From Basidiobolus meristosporus CBS 931.73 (lineage: Eukaryota > Fungi > Basidiobolomycota), in contig MCFE01000095.1 in assembly GCA_002104905.1 (NCBI GenBank), positions 1 through 64,000 of the forward strand: a DNA stretch of 64,000 nucleotides, read 5' to 3'. A program made the translations under genes and the position numbers. Under the pieces are notes generated by a model that saw only the letters and a list, made by a program, of their open reading frames with translations, was not told the DNA's origin and made no database searches. Below, piece after piece: positions 1 to 64,000 of this stretch; position 1 is the stretch's first letter, and each line of letters starts with the position of its first letter.

Positions 1-2901
1 TCTGGGACTCTGCAGGTCACATTGTCAATGCTGCCTCTGAAGAAGCTACAACCTCTGCCTGACTACCTGAAGTTCTGTTGCTTAACTGCAACAGCATACA
101 GCCATCAAGACCAACTCTAGAGAGACTTCTTTCAAGATTTTCCCTCCTGTGTTTGATTGATGTCCAGCTACCCTCTATACTTTTGACTAATCTATATTGC
201 TTTTCTACTCCTAGAACAAAGAATACCTCCTCTATCTGCTTCATCTCTTCTACCATCAATACTCCTCAGCTCTGTGTTCCTCTTTACTCCCCTTACTGTG
301 CTGCTCTCCAGTTGCCAACTATCAGTCTGGTGCTCTGCTATCTGCCTCCAAGTCTTGCCCTTCAGGAAGTGCAAGTTATATGCCAGAAAGTTCAGCAATA
401 CCAGCAATCTATATCAACACCTGTTATCTTGCTTGGAGATCTCAACATTCCCCATCCTGAGAACAAGACTACTCTGACTGCAAGAATGAAGCCAAGGTCT
501 ACATTCCTACTGAACTTCCTGAGAGAAAGCCATCTGCTAGCACTAGGTGCTCAATCTGAGAAAAGATGTGTTGACTGGATCTGCCCTTCTGCTGCTGCCC
601 TCTACTTTGTGAATGAAGTTAAGCAATTCTCTGGAGCTGAGCTAGGATCCTTGAGAGCCTCTGACCACCCAGCCTGGTCCCTTTCTATGCAACCAGTTGT
701 GAAGAAGAAGCTGCCAAAACTTACTGTGCTCACCCACAAAGCTACCAAGAATCAGAAGAAAGACTTTGGGAACTACTTGAAGCTTGCCAGTTTGCTACTT
801 TCTCTGCCAGATGATCTCAACTATGCCTGGCTCTTTGTGAAGCATCTGATTCTGGTGTCTGCCTCCCTCTCACTGCCATGCAAGACTACTGCTGTTACCT
901 CAAGAAAATGGGAATCCATTGTTTCAGCCCTGCAACAAAGCTACCTGAGTTTCCCTAACCCAAAAACAGAGAAACTCCTCCTGACAGCAATACACCACTC
1001 CAAGGCAATTCACCACACTCTGCATACTCAGCTCTGGGATCATATTATGAGTTCTTTGCCTCTGCAATCTTCCAACTCTATAACAAGAACAGTATCAAGA
1101 CTCTACAGGGCAATGAGGCCCTCTTCCAGGAAGTTACCTTCAACAGAACAGCTGGCTAACATCTTCTTCTCTACAAAGCAGTACTCAACTCCTGGCTTTC
1201 ATCCTGACTTCAAGACTCTGCCCATCCCACTTGCACTTGATCAAAGGAGAATCCATAATGTGCTCAAGAGGCTTCCCAACTCTACTGCTCCAGGTGTGGA
1301 CACAATCTCCTATGAGCTTCTGAAGACTAGTACCAAGGCCATGTCTGCACTTCTGCTTCCACTGTTTCAGCAATGCTCAGCCCAGCTTTCTACTCCTGAG
1401 GAATGGTCCTTTGCAAATGTTCTGCCACTGTACAAGGGTAAAGGAAAGCACCTGGATCCTAGCTCCTACAGGCCAATATCTCTGCTGCCCACCTGCAGAA
1501 AGGTGTTTGAGCTTCTGCTTGCTCAGGAGCTCTACTCTGACTCCCTCAAGTTTCATCCTGCACAGTTTGGCTTTGTTCCTGGCCTCTCCTTGGAATATGC
1601 AGTCATACTTAGCCAAGATCACTCTCTCCAGTGCAAGTATCCCTCTGTTCTGTTTGATATTACTAAGGCCTTTGATTCAGTTGACAGAAATCTGCTTTGG
1701 TCCAAGTTGCAATGCTTCTCCAGTACCTCTCTCACCCTCCTTGTCAGGTCTCTGTTTCTGGATCCACAAGCAAGAATTCTGCACCCAAGTGAGCAATCAG
1801 CTGTGTTCTCAGTTCCTAATGGAGTGGTTCAAGGCTCTGTGCTTGGTCCTATACTGTTTGCCATCTTCCTGAATGATTTCCCAAGACTCTCAGCTGACTG
1901 CCTGGTTACTCTCTTTGCTGATGACATCAGAATATCCTCCTCCAATGTGCAACAAGACTCCCAGACCATCCACCAGTATCTGCAGAAGAATAATCTCCAG
2001 CTTTCCATTGCAAAGACAGTACCTTTGGGCTCTCCCATCAACTTGGAGAACTCCACTCTACCTGCTCAGGTTTCTGCTACATATCTTGGCTTTCCTTTCC
2101 TTCCTACTGGACTAGACTCTGGAGCACACCTGAAGAAGAGAATTATCCTGGCAAGACAGGCACTCCACAAGCTACTGGCTGTTACTCCTCCTACAACTTC
2201 AGCTCCCAGCTGCCTCCTTCTACTCAAGCAGTTTGTCTTCCCTGTCCTGGAATTTGGCTTACCACTTCTCTCTCTTACTTCTAGAGACTGCACTAAGCTT
2301 GACAAGTTTGCAGTATGGTGCATTACCTCCTTGGTGCCTCATTTGCCTGAATGCCCCTACAGACATGCTATTCTTGGTGCTTTTGGGTTTATGCCCTATA
2401 AGATCAGACTTCTCTACCTTAGAACCAGATTATACCTCAGACTTCACAACTGCAACAACCCACTGATTAAGGCCTGGAAGAGAACACACCACACAACACC
2501 TGACTCCTGCTGGAGAACTATACTTGGAGATCCTGAAGTCAAGAAGTTTGCTCACTATATTCTGCAGTCAGAAAAACCCAAGCTGGCCTACCTGAAGTAC
2601 TTGACAGACCTTTGGCAGCAATATCTGCAGCAGCACACTCCCTTTATGATGAATATCAATCCTTATCACATTCCCCTCATTAATGTTGTTCACAAGTCAT
2701 TCTTACCTCTCTTGCTACCCCCCTTCCCACTGAACAGTGTCTTGAGCACTGAAGAACTATCATCACTTCTTATTAACTTACCTACAAATTCCCCTCAGCT
2801 ACACACTCTTGTATCAAAGCTACAACAGTAGCGCTGGCTTCTTTGTTTCAACTGAAATAAAGATTTCACCTGTTGGTGACTGTCTCCCCCCCTAACCCTA
2901 A
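1..2901 (+). mobile_element. Non-LTR retrotransposon (LINE, APE endonuclease + RT); 5' part lies outside the window
   Basis: Long open ORF with APE and RT motifs. Short 3' UTR with AATAAA (2856-2861), a TCACC-TGTT-GGTGA hairpin, a C-run and CCCTAACCCTAA (2890-2901). The 3' end recurs at 4695-4810. Confidence 0.95.
63..2831 (+). CDS. LINE ORF2 polyprotein (APE endonuclease + reverse transcriptase), uninterrupted
   Basis: APE motifs: LLLNCNS, LCYLPPS, ILLGDLN, VDWI, SDHP. RT motifs: PGVDTI, SYRPISLL, QFGF, FDITKAFDSV, GVVQGSVLGPILF, LFADDI, YLGF. The frame opens right after TGA at 60-62; first in-frame ATG is at 486. Confidence 0.93.
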   Translation, partial: LPEVLLLNCNSIQPSRPTLERLLSRFSLLCLIDVQLPSILLTNLYCFSTPRTKNTSSICFISSTINTPQLCVPLYSPYCAALQLPTISLVLCYLPPSLALQEVQVICQKVQQYQQSISTPVILLGDLNIPHPENKTTLTARMKPRSTFLLNFLRESHLLALGAQSEKRCVDWICPSAAALYFVNEVKQFSGAELGSLRASDHPAWSLSMQPVVKKKLPKLTVLTHKATKNQKKDFGNYLKLASLLLSLPDDLNYAWLFVKHLILVSASLSLPCKTTAVTSRKWESIVSALQQSYLSFPNPKTEKLLLTAIHHSKAIHHTLHTQLWDHIMSSLPLQSSNSITRTVSRLYRAMRPSSRKLPSTEQLANIFFSTKQYSTPGFHPDFKTLPIPLALDQRRIHNVLKRLPNSTAPGVDTISYELLKTSTKAMSALLLPLFQQCSAQLSTPEEWSFANVLPLYKGKGKHLDPSSYRPISLLPTCRKVFELLLAQELYSDSLKFHPAQFGFVPGLSLEYAVILSQDHSLQCKYPSVLFDITKAFDSVDRNLLWSKLQCFSSTSLTLLVRSLFLDPQARILHPSEQSAVFSVPNGVVQGSVLGPILFAIFLNDFPRLSADCLVTLFADDIRISSSNVQQDSQTIHQYLQKNNLQLSIAKTVPLGSPINLENSTLPAQVSATYLGFPFLPTGLDSGAHLKKRIILARQALHKLLAVTPPTTSAPSCLLLLKQFVFPVLEFGLPLLSLTSRDCTKLDKFAVWCITSLVPHLPECPYRHAILGAFGFMPYKIRLLYLRTRLYLRLHNCNNPLIKAWKRTHHTTPDSCWRTILGDPEVKKFAHYILQSEKPKLAYLKYLTDLWQQYLQQHTPFMMNINPYHIPLINVVHKSFLPLLLPPFPLNSVLSTEELSSLLINLPTNSPQLHTLVSKLQQ

Positions 2902-3225
2902 TTCATGCTAGATACTCAAGCACATAGCTATTACATCATTTCATCTAAGCTATAGAGACTCACTTAGTTAGCATAGTTCACTGTCCTACAGATGAAATGA
3001 TTGCAGATCATATTTACCAATACCATTAGCTAGAGTCAAGTTTGAATATCTTAGGTCAAAATTAGGATTAGTCAGTATGAACATTTAGCTAAGTGGAGTG
3101 TTGCTACAAAAATTGTGTATTTCACTAAATATTCACTAACTTAGTCACTTAGATCATCACCTTCAAATCCTAGAGTAATACTGATCCAAATCTTGTCGGA
3201 TTATACTTGTAGAATTCTTCATGAT
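2902..3225 (+). mobile_element. Degenerate copia 3' end (RNase H tail, PPT remnant, truncated LTR from 3099)
   Basis: Matches the RNase H-to-LTR junction at 60960-61200 (gatgaaatgattgcaga...ttaggtcaaaattagga...tcagtatga.catttagct.agtgg.agTGTTG). Confidence 0.8.
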
Positions 3226-4328
3226 CAGCATACTGGCACATTTTGATCAGTGATCTGCATCAGAATTGTCAAACTGAACTGAGTCTTCTGCTGCTACAGA
3301 TAGTTCTTGGCTATTCTGTACATAGTACTTCTTAAAGTCAGTGTATGCTTCTTCACTGCTTCTAGGTTACTTGATAGTCCTCTCCACTGCATCAAGTGTT
3401 CTATGTCACCATGAAACCTTCTTAATTGAATTTCTTGATATGGTAAAAGTTCTTTTGTGTAAGTGTTGAGATGCTCCAGATCAATATACACGTCTAGAAT
3501 CCTTGTGTCATATTAGTGCAGATATGAATAGTCTATCTTCAGTTATTGCAGCATTTCCATATTCAGGCTTTTTCTGTGACTATCTTTCTTTTTGAACACT
3601 GTCTGATGTGTGTCCTTTCCTTTTGCAGTAGTTGCAAAACAGGTTGCTGTTGCCTTTGTAGGGTCTTGGGTACCTCCTTTGTTGGTTATCATTGCTTATT
3701 AAAGCATTTTCTTCTTCCTTCTTATTGGCGCTTGATTTTCTTAATTCTTCATCCAGGAGCCTTCCATATATGTAATTTAAGGTCAAATCTTCAGTTCTGG
3801 ACTCTAGGGCTGATACAAGGCCCTGAAACTTGTCTGTCAGGCTATTCAGGATGGTAACTATCACATCCTCATCAGTAGTTGGTACACCCACAGATTCCAT
3901 CTCATCTACCAGCAGGGTAATTCTGTTAATTAGATTTTTCATTTCTTCTCCTGGCAGCATCTTTGTAGTAAAGAATTTTTGTCTCAGATACATTTCTTGG
4001 CAGCTGAACATGACTGGTAGGTGTCTTCTAATGCCTTCCAGGCATTCTTTGCCGTTTTTGCTCTTGAGCATTGAATTAGCAATTTGTCCTTAACATTAAG
4101 GCAAATGCAGTTAAAGGCACTTTGTTCTTTCTTCTGGTACTTTAAGGCTTCCTCTCCCACATTTTTAGGAGGGCATTCTTCTCCCATGACAATATCCCAA
4201 AGGCCTCTTTCTTGTAGCAGCATCTTCATCTTCACCTTCCACACTTGGTAGTTAGATCCATCCAACTTTTCAGCAGAGGGAAAATTCCAGTAATAGCAGT
4301 AGTAGACATTGCAGAGAGTGACAGCTTG

Positions 4329-4340
4329 GGGCTCATAACC
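4329..4340 (-). promoter_or_regulatory. Primer-binding site complementary to the anticodon arm of initiator tRNA-Met
   Basis: Element-sense GGTTATGAGCCC directly abuts the LTR. It is complementary to GGGCUCAUAACC of fungal tRNA-iMet (recalled). Variants at 53458-53469, 54872-54883 and 61462-61475. Confidence 0.85.
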
Positions 4341-4694
4341 TGTTGTAAGAGTCTTGGAGATATTGGAAGTGATTGGGAGAACAAGTAGATTATGTGGTTT
4401 TCACTTAATGATTTATTGAATGTAAAAGTAGTATTTATACTTTTACATGGTCTTGGCATTACAAACATGTAGAATAGGTTAAGAAGGTCCAAGAACATGT
4501 GTGCAAAGTTTGGGGCTGTTTGGACAACTTTGAGAATTTTCATGTTCTGGGTACCTGGTATTTTGGTGAAAATATTCTAAGTAAATCCCAACAAGGAATT
4601 TGGTCAGTATTCAGTATTCTCTAGGATTTGAAGGTGATGATCTAAGTGACTAAGTTAGGTGAATATTTAGGTGGAATTCCGAATTTTTACAACA
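4341..4694 (-). repeat. Copia LTR (~350 bp, TGTTGTAA...TTACAACA termini)
   Basis: Inverted 8-bp termini. Homologous copies at 47213, 47837, 48187, 49139, 53470, 54523 and 61115. Confidence 0.93.
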
Positions 4695-4810
4695 CAAATT
4701 CCCCTCAGCTACACACTCTTGTATCAAAGCTACAACAGTAGCGCTGGCTTCTTTGTTTCAACTGAAATAAAGATTTCACCTGTTGGTGAATGTCTCCCCC
4801 CCCCAACCCT
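4695..4810 (+). mobile_element. Second copy of the LINE 3' end, cut by the copia LTR
   Basis: 4695-4797 matches 2785-2887 almost base for base, followed by a C-run and CAACCCT. Confidence 0.9.
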
Positions 4811-5097
4811 TACCATTCACCTGTTGGCAATTGCACCCACCCCTATCCCCTCAAGGGGACTTCGGACGACTATAAAAATGTCAGTTCTCTTATAATAATT
4901 CATTATTTAATCACTGCCCGCTTACTACACACTTCATTGTAGCAAAACAATCAGATTTTTGTAACTATTAAAGTACACTCTCTCATAGGTCCATAGCTTA
5001 TAAAGCGCATTAATAATTGAGCTATTTTATTTACTCTAGTTATAAACGTTAACGAAGCAAGCTGCCTCACACAGGTATCATATAACGCTCTATATTT

Positions 5098-5859
5098 CTA
5101 AAAGCCAATCACAGCAACAACACCACAAATAGCAGCTACCAAAGCAGAAGCACCAAGGGCTGAAGCACCGCTATGGTTAGTTTCCTTAGTAGTGTCCTTA
5201 GTGGAAGAAGGCTTGTCAGTTTCGCTGGTCTCAGAAGGCTTGCCAGTCTCGCTGGTCTCAGAAGGCTTGCCAGTTTCGCTGGTCTCAGAGGACTTATGAG
5301 ATTCAGTTGAAGTAGCCTTATCGGTTTCCGAAGACTTGTGAGAATCATCAGTAGATGTTGGCTTCTCAGACTTTCCAGTTTCCGAAGACTTGTGAGAGTC
5401 GTCAGTAGAGGTCTCCTTGTCGGATTTGGTGGCTTCAGAAGAAGTTGGTTTATCGCTGGAGGCTTCGGAACTGGAGGCAGCAATTTGCTTGGCATACCAC
5501 TCGCAAATAGCTTTCTCTTGGTGCATGGAAAGTTGAACTTCATTACTAGGACAATTGTCTTTGATTAAACAGTCCAAGCTATCAGTGTAAAAGTTTTTTT
5601 TGTTAGGGTTGCTTTCATCGCAGAGTAGAGAGAAGGATTGCACGAAATATTTGCTGTTTTGATCCTGGGTGTATTCGTGAAAGTACTTTTTCCCAGCTTC
5701 CTGAACTGAGAGTTAGAAATATATTTGTCTTTAAAGATACAGTGTATTGCATACCGATGAGCATTTTTCAACACATGGACCGGGTTGTTGGAATGGGAAC
5801 TCAACTGCAGAGACAGCAGTGACAGCGGCAGCACCGAGGATGACAGAGGAGTAACGCAT
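5098..5859 (-). CDS. Secreted, probably GPI-anchored Ser/Thr-rich surface protein with a Cys-containing N-terminal domain (2 exons; intron ~5701-5754)
   Basis: Signal peptide MRYSSVILGAAAVTAVSA. Then PFQQPGPCVEKCSS|EAGKKYF...LLCDES...CLIKDNC...ICEW, an S/T/E/K repeat stalk and a hydrophobic C-terminus (SGASALGASALVAAICGVVAVIGF). Confidence 0.85.
5219..5290 (-). repeat. 27-bp coding tandem repeat (SETSETGKP units)
   Basis: Unit tcgctggtctcagaaggcttgccag repeated ~2.7 times; more degenerate units extend to ~5400. Confidence 0.85.
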
Positions 5860-7271
5860 GACTAATACTTCGTAACAAGGTATTTTTCTCGGGAATGCTT
5901 CATAGAATTTATATATTTGTCAGTCAACACATAATGATTGAGTTGTTGCTTGAGGCTTGCGATAATCGGCCTCATCATTCGAAAAAGGAAAATCAAAGTT
6001 CTAGGTCAGAATTTATGTTTATTGTAAACGTTGTCAGTACTGAATTCTCTTGTACCAGTTGATTGATATTTCTGTGAATTTGAAAGTCTGGCTCATGGTA
6101 AACGATATAATAAAATGCTTCGGATTGATTGTTCTTGGCATTTGATGTTTCCTCAGTCTAGATTGTGCGTTATCAAAACATTGGGCCAGAGTGGACAACA
6201 ACCAATCTAATTTGCTAGTCAGTTCATCCGCTCCCCGAATCCAGGAAGCTAGTAGATTCAATTGGGTCTATCATCGCAAATTATTTAACTCGATATGATT
6301 CCTCAAATAAAAGTCGGCAATGAATATAGCCATTATCAATTATGTAGATTAACCTGGGATAGATACTTGGGAACCCAAAAGCGGATGCTCGGAACTGGAT
6401 TCTAGGTAAGGCTATAAGAAATCTCAGCTAGTTATCAGTCAGACCAGAGAGAAGCAAGCCCTCCACCTTTTGGCCAAGTTAAGAAATATTGAGTATTCCC
6501 ATGTATGAATGCCACGACTTTGAAGCCTCTTGAAATCATAACCAAAATCGTTATCATACTCCGTTTGTATCCTTGGAAACAGAAAATTTTAACACCTCAA
6601 CTATCTGTAGAATTCTTCGTCTGAGTAAAGCTAGCACCATTATTATTCCCATTTATAGAACTTTAACACCATAACCAGTGCATTACCTATATCTCAAATG
6701 CAATTACCTCACTCGATTCTGTGGATCGAATTGGTCTTAGGTGCTGTTATATTATGCCAGATGATGGCATCAACCTAGACCAACATAGTGGAACGCCAAT
6801 TGCTCTTTTTATTTGTTCATGTAGCCGGTAACCACCACTCGATGCTTTTTCAGATTGGATTAAGATTGTGAAGGCTGCATGCATTTTTATCGATAACAAA
6901 GACTTTGATCATCGAAGCTGAGAAGCTTTGATTTTGAATACATTGCGTTTTATCAGTACCTAAGACTGTTATTTCCTCTTTGAGGATAACAAAAGAAAGT
7001 TAATTGCACCGTCATCATATTAGCTATATATTCACCAAAGTTGGTCATACTATTAATTATGCCTCAACGAGAACCTTTCTAGACATAGATGCTTACTAGT
7101 GTTGTTTCTTGGCAACTGGATAATCACGTGTGGCCAATGCAATGTGTGCTAGTTATGGTTACAGTTGAAATTGAACCTCACGTACCTGCAAAGCTACTTT
7201 GAAATACATTCGGTATTTATAGTCGTCCTATCCCCGAGAATTTCATATCCTATTACAAAATTACCAGTAAC

Positions 7272-10200
7272 ATGCGAAGGATTTACATACCATTCTTATT
7301 CACTGTAAGTTTCATGAAACTGGCCCTTGCTGAAGTGAGCATCTCTTATGTACCTACCGTTACAACTGTTACTGTTTTCCCAACCAGCACAAGTACTCCG
7401 GCAGCTAGTTGCAAAGATTCTGGATGTCTCAATTTCGGAAAATGCATGGATACTGGAACCTGTTCCTGTATACCAGGATTTGGCGGAATTGATTGTGGAG
7501 TACTTGCGTGTAATTCCTCCTCCACCTTGGGCATTAGCAGGGAACTGGCTCCATCAAACGGAGGGGTATGTAATACATGTGATGAAGGTTTTACAGGATT
7601 GAATTGCAACATATGTACAACCAACTATGGTTGTTCGTCGCAACCCCAACTATACAAACCTTTAACCACCGGTGAGCAAATGGCCTGCAACACCAAGCCC
7701 GAGTTTGTACATCAAAGTTACTTACAATGCCCCCTGACAGGTAAAGTAATACATTTCCTCTCACCCGATAGCATTAACTAAATCAATTATACCAGATCCT
7801 TCACTACTTTCCCTCTATCCGGGAGATGTACAGATGGCATTCACGCGCAACATCACTGGATATTCATATGCCCAATTGTTTTGGAATGACAAAGAGCAAT
7901 TTACCTGCCATATGAATCAATGCTCTCAAAAGATACTTGGTATGATGTAAATATAATTTTACCTAACAACCTATTTACCTTGGAATATCTATCTGAAGGC
8001 ACTGTCGAGTGGGAATGCGATGAAATTAAATGTGAATGTATGCCAGAGGCTGCTTTTTGCGGAGGAGCCGGAGTATCAGTGAATATAAAGTCAATGATTG
8101 AGATGATGTCAGGTTATAATGTTCTGTCATGTAATAACGATACGTGCACTTGGAAAGGTAAGTGGAATCTTGTTTGGTACCATACAACTAGTTCACTGAT
8201 TTGACCATTGGCCTTTTTAATCATGTAGAAAATCACATCAAAACCTTCTTCCCTGACGGATTCCCTTTGAACAATTGTAAATTTGGAGAGTGCGCATACC
8301 CCAGTGAACTAGTTTTCGACATGGATACTACTGTTGGTATTTAGTTATTCCATTATCGGTGAGCTCTACTAATACATAATGTAGACTGCCTTCGAAATTA
8401 GCAAACCCGTTCTTGCGGTGATCATCATTTTCGCATGCGTGTTCTGCGCACTAATAATCAGCTGCGGCTTTGCTAAACGCACTCAGATGATAATGCGTCG
8501 TCGGGAAGTTCCCCCTCCAGCTACCGGAGTGAATATCGAGTGGAAAAAGCTTACTTACGAGATACAATTGAAGAATAGAAAATCCACCGAGTCTAACAAG
8601 TTTACCATATTGGATGGCATCTCTGGATATGCCTCTAAAGGACAAGTTTTGGCTATTATGGGACCAAGTGGTAAGTGCGCTGAATCGATTATCTCATTAC
8701 ACAGTGAATTAAAATATGCATCTTTCCAAAATCAACCTAGGTACCGGAAAAACCACCCTAGTGGATATATTGGGAGGAAAAAGAAAAAGCGGAAAAGTTC
8801 GCGGTAGTCTTTTGGTAGACGGCAGGCCCATGTCCACAGCTGAAATGCGACAACTAGTCGGATTTGTAGATCAAGAGTTTGTGCTTTCACCAGAGCTTAC
8901 TGTTTTCGAGTCGTTGATGTTCTCCGCTTGCTTGAGGCTACCAGAATGTATTCCATATGACCAAAAACGCGCCAGAGTAGAGAGCTTGATACAGAAACTA
9001 GGGCTGGAAAACGTCAGAGACAGAAGAGTAGGGAGTGTCGCTACGCGTAGCCTTTCTGGTGGTGAGAAAAGACGAGTAGCCATAGGCCTGGAATTGGTGA
9101 GCGAGCCAGCTATCTTGATTTTGGACGAACCTCTCTCTGGCCTGGATTCCTTCTCTGCCTCAATGGTTATCAAGATTCTTCACGAATTGGCTAAAGGACC
9201 TAACAAAACAACAGTGATTCTTACAATCCACCAGCCCAGAAGTGATATATTCCAAATGTTCGATAATACTTTGGTTTTAGCCAAAGGTACCACCTTGTAC
9301 TTTGGGCCCCCGTCGAAAGCAGCCACACACTTTGACAAGGCCGATTTGCATTGCCCTGCGAATTATAATATTGCTGACTATTTACTGGATATTGCACTTA
9401 AACCCGAGTTGCTTCAGAAGGCTACCGATTACAACTGCGACCATGGTAGATTCTTTAGTAACCAGATTGAAGAGACGAAAGAAACCCTGATGCTATGCGA
9501 ATCAAACGAAGTTGAGGCCCAGCCGGCTACCGCTTTCCTTACTCAATTCTACTTGCTGAGCAAACGTAACTTCTTGGTATTGATTCGTAACCAAGGCTTG
9601 ATGTTGACCCATTTTGCTGCCGCTATCATCTTGGGAGTTATCGTAGGAGGACTGTATTGGCAAATTTCAGTAGATCTGGCTGGGTTCCAAAGTCGCTTAG
9701 GTGCACTCTTCTTTATCATGGCAGTGCTTGCATTCACCGCATTGGGCGCTCTTGGAACTTTTCTGGAAGACCGCCTATTGTTTATTCGGGAACGCTCCAA
9801 CGGCTATTACAAGCCAATCCCATTTATCACTTCAAAATTGCTTTTTGATTTGCTCCCCTTGCGAGTAATACCGGCCATTTTGATCGGCACCATCACCTAT
9901 TGGATGGTTGGACTAACATCAGACGGACCTACTTTTGCAAGATTTTTGCTGACATTGGTGTTATTCAATGGTGCAGCAGGTCTTTTCTGCATCGCTGTGG
10001 CAGCATGTATCCGTGGCACTGGAGTCTCATCTTTGTTAGCATCAATCGTTATGCTATTCTTTATGCTATTTGGTGGGCTATTGATTAACCAAAGTAAGTC
10101 TATTTCTATTTTAACAAAGATGATCCGTACTTATTTCCCGTTTTTGCAGATAACATCCCACCAGCTCTTTCTTGGCTACAGTATATATCAATGTTCCGCT

Positions 10201-10487
10201 ATGGCTTCCAGGCACTTTCTGTTAATGAGATTGTCGGTCTGCGAATTATTGGAGAAATGGGTGGCATTGAAATCAACGTAATTATATATATTTCCTTGAT
10301 CTTTTCTACAATTTACTAAATCGATTCATCCACAACCTAGATTCCGGCATCCACTGTACTGGTCGAAATGTTCGGCTTTTCGGCCGATGGAATTTACAAA
10401 AATATCATCATCTTGGCTTGGTATTGGGTAATACTAATTGTCATCATCGTGATTCTTGTGCAGTTCACGGTTAAAGAACGTCGTTGA
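7272..10487 (+). CDS. ADP1: ADP1-like ABCG half-transporter with N-terminal EGF-like Cys-rich ectodomain (multi-exon)
   Basis: Signal peptide; EGF-like CLNFGKCMDTGTCSCIPGFGGIDC; Walker A GPSG|TGKTTL; signature LSGGEKRRV; Walker B LILDEP; TIHQPR; ABC2 membrane domain; C-terminus TVKERR*. Confidence 0.93.
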
Positions 10488-11788
10488 GAGGATCTAATAT
10501 TCGCATTCATCAAAATAGCCATTCCATCACTAATTAGTATAATCTACCTCATATATACTTTCGTTTAGAGTTATTCATGTTATGTGCATTGCATATACTA
10601 TATAATACCCACGTTTTCTTCATTAAAGGCTGCTAGTTGCTGCTATAATTTGTGTCCAGACAGAAAGTATACACCTAATATTCTGTCCAGTATCCGTAGT
10701 CGGATTTTGAAAAGCCGAGAGGATCACGTGTCACTGTACAAAGTATTTGCGAGTGTATTGTACCTGATAAAAGAAGCCCAGCCCCTTTAAGAATGGCACC
10801 GCCCCTGTCAACAAGGCAAGGTATAGGGCGTGTTTACCTCTGCTTTTCATCTTCGCTACGCGATACGGAATAATGAAAAGCTATTTAAGATGGCCTAATT
10901 AATTTACATATGGGGCAATGTTACACAAAGAGATTTACATCGTTGATCGAATACACAGCACCGGGTGTAGCCAGAAAACTTCAACAGATTGATTGACAAT
11001 AAAGACCCTTAATATGGCCCCCAATATAGAATTGTCGGGCCGAGAAATACCACTCGTTTTTGCATATACCACAATGATAATTTTTCCAGACTTTGAATTG
11101 TCTGATTCATTGAAATAGCCGAGTACCAAATGATTTACGTATCTGATGGAGTGCTGAGGTTTAACGCTATACCATATGCTACATATACAAGAGAAGCAAT
11201 AAATATCATCTCAATATAGCCGCCTCCATTGTTTTTTAACAATCAATGTTATTATGGCTGACTGAACGTACAAGACTAGGATGAGTATTAACTTGCGTCT
11301 TCCGGATACTAGCTCACCTTCCTTGAACAAATTCCCTGTCTGATTTCCCATTTTTATTCCCACCCAAATAGAGCACCAATCCTGATGTTCAATATTCATG
11401 CTTGTGGTTTACAGATTTGCGTGTTGAACTCGGTCTTGGCATTTTTAATGTCAATAACCTCCCTTTCTAATATGTAAGGAGATAACACGCACAGCTCGCA
11501 CCGACTGCAACTCAATTATACACATCACATTTGATATTTCCATGCTCTACGTGCTAGTGCTTGCTTTAGACATTTCTACAATCTGTATTCGCAATGGACA
11601 CTTACCATGGTTATGTAGACTAGGATATCTCAATCGAGAAAGAAAGATGAGAAGGACTAAAAGTTTATGTGGGAGCAAGGGTCGGGGGCGTGTCATCAGA
11701 CCGATGGTCGTACATAGTCACCGCCACACGGTTGCTACCTTACCTATATAGAACTGAAAAGTAGATGTAAATCCAGTCTATCAAAGAA

Positions 11789-12184
11789 ATGTCAAACAAC
11801 AACTCTGACTTGGACAATATATTCAGTTATCATAATTGCAAACACGCATCTTCAGGAACCCTGGGGCTGCTACCTACACAAGAACTATCTATGAATCATG
11901 TCGTAATCCCACAAGAATTATATCCAGACATTTCAAACGAGTTGTCTCGACCTCTCAAAATACCACAAACTTTACCAAATCCATCACACTTCGACAATAG
12001 TAATATCATGTCTGAGCTGCAATCATCATCGTCGCCTTCGAGTCAAACGTATCATAGTGTCTGGTTGTCTAGCTCCCTAAATTCAGATATCGCTATATAT
12101 GGCCCCGAATCGTCCGGGCCATTGGTTACACCAGGTCTTCACGACGTCTCCAACAAAAATGGCAATCTATGGAAGTACAACTAA
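11789..12184 (+). CDS. Ser/Asn-rich ORF of unknown function (possibly one exon of a larger gene)
   Basis: 131-aa ATG-initiated ORF with low-complexity composition; no recognisable domain. Confidence 0.3.
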   Translation: MSNNNSDLDNIFSYHNCKHASSGTLGLLPTQELSMNHVVIPQELYPDISNELSRPLKIPQTLPNPSHFDNSNIMSELQSSSSPSSQTYHSVWLSSSLNSDIAIYGPESSGPLVTPGLHDVSNKNGNLWKYN

Positions 12185-12636
12185 CCCCCACCCCCTTTTC
12201 CTTACGAAACCGTTTGATTGAATACTTTGATTCCTAGTACTGCCAACTGGTGTCTGTCTTCGGTATTGTACATACTATCATTGTGTTAGTTGGCAATGCT
12301 TTATCCGGCACCGCATGATTCCTATGGCAGCGTTTATGCAGAACAAATCTAGACTTTCTGCTTCATGAAGTGAGATGATTGGCCTAGAAGAGCTATACAT
12401 GTGAGATCTTACAAGCACGGAAGTGCTCGATTTATAAATGGCATTACACCAATGAAAGGCTCCTCCGCATCAATTTACTGATTTTTCCTCCCCAAAGATC
12501 AGTTTTTTTCTTTTCGTCTAATAGGAGGAGGCTTGGACATTCACGAAGTCAATTGCATAACCAGCTTTTCAAAGGCTTATCTCCGAGACGTCTTTATAGA
12601 TTTCTTGTTAGCGTCTTTTAATACCATAGTGATAAG

Positions 12637-13602
12637 ATGACATCCTCTAATTCAATTAAAGTATTGACCGGTAACTCCAACCCCGACTTGGCTGCACGCG
12701 TAGCTAAACACTTGGGAATTGAACTTTGCAATGTAACCGTGGTCAAATTCTCGAACCAGGAAACATCTGTTACTATTGGAGAGTCCGTTCGTGATGAAGA
12801 TGTCTTCATCATTCAATCTGGCTGCGGAGAGATTAATGACAATCTCATGGAGCTTCTTATCATGATTAACGCCTGCAAAACTGCTTCTGCTCGTCGCATC
12901 ACTACAGTTATTCCGTGTTTCCCATACGCTCGTCAAGACAAGAAGGATAAATCACGCGCACCTATCTCAGCCAAGCTCATTGCCAATATGCTCACTGTCG
13001 CCGGTGCCAACCATGTGATTACCGTAGATCTTCATGCTTCTCAAATCCAGGGTTTCTTTGACATCCCAGTTGATAACTTATTTGCCGAGCCACTTGTTTT
13101 GAAGTACATTCGCAACGAGCTTCCTGACTACAAAAACGCAGTCATCGTGTCTCCCGATGCCGGTGGTGCCAAGCGTGCAACCGCCATAGCGGACCATTTG
13201 GATTTGGAGTTCGCTTTAATCCACAAAGAGCGTAAGAAGGCAAATGAAGTATCCCGCATGGTGTTGGTTGGTGATGTCAAGGGCAAGATTGGTATTCTTG
13301 TCGATGACATGGCAGATACTTGCGGTACTCTTGGGCTTGCTGCCAAAACATTGATAGACAATGGCGCCACCCAAGTGTATGCTATCGTTACCCATGGCGT
13401 CCTCTCTGGCAAAGCATTGAAGGTGATCAATGAGTCTGTATTGGAGAAAGTGGTGGTAACCAATACCATTCCACACGAAGACAAGAAACAAATATGCAGC
13501 AAAATTGAGACCATCGATGTTTCGGCTACTCTTGCTGAAGCGATTAGAAGAACTCATAATGGAGAGTCTGTCTCCTACTTGTTCCACAGCGTCCCTCAGT
13601 AA
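12637..13602 (+). CDS. PRS2: Ribose-phosphate pyrophosphokinase (class I PRPP synthetase, Prs2/4-like)
   Basis: [71 protein letters not shown]; single exon. Confidence 0.97.
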
Positions 13603-13919
13603 CGCATTGAATTAGTCATTCATTCTCAACTTGTTTCATAGTTCCCATTAGTTCAAACCATCATACTTGATACTTTATGTTCAGTAAATATCAACAACAA
13701 TGTCATTCTTGTAATATGAGCTGTTGGATGCAGCTCTTGTGTCTAAACAATATTTACAGTAATATATAGAGAAACAAAGGAACTTTCAATGGGCCTTGGC
13801 TTCAATCCTTTCGGATTGCGGACATCCTTTCCAAATGGGCCAAATATGGTAATGTGGCTTATAGAATCCAGTAGATGACATGGATTGCAAGTTGTGGCTG
13901 GTAAACCAATATGTTTAAA

Positions 13920-15485
13920 TCAGAAGGAATCCTGCTTCTCAACTTGGGAATTCGCATCACGAACCAATGAGCCATTGCGTTGAGATTTCGGCATGTCATC
14001 TGTGGTGGCATGAAGGAATGAATCCAACAAGTTCCGGGCGATCTGGAGATATTTCACCAACGTTAGTCTAAAAGACTCAAGCATCTCCACTGTGAGCGAC
14101 TTCTTCGCGTGAACGCATGGTGTAACTGTTCTATTTGGAAGGATGGTATAGGCCAATCCACGCCACTCGACCTCGGACCCAGACATGGCATAGACCCAGA
14201 GCGGGAAAGCCGCTATTTCGCGCAGGCTCCACGTAATAATGAAAGTACGAATATCTTTTACAGGACTTTTCATAAGCGTTTGGTAATTGCTAAGATCTAT
14301 CAAGAACCAAAAGGCCATGTGAAGAGTAAAGAAGCTAGTTGGATGGATTCTCAATAATAGGCTGAACCCATATGAAGCCAAGATACCACACACTATGGAT
14401 TCGGTAAAAGGCTCAACTAAAGTGGCGGTGACGACCATATACTTTCGAAGACGTATCCACCGGGCGCGCCGCTTGAAAAAATCGATTGTTCTCATAGACC
14501 CCAATGACTGGTACGCAAGATCCTGAGTCATCTCGTGTTTGTAGCCCAAGTCCCAGATGGCTTGAGCAATTTCGTTATCCTCTGCGAGATATTTCTTAAA
14601 AGCAGACAATCCACCAACACGCGCCAGTACACTTCTTCGGAACATATTGGACTTTCCAACAACGCAGCTATCTACAGCAGCAAAGTTGATGGCGTTGTAC
14701 ATCTTTGCATGTGCCGTGTTTAGGAACATCGACTCTAGCTCAGAGCCAAACGAGCGGGGATTCACCCCAAATGGCGCATGGTGTACCAGTTCTACGTTTC
14801 TTTGGCTTAGTTTGTCAACAGAACGACCGAGACATCCAGAGTGGGTGAAGACGTTAGAATCAAGAATCCAAACGATATCGTATTTGGCAGAGTTGTAGGC
14901 TCGAATCAGGTTGTTAATTTTCGGATTAACTCCAATCAATTGCTCACCTGGGAGAATGAAGATCAGCAAACCAGGCGGATGACTTCTCGTGACTGGTGAC
15001 CACTTACCAATGATTAATCTAGCATCCACATGTTGATGCTCAGCAATGATATCTTTCACCACATCGATGGCAGGGTCATCTGGTGTTGCAATGCTAAAAA
15101 TTACCTCGAAAAGAGGATAATCTTGTTTTAGGCTGGATGTGAGATTCTCTCGCAATCCATAATCAACCCCCTTGATTGGACGTAAGATTGATACGCCTTG
15201 AGCGTCATTAGACAGGAGTCGCGAAGAAACCGAGGGCTTTTGCTCCGAGTAGCGGTGCCAGCTGTTGGATTTATATAAACATCAATTCGATAACAAAGGG
15301 ACAATGGGAGCATACCATATCAAAAAACCAAGAATCGAGAGGCCAGTCATAAATATCCACCACGCAACGGTCAGCCACATGAAGACGATTTGTGTGGTAG
15401 AATATGAAGAATGATGCGCATAGGTAGGACCGATTTTGAGAGCATTGCCTAAGAGGCCCTGGTATCCGCTCATACTAGAAGACAT
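13920..15485 (-). CDS. HSX11: Ceramide glucosyltransferase (glucosylceramide synthase, GT21), multi-exon
   Basis: N-terminal TM helix; VSILRPIKGVD; GVNPKINNL; WILDSN; CVVGKS; YLAED; RRARWIRLRK (RxxRW); EPFTES. Confidence 0.93.
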
Positions 15486-16474
15486 CTGAAAGAGGTAATG
15501 CAGCGTATGAGGCAACTCAACTGGAATGGTATGTGGAATTTATCGATTGAAGAATTTGGAGTTGAAGGCGAGAGTAAGCGTTGTTGGTGTTTGCTCCAAC
15601 AAACCCATTGGTTTTATGGTTGTGAAAACCACAACTGAATCCCGAAGATCTCTCGGTTCCTTACTAATAAGATACAATTGAATGGTCAGACTTGTATAAT
15701 AGTGAACTGAAGTTCTCTTCATCGGTAGATCAAATATTGATTATTCAACTCTGACGTATTTGAAGTACCGTTTTTAGTATAGCAAGGGGCGGGTGCATCA
15801 TATTGCATTACCGCAATATTTATGTTGCGGAAGGTGTATACCAAGGTTGGCAAAAGAGTTTTCATGCTCATGTACGAGCTTTGATTACTAATAATGATGC
15901 CTCAACAAACCCAGTAAATGCGATTCGAAGCCATTACGAATACCATCTATCCAGCCGCTGTTTAGGCACCAAAAAAGACCAGGATTAGTATACTTGGCGC
16001 GTGGAGTTAAGCGCTAATCTTTAGCAAACACGGTACTCGGGCAAATGGTAATACACAAGCTGTACTGTGCACTCACTGTCCGTAGATGATGGCCACCAAA
16101 AATCCCTCAAAGCAGGAATTAAACAGGCCGGCTGAAATGTATAATCTCCGAAGGATGCTAATGTCTATACGGCCCATTAGTCATACAGACAAACTCTAGA
16201 TGCGATGGTCTGAATGTTCTAAGCTACGGAAATGTATGTAATAGATTGAATTATGGTGCCTTTATTGGAACAGTGTGGGCACATGTATGATTATATTAGT
16301 GAGCATCTTAATTATTATTACTTATCAACGCAAGCGGTCGAAGTAGAATTGAATTTAGGGCCTAGTAAAAATCACGGATCTCAATGCTTTCACAATGTAA
16401 ACTAAAGATATAAGGAATTGGTGAAGAGTAAAAAATTATAATGGTTAAGGTAAAGTAAACTAAACAATCTCCAT

Positions 16475-17621
16475 CTACAATAGACTATCCATTTTGCTCA
16501 TTACGTCTAGTACCGCTGCTACTGCTTCTAGACCTCCTTTGTGACAACCGCACTCCTCACACGCCTGATACAGACTCTTAGCTTTCCCGGTTCCAGGCCA
16601 GGTCCCGAATATGCGGAAGTAATCCTCCACTTTGTCAAAGCATTTCTCTCTCTCTTCCTGATTCATACTACCGAGTGCATTTTCCAATACGTTGGCCGCG
16701 TACGAGCTGCAGATCAAGGCAATTGTACGCAGTTGTAGTAAGGGCCTTAGGCGCTCCTCTTGATGAATAGTACTTGTGGTAGTGAGTACCCTACCCGATT
16801 TCATCACCAGAGAAGTATAAACCCTCCGTAATATTTCTTCCTTTGTTTGAGGATCGCTAACTGGATGTGCAGCCATATCAAAGATCAAGAAGCTTCTCTT
16901 TTCTGTCCGTAAAACACCTTTGTCAACCAGTCCTTTAGCAAGGCGCTCGCGTACTTGCTTCAATTGGTAATTTAATTTAGCCAAGTTCCATGTCTCTCCT
17001 GAATATAAGATAGATTTACAATCAATGTCAGGGCTCACTTGAATGCTATCTACCATCCGCTGAATTGAAGGCTTACCGCTCATGTAGTCTATCCAATTGT
17101 TAATACTGAGTTTCTGTTCCGAATTTTTCATAAGCTTGATCGCTTCATCGAGTAACACTTCCCCAGTCAGACTAGAATCAACAAGTTCGACAATTCGGTC
17201 ACTGAGTCGAGTACAACTATATGTGGCATCTTTCACTACAGAGATTCTGTTGCGCAAGGCCAGCTCCAACATTATACAGCCACGCAAAGCGTAACTTATG
17301 TGATCGTTCCAAAAGGAAAGGTAGCCCTAACGTTGAAAACATAAGCTCTATGCGGGACAATTTAAGGCTAGAGCAACGGGAATAGTTATCTAAGCCCCCC
17401 TGTGGACAACATACCTGTTTGTCTTTTAGCCCCAACAATAGCACTTCCTCCATAAGAGTAAGTTTGGGCGATATATCATCGGACTCTTTACCAGTTCTAG
17501 CTATTGAATTGGTGGAATGTGTCTGAAGTAAGGGCTTTAAAGTCTCCTTTAGGGGTTCCCCAACGAAACCAAAATTATTGCCTGCAATTCGACGACGTTG
17601 TAAGCCACCAGTAGAAGTCAT
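16475..17621 (-). CDS. VPS74: Vps74/GOLPH3 PI4P-binding Golgi protein (multi-exon)
   Basis: MTSTGGLQRRR; KLTLMEEVLLLGLKDKQ|GYLSFWNDHISYALRGCIMLELALR; TGEVLLDEAIK; GETWN; VRERLAKGLVDKGVLRTEK. Confidence 0.96.
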
Positions 17622-18438
17622 TACTGAAATATAAATAAACAAAAAAGGTGTAATTAGCCGGTCAAGAAGAAAGATAGCAGAGACCAGCACTCGCTGAAGC
17701 CAGGTTAAAGTATAGCAGGTCCAGGTGGACAAGGGCGTTGAACGAATTAATACGATTTCCAAACAGAGTCTGAAGACCAAATAAACAAACCAGAATCAGC
17801 CTCAAGTACTAATTGCTTGAATCACTGGTATTCTCATTTGGTTGTGTAGTATCGAGCCACCATCAGAGTAAATTATTTGCCCCAAATTTAACCTCATCTC
17901 GTCTGTCATACCCTCAATCTCGGAAATGCTCATGGCCATGGCTATTTGGCTTTTCACTGGCTATTAAGGAATTGTCCCAGCAAATGGAATGGGATGATCA
18001 GGTATTTTCGAATGGATGATTTATTATTTTAATATAGAAATGGGCATGGTGCCTACTCGAATATTTTCAGATATGGGAATTCTGCAGCGATGGTGTCCAG
18101 AAAAATACGGAGCCTTTAGGGAATGGCCCCTTTCAAATATATTCGGGGGTTAAAAGCTGTATTTGATATATTTATTTATTCGTTTAACCCTTGATTAATA
18201 TTCCATTTTACTCTACGCCAGTGTTCATCTCTGTTGATTTCTCAAGTAAAGCGGAATCCAACTTTACGATAGATTTGTTCGTTCCTACTCCTCTTTGCAA
18301 TCTACCTATCATCTCTTCTAAATAAGGGGTATTCATCTTAGCACTAGCTGTCCAGTGAAATCCTAGCGTTGCTAATTGTTTCCCCTCCCCGGAGAGTAAT
18401 AGTATATTTACATATACATACATATATACACGTTGAGT

Positions 18439-21400
18439 ATGACCATTGAAACGAAATGGGAGGGTGGTCCCAAAGATTCTCAATCAAACGAAAATGTCCT
18501 CGCTTCTAGCTTACCTTCGGTGAGGTCTCAAATCCAACAATGGTCCAAGTTGCAAAATATTCCTGAAAAAACGACATCACTAGAATCTTCATCTCAAGCA
18601 ACCAGTTCAAAGGGGGCAGAGGCGAAAGATCCTCGCCCAGAGTTCACGAAGATACTCCCCAGCTCATCCTTGGTTAATGAACAAAAGAATTGGGTGAAGT
18701 TTGGTAATCCTGCAGAAGCCCAACCGCAAAGCGCCCCCTTTCTCGGAAAAGCCAGTAACCAAGCTACAAACGCCACTGTTTTAGTAGATTCTGCTGTTAA
18801 GCCTGACCCACCTTCGAAAGTAGCTTCAACACAATCTGCTGCAACACCGGCTGGTCCCGTTCCCACTCACACCCCCATCCCTATAAAAGCCCATAGGGCT
18901 CCAATCCAAATCATCAATCAAGCTCTCTCCCCAGAAGATACGATACAGCCAGAAGAACTGAGAAAAGTCCCCGGCCGCATTAGCTCACCCTTCATTGATG
19001 CCGATTCGGCTCAATCTAACGATTATAAGGAATCCCTTTCTCCAAAATCTGCCCCGATACAGTTTACACCAACGAACATAAAAAAGGTGGTTCCCAAGGG
19101 CACACCCACTGGCAACAACCTCTCCCCACCAAGCTCTATGACTAGCAAAACAATACATGCTGGCTTTACATTACCTCATAGCGCACCTGCAAAAAACCCA
19201 AATCCTGTGGAGCCGGCAGTTTCTGATCCATTTTCGGACGAACAGGCTGTTTTTGATACATCAAAGCCAGTCGTTGCTTTAGCCAGCGAAATTCCTGCTC
19301 CGCTTGAAACCACAGTGAGAGTACCTCCAAGACCATCTTCCAAAACCAAGCCCATCCCTATATCATCAAAGGGCCCACCTCCTGTAGTCCCGATCAATCC
19401 GCGTTCACCAACCTCAGCCGTATCACCTGGCGAAAGACCAATTATGCCCCATCGTTCAGTTCCTGAGGAATCTTTCTTGCATAACACAGAAAGTAACGGG
19501 GTCAAAGTCCCACCCCGTCCTCCTCATACTGTCCCAGCGCATCCAGAAGCTTACATCGAAGGGTTTAGAAAAGAGTTGCCGCCGCATCACAATAACAGTC
19601 CAATCAATAATATCGAAGGGGAAACTAGGACTGTATTACCCAGTAGCCTTAATAATGGCTTAGCAAGGAGATCTGGCACTGTGAATGAAAAGATTGGGCC
19701 TAGTGTCAAGCCAGTGGTGCCAGCTCGTCCAGTCGTCCCTTCTCGGCCAGATGAATCAACTAGCCACTTTAATAACACCGAAGAGATGAATCCTTATTTA
19801 CAGCGATCTGCAACTGTATCTGCAAAAAGTGCACCACGTCTTATTATTCCGCCTCGTGAAACCCAGCCAAGCAGTGCCTTATCACCACGAAGTGTACCCA
19901 ACCCACCTATGTTCAAGAACCACGATAATCCAGTCCCCGTAGCGCCCAGGCAGAGTGGCTCGGCCTCAAACATGCACAGTAATGACCAAGAGCAAAGACC
20001 TGCTCTACCAAGCAGGCCGTTGTTTGACTCTCAATTGCCCAAGCCAACACTTCCTGTTCGAGCATCCAACATATCAAGGGCAAATAGTACAATGATTGCA
20101 AAAGCTCGAATGGATGCGTTCGTGTCAGAAGCTCCTGAACCTCAAGGTATAGATTCTGTGGGAGGCGCTCCACCCACACTCCCCCCTAAACCAGCCTTGC
20201 CCCAAAAATGGGCCAACAACAACTTTGGTCATTATAACTCTGCTGAGTCAAATGCGCCATTCGAGCCCTCGGATGTGGCGCCCCCCATACAGCAATATAC
20301 AAACACTACCGACTCTGACTCCAACTCAGACGATGCAGGCCCTGTGACCCAACAACCTCTTTTCCCCGATCAAACGTATGCGAATAGAAGGGCGCCTGAG
20401 CTCCCGGATCAGGCGGTTAGATTGCAGCACAAAAACGCACCGAAGCGATTTAGTATTGCTGGGAATTTTGTAATCACTGGTCACGTTGCTGTCAAAGCTT
20501 GGAATATGACAACTAAGGAATCCTTCCCGGTTTGTCACGAAGATGGCAGAGTCAGTGCTATCTGTCCATGTCCCTCAGCGGACGCCTACGAGGGAAAATT
20601 GTTCTGGTGTGGCTTACTCGATGGCACGCTAATCGAGATCAACACAGAGACGCTCAAAGTCACGAATCGAATCTCTTCTGCGCACAACTCGCCCGTCAAC
20701 CACATTCTCCGATATAGATTCCAGCTTTGGACCATAGACGACAACGGAGGAGTGAGAATCTGGCTTCCAGATGCAAACAAGGAGCTTTCACTTTTCCGAA
20801 AGCTTGAGCCTGTATATATTGCCAAGAAACAACCCGTCGCAATAGTAGTGAGGAACGAGCTTTGGACGGCCAAAGATAAAAACATCAATATTTACGAGTA
20901 TCGGGAAAGTCAGACTGGTATCTCTCTGGAGCAGATCGCCGCACTTGATGTGGGCATCGACATCGGAACTGTTAACTGCGTAACGAAAAACAGAGATGGC
21001 ACATTAGTGTACACCGGTCATCTGGATGGTAAAGTGATGATATGGGATACCACGTCTCACAGCTGTGTGCGCGTTGTACCGGTGTCCAACTATCGGATCT
21101 GCTCGCTGCTGTGCGTAAGAGAAAGATATCTTTGGGCGGGCTTTGCTACCGGACGCATTTATATTTACGACATGAGCTATGACCACTGGATCGTCGTCAA
21201 AAACTGGGAAGCTCATCACTCATCACCCGTAAACCAGCTCAAACTGAACACCACCTCGGTGTTTGTTCATGAGGAGGTACAAATCGCCAGTTTCTCTGAG
21301 GACGGGGCCGTGAAAATATGGGATGGAATGTTGACTAGTGATTGGAAGGGTAAGTTGCCACCAGTTTGGACAGAATGTGTGGGAGGTGCTAACACTATTG

Positions 21401-22769
21401 AATTCAATTAGAGAAAGAGATGTTGCAGCGAGATGCGGAGTTTTGTAGATTCCGCGATATCAAAGTACTGATATGCTCTTGGAACATCGATGCCCGGAAA
21501 CCTCACAAGTTCGAACACGAGAATCTACGAGCACTGGAGGCTTGGCTATCTACAGTCAAAGACCCAGATATTATCGTTGTTGGATTCCAAGAAACTGTGG
21601 ATTTGGAGTCCAAGAAAGTCACTGCCAGTAAGTGACTCCGCCTTTCTAAACATTTCCACTTCAGGGTGACTAATTACGACGTTTTTATTTCAGAATCGAT
21701 TCTCAAGTTCAAAAATAAGAAAAACAGTGAAGAGCAGTGGACCCACAGATACAAGCAATGGCAGGAAAAGCTAACCGAAGCGATTGCGCGAGCCGGCCAT
21801 GATTCGCAATACTCCCTCGAAGAGTGCCAGAACCTCATTGGATTGTTCAGTTGCGTGTTCGTGAAGACTAGCGAGAAGTCGAAAATCAGAAAGATCAATG
21901 CTGGCAAGGTGAAGACGGGCTTTGGCGGTTTACACGGAAACAAGGTAATTCATCCAACAGTTTGTTCTGTGTAACTCGACCGCAACTAACGTGAACCCCA
22001 GGGCGCCATCGCCATTCGCCTACTATATGAGGACTCGTCCCTTTGCTTTGTCAACTGTCATTTGGCGGCCGGTCAGAGTCACGTTTTGCAACGGAACAAC
22101 GATGTGGCCACAATCCTGCAATCCTCTATGTTCGAAGCCGTCAATGAGGACAAATTTGTTTTCGTCAAAGGCGGAAACGGTACTCTGATCACTGACCACG
22201 GATACTGCTTCTGGTCAGGTGATTTGAATTATCGGATTGATTTGCCCAGGGACCAGGTAATAAAACTGATCGCCGAGAAAAAATGGGACGCACTCTACGA
22301 GTATGATCAGCTACACCGTGAACAGTCCGAAAATCTGGCGTTCATGCTACGCTCATTCACGGAAGGACCTATTCACTTCGCACCTACATACAAGTACGAC
22401 CGTGACACCGATGTGTACGATACGTCTGAAAAGCAACGTATCCCGGCCTGGTGCGATCGTGTACTATACAGAGGTGAGCGGATACAGCAGCACGGATACC
22501 GACGCCACGAGTTGAACACCTCCGATCATAGACCAATTAGCGCGGTGTTCACGGCGACCGTAAAAACCGTCATCGGCAACGAGTATGTACAAAGAGTCTG
22601 GGACGAGGTGGATGCAGCCTGGGCTGATTATTTGAGGAGGATCATTCATCGTAGCAAAGAAAACTGGCTGATCGAGTGTGGTTATCCCCGAGAGGTTGTG
22701 AAGCAAGTGCTTGAGAATGAACCAGACCTCCACAGAGCGGCCCTTTACCTGCACTCACAGTTTCCGTAG
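18439..22769 (+). CDS. Inositol polyphosphate 5-phosphatase with long Pro-rich N-terminus and WD40-like propeller (multi-exon)
   Basis: PxxP-rich N-terminal ~640 aa; WD-like repeats (GHLDGKVMIWD, GAVKIWDG). IPPc motifs CSWNIDA, VGFQE, GLHGNKG, FVNCHLAAGQ, FWSGDLNYRI, FAPTYKYD, RIPAWCDRVL, SDHRPI. Confidence 0.93.
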
Positions 22770-22827
22770 CCGTAGGCCAATCTCCAATACTGAGCGCATC
22801 CGCATCCATCCTTTCTGTTGGCATTAT

Positions 22828-23337
22828 TTATTTTGTATGATTAATTAGCTCCATAGTACCTACATCCCACCAGCTTGTCAACTCTTCTCCACTATACATT
22901 CTCAAGAGGAATTCCGATTTCCACTTTCGCATCGGTCGACTCCCACCTCCAAACTTTCTCTTTTCCAGGAGAGATCGACACTTGAATAAATTTTGCTTGT
23001 TATCTTGTGTAAATGTGCGGCCGCAAAACAGGAAGTGTGGTGAATGGACCACTAGGGGAAACTCCTTCCATAAAGAAAGCCGCCGCCACACGGTAAATCG
23101 TAAATCAGGCGAGTACAAGTGTAATGTGTGCGAGCCAGTCCTGAATTTGTATCGCGTGAATATGTGGTTAATGTTGGACAGTGTGTTCGCGGGAGCGTAA
23201 TGCAAATCCAGATTTCTGTTTGGGAAATCGATCCTCAACACTATTTCGTGATATGGGGGATATCGATGCTCTTCAAGCCAATATGAGGGTGAGGATGGCA
23301 TCCAATAATCGACGCGCTTGTATGTGCGATTGGACAT
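22828..23337 (-). CDS. Orphan ORF / last exon of an unidentified gene
   Basis: 169-aa open frame, aromatic-rich, convergent on the 5-phosphatase; upstream exons not resolved. Confidence 0.4.
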   Translation of the reverse strand: MSNRTYKRVDYWMPSSPSYWLEEHRYPPYHEIVLRIDFPNRNLDLHYAPANTLSNINHIFTRYKFRTGSHTLHLYSPDLRFTVWRRLSLWKEFPLVVHSPHFLFCGRTFTQDNKQNLFKCRSLLEKRKFGGGSRPMRKWKSEFLLRMYSGEELTSWWDVGTMELINHTK

Positions 23338-24905
23338 TAGTAATCGGCTGCTCTCCTACCGGATCATGGAATTTCGGAAGCTGGAGAAACAAGATTAATA
23401 GCACCGATTACTATACCTAGTGTTCCGGCGATTTCATCTACTTGGCGAGGGAATCGTCTGACGAATGGAGGCTATTTGAAGGTGGCCCCATGATAGCTTC
23501 GGTGGCTGAACGATCCGACACTTCCAGAACGCCGTTGCTAAGTGAATAAGCCCACAGGAACAAATCCTAGTCCAGATGGCTAGCAATAACGGTGGCTCTA
23601 AGAACATAGTCAGGTGGAGACGGTTGAGAAATATTTTACCTTCAGTTCATCGTAGCGTAGACCAATCCCCAATGACTTGCTCCGATCGAGACAGGACTTT
23701 GGTAAACGATACAGGAATATTCATGGTCCGACGGGACAGCTTGGAAGGGGTCTCTATTAGCAACGCCATATTTCTCATGACCAGCATCCAGAAACTGGAG
23801 TGATGTAGAAGCACTCCGATCCTCAAAATGCTAGAGGTGCGCTCTATGGAGCGATACCACCACCACACCATTGAGTTTGCCTAGGGCATCTATGACATCT
23901 ATGACATCACGGACGACGTAGGACAAGCCTCACCTGCGCATCATTACCACAAACAATCTGTGATTGAAGTCATACGCTACGTAGTTTCAATCAGCTTTGA
24001 CCAAGTCTCAAAGCCTCTACATTACCAGTGCCAGTGCGACGCTGTACACTCATAATCGGCAATTATTAATTCCAAAAATCCATTTATCACACATTAAAGA
24101 AGCATCGATGAATTCTTTTGTCTAAATGAAGGGCATCATGATCGGTCATGGGTAAACATATACCTCCTAGACATCAGATTCTGATCCATGCTGACCTCAT
24201 CTATTTCTCGCGCTCAACCATTCTAGAATTTCCTTATGCGCTCTCTTGCAATGGCTCTTGGGAATATTCCTTTTGGGACATCGCCTGGTTGGAGATCTGA
24301 GCTTAAACCAGCATTGGTTCTCGCGTGAAGACGCTTGTCACAGGCAGCTTGATTGGGCCCGTCGTTAGACATGTGCCCTGGCGATGGAGACTCCTTTTTT
24401 GCCCTCTGAGTTTAATAATATCTCGATGGAATGCACCAAGTAACCATCGAGAGTATGGGAACCCACTGGATGCATGCCAAGCTACGTATCATTCAAATTG
24501 GCGAAGACATGGGGCGCCCTACCGCTCGCGATACCCCAGTCCCGAAGACATCACCGCATATCGAGTGCTCACGGTGCTATTCGGTACATGGCGAGTCAAC
24601 TAAGGTTAAACGCTTTTATTGTTACAAGCCATTCAAGTGTTAACGATAGGGAATCTAAGAGGGATTCACGAACATCATATTTACAGTAAAACTAGATGAA
24701 AACAGCATCGCAAAGTATGTCTCGAACACTTGTCTATACATGATCACCATCCTTGGTGACCATGTAGGTTAGGTATCATCGACACACCATGCTCAGCGAA
24801 GATAGATGAAAATTTCGGCTTCACCAGAGTTCATAAGTGATATAGAATGAGTCAAAAAATGTACAGATTGGAAACGTGCCGCCTTCCTTCGATACGAGAT
24901 CGATA

Positions 24906-25607
24906 TCAGGAAACAAGGACCGAAACACCGGTCGGCTTCATGAACTCCCTCTGAAGCAATCCTAAAGGCACGTCATCCTCGCTATCATCAGTGGGAGTGT
25001 ATGGCGGTGGTGGAGAGCGACGGCGAGTATTATGAGGACGGCGTCGAGAGATCGGGGTATTAAGACCTCTGGAGTGCGAGAATCTTTGCTCGTTCAATAT
25101 CTGTGTTGGGCGAATCCCTTCTTTTTTCAACTTGGATGTTACTTCAGACATTGTTTGATGTATTAACAGCACTTGGATTAGTGGTCGTCGCGATAGCTCC
25201 TGCATTTTTTGCACGCTGATTTTGTAGGCAAGCTGGGAGGCAGGCACCACAGGTTCACTCTCGTCGGTGGGTACAGGGGTTTCCAAACTCTCCTGGAGCT
25301 CCACTGTCTCTGTAGGTATGGGCTCTTTGACTTCAACCGCCACTGCTTCGTTGTTGGGAACAACAGTACGAGTTTTGACCTTTTTAAGATACGAAGGGAA
25401 ACTAAAAAAGCTCCGGGATGGGGGCTGCTCCACCTGCGGAGGAGCTGGGGCATCCTCGGGTTTCGTAGGCTCGGGCTCTTCCGTGGCAGTTTCAGCAGGC
25501 AGTGGTTTGGGCTCACTGTCCAGGAGAAAGATGCCAGAGAGTCTTCGTTTCAAAGAGCTGTTTTTGGTTATTCGTTTAATTTTCCTACTGGGATTTTCCG
25601 CAGACAT
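24906..25607 (-). CDS. Hypothetical Pro/Glu-rich protein
   Basis: ATG MSAENPSRK, ~233 aa; ends with acidic DDSEDDVPLG motif of the kind seen in fungal disordered proteins. Confidence 0.65.
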   Translation of the reverse strand: MSAENPSRKIKRITKNSSLKRRLSGIFLLDSEPKPLPAETATEEPEPTKPEDAPAPPQVEQPPSRSFFSFPSYLKKVKTRTVVPNNEAVAVEVKEPIPTETVELQESLETPVPTDESEPVVPASQLAYKISVQKMQELSRRPLIQVLLIHQTMSEVTSKLKKEGIRPTQILNEQRFSHSRGLNTPISRRRPHNTRRRSPPPPYTPTDDSEDDVPLGLLQREFMKPTGVSVLVS

Positions 25608-27598
25608 AGTAATCTCTAAAGAGGTGGACAACTTCAATGGCTATGCACGAAAGAAGGTACTCAAACGTCACCAATGCAGGTACAGTTGCTATAAAGTAAA
25701 AGGATGGGCGGATATCTTGCACGAAAATCCGGGTGTTAAAGATAAGAGACGACCGAGTCGAAGGGCACCGTGGCCATTTTTATAGTCAATCTCAGGTCAA
25801 GATTTAGAATAATCCAAAGGGATCTTTGTCATTCAGGTAGCTAGCCTTGCCCATAGATTTGTTAGGAAACTGATCCTATAATTCAACAGTATCACCGAAT
25901 GGTCAATTCAGATATGAGACCCTATTTTGGAAACCACGATTTTTCCTCCCACAACGCCCCAAAAATCGACGGAATCGAATCAATATATAGAACTAATCCA
26001 TATGGGAGAAATTCGTAAACCCTCGTGTAAAATGTAGCAGTAGCTTGGGACTCTCCCCCACACTACTATAGCTTGTGGTGTTTGCCGCTTCGTACCAATC
26101 GATGAGATGTATGGCTTGCCATTTCGATTTCACCACCAAGGATCCCCTGCATTCAGAAAATCTGCTATAGTGAATTAGGAATGCCGGTTGCTTCAATCGG
26201 AGAATATCCCGCAATTCCACCAATCGATATCGCACTTACCAATCTGAATCTCCTTGAGCTTGGAATATTTGATTTTGCCTTCCAGCTCGAATTACAACGA
26301 CGGTGATTCACGGTTGTATTTGTTCCCTGAAATATGGCGGTTGTGGCGAAGGACCAGAATCACTGGCACAGTATGGGTGGATTTGCCACAGCCTCCAATT
26401 ATGCTGGCTGAATGTGCAAGACCCTAGCAAAGAGTGGGTTTCCCGAGATCTTTGACGTCTAGTCCAACCGTTCTGTGCTAACATTTCTTGGAAGTCCATT
26501 CCTTCAGCGTGCAGAATTGCAGTAATGTTTACACAATTCTAATCTAGGCTTTCCTACCTTTACTGATTGCCAAGCTCTTGATCATGCTTTTGATTGGGCT
26601 ATGGGCCAGCAAGATTAGAGAGATATAAGAATACCTGATGGATGAAGTCTACGATGTAGCTGACATTACTATTCACCATGATTATCCTCGATCTTTGCTA
26701 TATGGAGCATTCTACGTCGATGTCAATAATAGATCGGGAAATACGAAGAAGGTTCTTCATACTAGGTTGAGTACCAAAAACAAATATACCACGTCAAATC
26801 CGAAGAAATTTTCAGGGAGATTTTGCATGCATAATGGCAAACTACCGATTTATTGGAGGATGTCGGGTGGTTTGATAACATCATATTTGGCAAGAATGTG
26901 ATGGATTTGATGTTCTTGGACATCACAAGCATTTCACCCACTATTTATAACACCGCGCCTCCTATTTCGTCTGTCACCTATCGATACCAGTCATCATCTG
27001 GTTTATCAGAAACAGAAGGAACTCTCGTCAGAGAATAGGCGGATGCTAAGCAAAACAAACAACTGTACCGCTGAAGCGTAGAATTTATCCGATTCTTGAC
27101 ACACTATATAATCCATCAATGGCACCCCGATCTTTGTGCGCTTGCTTACATTCATCAAGTAGCAGATGTTAATATTGATACAACAATCAGGCCATACAAT
27201 GGCGGAATGTTCCGAAGCGATAGAACAGTAAATAATCCACCTCAAAACATCGCGCTTGTAATTAGTGGCAGTTGGAAACATCAATTGATTAAATTATCCT
27301 CGTAAGGCTTCATGAATAATCAATGCATAGCCTCACAACGCACCTGCACATAACCTGTCACTACGAATCATTGGGTCTATGACCTCGAATAGGGGGTGTA
27401 TTCGAACCATAATATAAACCGAGGGTTGCAATATCTCAAATCACCCTTCTTACTTTTGTAAAAGGTGACTTTCCCATAACCTTGTTCGCTGTAAAAAGAC
27501 TCTTATCCCCCGCGACACGATTCCACACGATAAATATTAAACCTTGCGTCTGTTTGTCCATTTCACCCTCTTCACCACGAAGAAACTAACCGCCAAAT

Positions 27599-28483
27599 AT
27601 GTCCCCTATTTCCAAAGAGCCAATTCTCTACGCAACCGGAAAGGTCGTAGGCCAAATTCCGGTGGACATCGATGACCTTCTTTTTCTGGGACTGGACGTT
27701 GCTGGCGCCTACCCCAAAACCGCGCCATCCTACGTTTCTCTCCGCCCCAGCAAATTTCAGCACACATTACCGGTCGACTTTGACCTCTTAACCTCGCCGG
27801 AAAACCGCTCCTTGGACTTTTCCACTAAACAGCCCGTTGCGAACTCCGAGTCCAGCAAAACACCTTACTCGTTGGGACTGCTTCCTAATAAATCGGCGGA
27901 TTCGCTAAGCTCTGAAGATACCTCATCATCGGAGGCCGATGTTTTTTCTAATAGCCTGCTTGAGGCATCATCTGATTCCTTTGATACTTCAGGTGAGCAG
28001 ATTATGGATATTGATCAATATATACATATCGGTCAAAGCTACGGCTCAGTTGTCGTCCAGACTGCTTCTTCAATCCATAGTTCAGGCTTAGAGCAGCAAT
28101 CCAATCAAATTGTGTCTACCATCTTGAAGTCGGATGGTGCCGTAGAAAAAACGGGCACGGGACCTCAATCAATGCCTCCCTCCTGCAACGCTTCCTTGGC
28201 ACGAGCCATGGCTAAATCACCTAATACACCCGCAACTCTACGTCAGCTGGACATCGACAATTACATTCATATTGGTAATCCAGCGACATGTTTGCGCAAA
28301 ATGCCCACTGAAAGGGGCGAACCAACGACAGTAGTCAAGTACGCGCATCGCGCATTACATTCCAAACACAACTCATCCATACCAACATTTGTTCGGCGCA
28401 TGAAGCCTCGCTTTTGGCGCAGATGTGTTGGCACATTGAAGAGTATTCGGTTTGCAAGGAACCAGCGCGCCTGTGCCATCTAA
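27599..28483 (+). CDS. Hypothetical Ser-rich protein with repeated DIDxYIHIG motif
   Basis: 294-aa single ORF; MDIDQYIHIG, LDIDNYIHIG and degenerate VDIDDLLFLG. Confidence 0.7.
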   Translation: MSPISKEPILYATGKVVGQIPVDIDDLLFLGLDVAGAYPKTAPSYVSLRPSKFQHTLPVDFDLLTSPENRSLDFSTKQPVANSESSKTPYSLGLLPNKSADSLSSEDTSSSEADVFSNSLLEASSDSFDTSGEQIMDIDQYIHIGQSYGSVVVQTASSIHSSGLEQQSNQIVSTILKSDGAVEKTGTGPQSMPPSCNASLARAMAKSPNTPATLRQLDIDNYIHIGNPATCLRKMPTERGEPTTVVKYAHRALHSKHNSSIPTFVRRMKPRFWRRCVGTLKSIRFARNQRACAI

Positions 28484-28862
28484 TTTATGCCCTTATGCTG
28501 TGATAGCCGCAGTGCAGTTTCGTCGACCTTCATGAGGATTTCCGTAGTGTACAGAGCTTTCTTGTCTCATTTTTGTTCGGTAATTTACGTCTGCCGCTTG
28601 GTTTAATCTCTTCTTGTTCCCGCCCTTGTAAATTTTGTGCTTGACTCTTCCCCCAGGCTCTAATTGTCCATAATAACAATACCTACAAACTGGATGACCG
28701 GGTTTCTATGGAAATTCAATTAATTGAATTGGATTTTATTCAGAGCGGAACAGATATACAGATGAACTATCGATTAGGTGTGGTAGAGAATCGAGCAACC
28801 TGGAAGGTTGTGGGGCGATTATCGGTGTATAGGGGTGGAACGGGCCTGCGGGTTGGTTCCGC

Positions 28863-30473
28863 TTATTCCCATTCGATGGTGGCGGGGGGCTTGGTGCTGA
28901 CATCGTAGACGACACGGTTAACTCCCTTGACCTCGTTAATAATTCTGCTGGAGATCTTTTTGATGACATCATATGGCATGGGGTACCAGTCGGCAGTCAT
29001 GAAATCGGTGGTTTCTACGGCACGGAGAGCAATAACTTGCTCGTAGGTACGCTTGTCACCCATGACACCAACGGACTTGATGGGAAGAAGAGCGGCGAAG
29101 GCCTGGCTGGTCTTGCGGTAGAGACCTGCCTTCTTGATTTCCTCAATGTAGATGTGATCGGCAAGACGAGCGATCTCAACTTGGGAAGGAGTGACCTCGC
29201 CAAGAATACGGATAGCGATACCTGGTCCAGGGAAAGGATGGCGCCAGACGAGCTCATCATCAAGACCCATGACCTTACCGAGGGAGCGGACCTCATCCTT
29301 GAAGAGCTCACGGAGGGGTTCGATCAACTTCAACTTCATGTCTTCCAAGAGACCACCGACATTGTGGTGAGTCTTGATGGTGGCAGAGGGACCCTTGAAG
29401 GAGATGGATTCAATGACATCAGGGTACAAGGTACCTTGAAGCAAGAACTCGATCTTACCCTTTCCACTCTTCTCGGATTCAATATCGAGGGCGGCAGCCT
29501 CGGATTCGAATACCTCGATGAAAGTGTTACCGATGATCTTACGCTTCTTCTCGGGGTCGGAGACACCCTTGAGCTTGCCCAAGAACAAGTCGGCGGCATC
29601 GACAACCTTGAGGTTGATACCCAAGTGCTCACCAAGAATAGCCTTGACGTTCTGGCACTCGTTGAGACGCATGACTCCGTTGTCGACAAGGATGGCGTGG
29701 AAACGATCACCGATAGCTTCAGTCATCAACTTGGCAGCGACGGTGGAGTCGACACCACCGGAGACGGCACCGACAACCTGGGCGGTAGGGCCAACGATCT
29801 TGCGGATTCTCTCGATCTCTTTGTCGATGAAAGACTCCATGGTCCAGTTGGCCTCGCACTCGCACACGTCGATGACGAAGTTCTTCAAGAGAACGGTTCC
29901 TTGAGGGGTGTGGGTGACCTCAGGATGGAATTGGATACCGAAGATGTGCTTCTCCTCGTTGGCAATAGCGGCATAAGGAGCGGTGGAAGTTCTACCGATC
30001 ACACGGTAACCCTTAGGGGGCTCGGACAATTGGTCGCCGTGAGACATCCAGACTTGCATTTCACCTTCCAAGGAGTTGAAGAGACGGTCGACGAAAGGAT
30101 GGTCATCGTGCTTGAGGATGTTGAGCATAGCGTGGCCATACTCACGATGCTCGCAGGGAGCAACCTTACCACCATTGACCCAGGTGAGTTCTTGGAGACC
30201 GTAGCAGATACCGAGAACGGGGACGCCAAGGTCAAAGACGGCAGGGTCAACGTGGGGAGCGTCAGCATCATAAACTGAGTAAGGACTACCGGAGAGGATA
30301 ACACCCTTAGGCTTGAAGTGCAATTCGCTGATCTTCTGGGTGCAGGGAAGAAGCTCGCAGTAAACACCGACCTCACGAATACGGCGGGTTATAAGGTGGG
30401 AGTATTGAGAACCAAAGTCCAAAATGAGGACGGTATCGTACAACTTCGAAACATCAGCGGGTTGAGCAGCCAT
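28863..30473 (-). CDS. GUA1: GMP synthase (glutamine-hydrolysing)
   Basis: [82 protein letters not shown]; strong codon bias; no introns. Confidence 0.98.
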
Positions 30474-31567
30474 TATCAGTTCAACGAGGAAGCGAAAAAT
30501 AAAAGGAACTGGCGTTGCCGAAACCTGTTACTAACTCCCTCGCTATTTCTACTTGAGAGTCGTTTTTTTTTCTCCACCCTATCGAATCAACCGCATGCCC
30601 GTCCAATTGAAGCGCCGGAAAGCCAAACTTTTTTTCATGCATCTGTGAATGGTTTCCACAAACCAAAAAGGATTATTCCAACGGAGGCCCCGGATTGGTC
30701 CGTGGCATGCTAATTCCAACGTAGAGATGGGTGATCTTGGAAAGGCTCCGACTTTTTTCGTCGTGTTGGGATTGCCCGGCCTAGCGACTGATCAGCCAGT
30801 TAGATCGCTTCGTTCGTGAGATACTGGCGATCACAGCATGATCCAATCCGGAATTTGTGGATTTACACTTACAACGAACAAAAGGCGAATTTGGAAAATG
30901 GATTGAAGTGCCGCCGGAGTCAACTATCTAGGTGAGCATCAAGCGATGTTGAGTCAGCGCTTCGTGAGATGTGCTGGATCCCTTACATTGTTGTTGATGC
31001 GGTTTGAGATCGCCTCATCCAAAAGGGCACGCAGCCAGTTGGTGGTGCAATTGAGCCTCAGGAAATGCCGGTGCTTGATGTGTATAATCTATGTGCTACG
31101 TGAGGCGCCTTGGCTCTCTCGAGGGCATCCCCACCCTGCTGGCGACCTAGCTCTCGGTGGCCAATTTCCCCAAAAGAGAAATGCTGCTGCAAATCTTGCA
31201 CCGTGGCATTGCCTAGGGATTGTGTCATTCGTCAACGGCCACTTAGCCAGATGGATCCGACGATTGATGTGCGCATAGGGTTAAGCAAATTGATTAAGAT
31301 CCCACCTTGGAGAAAGAACAAAATAGAAAAACGCTGAAAAAAAACCAGGGACATAAGTCAGGTGAAATCCAAGTGGGGACCGAGTCCACGAAAAATAGAA
31401 TAACTGCATTTCTTTGCGTGCATTCTGGCTTTTGACCTCAATTTGTGGTTTTTCTTGGTTCCCTCCATACAAACCGTAAAATGTAAGCATCTCTCGTTTT
31501 CTTGCCGTGTTGATTCATCAGCTGGCGAACTTCTACTAAGTGATGAATCATCTTTTAGTTATCCAAG

Positions 31568-32864
31568 ATGTCGGTCGTAGAGAAGATTAAGGAGATTGAG
31601 GCCGAAATGGCCCGTACCCAGAAGAACAAGGCTACTTCTAATCACTTGGGTATTTTGAAGGCCAAGTTGGCCAAGCTTCGTCGTGAGCTGTTGACACCTA
31701 AAGGTGGAGGCGGTGGCGGTGAAGGAGGTATGTTTTGTTTTCTTCACTATTCACCCGCGATTTCATCTCATCTTTTTTCCTCTGAAAGCTGGTTTCGATG
31801 TCGCAAAGACTGGTGAAGCTCGTGTCGGCTTCGTAGGTTCGTCTATTTTAATGTTCCCCTGGTCTACATGGCATGTCGACTGACTCCCTACCCCTTGCAC
31901 TACTCAGGTTTCCCTTCTGTTGGTAAATCCACTTTGATGTCCAAGTTGACCGGTACTCACTCCGAAGTCGGTGCCTACGAGTTTACAACATTGACCACCG
32001 TTCCAGGTGTTGTTCAATATAAGGGTGCTAAGATCCAGGTATCTAGATAGATCGTTGGTTGTATTGTGCCGGCACCTCAGATTAATAGCGTTGTGATAGA
32101 TTCTTGATTTGCCCGGTATTATTGAAGGTGCCAAGGATGGCAAGGGTCGTGGTCGTCAAGTCATTGCTGTTGCACGTACCTGCTCGCTTATCTTCCTTGT
32201 TTTGGACGTCCTCAAGCCCCTTACCGACAAACGTATCATCGAGCGAGAGTTGGAAGGTTTCGGTATTCGTTTGAACAAGCAGCCTCCTAATATCTATTTC
32301 AAGAAGAAGGAAAAGGGTGGCATCAACATGACCAACACCGTGCCCCTTACCCACTTGGATTTGGATGGTGTGAAGGCCATCTTGTCCGAGTACAGAATCC
32401 ATAATGCCGATATTTCGTTCCGTTGCGATGCAACTGCTGATGACCTTATCGATATTATTGAAGGAAATCGTGTGTACGTTCCTGCCATCTACGTCCTGAA
32501 CAAGATCGATCAAATCTCCATTGAGGAGCTTGACTTGATCTACAAGATTCCACACGCGGTTCCCATCTCCGCCCATCATGAGTGGAACTTCGATGAGTTG
32601 TTGGACAAAATGTGGGAATATCTTAGCTTGGTGCGTGTATACACCAAGCCCAAGGGACAACTTCCCGACTATGGCACCCCTGTGGTGTTGAAGCGTGGCC
32701 AATCTTCCATGGAAGATTTCTGTAACAACATTCACAAGGCCATTATTCGCCAGTTCAGATATGCTTTGGTTTGGGGTAACTCCGTGAAGCACAACCCACA
32801 GAAAGTTGGTAAAGAGCACATTCTTGATGACGAAGATGTTGTTCAGATTGTCAAGAAGGTGTAA
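31568..32864 (+). CDS. RBG1: Developmentally regulated GTP-binding protein DRG1/Rbg1 (multi-exon)
   Basis: [53 protein letters not shown]-domain C-terminus. Confidence 0.97.
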
Positions 32865-33082
32865 ATTTCGGTTCAACTCCCCACTAGGCGCTCGACCATG
32901 TTCAATTATACATATCTGTAGAACGTACTCTATCTATACTTGGCCGTGCCTTAATCCTCTGCAAAGAACTCCTTCATCTATGAAATAAATCGGTTCTAAA
33001 ATTGTATATGGACTATATTTTATTTCTGATGATGCTGTACATATCCACTCACATAAGCTTCTAAACTGAACCTTGACCAACC

Positions 33083-34124
33083 CTAGCTTCCTTGGATTTC
33101 GTTTAAAATAGACTGCTTCCAACTAAGGTATTCTCGGTACTTGCGTGTATGACGGTAATCTACGCCGGAAATCTAGACAACACAACCAACACGCATTAGA
33201 ATGGGGCGGGGAAGTTTTCAATGAGAGGGTCGCTTACCATGGCTGCAACTCCACTAACAGGGCCCTGCTTATGGATAAGCTCTGTAGGCACTGGGGCCTT
33301 GGTTTCTTTGACAGGTGATTTCTGCATGGCTTCCTTTGGTGGCTGCGATGGAGCCTCCCCCTGTTCTTGGGGAGCTGGGTCATCGGGATTCGTTTCTTCC
33401 TGAGTTTTCTTTTTTCTCCTGGGTGTCTTGGCACTCTTTTTGGACTCCTCCAGTACTTTAATTTCCTCTTTGCAGATTTGCTCCAGTGCCTTCAAAACCG
33501 CGTTAAACTGGTTGTTCTGGCAGCCACATACGGTGACAACACTGGCTTTATCGATTTTCACCCCCAAACTCTTGCAACACTTGTAGAAAGCAGTGGCCAA
33601 ATAGACGGGATGCTCGAAATCAACACTGTTCAACTGTGCACCAGTAAGCATGGAGGTCCACTTCCCCCGGAACGATTGCATGAGTTGGGCTACCGAAGGG
33701 GTGATTTGAGTACAGCCGAACTGTACCCCCAGTTCGTCCACGGTAACCTGGGTGTTTAGAGAGAGGCTACGTTTGACAATAGCCATGGTATTACGATACA
33801 CATTGGGGGGAACCCCGGAAAGGGAGACTAGCGCAGGCTGACTGAAATCTTCGTGCAAACTTGAGTAGACGACGGGTTAGATACGGAGGAAAATCAAATA
33901 TACCCCACCTAATTAGTAACAAGCAAACTGCCTCTCCTCACAGCAGGAACATACCTTTCGCAGGCTAGTTGAACACATAAGGCTGGCTTACAGACACCAC
34001 CCTGTTTCAGTGAAGTGCTGGGGATCTTGAAGTTTACCAATTCCAGAAACTCGCGAGCTTTCTCGGCAATCTTGAGGTTTTGCTCAAGCTGCAAGGAGCT
34101 GATCAGGTGGTCAATAGAAGACAT
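33083..34124 (-). CDS. ORC6: Origin recognition complex subunit 6 (multi-exon)
   Basis: TFIIB-like ORC6 pattern: KAREFLEL, KPALCVQLACE, SLSGVPPNVY, VDELGVQFGC, VDFEHPVYLATAF; last exon DYRHTRKYREYLSWKQSIL*. Confidence 0.88.
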
Positions 34125-35082
34125 TTTGCGAAGGATGATAAGGGGCAAGCTTGATGATGTAGTTGCTTGTATTGTTTGTTTTGATGTACGATATTTTTAG
34201 ATTTCCGAACGATCACCCATTGAAATTTGGAATCTACATCATCTAGGGGGTGCTCGCTGTCGAATTCCTAGCTTGGAAGATTTATATGCTGGTTCCCTTC
34301 GAATGTATGAACCGAAGGCTGAGGGCATCCATGTTGCCCACCTTAGTAATACCCCGCCGAAGAGAGGCCATGACACGCCACCATTCACCACTGAGAACTA
34401 TGCCAATCGAGCCCGTGGCTGCTTTTATGTCGATGGTGTTGTCGAGTGATACAAGAACCTACCACCACCTCTAAACTCTTGTCACGCTATGTCCCGCTTC
34501 TACTTGGGTCTAGTAATCCTCGACCTGAGTCTTGGGTTCAGGGTTACTTTTCTAGGGGTACTGTATGCGATGCCGTTTTGGCCAAGGATAGCTTTATGGC
34601 TTATGGGACCTACACTATTAGCACCGGCGAGTCACGTGAGATATTGATCAGCTGTTGGAGAAATGAAAGCATCGCTAATTCCGCAACAGGATATACTTGA
34701 GACGCAGGGGCGATATATATTCTATGTTATGTTAGGATTGTTGGGTCCAGTCCAACCCAAAGCTACATTGGCAACCTTCATTGCAGTCTCGGACGATTAC
34801 GTGGAGTCCAATGTCTGTCTTACATTTGACCGGGAGACAGCCCATTCAACTAAACATGCTACTTACGAGCATAACATTGTACACTGAATATTGGGGTTAA
34901 ATATCTACTTGCTTAAGGTGGTGATTTTGCTTAAAAGTGGGGTTAATTTTTAGGGTGCCTTACACACACGATGGCTGAAGTCTGGTATAGGTAGAAAATT
35001 TTCTATATGAGGCTGAAAATAGAAAATTTACAAAGACTAACTTCGCCTTGGTTGAATTCCTCTCCAACAAAACGAACATAGT

Positions 35083-35511
35083 ATGGATTTCAGTCACCTC
35101 TCCCCCGCTGAACGCTCCCATGTGGAGCAGATATTACACGAGAAGCAGGTGAGACCAGGTTTCTTTTGCCCTCAAAATGGCTATTTTATAACTAGCGTCC
35201 TGAGTAGATGAAAGATTTCATGCGTCTGTACTCCTCTCTCGTCCAAAAGTGCTTCAACCACTGCATCAAGGATTTCACCACGAAGTCACTCACCACAAAA
35301 GAGGTATTCACTACTGCTCGGCCAATGAGAGTTCCGGCGAACTAACTATGTTTAGGATACATGCGTGAACCGCTGCATCGATAAGTTTATGAAGCACAAC
35401 GGCCGAATCGGTCAGCGCTTTGCCGAACAAAACGCAGCCATGATGGCTCAACAGGCACAGCAACAGCAACAGCAACAACAACAGACACCCTCACCATTCC
35501 AATCCATGTGA
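35083..35511 (+). CDS. TIM9: Mitochondrial IMS small Tim chaperone Tim9 (3 exons)
   Basis: EKQ|[32 protein letters not shown]|[26 protein letters not shown]; twin CX3C motif; poly-Q tail. Not in the ORF track. Confidence 0.93.
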
Positions 35512-35774
35512 ACACCGCATTCTTCAACCGAATTTTCACAATATCACATACTATTCATCAAAGCAAATTTTATAGATATAAAAATATCATAAATCCATGG
35601 GAAAACGATGGCTCCAAATTCCTTAGGGAAAGGCTCATATACGTGACAGTTGTGTTCTATGGCGAAGTAAATTTGGCGCCGTTTACGGGGATTGGGAAGG
35701 AGTCACCACCACACCAACCAGTTACTACGGTGGCTCGCATCTGTAATGTTTCATTGCAAACAATGAGGTGTATG

Positions 35775-36575
35775 CTAGTTAAGTGAAGAGAGAAAATCGT
35801 TTAGATTCAACGGTTTCTTTTCCTTCTCCTTGCTTTGTGATATAAGCTTTTGCAGGCCTAGCTTTTTACCCTTCTTTTTCTTGGCCGAGCTGACAGTTGG
35901 GCTGTTCCCAGCGCTCAGATTCATGGTCGGCTTGGGGGTGGGGCTATCAAGCGAACGTTTCTGGATGGTCGACTTGTCAGCTAGTGGGGAGTTTAGGTTG
36001 GTTGGCGTTGAAAGCTCGGAGCTAGTTCTCTCGAAATAAGCGGTTGGTGTCTTGGGCGTTATTGTAGTCAAATGAGTTCTATCTGTGCCGTTGAACTGAG
36101 AGATTCTGTGACATTTGTGACAGGTGTAATTGACAACATTCTTGGTTGTGTTAGAGGTCTTGGCAGTGGCGGTTTTGTTGGAGAAGTTTAAGGGGAACAG
36201 TTTCTCTACGCGTTTACTTCATGTGAGAAGTGTTAGACCAAGCGCTTTATGTTTGGGCAAGCTGGTGGAAGATGACTTCACTTACTTTTGACTAGCATTG
36301 TAGAGGTTTCTCTTCGTTTTGAAGGACGAACTGGCCTTTTTCTTCTGATTGTGCTTAACTTGAACTTTACAAGTGACCCCGGGGACAAAGAGATTCCCGC
36401 ATTTGGTACAAAACTGTGATAGGAGATTTTCGGAGAGTGTTACCTCCAAGGAGTCAGAGAGGCTGAGGAATCTTTGCGAATAAAAGGAGGAAAGCTCAGG
36501 TGAGATGGAATGGACGTGGTGTGCGATGGACCACAGGTACTCTAAGCGGGCGGAATTGTCTGCGCTTGTAGCCAT
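35775..36575 (-). CDS. RPR2: RNase P subunit Rpr2/Rpp21 family (2 exons)
   Basis: ARLEYLWSIAH, FCTKCGNLFVPG and second CxxC YTCHKC; Lys-rich tail ending LNDFLSSLN*. Confidence 0.85.
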
Positions 36576-36732
36576 AGTAAAGTGAGCTTAGGAGCCTGAC
36601 ATGAGTGTAGCTCTATATGGTCGATACCAGAAAAAAAAGTTCCATTTCAATCGGTAGTTTACAATAATCAAGGTTAGAGTGATCACACCTCATCCATGGA
36701 ATCGGTTTATTATGCATAAATTAACCATTAAT

Positions 36733-38404
36733 CTAGTTGGCAAATCGGGTTTGCCCATTCAAGATGTTGTAGCCATTAATGAAATCCTTTGCTGAGCAGG
36801 CTTTCTTATTCTCCAGCTTAACCATGTCACATTGGATCATGGTGCCCTCTTTGCAGACAACCTGGATGCTGTGAGATGCTCTGTCCAGGATGATGGTTCC
36901 GGGGCAGGCGTCTGATATGTCGGCAGAAGGCTCCACCATCCTGATGTTCATAAGTTGGATGGCTGAGTCGCGGAAGGTAGAAGTCAATGGAAACTAAACA
37001 GTCAAACAATCAGTATAATGCGAATACGGAACAGCATGGTGGATGTGGCGGGCTACCTTGGCTCCAATCGCCCTAAAGCGTCTGTAGATCTCTTCGGCAG
37101 ACTGTTCTTTCCAGTCAATGAGAGCCATCTCCTTGGAAATCTTTGGTGCCAGAGTGACCTTGGAAATATCTTGCGACAAAGCATTCCTCTGGGTAATGCT
37201 AAGGATGAGTATCCGTAGATGAACAATGATGATCACGAAGTGCCGGTACCTTGTTTTCCTCAAAGTTGCTCACGGTTTCGAACAGAGCCTTGGATCCAAC
37301 CTCTCCTAGATACGCCTCCATTTCATGATAAAATGGTTCTTTCGGCATGGGCTATGAACATGCTTCAGTTTCCTCTGACTGGGCCCTCTACTTGAGCTAG
37401 TGAATTGCACTCACCACTTTTACTTGCTTGAGAATACGGCCAGCATCGAAGATTTCTTCGTGCAGCTCCATGATCGAAACCCCGGTTTCCTCGTCACCAT
37501 TCAAAATTGCATACTGGATAGGTGAAGCGCCTCGGTACCTACACACAGAATGGATACATCAGTTTCTGCGAAGATGCCGACCAAATGCAATCGTTCGAAA
37601 CGGACTTGGGCAGTAGTGAGGGATGAACATTCACCGCTCCCTTCGTGAAGCTGCGCAGAATTCGGGATGGTAAGAAATATCCAAACGAAACTACCACACC
37701 TAAGTCAAAAGACCCAGTGGGATCTTGCGTGGGTTTTGGCATCTGATAACGCAAGGGGTTAGCCTAAATAAACGCACACGGTGGAGTGTGCTGAGCAATG
37801 GCTGACCTCCCAGCCCTTCATAGTCTTTGGAGGTGGATGGAACACCGACAGGCCTTCTTCTTCGGCATATATCTTCAGTGGAGCTAGGTTTAACCACTCG
37901 TCAATACCTCATATTTTACAACACATAATTGCACGAATATCACCTTTTTGAATTATCTTGAGCCCTCTTCCCCTACGCTGGTCCGGAGGAGTAACAACGT
38001 CCAAACTTTTGATAAAACCATCTGGAGTTTTCTCTAAGGTTGAAGCAAACTGTATTAGGGAAGAACGACGCTTCCATGCGCGGCTTTCGCCAAACCTTAC
38101 TTTTGTATTCCACTAAACGCTTCAAGGAGGCTAACGAAAAGTTGTCTGTTCCGAAGAAGAGAATGCGAAGTCCCTGGTTTTCTACCTAAGTAGCAGATAA
38201 GTTTAGTTGGATCGGGCTTTCAAACAGGAACCTCGAGTGCCGTTGGTTATGCAATGGAAAGGAGGAGAACGCGCCAACCTTGCTAGTGCAGAAAGTGCGT
38301 ACACCAGCAACCCGGGGAAAGCTCCTGGTGCGGAAAAAGTTGCTTGTGAGGCTTGAGAGGAACGGGGGCCTTGTATTCAGGCGGAGCAATAAGGAGCTTC
38401 CCAT
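36733..38404 (-). CDS. FMT1: Mitochondrial methionyl-tRNA formyltransferase (multi-exon)
   Basis: Arg/Ser-rich presequence; [31 protein letters not shown]|[28 protein letters not shown]. Confidence 0.93.
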
Positions 38405-38620
38405 GCTACCGGTTTGCAGTTGCAGTTCGTACCAGAATAGTTGTTGAGGCTGACCATTCAGAAAAATTTATTAAATCGTCCCACTCAACCTTAAAGGTGC
38501 ATAGATATATTGATCCAGCCCACACGGATTAATTATGTAATCATGTAGTTTGTAGTTGATATTTAATTGGGAAATACCTAGCGTTCAGCGCTTTCTTTTA
38601 TTCCTTAGATCAACCTACAC

Positions 38621-40640
38621 ATGGATCACCCAGATCAAAAGACCAAGGCTTCTTCGAAGCCAGAAACCGAGTATGCTGCGCCAAAACATCCACCCAACTC
38701 TCACAACTTCGTCCCACTGCCACAAAAAAAGAAAAAGAGTGGCAAAAACAAGGCCAACCAAGCCCCGAAGCCGCTGAATCGTCGACAAAAGATTGAGAAA
38801 TCCAATCTAGAGCTCAAGCGTCAAATGGAAATAACGATCATGCATTGGCAAGAGAAGTTGTTCGCCCCGGGAGTCAACCCTGAGTTACTTGCTGAAGCGG
38901 TAGGAAGTCCTGTTTGGGTTTTCTTGGAACTAGTTTCTTGCCTGCGAGTCAAGTGGTTTAACATCCCTTTTGGAAAAGGCTAGATTCTTCCGGCCTGTCC
39001 ATTTCGAAGAGATCGTTGAGGAGAGGAATTCGGAGTTTCTTTGCGGATATCCTCTATGCTCACAGCCTTGCCAGGTGAATTTTCCCCATCCGCAGTAATT
39101 CCTTCATGGGGATTTGCTCACACTTTTGTAGGATATCAAAGGGAAATATCATATCTCGTTAGAGGAACGTAAGCTGTATGATATGACGGAGTTGAGATCT
39201 TATTGCAGCGGTCTGTGCATGACCGCAGCCAAATTCTATCTCTCGCAGTTGTCAGATGAGGCGGTTTATTTGAGGGATTTGGAGAGGTATCGGGTGTCAT
39301 TGATATCCATAGGAACAACCAGGCACTGAACCTATTTCTGATTTATTACAGCTGGGGAAATGTCAAGGTAATTCCTTTGGGACATGATGCAAGGTACGGA
39401 CTGTTTCCTTTGGTCGCATGGGTTAAGTCTTTGTTGTTGAAAATACCTTTGTTGTAGCTCCGTCAACCTTCCACAGAGAATGAGCGAGGGCTTGGGGCAA
39501 GAGTTACTGTCGAATTATGTGAAAAGTATGATCGGAACACTTCAACTGCCTCAGGATGGCCTTGTGATCAAGGAAAACAATCCATCCGAGCAAGAGAAGA
39601 ATCTCCTGGCTCAAAATTTACACCTGAATGGAGCAAATTTTGATGCTGTGGACGGCTTTTCTATTCAGACAACCGGAGACAGACAGACTCCCTCGACCGA
39701 TATTCTTCCTAAGGCGAAGGCTTCCGTTTCCATTGACCCTGATGTGACTGAGCACAACACAAGTATCGATAGCTTCTTCGAGCAAGCTGACTTGGCCCGA
39801 CAACTCGCAGAAATGGAATTAAACGACAATACAAATGTAGAGCAAAGTAGGTGAAGCGTTATATAGAAGGTTTTTGCTGATTCTCACCCCTGCTTGTCGT
39901 TACTAGAATCCACATCGAGAAAGCCCAAGAAATCCAGCAAGGCAAAGAAACCCAAACCTACAATGCAGCTCTCCCTGTTCGGAAAACTGTGGACATTTTT
40001 GGACAAATGCGTCACAACAGACACTCGCCAATACATGAAGAGTTTGAGAACTGAAGTGCCATTTTCGATGTGCAATCTGGTTGCCGATACCGACGAAGAA
40101 CATCGCAATCTACTCCGACAAAACATGTTGAGCGAGAAGATGATCTCCACGTAAGTTGCGACTATTTGAATGGTTAAAGTGGCCACTGTTTCTTACCTTC
40201 GCCTTCGACTGCGATGCAAACGCCAGACTCTCGGCACTCCGTGCAGGTAAGTGATGCATCTTCATCATCACCCGATTTCGTTTAATTAACCGGGATTCAA
40301 TAGAATATCGTATAACCACCATCGTTGAAAACGAGCTCATTGGGCTCGTGGGGACGCTCGTTCTCGACGAATCAATGGTTGTATTAGATCCGGCTGAGGA
40401 TATACTTCTCTGCACAATCTTTTTGGATGCGTAAGTTATACTTCATTATGGATCCTCAATTGCACCAACTAATCGTCCGTTGCCATCAGAATCTCAAGAT
40501 ATTTCCCCTCACTCGATCGCGAGATGACGGAGGCCTCGTCGAGCATCTTTGGGTTGCTCGAGCCGCTCGGCGTCAACCGAGACAAACTGAATATCTTGAC
40601 GCAGATGATCACCGGAGAAGAGGTCAAGTTGAATAAGTGA
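38621..40640 (+). CDS. RTR1: RNA polymerase II CTD phosphatase Rtr1/RPAP2 (multi-exon)
   Basis: FEEIVEERNSEFLCGYPLC, KGKYHISL, YCSGLC zinc-binding motifs; exact 3' exon boundaries approximate. Confidence 0.88.
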
Positions 40641-41217
40641 ATCGTTGTATTATAATAAATTCGTGTCGCGAATCGATTTGGTTTGACTGGCCAACACGCA
40701 AGACGTTAAGCTACCAAGTAGTTGGTTTCTTGTGGGAGGGGAGGGTACTGTTGAGCTGGATGTCCGTTCACAAGAATTGCCTTGGTTATCTGATCCCAAA
40801 GGCTACGGCTTCTCTGGAATTGAACGATTATTCTGCTTGGTGGGGAGCAGTTATCCAGCCGGTAACACTAGTGTTGGCTCGAGCAAAAACGGTTCTGAAG
40901 GCAAATGCTTGGTGTCGGGATAAGCCCAACATCAATTTCAAGGACATAGAGTGGACGCAGTGCAGTCTACTTCCTATTGAAAGATACACAGTGAAGGGAC
41001 ATCGTTTATTGGAACGATTCATTTGGACAACCCATGCAAGCAAGTGTGTTCAATGATGCTGCATGGAGATTTGGATGTTTTGTCGGGGAATTAAGGAGCA
41101 CGCCACATATGGACAGTGTCCGGGAATTGAGGGATCTATCGGATGGCTTGGAATAATGGACTACGGAATAATGAAATATCTATATCTAGGGTGTTCGGGG
41201 GTATATTATGCTGCGGT

Positions 41218-42315
41218 CTATCGGACAATGGCTAAAAACGCTTCCATCGTGTAGTGGGCATCATTTCCTGGGGAGGTAGAGGTGTGAATAAACCGCAGTG
41301 ATCCTTAGGCAGTAACGACCCACTTACCGGCATTGTGTAAATACTTGTGCTCAATTCCAAACTCACTCAAGATACTGGAGAGTTTTCGCTTCTGCTCAAC
41401 CTTGGTTAGCGCCATGTAGAGACTAGATGTATCAAAAGTTTCGATGGGGTCGGACAGCTTGGCGCCCATGTTCCTTAAATACTGCAGGTCGTTCTTCACA
41501 TCATGGCCAACCAGGATGGGTGGAGAGCTCATTTCCCAATCCGCCTGCAGCTGGCTCACGGTATTCAGCAACGAGGTGCACACTGATTTTCCAAACGCAA
41601 ACCGATCCTTGTTGTCGGCCACGTATTTTCCATTGCGTAGGTGATAGTTCTCCTTTACAATATAATGCTTATCCACGAACAGCCCCTTGACCGGGTTGTA
41701 TATGGTCCAACCAACCTCGGTGATAAACGTGTGATTCGCTTCGTAAGACTCGATGTCGATCGCGAAAAAGATGTATTTCTTTTGGGCCACGAACTTTCGA
41801 GCCTGTCTTAGAGAATGTAGAGTGAGGCGTTCCCGCTCTTTTCTTTCGACCATCTTCTTGTGTCTTGTGAGGTCCTTCAGTACGCGATAGTAGGTGGGGC
41901 GGCTGTCAATTTCGATCTTTTCCACGTCTTTCCACGCTTCCATCAACCGGACCGGCGGTAGCACTCTATCTATCAAGGACTCTATCTCCTTCTTCAATCT
42001 CAAATACGTAGGGGTAGATATAAGTATATACCGCAGAGAATCTTTCCGGCTGGTGCCTGGTTGAGAAAACAAAACGCTAGTTGTTAGGGTGATTCCGGTC
42101 AAAACAATGGAAACAACTGTTCGCATACCCAAGTAGAAGGTTCCAAAGGCTCCATTGGTATAGAATTCGGGGATCTTGAGTCGTTGCACCACCACTTTCT
42201 TGGCAGTGGTATCTGCTTTGAAGGCTCTGGACCATGTGCTTTCCAGGAAATCTAGTCTGTAGAGCACCGGCTCATCCTCTGTCTCGCTATCGCTAAGGAA
42301 CGCTCTTGCCAACAT
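41218..42315 (-). CDS. Gfd2/YDR514C/QIP-like DEDDh 3'-5' exonuclease (2 exons)
   Basis: ExoI FFAIDIES, ITEVGW, HYIVKEN..LRNGKYV, ExoII LVGHDVKNDLQYL, DTSSLY, ExoIII LHNAG|NDAHYTMEAF. Confidence 0.88.
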
Positions 42316-42557
42316 GGTGGTGACAGCCTTCACTCAAGACAAGAGTAGGTGTGGGACATGGTAAATTCATTTTTATCTGATACTCCCGCGCGTAAACGTG
42401 TATAAAAAAATCGACTGGATTTTTCTTTTTGCTTTCAGTGTGGTTATATTATGACGATTGATCTGAAAAAAAATAGTGTTACGCGATTTAAATCGTCCAC
42501 TACAGTAACCAGCTTGTATATCGCCTTCGAAACACCCATTTTCTCTTGCGTTCCCCT

Positions 42558-43001
42558 ATGGATCTCGAAGCGAACACGAGAAGGGACAGACTTGCCAAGC
42601 TCGAACAGGAGGTAGGCTGAATTCTCCATGCTTCCGGGCTCGTTTCTAACCGACTTGTATCGTTTCAGCTTCAGGAGATCAACATCCTGAATGGCGAACT
42701 TTCTACCTTGAGACCCAAAAGTGTGAGTATACCTTAGCTTGCTTCAGCCCTCCTCTCACTGGGATATTAACTCTCAGGTAGCGTGTGTATGAGAAATGGT
42801 CTTCCACAAGCAACCTTTACTTCTTGGCAGACAAACGAGCCAACGTCACCTCAAACAAGAAAAGTTAGTAGCCAGTTGTGTTGTTCTTTTGGCTGGGGAT
42901 TTGTGCGTTGACTGTTGCTGTTTCTGTTAGAGCAAGAGATACAATTGACCAACCAGATAAAACAATTGAAGGAAGACATAGCCAAGCTGGAAAAACACTG
43001 A
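42558..43001 (+). CDS. ASDURF: ASDURF-like beta-prefoldin microprotein, 86 aa, 4 exons (42558-42611, 42669-42722, 42782-42863, 42931-43001)
   Basis: Spliced product MDLEANTRRDRLAKLEQELQEINILNGELSTLRPKSRVYEKWSSTSNLYFLADKRANVTSNKKKQEIQLTNQIKQLKEDIAKLEKH. All introns GT-AG. Core resembles recalled human ASDURF [27 protein letters not shown]. Confidence 0.78.
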
Positions 43002-43334
43002 TGCGCTCCGGACGATTCCTCTGGCTCACATCGCTTACTGAAAGCACTCTGTACTCTATAGCCCCTTCTAACCAAGCATGCTCCCCTACAAAGAAGTGAC
43101 ACTAGCGTAGTGAATGGCTGCACCGTGCCCCTTTCCCAACTGAATAAGATGGTTTTTGCCCAGAAAATCTAGTAAAAAGTAGAGCCCAGCTTCCCAGTGT
43201 TTGCGTTTGTGTCGGTCAATCGGGTGTGCATGACACTGTGGTGCGGTCCAAAAGCCCGTACAACGGAAATCCTCGCAAAATGAAAGATGAAGAATGGTTT
43301 ATTAATGAGCAAATCGAGCCAGTATCTGGAGCAT

Positions 43335-43904
43335 TTATTCATCCTTAACAATGTTGCCCTTCTCGGAAACATAGATACCATCCAGGAACTTACGGATATC
43401 CTTGTTCTTGGCAAGGGTGGATTGCTGGATGGAGGCGGCGGATTGGGAAACGTTCTCCAGCGAGTTACCACTGAGGATGATCTCATCCTTTTGGCTCTCA
43501 GAGTGCTTGATGGTGACTCCCTCCAACATGGGCACACGGCGAATGACCTTCTCACCCAAGAAGTTACGGATCTCGACAATCTTGCTGTCATCGGAAATGT
43601 TGACGTTGATGGGGAAATGGGCATATACGAAGCGCATCTTGTATTCGAAGCCCTTGGTGACACCGGTGATCATGTTCTTGATGAGGGAGGAGATGGTACG
43701 AAGGCAGGCAACGTGTTTACGAGCACCGTGCCAGACCACCAAGCGGACCTTTTTGGCGCTAATCTTTTTGATATCCATGTTAACGTGGTGGAAATCCTTG
43801 GAAAGGGTGCCACGGGGTCCCTTAACACGGACAACACGAGACTTGATATCTACAGTCACTCCCTCGGGGATGGTAAGCTCTTCCTCCTTGTAAATATCCT
43901 TCAT
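43335..43904 (-). CDS. RPL9: 60S ribosomal protein L9 (uL6)
   Basis: [58 protein letters not shown]. Confidence 0.98.
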
Positions 43905-44793
43905 GTTTAGCCCAAATTAACCTGGAATCACGAACACGCATTAATGGCTGCCACAAGACACATACTCGAACGATAGATGGATACTGACCAAATGGATGGA
44001 AATGGATGAGATTAGGTAAAAGAAAGAGCTGCCCACCATCTGGACATCATTTGTACCAGATGGCCCACTGCTGGGCAAAAAATTCATGCTCCAGGATGGT
44101 GATTGGAAAATTTTCGGGCCATCCGTTCAATGGTTGGGAATGCGCACCATTCTGATTGGGATCGATCTTTTTTCACCTGGGCGCCTCGTGACTTGACGGC
44201 ACCAATCCGTCCTGGACCGTCAGCATGGATCCCTTGGCTGCTTTATGCTGTGCTGGCCAATGCGAGGAGGTCCCCGATATACCCAGCGGTTTCTTCCGCA
44301 AAGAGCACCGGAGAAGGTGGGTACTACGGAAAGCGCCAGGTTCGGATTCCTGCGCTCATCAACAGTGCGAAGGAATGCCGGAGATTCCGTCTCGAGATTC
44401 ATTGAATCTGCCTCTTTCTTCAAAATATCCCGGGTTTCCTTTACGCCTCGCAAAACCTATCCCGCAGAAGTGGATTCAGGGCTCTTAGCCTTCTCGAACG
44501 AACTCTATTTATTTACATATGCTCAGCAACTAGTGAAATACGCAAACGTCGTTCACGCAACACCACCTGGATGGTTGGATCGCGTGGCCAGAAACGAGGG
44601 GGGCAGTCAGCAGATAACCAACCCCCGGGGATATTAGAGATTAGGCAGTGACGGTGTCCAGGAGGAATACCGAGTAAAATTACATATGCAAGTGGTGGAT
44701 TACATTGGGGTGCACGATGGTTGCTGAATCGCCCAGGGATTCCATCGGGTATGGAGCTAAAGGTATGTACAGGTGAGGAAGATGACTGCCGCT

Positions 44794-45519
44794 TCAACCT
44801 TGAGTGACTCGTGCCAGGGTGGCAAGCGAGGCCAGCAACGAGAGCCCCGAGAGTGAGCTCAAATTGCCATACTGTGAGACCCGTTGGAGGTAATGCAATT
44901 TTTCGAGATGTGATCTTGGTCGCTTGCGATCCATCTTGGGCTGTCTCCAGCTGCTGCCGAGCCATCTTACCCACAGGAAGAAGTCCGCAGAGGTGATTCC
45001 AAGATCGTATCTAAACTGCCTCAGAAGCCAGCGCTCCATTTCCGACAACTCGGCTACTGTAATGCCCACCCTGGCCGACCACTCGGAGTTTCGAGTATTG
45101 CCGTCCAGGTGGTACTTGGTGGCCAGAAGGAGGCATGAAACAAACAATCGGGTCACGTGGTCAGGGTTGAGGGAGGAGTGGTTGAAGGAAGCGCGAAGTC
45201 GATGCATGTACTTGAGAGCTAGGATAATTACAATGGTGGGTGACTCTAGGCTTAGCAAGATGTTGGTGAAGGTCTCCTTTAGTTGGGAAGAGGAATGCAT
45301 GGGGATGGGGCCACTGGGGCTGTCGCTGAAGCTGGTGGACCAAAGGTAAGAGACCACGTTCGCCGCATATTCCGCCATCCTAAGTGTCGAGAGATCGGGG
45401 AAGTGTTGGAGGAGGAACTGGCGAGAGTCGAAGCTCGTCAGCGTGGGTCCAGGATTCCCTTGCTGCAAGGATGGCGGCGGGGTGGCTGGAATAAATATGG
45501 TATTGAATGAGGTGGCCAT
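44794..45519 (-). CDS. Pho85-type (Pcl/Clg1-like) cyclin-box protein
   Basis: IILALKYMHRL, RLFVSCLLLATKYHLD, NSEWS, ELSEMERWLL..F.YDL cyclin_N pattern. Confidence 0.8.
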   Translation of the reverse strand: MATSFNTIFIPATPPPSLQQGNPGPTLTSFDSRQFLLQHFPDLSTLRMAEYAANVVSYLWSTSFSDSPSGPIPMHSSSQLKETFTNILLSLESPTIVIILALKYMHRLRASFNHSSLNPDHVTRLFVSCLLLATKYHLDGNTRNSEWSARVGITVAELSEMERWLLRQFRYDLGITSADFFLWVRWLGSSWRQPKMDRKRPRSHLEKLHYLQRVSQYGNLSSLSGLSLLASLATLARVTQG

Positions 45520-47212
45520 CTTGACGGTAAAAGGAAAACGGACAATGAGTGTAAATTTTCCCCTCCCGTGGCCGCACGTTTTTATAGAAATCCTTCATGC
45601 GCCATTATCTCATTTGTTGCATTCCTTAATCATCCGAACCCGTGTTCACCCACGTCTTTGCGGAATACAGATAAGGTTACAGACCCCCAATCAAGTTCGG
45701 TTGGGATCAACCGACTTCAGCCTCACTCTCCAGATTTCTGCGCTTATTATAGATTCAGTCTCGTCTTCATGGTAGTTCATGCTGTTCGTACCTCATTCTG
45801 AAGCGGATGATTCCGACGGTAGTCTAGTACCTCCATTGAGGCCTCATATGAATGGTCGATTCCACTCAGTCCGTATCAATCCGAGATAATCAGCTCGGAT
45901 AAATCCAAATTTTGTCATCAGCAGAGGTGTCAGTGGTTCCAGTGCCCTAACCCACCTTAATCCCCGGCTCTGCCCGTTTATCCTTGGATTTATCTCTGGT
46001 CCACAGGGACTGGATCCATCCCATGCCTCGAATCATCACCCTCGTCCTCCATCCACCCTTGGCCCTGTAGGTGGAAACGCTGGGTAGATGGCGGCTCTAC
46101 AAGACGCTTTGGAATTCCAATTCGATGGACTCTCCCGCGTGGCTTGGTGTGCACGGAATCTCCCATATTATCCCAACCTAGGGTAAAGGCTGATAGGAAG
46201 TCTTGATGTGACATTAACACCACCTGACTCCTTTCTCTAGACTCGTTATGCCGTCAATCACCAATAGGCAGGTGGGCGAATGCTTGGATGAAGCTTGCCA
46301 ATTGGCCTTCATCAACTCCGCTCTCTTGATTACCTGCTGGCTCTCGTAGCTCCCATCTGCTCTCAAATGTTTCCAATGCCTGGTGACGAATGATCCCGCT
46401 GGCATTGCGCACATCCGAAGGCCATCTATGCGTATTGGCTGGATCCATCCCATCATCGAAATTCGATTTTCAATTATCTCTTCCAACCTCAGAATCCGCA
46501 AGCCTCCCTCGGGTGACCCTGGGGGATCTGTGGATCGATAGACCACAATTAGAGAGGAGTTGGAGTGACAAAAGCAATTGCCCTTGTTTCTTAAGCCCCA
46601 AAGGGTTGCCATCGGGTGGGGAATGATTGAGCTCACCACGCGAGGTACTGAAAACAGGCCCCCCTCGTCCAGGCTGTTTGTAGGTGAATCGTGATTCCCA
46701 AGTTGGCCCAGTGGTAGGAAATCCCACTAATGATCAGTGGGTTGAGCTATCCTTGAAATTGGAGGTTGCTGGGTTTGGTCGGACTGGTGCCGGGTGGCCA
46801 ACTATTCTCCATTGAAGATTCAAATTTGGATTTTTCTTGGAATTGTCAATGGTCACAACTAGCTTGTGATGGCATTCCACCCTACATACGGCCAGAGATT
46901 TTGTATTGCTGATAATTTCTCTTCAGAATTCAAGTGGTTAGACTGCATACTTGATACAGTGATAGTATGTATGAGGACCAACATATTCCATGCAGTGCTA
47001 TGTGTAGATATAGTATGTGCCTTCATCAAATGGTGAATTTAGTTTAAGTATGGTTGTTGTTGATTTTCATTATGTTCTGTTTGAATCCATTAGTAACACA
47101 TTGCTAATTCTCACAGAAGTAGCTGATTACTCAGAGTAGTTGATGGAGGGGCAGCCTTAATAGTACTCACAATAAATATAATCAGATTGGTTAAGCCACA
47201 TCATAACTAAAT

Positions 47213-47558
47213 TGTTGTAAGAGTCTTGGAGATATTGAAAGTGATTGTGACAAGTAAATTATGTGGTTTTCACTTAATGATTTATTGAATGTAAAAGTAG
47301 TATTTATACTTTTACATGGTCTTGGCATTTCAAACACATAGAAAAGGTTAAGGAAGGTTCCAAGAACATGTGTGCAAAGTTTGGGCTGTTTGGACAATTT
47401 ATCTAATTTTCATGTTCTGGGTACCTGATATTTTGGTGAAAGGATTCTAAGTAAGTCCCAACAAGAAATTTGGCCAGTGTTCTCTATGACTTGAAGGTAA
47501 TGATCTAAAGTGACTAAGTTAGTTGAATGTTTAGGTGGAGCTCTGAACTTTTACAACA
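47213..47558 (-). repeat. Solo copia LTR with 5-bp TSD (TAAAT/CAAAT)
   Basis: TGTTGTAA...TTACAACA; flanks 47208-47212 taaat and 47559-47563 caaat (one C>T difference). Confidence 0.9.
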
Positions 47559-47836
47559 CAAATATCAACTTTGAACTGAAACTAACACAAAAATTATCTT
47601 GGACTTGTTCTATAATGCCATTAATCATAGTGCCAGATGGTGTTGTATATTTTGTTGTTGAATTCAGAAATCTCAGTCATGTCCATTGTAAGTTTTTAAT
47701 TACACCTGCATGTTCCATAAGCTTAGTCACTTGAAACACGGTCCACAAATCTTAGAGTACTTCCCCAAATTACTTATTGCAGATGCTTGCTGTGCTTGGA
47801 CTATGCAATAATATAAAAGCCACTTTACATTCTATT

Positions 47837-48184
47837 TGTTGTAAAAGTTTGTAATTCAATCTAAATATTCTCCTAACTTGGTCACTTAGATCATTGCCTT
47901 TAAATCCTAGAGAATACTGAACAAATTCCTTGTTGGGATTTACTTGGAATATTTTCACAAAAATACCCAGTACCCAGAGCATGAGAATTCTCAGAGTTGT
48001 TCAAACAGCCCCAAACTTTGCATAGATGTTTTGAGGACCTTCTTAAGCCTATTCTATGTGTTTGTTATGCCAAGACCATGTAAAAGTATAAATACTACTT
48101 TTATAGGCAATAAATCATTTAGTGAAAACCACATAATCTACTTGTCCTCCAAATCACTTCCAATATCTCCAAGACTCTTACAAC
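47837..48184 (+). repeat. Copia LTR (left arm of an inverted LTR pair)
   Basis: TGTTGTAA start, ...CTCTTACAAC end; homologous to the family LTR. Confidence 0.9.
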
Positions 48185-48186
48185 TT

Positions 48187-49010
48187 AGAGTAGGCTTAAG
48201 AAGGTCCTCAAAACATCTATGCAAAGTTTGGGGCTGTTTGAACAACTTTGAGAATTCTCATGCTCTGGGTACTGGGTATTTTTGTGAAAATATTCCAAGT
48301 AAATCCCAACAAGGAATTTGTTCAGTATTCTCTAGGATTTGAAGGTAATGATCTAGGTGACTAAGCTAGGTGAATATTTAGGTGGAATTACAAATTCTTA
48401 CAACACTCCCACTCAGCTAAATGCTCATACTGATTAGTCCTATTTTGACCTAAGATATTCAAGCTTGTCTCTAGCTAATGGCTTGGTAAATATGTCTGCA
48501 ATTATTTCATCTGAGGGACAGTGAACTAAGCTAACTGAGTTATTCTCTATAGCATCACATATGATATGATGTCTAATATCTATATGCTTATTTCAAGCAT
48601 GAAAATTTGGATTTCTACCTAATTGTGTACATCCTTAATTATCTTGAAATGATGTAATAGGCATTTTTTGACATAGGCCTATATCTGTAAAAAGCTTTCT
48701 TAACCACATTGATTCTTTTGTAGCCTCACTGGCTGCCATATACTCTGACTGACAACTCCCACTGAATATGAGATATCTGGACATGTTCCAAGCATGTTAT
48801 ACATCAGACTGCAGACCATAGATTGATAAGGAAAGTCAGGGCTTTCAGATGACACCAAGCTCTCTTGATTTGGTGAAGTTTTGGCCAAGTTAAGGTTTGT
48901 CTCCATTGGGGCAACTACTGGTCTACAGTCTTCCATTAGGTACCTCTTTAGTATATCTTGAATATACTTGGATTGGCTTAGGGTAATAGTGCAGGTACTT
49001 CTGTCTATGC
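48187..49010 (-). mobile_element. Internally deleted copia 3' end (RT/RNase H remnants, PPT, partial 3' LTR 48187-48405)
   Basis: CRPVVAPMETNL, YQSMVCSLMY, PDISYSVGVV; PPT gagtgggag at 48406-48414. Confidence 0.88.
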
Positions 49011-49138
49011 AGAGGAAGCCTCAAAGTACCAGAAGAAAGAACAAAGTGCTTTAAGCTGCATTTGCTTTAATGTTAGTGACAATTTGCTAATTCAATGCTC
49101 AAGAGTAAAAACGCCAAAGAATTCCTGGCAGGCATTAG
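49011..49138 (+). mobile_element. Older copia gag fragment (left piece of a copy interrupted at ...GGC-ATTAG)
   Basis: Matches gag (EEA.KYQKKEQSA...KN.WQAL) and stops at the LTR junction at 49139. Confidence 0.8.
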
Positions 49139-52100
49139 TGTTGTAAGAGTCTTGGAGATACTGGAAGTGATTGGGAGGACAAGTAGATTATGTGGTTTTC
49201 ACTTAATGACTTATTGAATGTAAAGTAGTATTTATACTTTTACATGATCTTGGCATTACAAGCACGTATAATAGGCTAAGAAAGGTCCTAAGAACATGTG
49301 TGCAGAGTTTGGGGCTGTTTGGACAACTTTGAGAATTTTCATGTTCTGGGTACCTGGTATTTTGGTGAAAATATTCTAAGTAAATCCCAACAAGGAATTT
49401 GGTCAGTATTCTCTAGAATTTGAGGGTAATGATTAAAGTGATCAAGTTAGGTGAATATTTAGGTGGAACTACAAATTCTTACAACACTCCCACTCAGCTA
49501 AATGTTCATACTGACTAGTCTTAGTTTTGACCTAAAATATTCAAATTTGTCTCTAGCTAATGGTTTGGTAAATATGTCTGCAATCATTTCATCTGTAGGA
49601 CAGTAAACTAAGCTAACTAAGTTATTCTCTATAGCTTCACATATGAATGATGTCTAATATCTATATGCTTATTTCAAGCATGAAAAGTTGGATTTCTACC
49701 TAACTGTATACATCTTTGATTATCTTGAAATAAAGTAATAGGCGTTTTTTGACATAGGCCTAAATCTGTAAAAAGCTTTCTTAACCACATTGCTTCTTTT
49801 GTAGCTTCACAGGCTGCCATATACTCTGTCTCTGTGGTAGAAAGTTCTACAGTTGGTTGCTTTCTTGAATTCCATGAAATTGCTCCTTTACAGTAAAGAA
49901 AGGTATATCCTGTGGTGGATCTTCTGTCTTCTAAATTTTGTCCCCAATCAGCATCAGAGTATCCCACAAGATCCTGTTCTGAATCCTTATAAGTGTATCT
50001 TAAGCAGATATCAGCAGTTCCTTTTAGGTATCTAAAAATCTGCTTAACTGCTGCAATATGATCAGATCCATAGTTCTGATTATGATGGCTGACAACTCCC
50101 ACTGAATATGAGATATTGGGACGTGTTATAAGCATGATATACATCAGACTGCAGACCATAGATTGATAAGAAAAGTCAGGGCTTTCAGATGGCACCAAGC
50201 TCTCTTGATTTGGGTGAGTTTTGACCAAGTTAAGGTTAGTCCCCATTGGGGTAGCTGCCGGTTTACAGTCTTCTATTTGGTACTTCTTTTGTATAGCTCA
50301 AATATACTTGGACTGGCTTAGGGTAACAGTCTGGGTACTTCTGTCTATGGAGAACTTTATCCCTAAGTAGTAACTAAGTTCTCCTAGATTGGACATCTTG
50401 AACTCCTTAGATAGGCTGGATTTAGTCTCCTCCAATGTTTCTAGGTTATTGGTGGCTATAATTAGATCATCCACATATAGAGCTAATAGAACTGGATTTG
50501 CTCTGACTGGCTTATAGTATATACTATAGTCAGCATTACTCCTTTTGAAACTCAAAGATTCCAAATAAGAAACTATCTTGCAATTCCAGGCTCTTGGTGA
50601 TTGTTTGAGACCATATAGTGACTTTTTAAGCTTACAGACCAAATGGGGGCTATCTTGGTCAACAAACCCATCAGGCTGGTCCATATACACATCCTCATCA
50701 AGTTCTCCATTTGAATATGCAGTTTTTACATCCATTTGATGAATAAAAAACTTATATTTGGCTGCAATAGCCAATATTAATCTGATGGAATTAAACTTGG
50801 CTATTGGTGCAAAGGTCTCAGAATAGTCAAGTCCTTTTGTTTGAGAGTATCCTTTGGCCACAAGTCTTGCTTTGTGTCTTTCAATTGTACCATCAGCCTT
50901 GTATTTTGTCTTGAAGACCCATCTGTATCCAACTGATTTTTGGTTAATTGGCAATTTGATAAAGTCCCAAGTTTGATTTTCCATCAGGGCCTGATATTCC
51001 TCAGTCATTGCAGATCTCCAAAACTTTGTCTGAGGGCTATTTAGTACCTCTTTACAGTCTGGGACTCATCAATATGTACTGAATAGGCATAGGCTAAGTT
51101 TGTACCCTCATTGACATAGTAACTTGGGCTATTTCTTGTCTAATTGGATCTCAGGGATATTCAATACTGGAATGATCACTTCTGGGATATTCCTAGGCAT
51201 TGATTCTGGCTGGACCATGGTTGTAGAGTCCTCTGGAGTGAAAAAATTTCATTGTTTTGCTCTGATTCAATCCTGACAATTGGTGGACTTGGGATCAGAT
51301 TTTTGTCATCATATGTTGTCATCTTTGTGAAAATTTTGAGTTTTAACCAAACAACACATCCCTGAGCTGGATTAGCTTCTTTGCTTTGATATTGTAGAGT
51401 CTGTAGGCTTTACTCTCATTGCAGTAACAAAAAATATGCATTTTACACTTTTTGGCTCAAATTTTGACTGATTGCCAGGCAGTTTCATGGCATAAGCTGT
51501 ACACCCAAATATTCTTAGATGTTCTGCACTTGGTCTGCATCCATACCATGCTTCAAATGGAGTAGAATCACAAAGTATTCTGTTATAACACCTATTTTTA
51601 AGATATACAGCAGTGGCAACTGATTCCGCCCAAAAATCATAGGATAATTTTTGATCATGAATCATAGATCTTGCCATAGCAATTATTGATCTGTTAGCAC
51701 GTTCTGCTACTCCATTTTGCTGTGGGGAGTATAGTACAGTAGTCTCTTGCTTTATCCCATGAATCTTGCAGAAGTGTATGAAGAGTTTTGAGGTATATTC
51801 TACACCATTGTCAGAGCGTATTTTCTTGATTTTTTCACCAGTTTCTCTCTCCACCATGGCTTTGAACTCCCTGAGCTTAGACAGAGCTTCTTCCTTTCTC
51901 TCCATGAAGTAGGCCCATGTGTATCTTGTACAATCATTGGTAAAAGTGATTAAATACTTCATCCTGCCTAAGGATAAATTTTGCATATCTCCACACAGAT
52001 CTGAGTGAGTTAGATCTAATTTTTTCTTAGTTTTGATCAACCCAGAGCTCTTGAGCAGTTGTCTGGCTTGTTTCCCATATATGCAGGCTTCACAGTGCTC

Positions 52101-53818
52101 CAAATTGACTGGGGGATCAATTTTTACTCCAGAAATTAGCTGATCTTTGATCATTTTGTGCAAATAATCAAAATTGATGTGCCCAAATCTCCTGTGCCGA
52201 AGCATTGGTGTTTCTTCATTTGAGTTACTGATATTGGCTTTCAAATATGATGGAATATAAGTCAACTTGTATAAATTCTGATCTCTGATACCCAAAGCAA
52301 TATGGGCATCATTTTGATCAGTAATCTTGCATCCAGAATTGTCAAAGCTGAAACTGAGTCCTTCTGCAGTGGCCTTGCTTACAGATAGTAGGTTTGTGGC
52401 TATTTCTGGTACATAGAGTACTTCTTTGAAAGTCAGTGTATGGCTTCCTTCACTGCTTCTTAGGTTTGCTTGGATAGTTCCTTCTCCCACTGCATCAAAT
52501 GTTCAATCATCACCCATGAAAACCTTCTTAATTGGAATTTCTTGATATTTGGTAAAAAGTTCTTTTTCGTGTGTAAAGTGTGGAGATGCTCCAGAGTCAA
52601 TATACTATGTCTGAGAATCCTTGTTTGTGGTCATATTTAGTGCAGATATGAATAGTCAATTTTCAGTTGTTGCAGCGTTTCCATATTCAGGCTTTTTGTG
52701 CTGACTATCTTTCTTTTTGAGACACCGGTCTGATGTGTGTCCTTTCCTTTTGCAGTAGTTGCAAAACAGGTTGCTGTTGCCTTTGTAGGGTCTTGGGTAC
52801 CTCCTTTGTTGGTTATCATTACTTATTAAAGCATCTTCTTCTTCCTTCTTATTGATGCTTGATTTTCTTAATTCTTCATCCAGGAGCCCTCCATACACAT
52901 AACTTAAGGTCAAATCTTCAGTTCTGGACTCTAGGGCTGATACAAGGCCCTGAAACTTGTCTGTCAGGCTATTCAGGATGGTAACTATCACATCCTCATC
53001 AGTAGTTGGTACACCCACAGATTCCAACTCATCTACCAGCAGGGTAATTCTGTTAATTAGATTTTTCATTTCTTCTCCTTGCAGCATTTGTGTAGTAAAG
53101 AATTTTTGTCTCAGATACATTTTCTTGGCAGCTGAACATTACTGGTAGGTGTCTTCTAATGCCTTCCAGGCATTCTTTGCTGTTTTTGCTCTTAAGCATT
53201 GTAATAGCAATTTGTCTTTAACATTAAGGCAAATGCAGTTAAAGGCACTTTGCTCTTTCTTCTGGTACTTTAAGGCTTCCTCTCCCACGTTTTTAGGAGG
53301 GCATTCTTCTCCCATAACAATATCCCAAAGGCCTCTTTCTTGCAGCAGCATCTTCATCTTCACCTTCCACACTTGGTAGTTAGATCCATCCAACTTTTCA
53401 GCAGAGGGAAAAATTCCAGTAATAGCAGTAGTTGACATTGCAGAGAGTGACAGCTTGGGGCTCATAGCCTGTTGTAAGAGTTTTGGAGATATTGGAAGTG
53501 ATTGGGAGAACAAGTAGTTTATGTGGTTTTCACTTAATGATTTATTGAATGTAAAAGTGGTATTTATACTTGGACATGGTCTTGGCATTGCAAACATGTA
53601 GAATTAGCTGAGGAAGGTCCCAAGAACATGTGTGCAAAGCTTGGGGCTGTTTGAACAACTTTGAGAATTTTCATGTTCTGGGTACCTGGTATTTTGGTGA
53701 AAATATTCCAAGTATATCCAGACAAGGAATTTAGTCAGTATTCTCTATGAATTGAAGGTAATGATCAATGTGACTTAGTTAGGTGAATATTTAGGTGGAA
53801 TTACAAATTTTTACAACA
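49139..53818 (-). mobile_element. Near full-length degenerate Ty1/copia retrotransposon (3' LTR 49139-49486, 5' LTR 53470-53818)
   Basis: Copia order gag-PR-IN-RT-RH. CNYCKRKGHTSDRC; YIDSGAS; HRRFGH; HSDLCG, SDNGVEY, PQQNGVAER; [21 protein letters not shown]; GYSDADWG, SWNSRKQ. PBS 53458-53469, PPT 49487-49495. Many stops and frameshifts. Confidence 0.96.
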
Positions 53819-54522
53819 CTTCTAAGCTTTACTTGCATAGGTCCTTCCCCCATTGCATTAAGTGCTTGGTTGTCACCCATGAAAGCCTTCTTAATTGGAA
53901 TTTCTTGGTATAGGGTAAAAAGTATTTTCTAGTGTGTAAAATGTAGAGATGCTCCAGAGTCAATATAACATGTCTGAGAATCCTTGTTCTTGGTCACATT
54001 TAGTGCAGATATGAATAGTCTATCTTCAGCTGTTGCAGCTTTTCCATGTTCAGGCTTCTTTTGCCAATTATTACTCTTTTTGAGACACCCATTTGAGGTC
54101 TGTCCTCTCCTATTGCAGTAGTTGCAAAACAGGTTACTGTTGCCTTTCATGGGCTTGGGTACCTCCTTTGTTGGTTATTGTTGCTTATTAATGCATTTTT
54201 GTCTTCCTTCTTTTTGGCGCTTGATTTTCTTAATTCTTCATCCAGGAGCCCTCCATACACATAACTTAAGGTTAGATCTTCAGTTCTGGACTCTAGAGCT
54301 GATACAACACCCTGAAGCTTGTCTGTCAGTCTATTCAGGATGGTAACTATCAGATCTTCATCAGAAGTTGGTATGCCCACAGATTCCATCTCATCCACCA
54401 ACAGGGTAACTCTGTTAATTAGATTTTTCATTACTTCTTCCGGCAGCATCTTTTTAATAAAGAATTTTTGTCTAAGATACATTTTTTTAGCAGCTGAACA
54501 GGATTGGTAGGTAACTTCTAAT
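53819..54522 (-). mobile_element. Older copia gag-protease fragment (inverted continuation of 49011-49138)
   Basis: Begins ATTAG-aagttacc on the minus strand, continuing the gag broken at 49138; includes YLRQKFF, LLDEE, CNYC and YIDSGAS. Confidence 0.85.
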
Positions 54523-55616
54523 TGTTGTAAAAATTTGTATTTCCACCTAAATATTCACCTAACCTAGTCACTTTGATCTTTACCTTCAATTCATAGAGAA
54601 TACTGACTAAATTCCTTGTCGGGATATACTTGGAATATTTTCACCAAAATACCAGGTACCCAGAACATGAAAATTCTCAAAGTTGTTCAAACAGCCCCAA
54701 GCTTTGCACACATGTTCTTGGGACCTTCCTCAGCTAATTCTACATGTTTGCAATGCCAAGACCATGTCCAAGTATAAATACTACTTTTACATTCAATAAA
54801 TCATTAAGTGAAAACCACATAAACTACTTGTTCTCCCAATCACTTCCAATATCTCCAAGACTCTTACAACAGGCTATGAGCCCCAAGCTGTCACTCTCTG
54901 CAATGTCAACTACTGCTATTACTGGAATTTTTCCCTCTGCTGAAAAGTTGGATGGATCTAACTACCAAGTGTGGAGGGTGAAGATGAAGATGCTGCTGCA
55001 AGAAAGAGGCCTTTGGGATATTGTTATGGGAGAAGAATGCCCTCCTAAAAACGTGGGAGAGGAAGCCTTAAAGTACCAGAAGAAAGAGCAAAGTGCCTTT
55101 AACTGCATTTGCCTTAATGTTAAAGACAAATTGCTATTACAATGCTTAAGAGCAAAAACAGCAAAGAATGCCTGGAAGGCATTAGAAGACACCTACCAGT
55201 AATGTTCAGCTGCCAAGAAAATGTATCTGAGACAAAAATTCTTTACTACACAAATGCTGCAAGGAGAAGAAATGAAAAATCTAATTAACAGAATTACCCT
55301 GCTGGTAGATGAGTTGGAATCTGTGGGTGTACCAACTACTGATGAGGATGTGATAGTTACCATCCTGAATAGCCTGACAGACAAGTTTCAGGGCCTTGTA
55401 TCAGCCCTAGAGTCCAGAACTGAAGATTTGACCTTAAGTTATGTGTATGGAGGGCTCCTGGATGAAGAATTAAGAAAATCAAGCATCAATAAGAAGGAAG
55501 AAGAAGATGCTTTAATAAGTAATGATAACCAACAAAGGAGGTACCCAAGACCCTACAAAGGCAACAGCAACCTGTTTTGCAACTACTGCAAAAGGAAAGG
55601 ACACACATCAGACCGG

Positions 55617-57502
55617 TGTCGTAGGGTAAACATACCTCCCACAGACAAGTTTATTCATATAGTCATTATGATATACTTATCCATATTTTATCTTATCAGT
55701 ATTATCGCATTCTTCTTTTGCTCATATTATCAGTATTATCCCCATATGATGTTTACCCTAATTAGTTATTAGCATTAGTTATCCCAGATGTTATTCAGCT
55801 TTGTGATCAGTATATGTATCCACATACGGCAAGTACCCACGTCAGTACCCATGACACATGACCTAGGTCTGTGTTACCATCCCTACCATTTCAAAACCAT
55901 ATATGGTATTTCTATGTTGCACAGGTTTCAGACTACTATTCCTGATTGGTTGAATGTGCTGTGCCTTTTAGAACCTTCCAGGACATTCTTGGTATATTCT
56001 TAGCTCATAGTGATGTCATCAAGAATTCCACTGATACCTAGAATCTTCTAGAACCATGTCATTAGTAATCACTTGGTAATCAGGAAAAGTATTTAAGCAA
56101 AGCAATCCCTCATCAATAAATCATCCCTCCTATCAGTAACACTTCTACCTTATTGATTAGCAGTTGATCACTGCACCTGCCTTCAACAGTACATCTCAGA
56201 CCTGCCATCAAGGAGCTTTTCAGGGTAGTGCACAAGACACACAGAGGCCTTTGGAGACACTTGGAGCACCTAGGAAGCTAGAGAAGCAGGAGCTTTTACC
56301 ATAGTGACATATTGACAAAGACACCAGCAGTTTAGACACAGAGGTTATTGCACCCATCAGACACCTCACAAACCTTGAGTTGTGTAGCTTCTCCCAGGAG
56401 TACCTCTACACCACCACACCAGTGTGGTGGTGTATAAGTCCAAAGAGCAAAATACGGCCAACACCTCTCAAGTGTGAATGTGTGTGGGGTGTTCACTGGG
56501 TGCAATAACCTCTGGCAGAAGCTTGCTGGGAATACTGGGTCTTTTGTCTAATCTAATGTGATGGGGGATAAAGCCTCAAGCTTGTCAAGGGAAAACTATT
56601 GAACTACAATCCCCAACTTAGTTGGCGTCTTAACAAAAGTTTATAATGGCTTTGACGTCCTTTGAGATGACAATGTACTAAAGCTTCCAAAGTCAAAACA
56701 ACTGTAAACTCCACCAACAGGGACTTGATAAGAATGCAGCTTTGACCAATAGTTACAAAGACTGAAAAGTATCTTTGCCTGTACAAGAACAAACTTGGGA
56801 AAACAAACAAATATAATAAAATATACCTACTCTGAGTATTCCTCACAAGTAGTGCCGCCAAGGTCAGTTGGCTGTCAGCGTGGTTTCCGGGGAGTATTGT
56901 CAGGTCTGAGTCAGAAAATAGTGGTAATAGGTAGCGGTGATCTCACTAATCAATAAGTTGGAATATTGGAAGAGGGATGATTTATTTTAAGGGATAGCCT
57001 CCCTTATATACTTTTTTGCTGCTCAAATTCTTGCTAGAAAATACTTTCTGGAAGTTTCCAGAAGGTAGTAGACAACCAATCATGTCTTTGTGTACTAAAA
57101 ATAGCGCAAATTTTTGGCGGATTGTTCCATGAGACATAGTAGCACCTAGCCAATCAGGTAGTGGTAATATGAAACCTCTGTGTCATGTGGTTGCCTCTGA
57201 TGGTAGTGAGATGGGAGGGTTATGAAACCAAGATGGTCACATGACATGGGCACTGTTGGGGTACTTGCCTTATAAGGTAACTATCTTATCTTGGCATCTT
57301 GGCAAGGAATAAGAATAGCTTGTGCAATGGGTTAATAGTGACAAATAGTTTGTCAGGTCGCATAGTAATAATCACATAGACAAAAATAGGAAATATTGCA
57401 AATTTGGGATGATAATAATATAGGCAGGGTAATCATTTTTAGGGAAGTGAACGCATAAGAATGAGCACATCTGCCTGTGGGTGTCACTGTGACCCCACTA
57501 CA
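55617..57502. mobile_element. 1886-bp TG...CA insertion with 4-bp TSD (CCGG/CTGG), made of two diverged LTR-like units in inverted orientation
   Basis: Removing it restores gag gaccggtgtctcaaaaag. The halves share inverted exact words AATAAATCATCCCTC, CTTATTGATTAG and GGCAAGTACCC. No coding capacity recognised. Confidence 0.75.
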
Positions 57503-59116
57503 CTGGTGTCTCAAAAAGAAAGATAGTCAGCACAAAAAGCCTGAATATGGAAATGCTGCAACAACTGAAAATTGACTATTCATATCTGCACTAAATATGA
57601 CCACAAACAAGGATTCTCAGACATAGTATATTGACTCTGGAGCATCTCCACACTTTACACACCAAAAAGAACTTTTTACCAAATATCAAGAAATTCCAAT
57701 TAAGAAGGTTTTCATGGGTGATGATTGAACATTTGATGCAGTGGGAGAAGGAACTATCCAAGCAAACCTAAGAAGCAGTGAAGGAAGCCATACACTGACT
57801 TTCAAAGAAGTACTCTATGTACCAGAAATAGCCACAAACCTACTATCTGTAAGCAAGGCCACTGCAGAAGGACTCAGTTTCAGCTTTGACAATTCTGGAT
57901 GCAAGATTACTGATCAAAATGATGCCCATATTGCTTTGGGTATCAGAGATCAGAATTTATACAAGTTGACTTATATTCCATCATATTTGAAAGCCAATAT
58001 CAGTAACTCAAATGAAGAAACACCAATGCTTTGGCACAGGAGACTTGGGCACATCAATTTTGATTATTTGCGCAAAATGATCAAAGATCAGCTAATTTCT
58101 GGAGTAAAAATTGATCTCCCAGCTAATTTGGAGCACTGTGAAGCCTGCATATATGGGAAACAAGCCAGACAACTATTCAAGAGCTCTGGGTTGATCAAAA
58201 CTAAGAAAAAATTAGATCTAACTCACTCAGATCTATGTGGACCTATGCAAAATTTATCCTTAGGCGGGATGAAGTATTTAATCAGTTTTATTGATGATTA
58301 TACAAGATACATGTGGGTCTACTTCATAGAGAGAAAGGAAGAAGCTCTGTCTAAGTTCATGGAGCCCATAGTCATAGTAGAGGGAGAAGCTGGTGAAAAC
58401 ATCTAGAAAACATGCTCTGATAATGGTGGAGAATACACCACAAAACTCTTCATCTGCTTCTGCAAGATTCATGGGATAAAGCAAGAGACTACTGTACCAT
58501 AATCCCCACAGCATAATGCAGTAGCAGAACTGGCAAACAGATCAATAATTGGCATGGCAAGATCTATGATTAATGGTCACAAATTATTTTATGATTTTGG
58601 GCGGAATTAGTTGCCACTGCTATATGCCTTAAAAATAGGAGTTATACTGAATACATTGTGATTCTACTCAATTTGAAGCATGGAATGGGTACCAACCAAG
58701 TGCAAAACGTCTAAGAATATTTGGTTGTACAGCATATGCCAAGAAACTGCTTGGAAATCAGCCAAAATCTGAGCCAAAAAGTGCAAAATGCATAATCTTG
58801 GGCTACTGCAATGAAAGTAAAGTATACAGACTCTACAATACCAAAACAAAGAAGCTAATTAAATTCAGGGATGTGTTGTTTGAAGAAAATTCAAAATTTT
58901 CACAAAAAATGACAACAGAGGATGACAAAAATCTGATCTCAAGTCCACCAATTGCCTTGATGGAATCAGAGCAAAACAGTCAAAATTTTTTCACTCCAGA
59001 GGACTCTACAGCCACGGTTCAGCCTGAAGCAGTGCCCAGGAATATCCCAGAAGTGATCATTCCAGTGTTGAATATCCCTGAGATCCAATCAGAGAAGAAA
59101 TAGCCCAAATCACTAC

Positions 59117-59625
59117 TGTCATTACTACATGACATCCCTGGGCTCCAATTATCAAGCTAAATCAAGTCAGTAAAGAAATCCAAGCTCCTTCTAGAAGGTT
59201 CTACTACATTCTAGCAACTTCCTGAAAGCTCCAAGTCCACATTGCACAATGGAATATTGTATGGAAGTCTCCCATTGGAATTTATGTAGTTCCATACCCT
59301 ATATGGTGGTACATGTCATATGACCTGATCACTTGATCAGCCAACCCCTGACATATCCCCATGTGATATTCTAGTTTGTTATTTAGCATATTTCTATCTT
59401 GGCACAATTACTGTGCCTCACCCCAGAACCCTATCAGTGTTAGCCAGTATCTCTTGGCATCCATATTGCCAAAGAGTATATATAGTCCTATCCCCATTAT
59501 GTACTCCTCAGTCTGATAAGCACAAGTCTTGAATAAGCACCCTTGCCTTGTTGATTCACACCTAAGTCCTTTCCTGGTCCTGCCTTGCCTAGCCCTACTC
59601 TCCTGCCTTGTGTCTATTCATAATA
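59117..59625. mobile_element. ~510-bp non-coding insertion, probable solo LTR of another family (TSD ACTAC/ACTAT)
   Basis: Absent from the homologous position of the minus-strand copy (~51110-51130); starts TGTCAT; TATA-like gtatatatag; 3' terminus degenerate. Confidence 0.6.
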
Positions 59626-61461
59626 ACTATATCTATGAGTGTACAAACTTAGCCTATGCCTATATAGTCCATATTGATGAACCCCAGACTGTAAAAGAGG
59701 CCCTAAATAGCCCTCAGACAAAGTTTTGGAGATCCGCAATGACTGAGGAGTATCAGGCCCTGATGGAAAATCAAACTTAGGACTTTGTCAAATTACCAAT
59801 CAACCAAAAATCAATTGGATGCACATAGGTCTTCAAGACAAAATACAAGGCTGATGGTGCAGTTGTAAAATACAAAGCAAGACTTGTGGCTAAAGGATAC
59901 TCTCAAGCAAAAGGAGTTGACTATCATGAGACATTTTCACCAGTAGCCAAGTTTAATTCCATCAGATTAATATTGGCTATTGCAGCCAAATATAAGTTTT
60001 TTATTCATCAAATGGATGTAAAAGCTGCAATTTCAAATGGAGAACTTGATGAGGATCTGTTTATGCACCAGCCTGATGGGTTTGCTGACCCAGATAACCC
60101 CCACTTGGTCTGTAAGCTAAAAGAGTCACTATATGGTCTCAAACAATCACCAAGAGCCTGGAATTGAAAGATAGATTCTTATTTGGAATATTTGAGTTGC
60201 AAAAGGAGTAGTGCTGACTACAGTATATACTATAAGCCAGATAGAGCAAATCCAGTTCTATTAGCTCTACATGTGGATGATCTTATTATAGCCACCAATA
60301 ACCTTGCAACATTGGAAGAGACTAAATCCAGCCAATATAAGGAGTTCAAGATGTCAAATCTAGCAGAACTCAGTTACTACTTAGGGATTAAGTTCTCTAT
60401 AGACAGAAGTACCCAGACTATTACCCTACGCCAATACAAGTATATTTGAGCTATACAAAAGAAGTACAAAATGGAAGACTGTAAACCAGCAGCTACCCAA
60501 ATGGAGACAAACTTGAACTTGGTCAAAACTCAACCATATCAAGAGAGCTTGGTGCCATCTGAAAGCCCTGACTTTTCTTATCAGTCTATGGTTGGCAGTC
60601 TGAGGCATATCATGCTTGGAACATGTCCAGATATCTCATAATCAGTGAGAGTTGTAGCCACATAATCAGAACTATGGATCTGATCATATTGCAGCAGTTA
60701 GCAGATTGATAGATACCTAAAAGCACTTACTGATATCTGCTTAGGATACACTTATTAGGATCTAGGACAGGATCTTGTGGGATACTCTGATGCTGATTGG
60801 GGACAAAATTTGGAAGACAGAAGATCCACCGCAGGTTACACCTTTCTATACTGTAAAGGTGCAATTTCATGGAATTCAAGAAAGCAACCAACCAGGGCAC
60901 TTTCTTCCACAGAGGCAGAGTATATGAGAGCCTGTTAAGATATTGAGCATCATTTCATATGTGAAACTATAGAGAATAACTTAGTTGGCTTAGTTCACTG
61001 TCCTTCCAATGAACTGATTACAGACATATTAAGCAAGCTATTAGCTAGAGCCATGTTTGATTATCTTAGGTCAAAATTAGGACTAGTCAGTATGAGCATT
61101 TAGCTGAGTGGAAGTGTTGTAAGAATTTGTAATTCCACCCTAAATATTGACCTAAATTAATCACTTAGATCATCACATCAAATCCTAGAGAATACTAACC
61201 AAATTCCTTATAGGGACTTACTTAGAATATTTCACCAAATAACAGGTATCCAGAACATGAAAATTCTCAAAGTTGTCCTAACAGCCCCAAACTTTGCACA
61301 CATGCTCTTGGGATCTTCCTGGTTGCATTTTATGTGTTTATTATGCCAAGACCATGTAGAAGCTTAAATTCTACTTTTACATTCAATGAATCATGAAGTG
61401 AAGACCACATAAACTACTTGTTCTCCCAATCACTTCCAATATCTCCAAGACTCTTACATCA

Positions 61462-63170
61462 GGTTTTGAACCCTGATCAGTCTCTCCCTGCAATGTCTGC
61501 TACTACAGTCACTGGAATTTTTCCCTCTGCTGAAAGGTTGGATGGACCCAACTACCAAGTGTGAAAGGTGAAGATGAAGATGATGCTACAAGAAAGAAGC
61601 CTTTGGGACATCTTCATGGGAGAAGAATGCCCCCCTAAAGATGTGGGAGAGGAATCCTTAAAGTACTAGACAAAGGACAAGGAGCCTTTTACTGCATTTG
61701 CCTTAATGTCAAAGACAAATTGATAAATGCTCAAGAGCAAAAACAGTAAAGAATGCCTGGAAGGCATTAGAAGACACCTACTAGTAATGTTCAGCTGCCA
61801 AGGAAATGTGTTTCAGTCACAAATTTCTTACTACAAAGATGCTGCCAGGAGAAGAAATGAAAAATCTAATTAACAGAATTACCCTGTTGGTGGATGAGAT
61901 GGAATCTGTGGGTTCACCAACTACTGATGAGGATGTGATAGTTACCATTCTGAATAGCCTGACAAACAGGTTTTGGGGCCTTGTATCAGTCCTTGAGTCC
62001 AGAACTGGAGATTTGACCTTAAATTATGTACATGGAAGGCCCCTAGATGAAAAATTAGAAAATCAAGTGCCAATAACAAGGAAGACAAAAATGCTTTAAA
62101 AAGCAATGATAACCAGCAAAGAAGATACCCAAGACCTTTTAAAGGCTATAGCAACCTATTTGCAACTACTGCAAATGGAAAGTGTTGTATTATTAAATTT
62201 TCACCAAAAATATTGTTGCTAACTTGGTCATTTAGATCTTATTCTTTGATTAGCAATTGGTCCTGACCAAATTTCTTGCTGGGATCTACTTGGAATATTT
62301 GCACCAAGTTATCAGGTACCCAGATTTTGATCTTTCTCAAAGTTGTCCAAAAGCCCCCAAACTTTGCACACATATTCTTGGAACCCTCCTTAACAAACTC
62401 TACTTGCTTGCTTGCTCCAGTTTATCAAAAGTATAAAAAACAAACTCTTGATCAAAAAATCTGCAGTGAATAGCCTGTAAGTCCCCTAGTTTTCCACCTC
62501 ACTGCCAATACTCCTCATAAAATTGCAACTGAAAGGACACACATCAGACCAGTGCTTCAACAAGGGAGATAGTCAGCAGAAAAAGCCAGAATATGTAATT
62601 GCTGCTAAAACTGAACATAGACTACTCAATTCTGCACTAAATATGTCCACAAACAAGGATTCTCATATGTGGTATATTGACTCTGGAGCATATCAAGACT
62701 TTACAAACTAAAGTAACTTTTTACCCAATATCAAGAAATTGCAATTAAGAAGATTTTCTTGGGTGATACTAGTACACTTAATGCAGTGTGAGAAGGAACA
62801 ATCCAAGAAAGCCTTTGAAGCAGTGAAGAAAGCCATACACTGAACTTTAAAGAAGTACTCTATGTACCAGAAATAGCCTAGAACCTACCATCCATAAGCA
62901 AGGCTACAGCTGAAGGACTCAGTTCCAGCTTTGACAATTCTGGAAGCAGGATCACTATTCAAAGTGGTACTTATATTGCTTTATGCATCAAAGATCAAAA
63001 TCTGTGTAAGTTGACTTATATAACATCATTCTGGAAGCCTAGTTAAGTAAGTTGGATGATAACACACCAATGCTTTGGCAAGGGAGATTTGGATGTATCA
63101 ATGTTGCTTATTTGTGCAAAATGACCAACAATTTGGTAATTTCTGGAGTAAAAATTGATCCCCCAGCTTG
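61462..63170 (+). mobile_element. Third degenerate copia internal region (PBS, gag, PR, pre-integrase) directly following the 61115-61461 LTR
   Basis: PBS-like ggttttgaaccctg; KMLPGEEMKNLINRITLL; WYIDSGA; many stops; interrupted by the LTR at 62183-62530. Confidence 0.88.
62183..62530 (+). repeat. Diverged-subfamily solo LTR with perfect 5-bp TSD GAAAG
   Basis: TGTTGTA start; gaaag at 62178-62182 and 62531-62535; internal blocks (caggtacccaga, aaagttgtc, caaactttgcacaca) shared with the main LTR. Confidence 0.82.
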
Positions 63171-64000
63171 GTTTGCAAGAAGAATGTGTTGTTTGGATCA
63201 TGACAAATAATAGTTATTCAATGCAATTGCATCATCTTCTCCTGGGTCTTCATCTTACAAGGACTACTACTGAAGTATTTGGTAGTGATTTACTTTGCCC
63301 ACCTACATTACTTTCTTGTTGAATATCATCTTGGCTACTTGTGTATTTGTTGGTATTTTGCCACCCAGTTGATGAGTGCAATGCCACAGCTTGGCTGCAC
63401 TGAGTTGCGCTGGATGATGGTACTAAGTTTGCCTGAAGTGCCACATGCTGACACATTCTTCTACTTGCCAAAGGCTCTGGTGGTGGAGGCACTTTATGTG
63501 ATTCATCATCAGTCACCGGGTGGGTGTAATGGCATGTGCAGGCGCAACTCAATGTGTTGGCAGGGCCCTTAGCTGAGCTTGATGTGATGCAGCATGTTGA
63601 CGCAACTTGGCCTGCTCTAATGGACTTGTGTCTAAATTAGCAGTTTGGCAAGTTTTGGTAGTTTTGCTTAGAAGCATGCACATTGACTTGATCCAAGGCA
63701 CTCTTGTGAAGGGTGTTGGCAGAGTTTGAACTAACATGCACCAGTGTATTGAAGTTGTAAGGAATGGCAAGGAATCCAGCAAGATATGCTGGTGCAATAT
63801 GGATGTTGCTTGTGGTCTGTTTTCTTCCTCTTGAAGCTCACCTTGCAGTTCCTCAATATATATACTTGCCCTCTGTCTGATACTTTAGAACTGTTGGCTA
63901 GATGAGTCTGTGTATATTGCTTGATTGAGCTCTTATCAAACAACACTGCCATGAATCTGATAAGCTTCTTTACTTTGGTATTCTACATTCTGTATGCCTT
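63171..64000 (-). other. Unclassified CpG-poor repeat remnant
   Basis: CpG-depleted like the flanking transposons; short broken frames; no domain recognised. Confidence 0.3.

Follow-up and report, generated by a model that had tools for sequence, protein, structure and literature searches.

Human ASDURF (also ASNSD1-SEP; L0R819, Pfam PF21975), a 96-aa protein that serves as the beta-type subunit in the PAQosome's prefoldin-like module, is the product of an upstream open reading frame (uORF) of ASNSD1, and its coding sequence spans four exons (bioRxiv 10.1101/2023.05.04.539399). The Arabidopsis counterpart, At1g49245, is a stand-alone gene, and its product co-purifies with URI, UXT, PDRG1, PFD2 and PFD6 (bioRxiv 10.1101/2023.12.13.571423, PMC10893143). 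The only species in which ASDURF is known to assemble into a prefoldin-like hexamer, together with URI1, UXT, PDRG1, PFDN2 and PFDN6, are human and Arabidopsis. Budding yeast, the only fungus discussed in the reviews consulted, is described there as having Bud27/URI alone and no prefoldin-like complex (bioRxiv 10.1101/2023.12.13.571423, PMC10893143, and others). A fungal ASDURF is not described in the literature that we searched by full text. In a window of 64,000 nt from the genome of Basidiobolus meristosporus CBS 931.73 we examined a small gene at 42558-43001, which we read, with moderate confidence from its sequence, as a monocistronic four-exon nuclear gene for a fungal ASDURF-type beta-prefoldin-like subunit.

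Like human ASDURF, the Basidiobolus protein is short (86 aa, compared with 96 aa), has a helix-connector-helix layout and is encoded in four coding exons. It differs from the human protein in lacking an N-terminal extension of ~25 residues (model positions 1-26) and in scoring 20-22 bits against PF21975, where the cut-off is 27; moreover, its gene stands alone and is monocistronic rather than being a uORF of ASNSD1, which is the vertebrate arrangement and is not required in plants. The resemblance to At1g49245, which is annotated as a 'Prefoldin chaperone subunit family protein', is that both are stand-alone genes for small beta-prefoldin-like proteins, and in the Atlas the closest clusters to the Basidiobolus protein are short ones, mainly from plants, that carry a mixed PF01920/PF21975 signal. 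However, the plant protein is backed by AP-MS with UXT and URI, whereas the Basidiobolus protein is known from its sequence and is likened to it by description. With the canonical subunits PFD1/2/4/6 (Gim6/4/3/1; PF01920) the Basidiobolus protein shares a superfamily and a presumed topology, the Prefoldin_2 model aligning over residues 9-85, but it reaches only 19-23 bits compared with a cut-off of 27.6 and is 20-40 residues shorter. Its connecting segment presumably lacks the glycine turn of canonical beta-prefoldins and is, we assume, longer than theirs.

The coding sequence lies entirely on the forward strand and, translated exon by exon, gives an 86-aa product from four exons joined across three GT-AG introns. 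Exon 1 (42558..42611) carries the ATG and encodes 18 aa that open the N-terminal helix; Basidiobolus ranarum has an aligned ATG, while the flank upstream of it is only 42% identical and has indels. Intron 1 (42612..42668; 57 nt, GTAGGC...CAG, phase 0) contains an in-frame stop and is 58% identical to its B. ranarum counterpart, with one indel of 15 columns. Exon 2 (42669..42722) encodes another 18 aa, 15 of them the same in B. ranarum, which complete the N-terminal helix and enter the connecting segment. Intron 2 (42723..42781; 59 nt, GTGAGT...TAG, phase 0) held the sole ambiguous splice choice, and this is settled by B. ranarum, in which only the TAG acceptor is present without an upstream CAG, so that the acceptor is fixed at 42781. 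Exon 3 (42782..42863), comprising 27 codons and one base, covers the presumed beta-hairpin (RVYEKW...LYFLADK), runs into the C-terminal helix and is the most conserved part of the gene, with 24/27 aa and 83% of bases the same in B. ranarum. Intron 3 (42864..42930; 67 nt, GTTAGT...TAG, phase 1) is 55% identical between the species, with indels, and exon 4 (42931..43001) supplies the two bases that finish a split AAG codon, followed by 22 aa of C-terminal coiled-coil helix (17/22 the same in B. ranarum) and a TGA stop that falls at the matching place in both species. A YTRAY-like branch motif is found shortly upstream of the acceptor in all three introns.

These exon translations agree with the preliminary description of the locus, which had proposed four exons and GT-AG introns yielding 86 aa, and, joined, they are identical to a public protein, ORX99584.1 (UniProt A0A1Y1YPS6; P0126 hereafter), annotated as 'hypothetical protein K493DRAFT_348463' of B. 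meristosporus CBS 931.73. The same description had called the gene hidden from the ORF track. This is correct for naive ORF lists, since the mechanical list shows only fragments of 24-28 aa, and the longest stop-free stretches in the window at exons 3 and 4 are 28 and 29 aa; it is not correct for the GenBank annotation, because an 86-aa gene with precisely these limits, 42558-43001, is already part of assembly GCA_002104905.1 (contig MCFE01000095.1), where no Pfam hit is recorded for it.

The gene model was tested by comparison of two species, the ortholog being reached through the divergent DEDDh_C exonuclease neighbor. On B. ranarum contig JASJQH010009156.1 (locus L129), an independently annotated 86-aa gene lies in a syntenic position between RPL9 and the DEDDh exonuclease; its product, KAK9680934.1 (P0125 hereafter), is also a hypothetical protein. 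Synteny based on RPL9 was uninformative, as five other RPL9 loci in B. meristosporus and B. ranarum have other neighbors or a contig edge, and the small gene is absent from them. When aligned as DNA, the two genes agree in start and stop codon and in where all three introns lie, each bounded by GT..AG. Identity is 75% in the exons, which align without a gap, as compared with 54% in the introns, with 22 gap columns, and 42-47% in the flanks. The 64 exon differences are distributed over the three codon positions as 10, 11 and 43 (chi-square p = 7e-8), 34 codons having synonymous changes only and 19 having replacements, and pN/pS is 0.12, with synonymous sites saturated. Taken together, the gapless exons, the third-position bias, the low pN/pS and the kept splice sites indicate, at the level of sequence comparison, that the small gene is genuine and evolves under purifying selection.

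In B. ranarum, exon 3 stays open for ten further codons into the intron, giving a 37-aa stop-free stretch (L129:1257-1367:-), and an exhaustive protein search with this stretch returned one protein, P0125; the query in this case was at the level of an exon and too short to be expected to reach distant relatives. Full-length searches used the public proteins P0125 and P0126, and a word search of proteins with P0125 recovered P0125 and P0126 alone, with no relative outside Basidiobolus.

Gene calls and the ORF list bear out the earlier claim that the gene stands alone, is followed by no ASNSD1, and has a convergent RPL9 as its next neighbor, the identity of which we confirmed. Upstream, an intergenic stretch (42316..42557) is shared with the divergent DEDDh_C exonuclease gene (41218-42315, reverse strand) and is presumed to be a bidirectional promoter; the same divergent pair is present at L129 of B. 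ranarum. Downstream, a spacer of 333 nt (43002..43334) separates the small gene from RPL9 (43335-43904, reverse strand). Both 3' UTRs must fit into this interval, which is too small to accommodate an ASNSD1 ORF as well. Over 10 kb to the left and to the right of the small gene, the gene calls include none with an asparagine-synthase domain.

At the level of structure, the two coiled-coil helices that had been proposed for the protein are backed both by a heptad count, in which 62% of a/d positions are hydrophobic as compared with 10-17% elsewhere, and by an AlphaFold2 model (monomer, two-sequence alignment, mean pLDDT 73), which places helices at residues 3-31 and 45-85, with a loop of low confidence between them. 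The model has no beta-hairpin: pLDDT falls under 50 at residues 37-42, and helix takes the place of the second presumed strand. In length, the 86 aa agree with the roughly 80-100 aa over which the beta-prefoldin architecture of ASDURF extends. Fold searches (Foldseek PDB, ESM Atlas shape and VIA) returned generic helical hairpins, among which prefoldins were tied with unrelated chains. We consider the fold evidence to be neutral. Conservation between the species is highest in the non-helical connecting segment rather than in the heptads, as would be expected if the hairpin were an assembly interface.

Pfam, which includes a dedicated ASDURF model (PF21975), gave matches to the same two families for both orthologs. 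For P0126, ASNSD1-SEP (PF21975) was first at E 6.5e-4 (20.2 bits; residues 15-80 on model positions 27-86 of 96), followed by Prefoldin_2 (PF01920) at E 1.2e-3 (19.2 bits; residues 11-85 on 20-90 of 106). For P0125 the order was reversed, with Prefoldin_2 at E 1e-4 (22.7 bits; residues 9-85 on 18-90 of 106) and ASNSD1-SEP at E 1.8e-4 (22.0 bits; residues 14-85 on 26-91 of 96). These two families belong to one superfamily and cover nearly the full length of both proteins; the E-values are significant, but all four scores are below the gathering cut-offs (27 bits for PF21975 and 27.6 for PF01920), neither protein reaches either threshold, and the two models tie. The next unrelated Pfam family stands at E 0.37 for P0125, and for P0126 the coiled-coil family TolA_bind_tri, likewise unrelated, follows closely at E 0.004. 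Searches of Pfam with exons 3 and 4 singly gave nothing relevant, a search of the PDB with exon 3 gave chance matches only, and when metagenomes were scanned for the hairpin motif with a degenerate pattern of 24 letters, each of the 120 loci obtained proved on inspection to be a chance or bacterial match. In the Atlas feature search, the best match (0.90, 204/256 features) was an 85-aa eukaryotic cluster carrying PF01920 or PF21975, and the ten best named matches were all in the prefoldin clan; scores of 0.9, according to the Atlas documentation, also arise for 4-10% of shuffled proteins. Language-model look-alikes comprised beta-prefoldins of archaea and, from eukaryotes, short clusters of ASDURF type.

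From these matches, the 86-aa protein very probably belongs to the prefoldin superfamily, and orthology to ASDURF in particular is probable. The preliminary description had gone further in naming the gene a monocistronic fungal ortholog of ASDURF. Its stand-alone organization and beta-prefoldin kinship hold up, whereas orthology can be called probable only, given that the Pfam scores are sub-threshold; the profile check that it had proposed came out in the same mixed way, PF21975 being the top family for P0126 and the second for P0125, yet below threshold and tied with Prefoldin_2. Because of these sub-threshold scores and this tie, the choice between ASDURF and another beta-prefoldin rests on indirect arguments, and we file the protein as ASDURF-like and not as a confirmed ASDURF member. 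A canonical PFDN1/2/4/6 was not the best hit: none of the solved prefoldin (PFDN/Gim) chains from human, yeast or archaea was matched at E <= 10, either by P0125 alone or by a two-sequence profile, which argues against an ortholog of canonical PFD1/2/4/6.

One could envision instead a beta-prefoldin that has diverged and become shorter without being an ortholog of ASDURF, whether of PFD1/Gim6 type, PDRG1-like or a Basidiobolus-specific duplicate; its place of work would be the canonical hexamer, from which CCT receives actin and tubulin. Prefoldin_2 does score equally with ASNSD1-SEP and is the top family for P0125, archaeal beta-prefoldin clusters rank first to third in Atlas feature searches, and the genome is rich in duplicated genes, RPL9 with its at least five copies being an example. 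However, one would normally expect a fungal ortholog of a canonical PFD to match solved prefoldin chains, and the human, yeast and archaeal chains went unmatched by sequence or profile; the Prefoldin_2 score is far under the level of canonical subunits, and the nearest eukaryotic look-alike clusters are short ASDURF-type proteins of 79-85 aa. Canonical beta-prefoldin subunits are about 105-130 aa long, so that 86 aa is below their usual length. We consider such an origin unlikely, if still worth keeping in mind, and it leaves an ASDURF-type subunit as the reading that we prefer.

It is also conceivable that the protein is a conserved coiled-coil microprotein specific to Basidiobolus and unrelated to prefoldins, its similarity to them reflecting heptad composition and a helix-loop-helix shape. 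This would be in keeping with family scores that are all sub-threshold, with the presence of the coiled-coil families TolA_bind_tri, Nnf1, bZIP_2 and DivIC in the same Pfam lists, with fold searches that yield generic helical hairpins only, with a word search that gave no relative beyond the genus, and with Atlas scores of a height also seen for shuffled proteins. Yet the two top Pfam families are of one superfamily and align end to end over helices and connector in both orthologs, the prefoldin-clan matches of P0125 stand ~3000-fold above the next family, and conservation peaks in the non-helical connector (24/27 aa in exon 3) and not in the heptads, and we regard a microprotein without prefoldin ancestry as improbable. 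That the locus is non-functional, a fortuitous splice model or an artefact of annotation, could be suspected from the shortness of the product and from the want of a Pfam hit in its public annotation, but it is scarcely credible in view of the gapless exons, of the third-position bias and low pN/pS set against saturated synonymous change, and of the start, stop and splice sites all kept in an independently annotated second species; the comparison between species effectively refutes it.

In our reading, the two heptad-patterned helices of the protein (about residues 3-31 and 55-85) are linked by the strongly conserved segment at about 37-53, the part that in prefoldins forms a hairpin. By analogy, an ASDURF-type subunit would contribute this hairpin to the double beta-barrel of a prefoldin-like hetero-hexamer with URI/Bud27, UXT, PDRG1, PFD2 and PFD6, and its coiled coil would provide one of the six tentacles. 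Such a complex may then act with R2TP/Hsp90 and assist, as the complex is described to do in human and Arabidopsis, in the assembly of RNA polymerase and of other multi-subunit complexes.

If Basidiobolus does carry a conserved subunit of ASDURF type, this would point to a prefoldin-like module that fungi had ancestrally and that yeasts have lost. By a tentative extension, which we hold at slightly less than even confidence, Basidiobolus, and by implication other early-diverging fungi, would keep a complete URI-UXT-PDRG1-ASDURF module of which budding yeast has lost all but Bud27, and, taken with the plant data, ASDURF would be an ancestral stand-alone gene that became an ASNSD1 uORF only on the animal lineage. 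The last of these points is not entirely ours. Because Arabidopsis ASDURF stands alone, a stand-alone gene as the older state and a derived uORF arrangement in vertebrates were already implied by the work on that plant, and the suggestion, made when the locus was first described, that vertebrates captured an independent gene is not new. The evolutionary gain is for that reason incremental, and what is new is the probable fungal member. If the complete module is indeed kept, Basidiobolus would offer a fungal system for study of the prefoldin-like complex. Two hypothetical proteins (ORX99584.1 and KAK9680934.1) would gain a functional name if the assignment to ASDURF is true.

The surroundings of the small gene are an ordinary neighborhood of housekeeping-type genes. 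Beyond the DEDDh exonuclease, ~2 kb from the small gene, lies a gene for RPAP2/Rtr1 (RNA polymerase II-associated protein 2; 38621-40640, forward strand), preceded by genes for a methionyl-tRNA formyltransferase-like protein (36733-38404, reverse strand), an Rpr2 RNase P subunit (35775-36575, reverse strand) and a Tim10/DDP zinc-finger protein (35083-35445, forward strand). Linkage of the DEDDh exonuclease with RPAP2 recurs in B. ranarum (L128 4671-6215); RPAP2, like the prefoldin-like module, has to do with the biogenesis of RNA polymerase II, perhaps by coincidence. B. ranarum has three DEDDh_C exonuclease genes (at L128, L129 and L130), 53-60% identical to that of the window, and the 86-aa gene adjoins the L129 copy only. 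At L128 the sequence begins ~1 kb upstream of the exonuclease copy, and the exons match nothing there.

RPL9 is present in at least five copies in B. meristosporus, on distinct contigs, with 85-92% aa identity to the copy in the window and mostly differing neighbors, and such multiplicity fits large-scale duplication in this genome. Among the RPL9 loci L122-L127, the cyclin-RPL9 pair of the window recurs at L122 only. The paralog at L124 (4001-4626) takes up 626 nt for 189 aa and has no direct translation, which indicates that it bears an intron, whereas the copy in the window is intronless.
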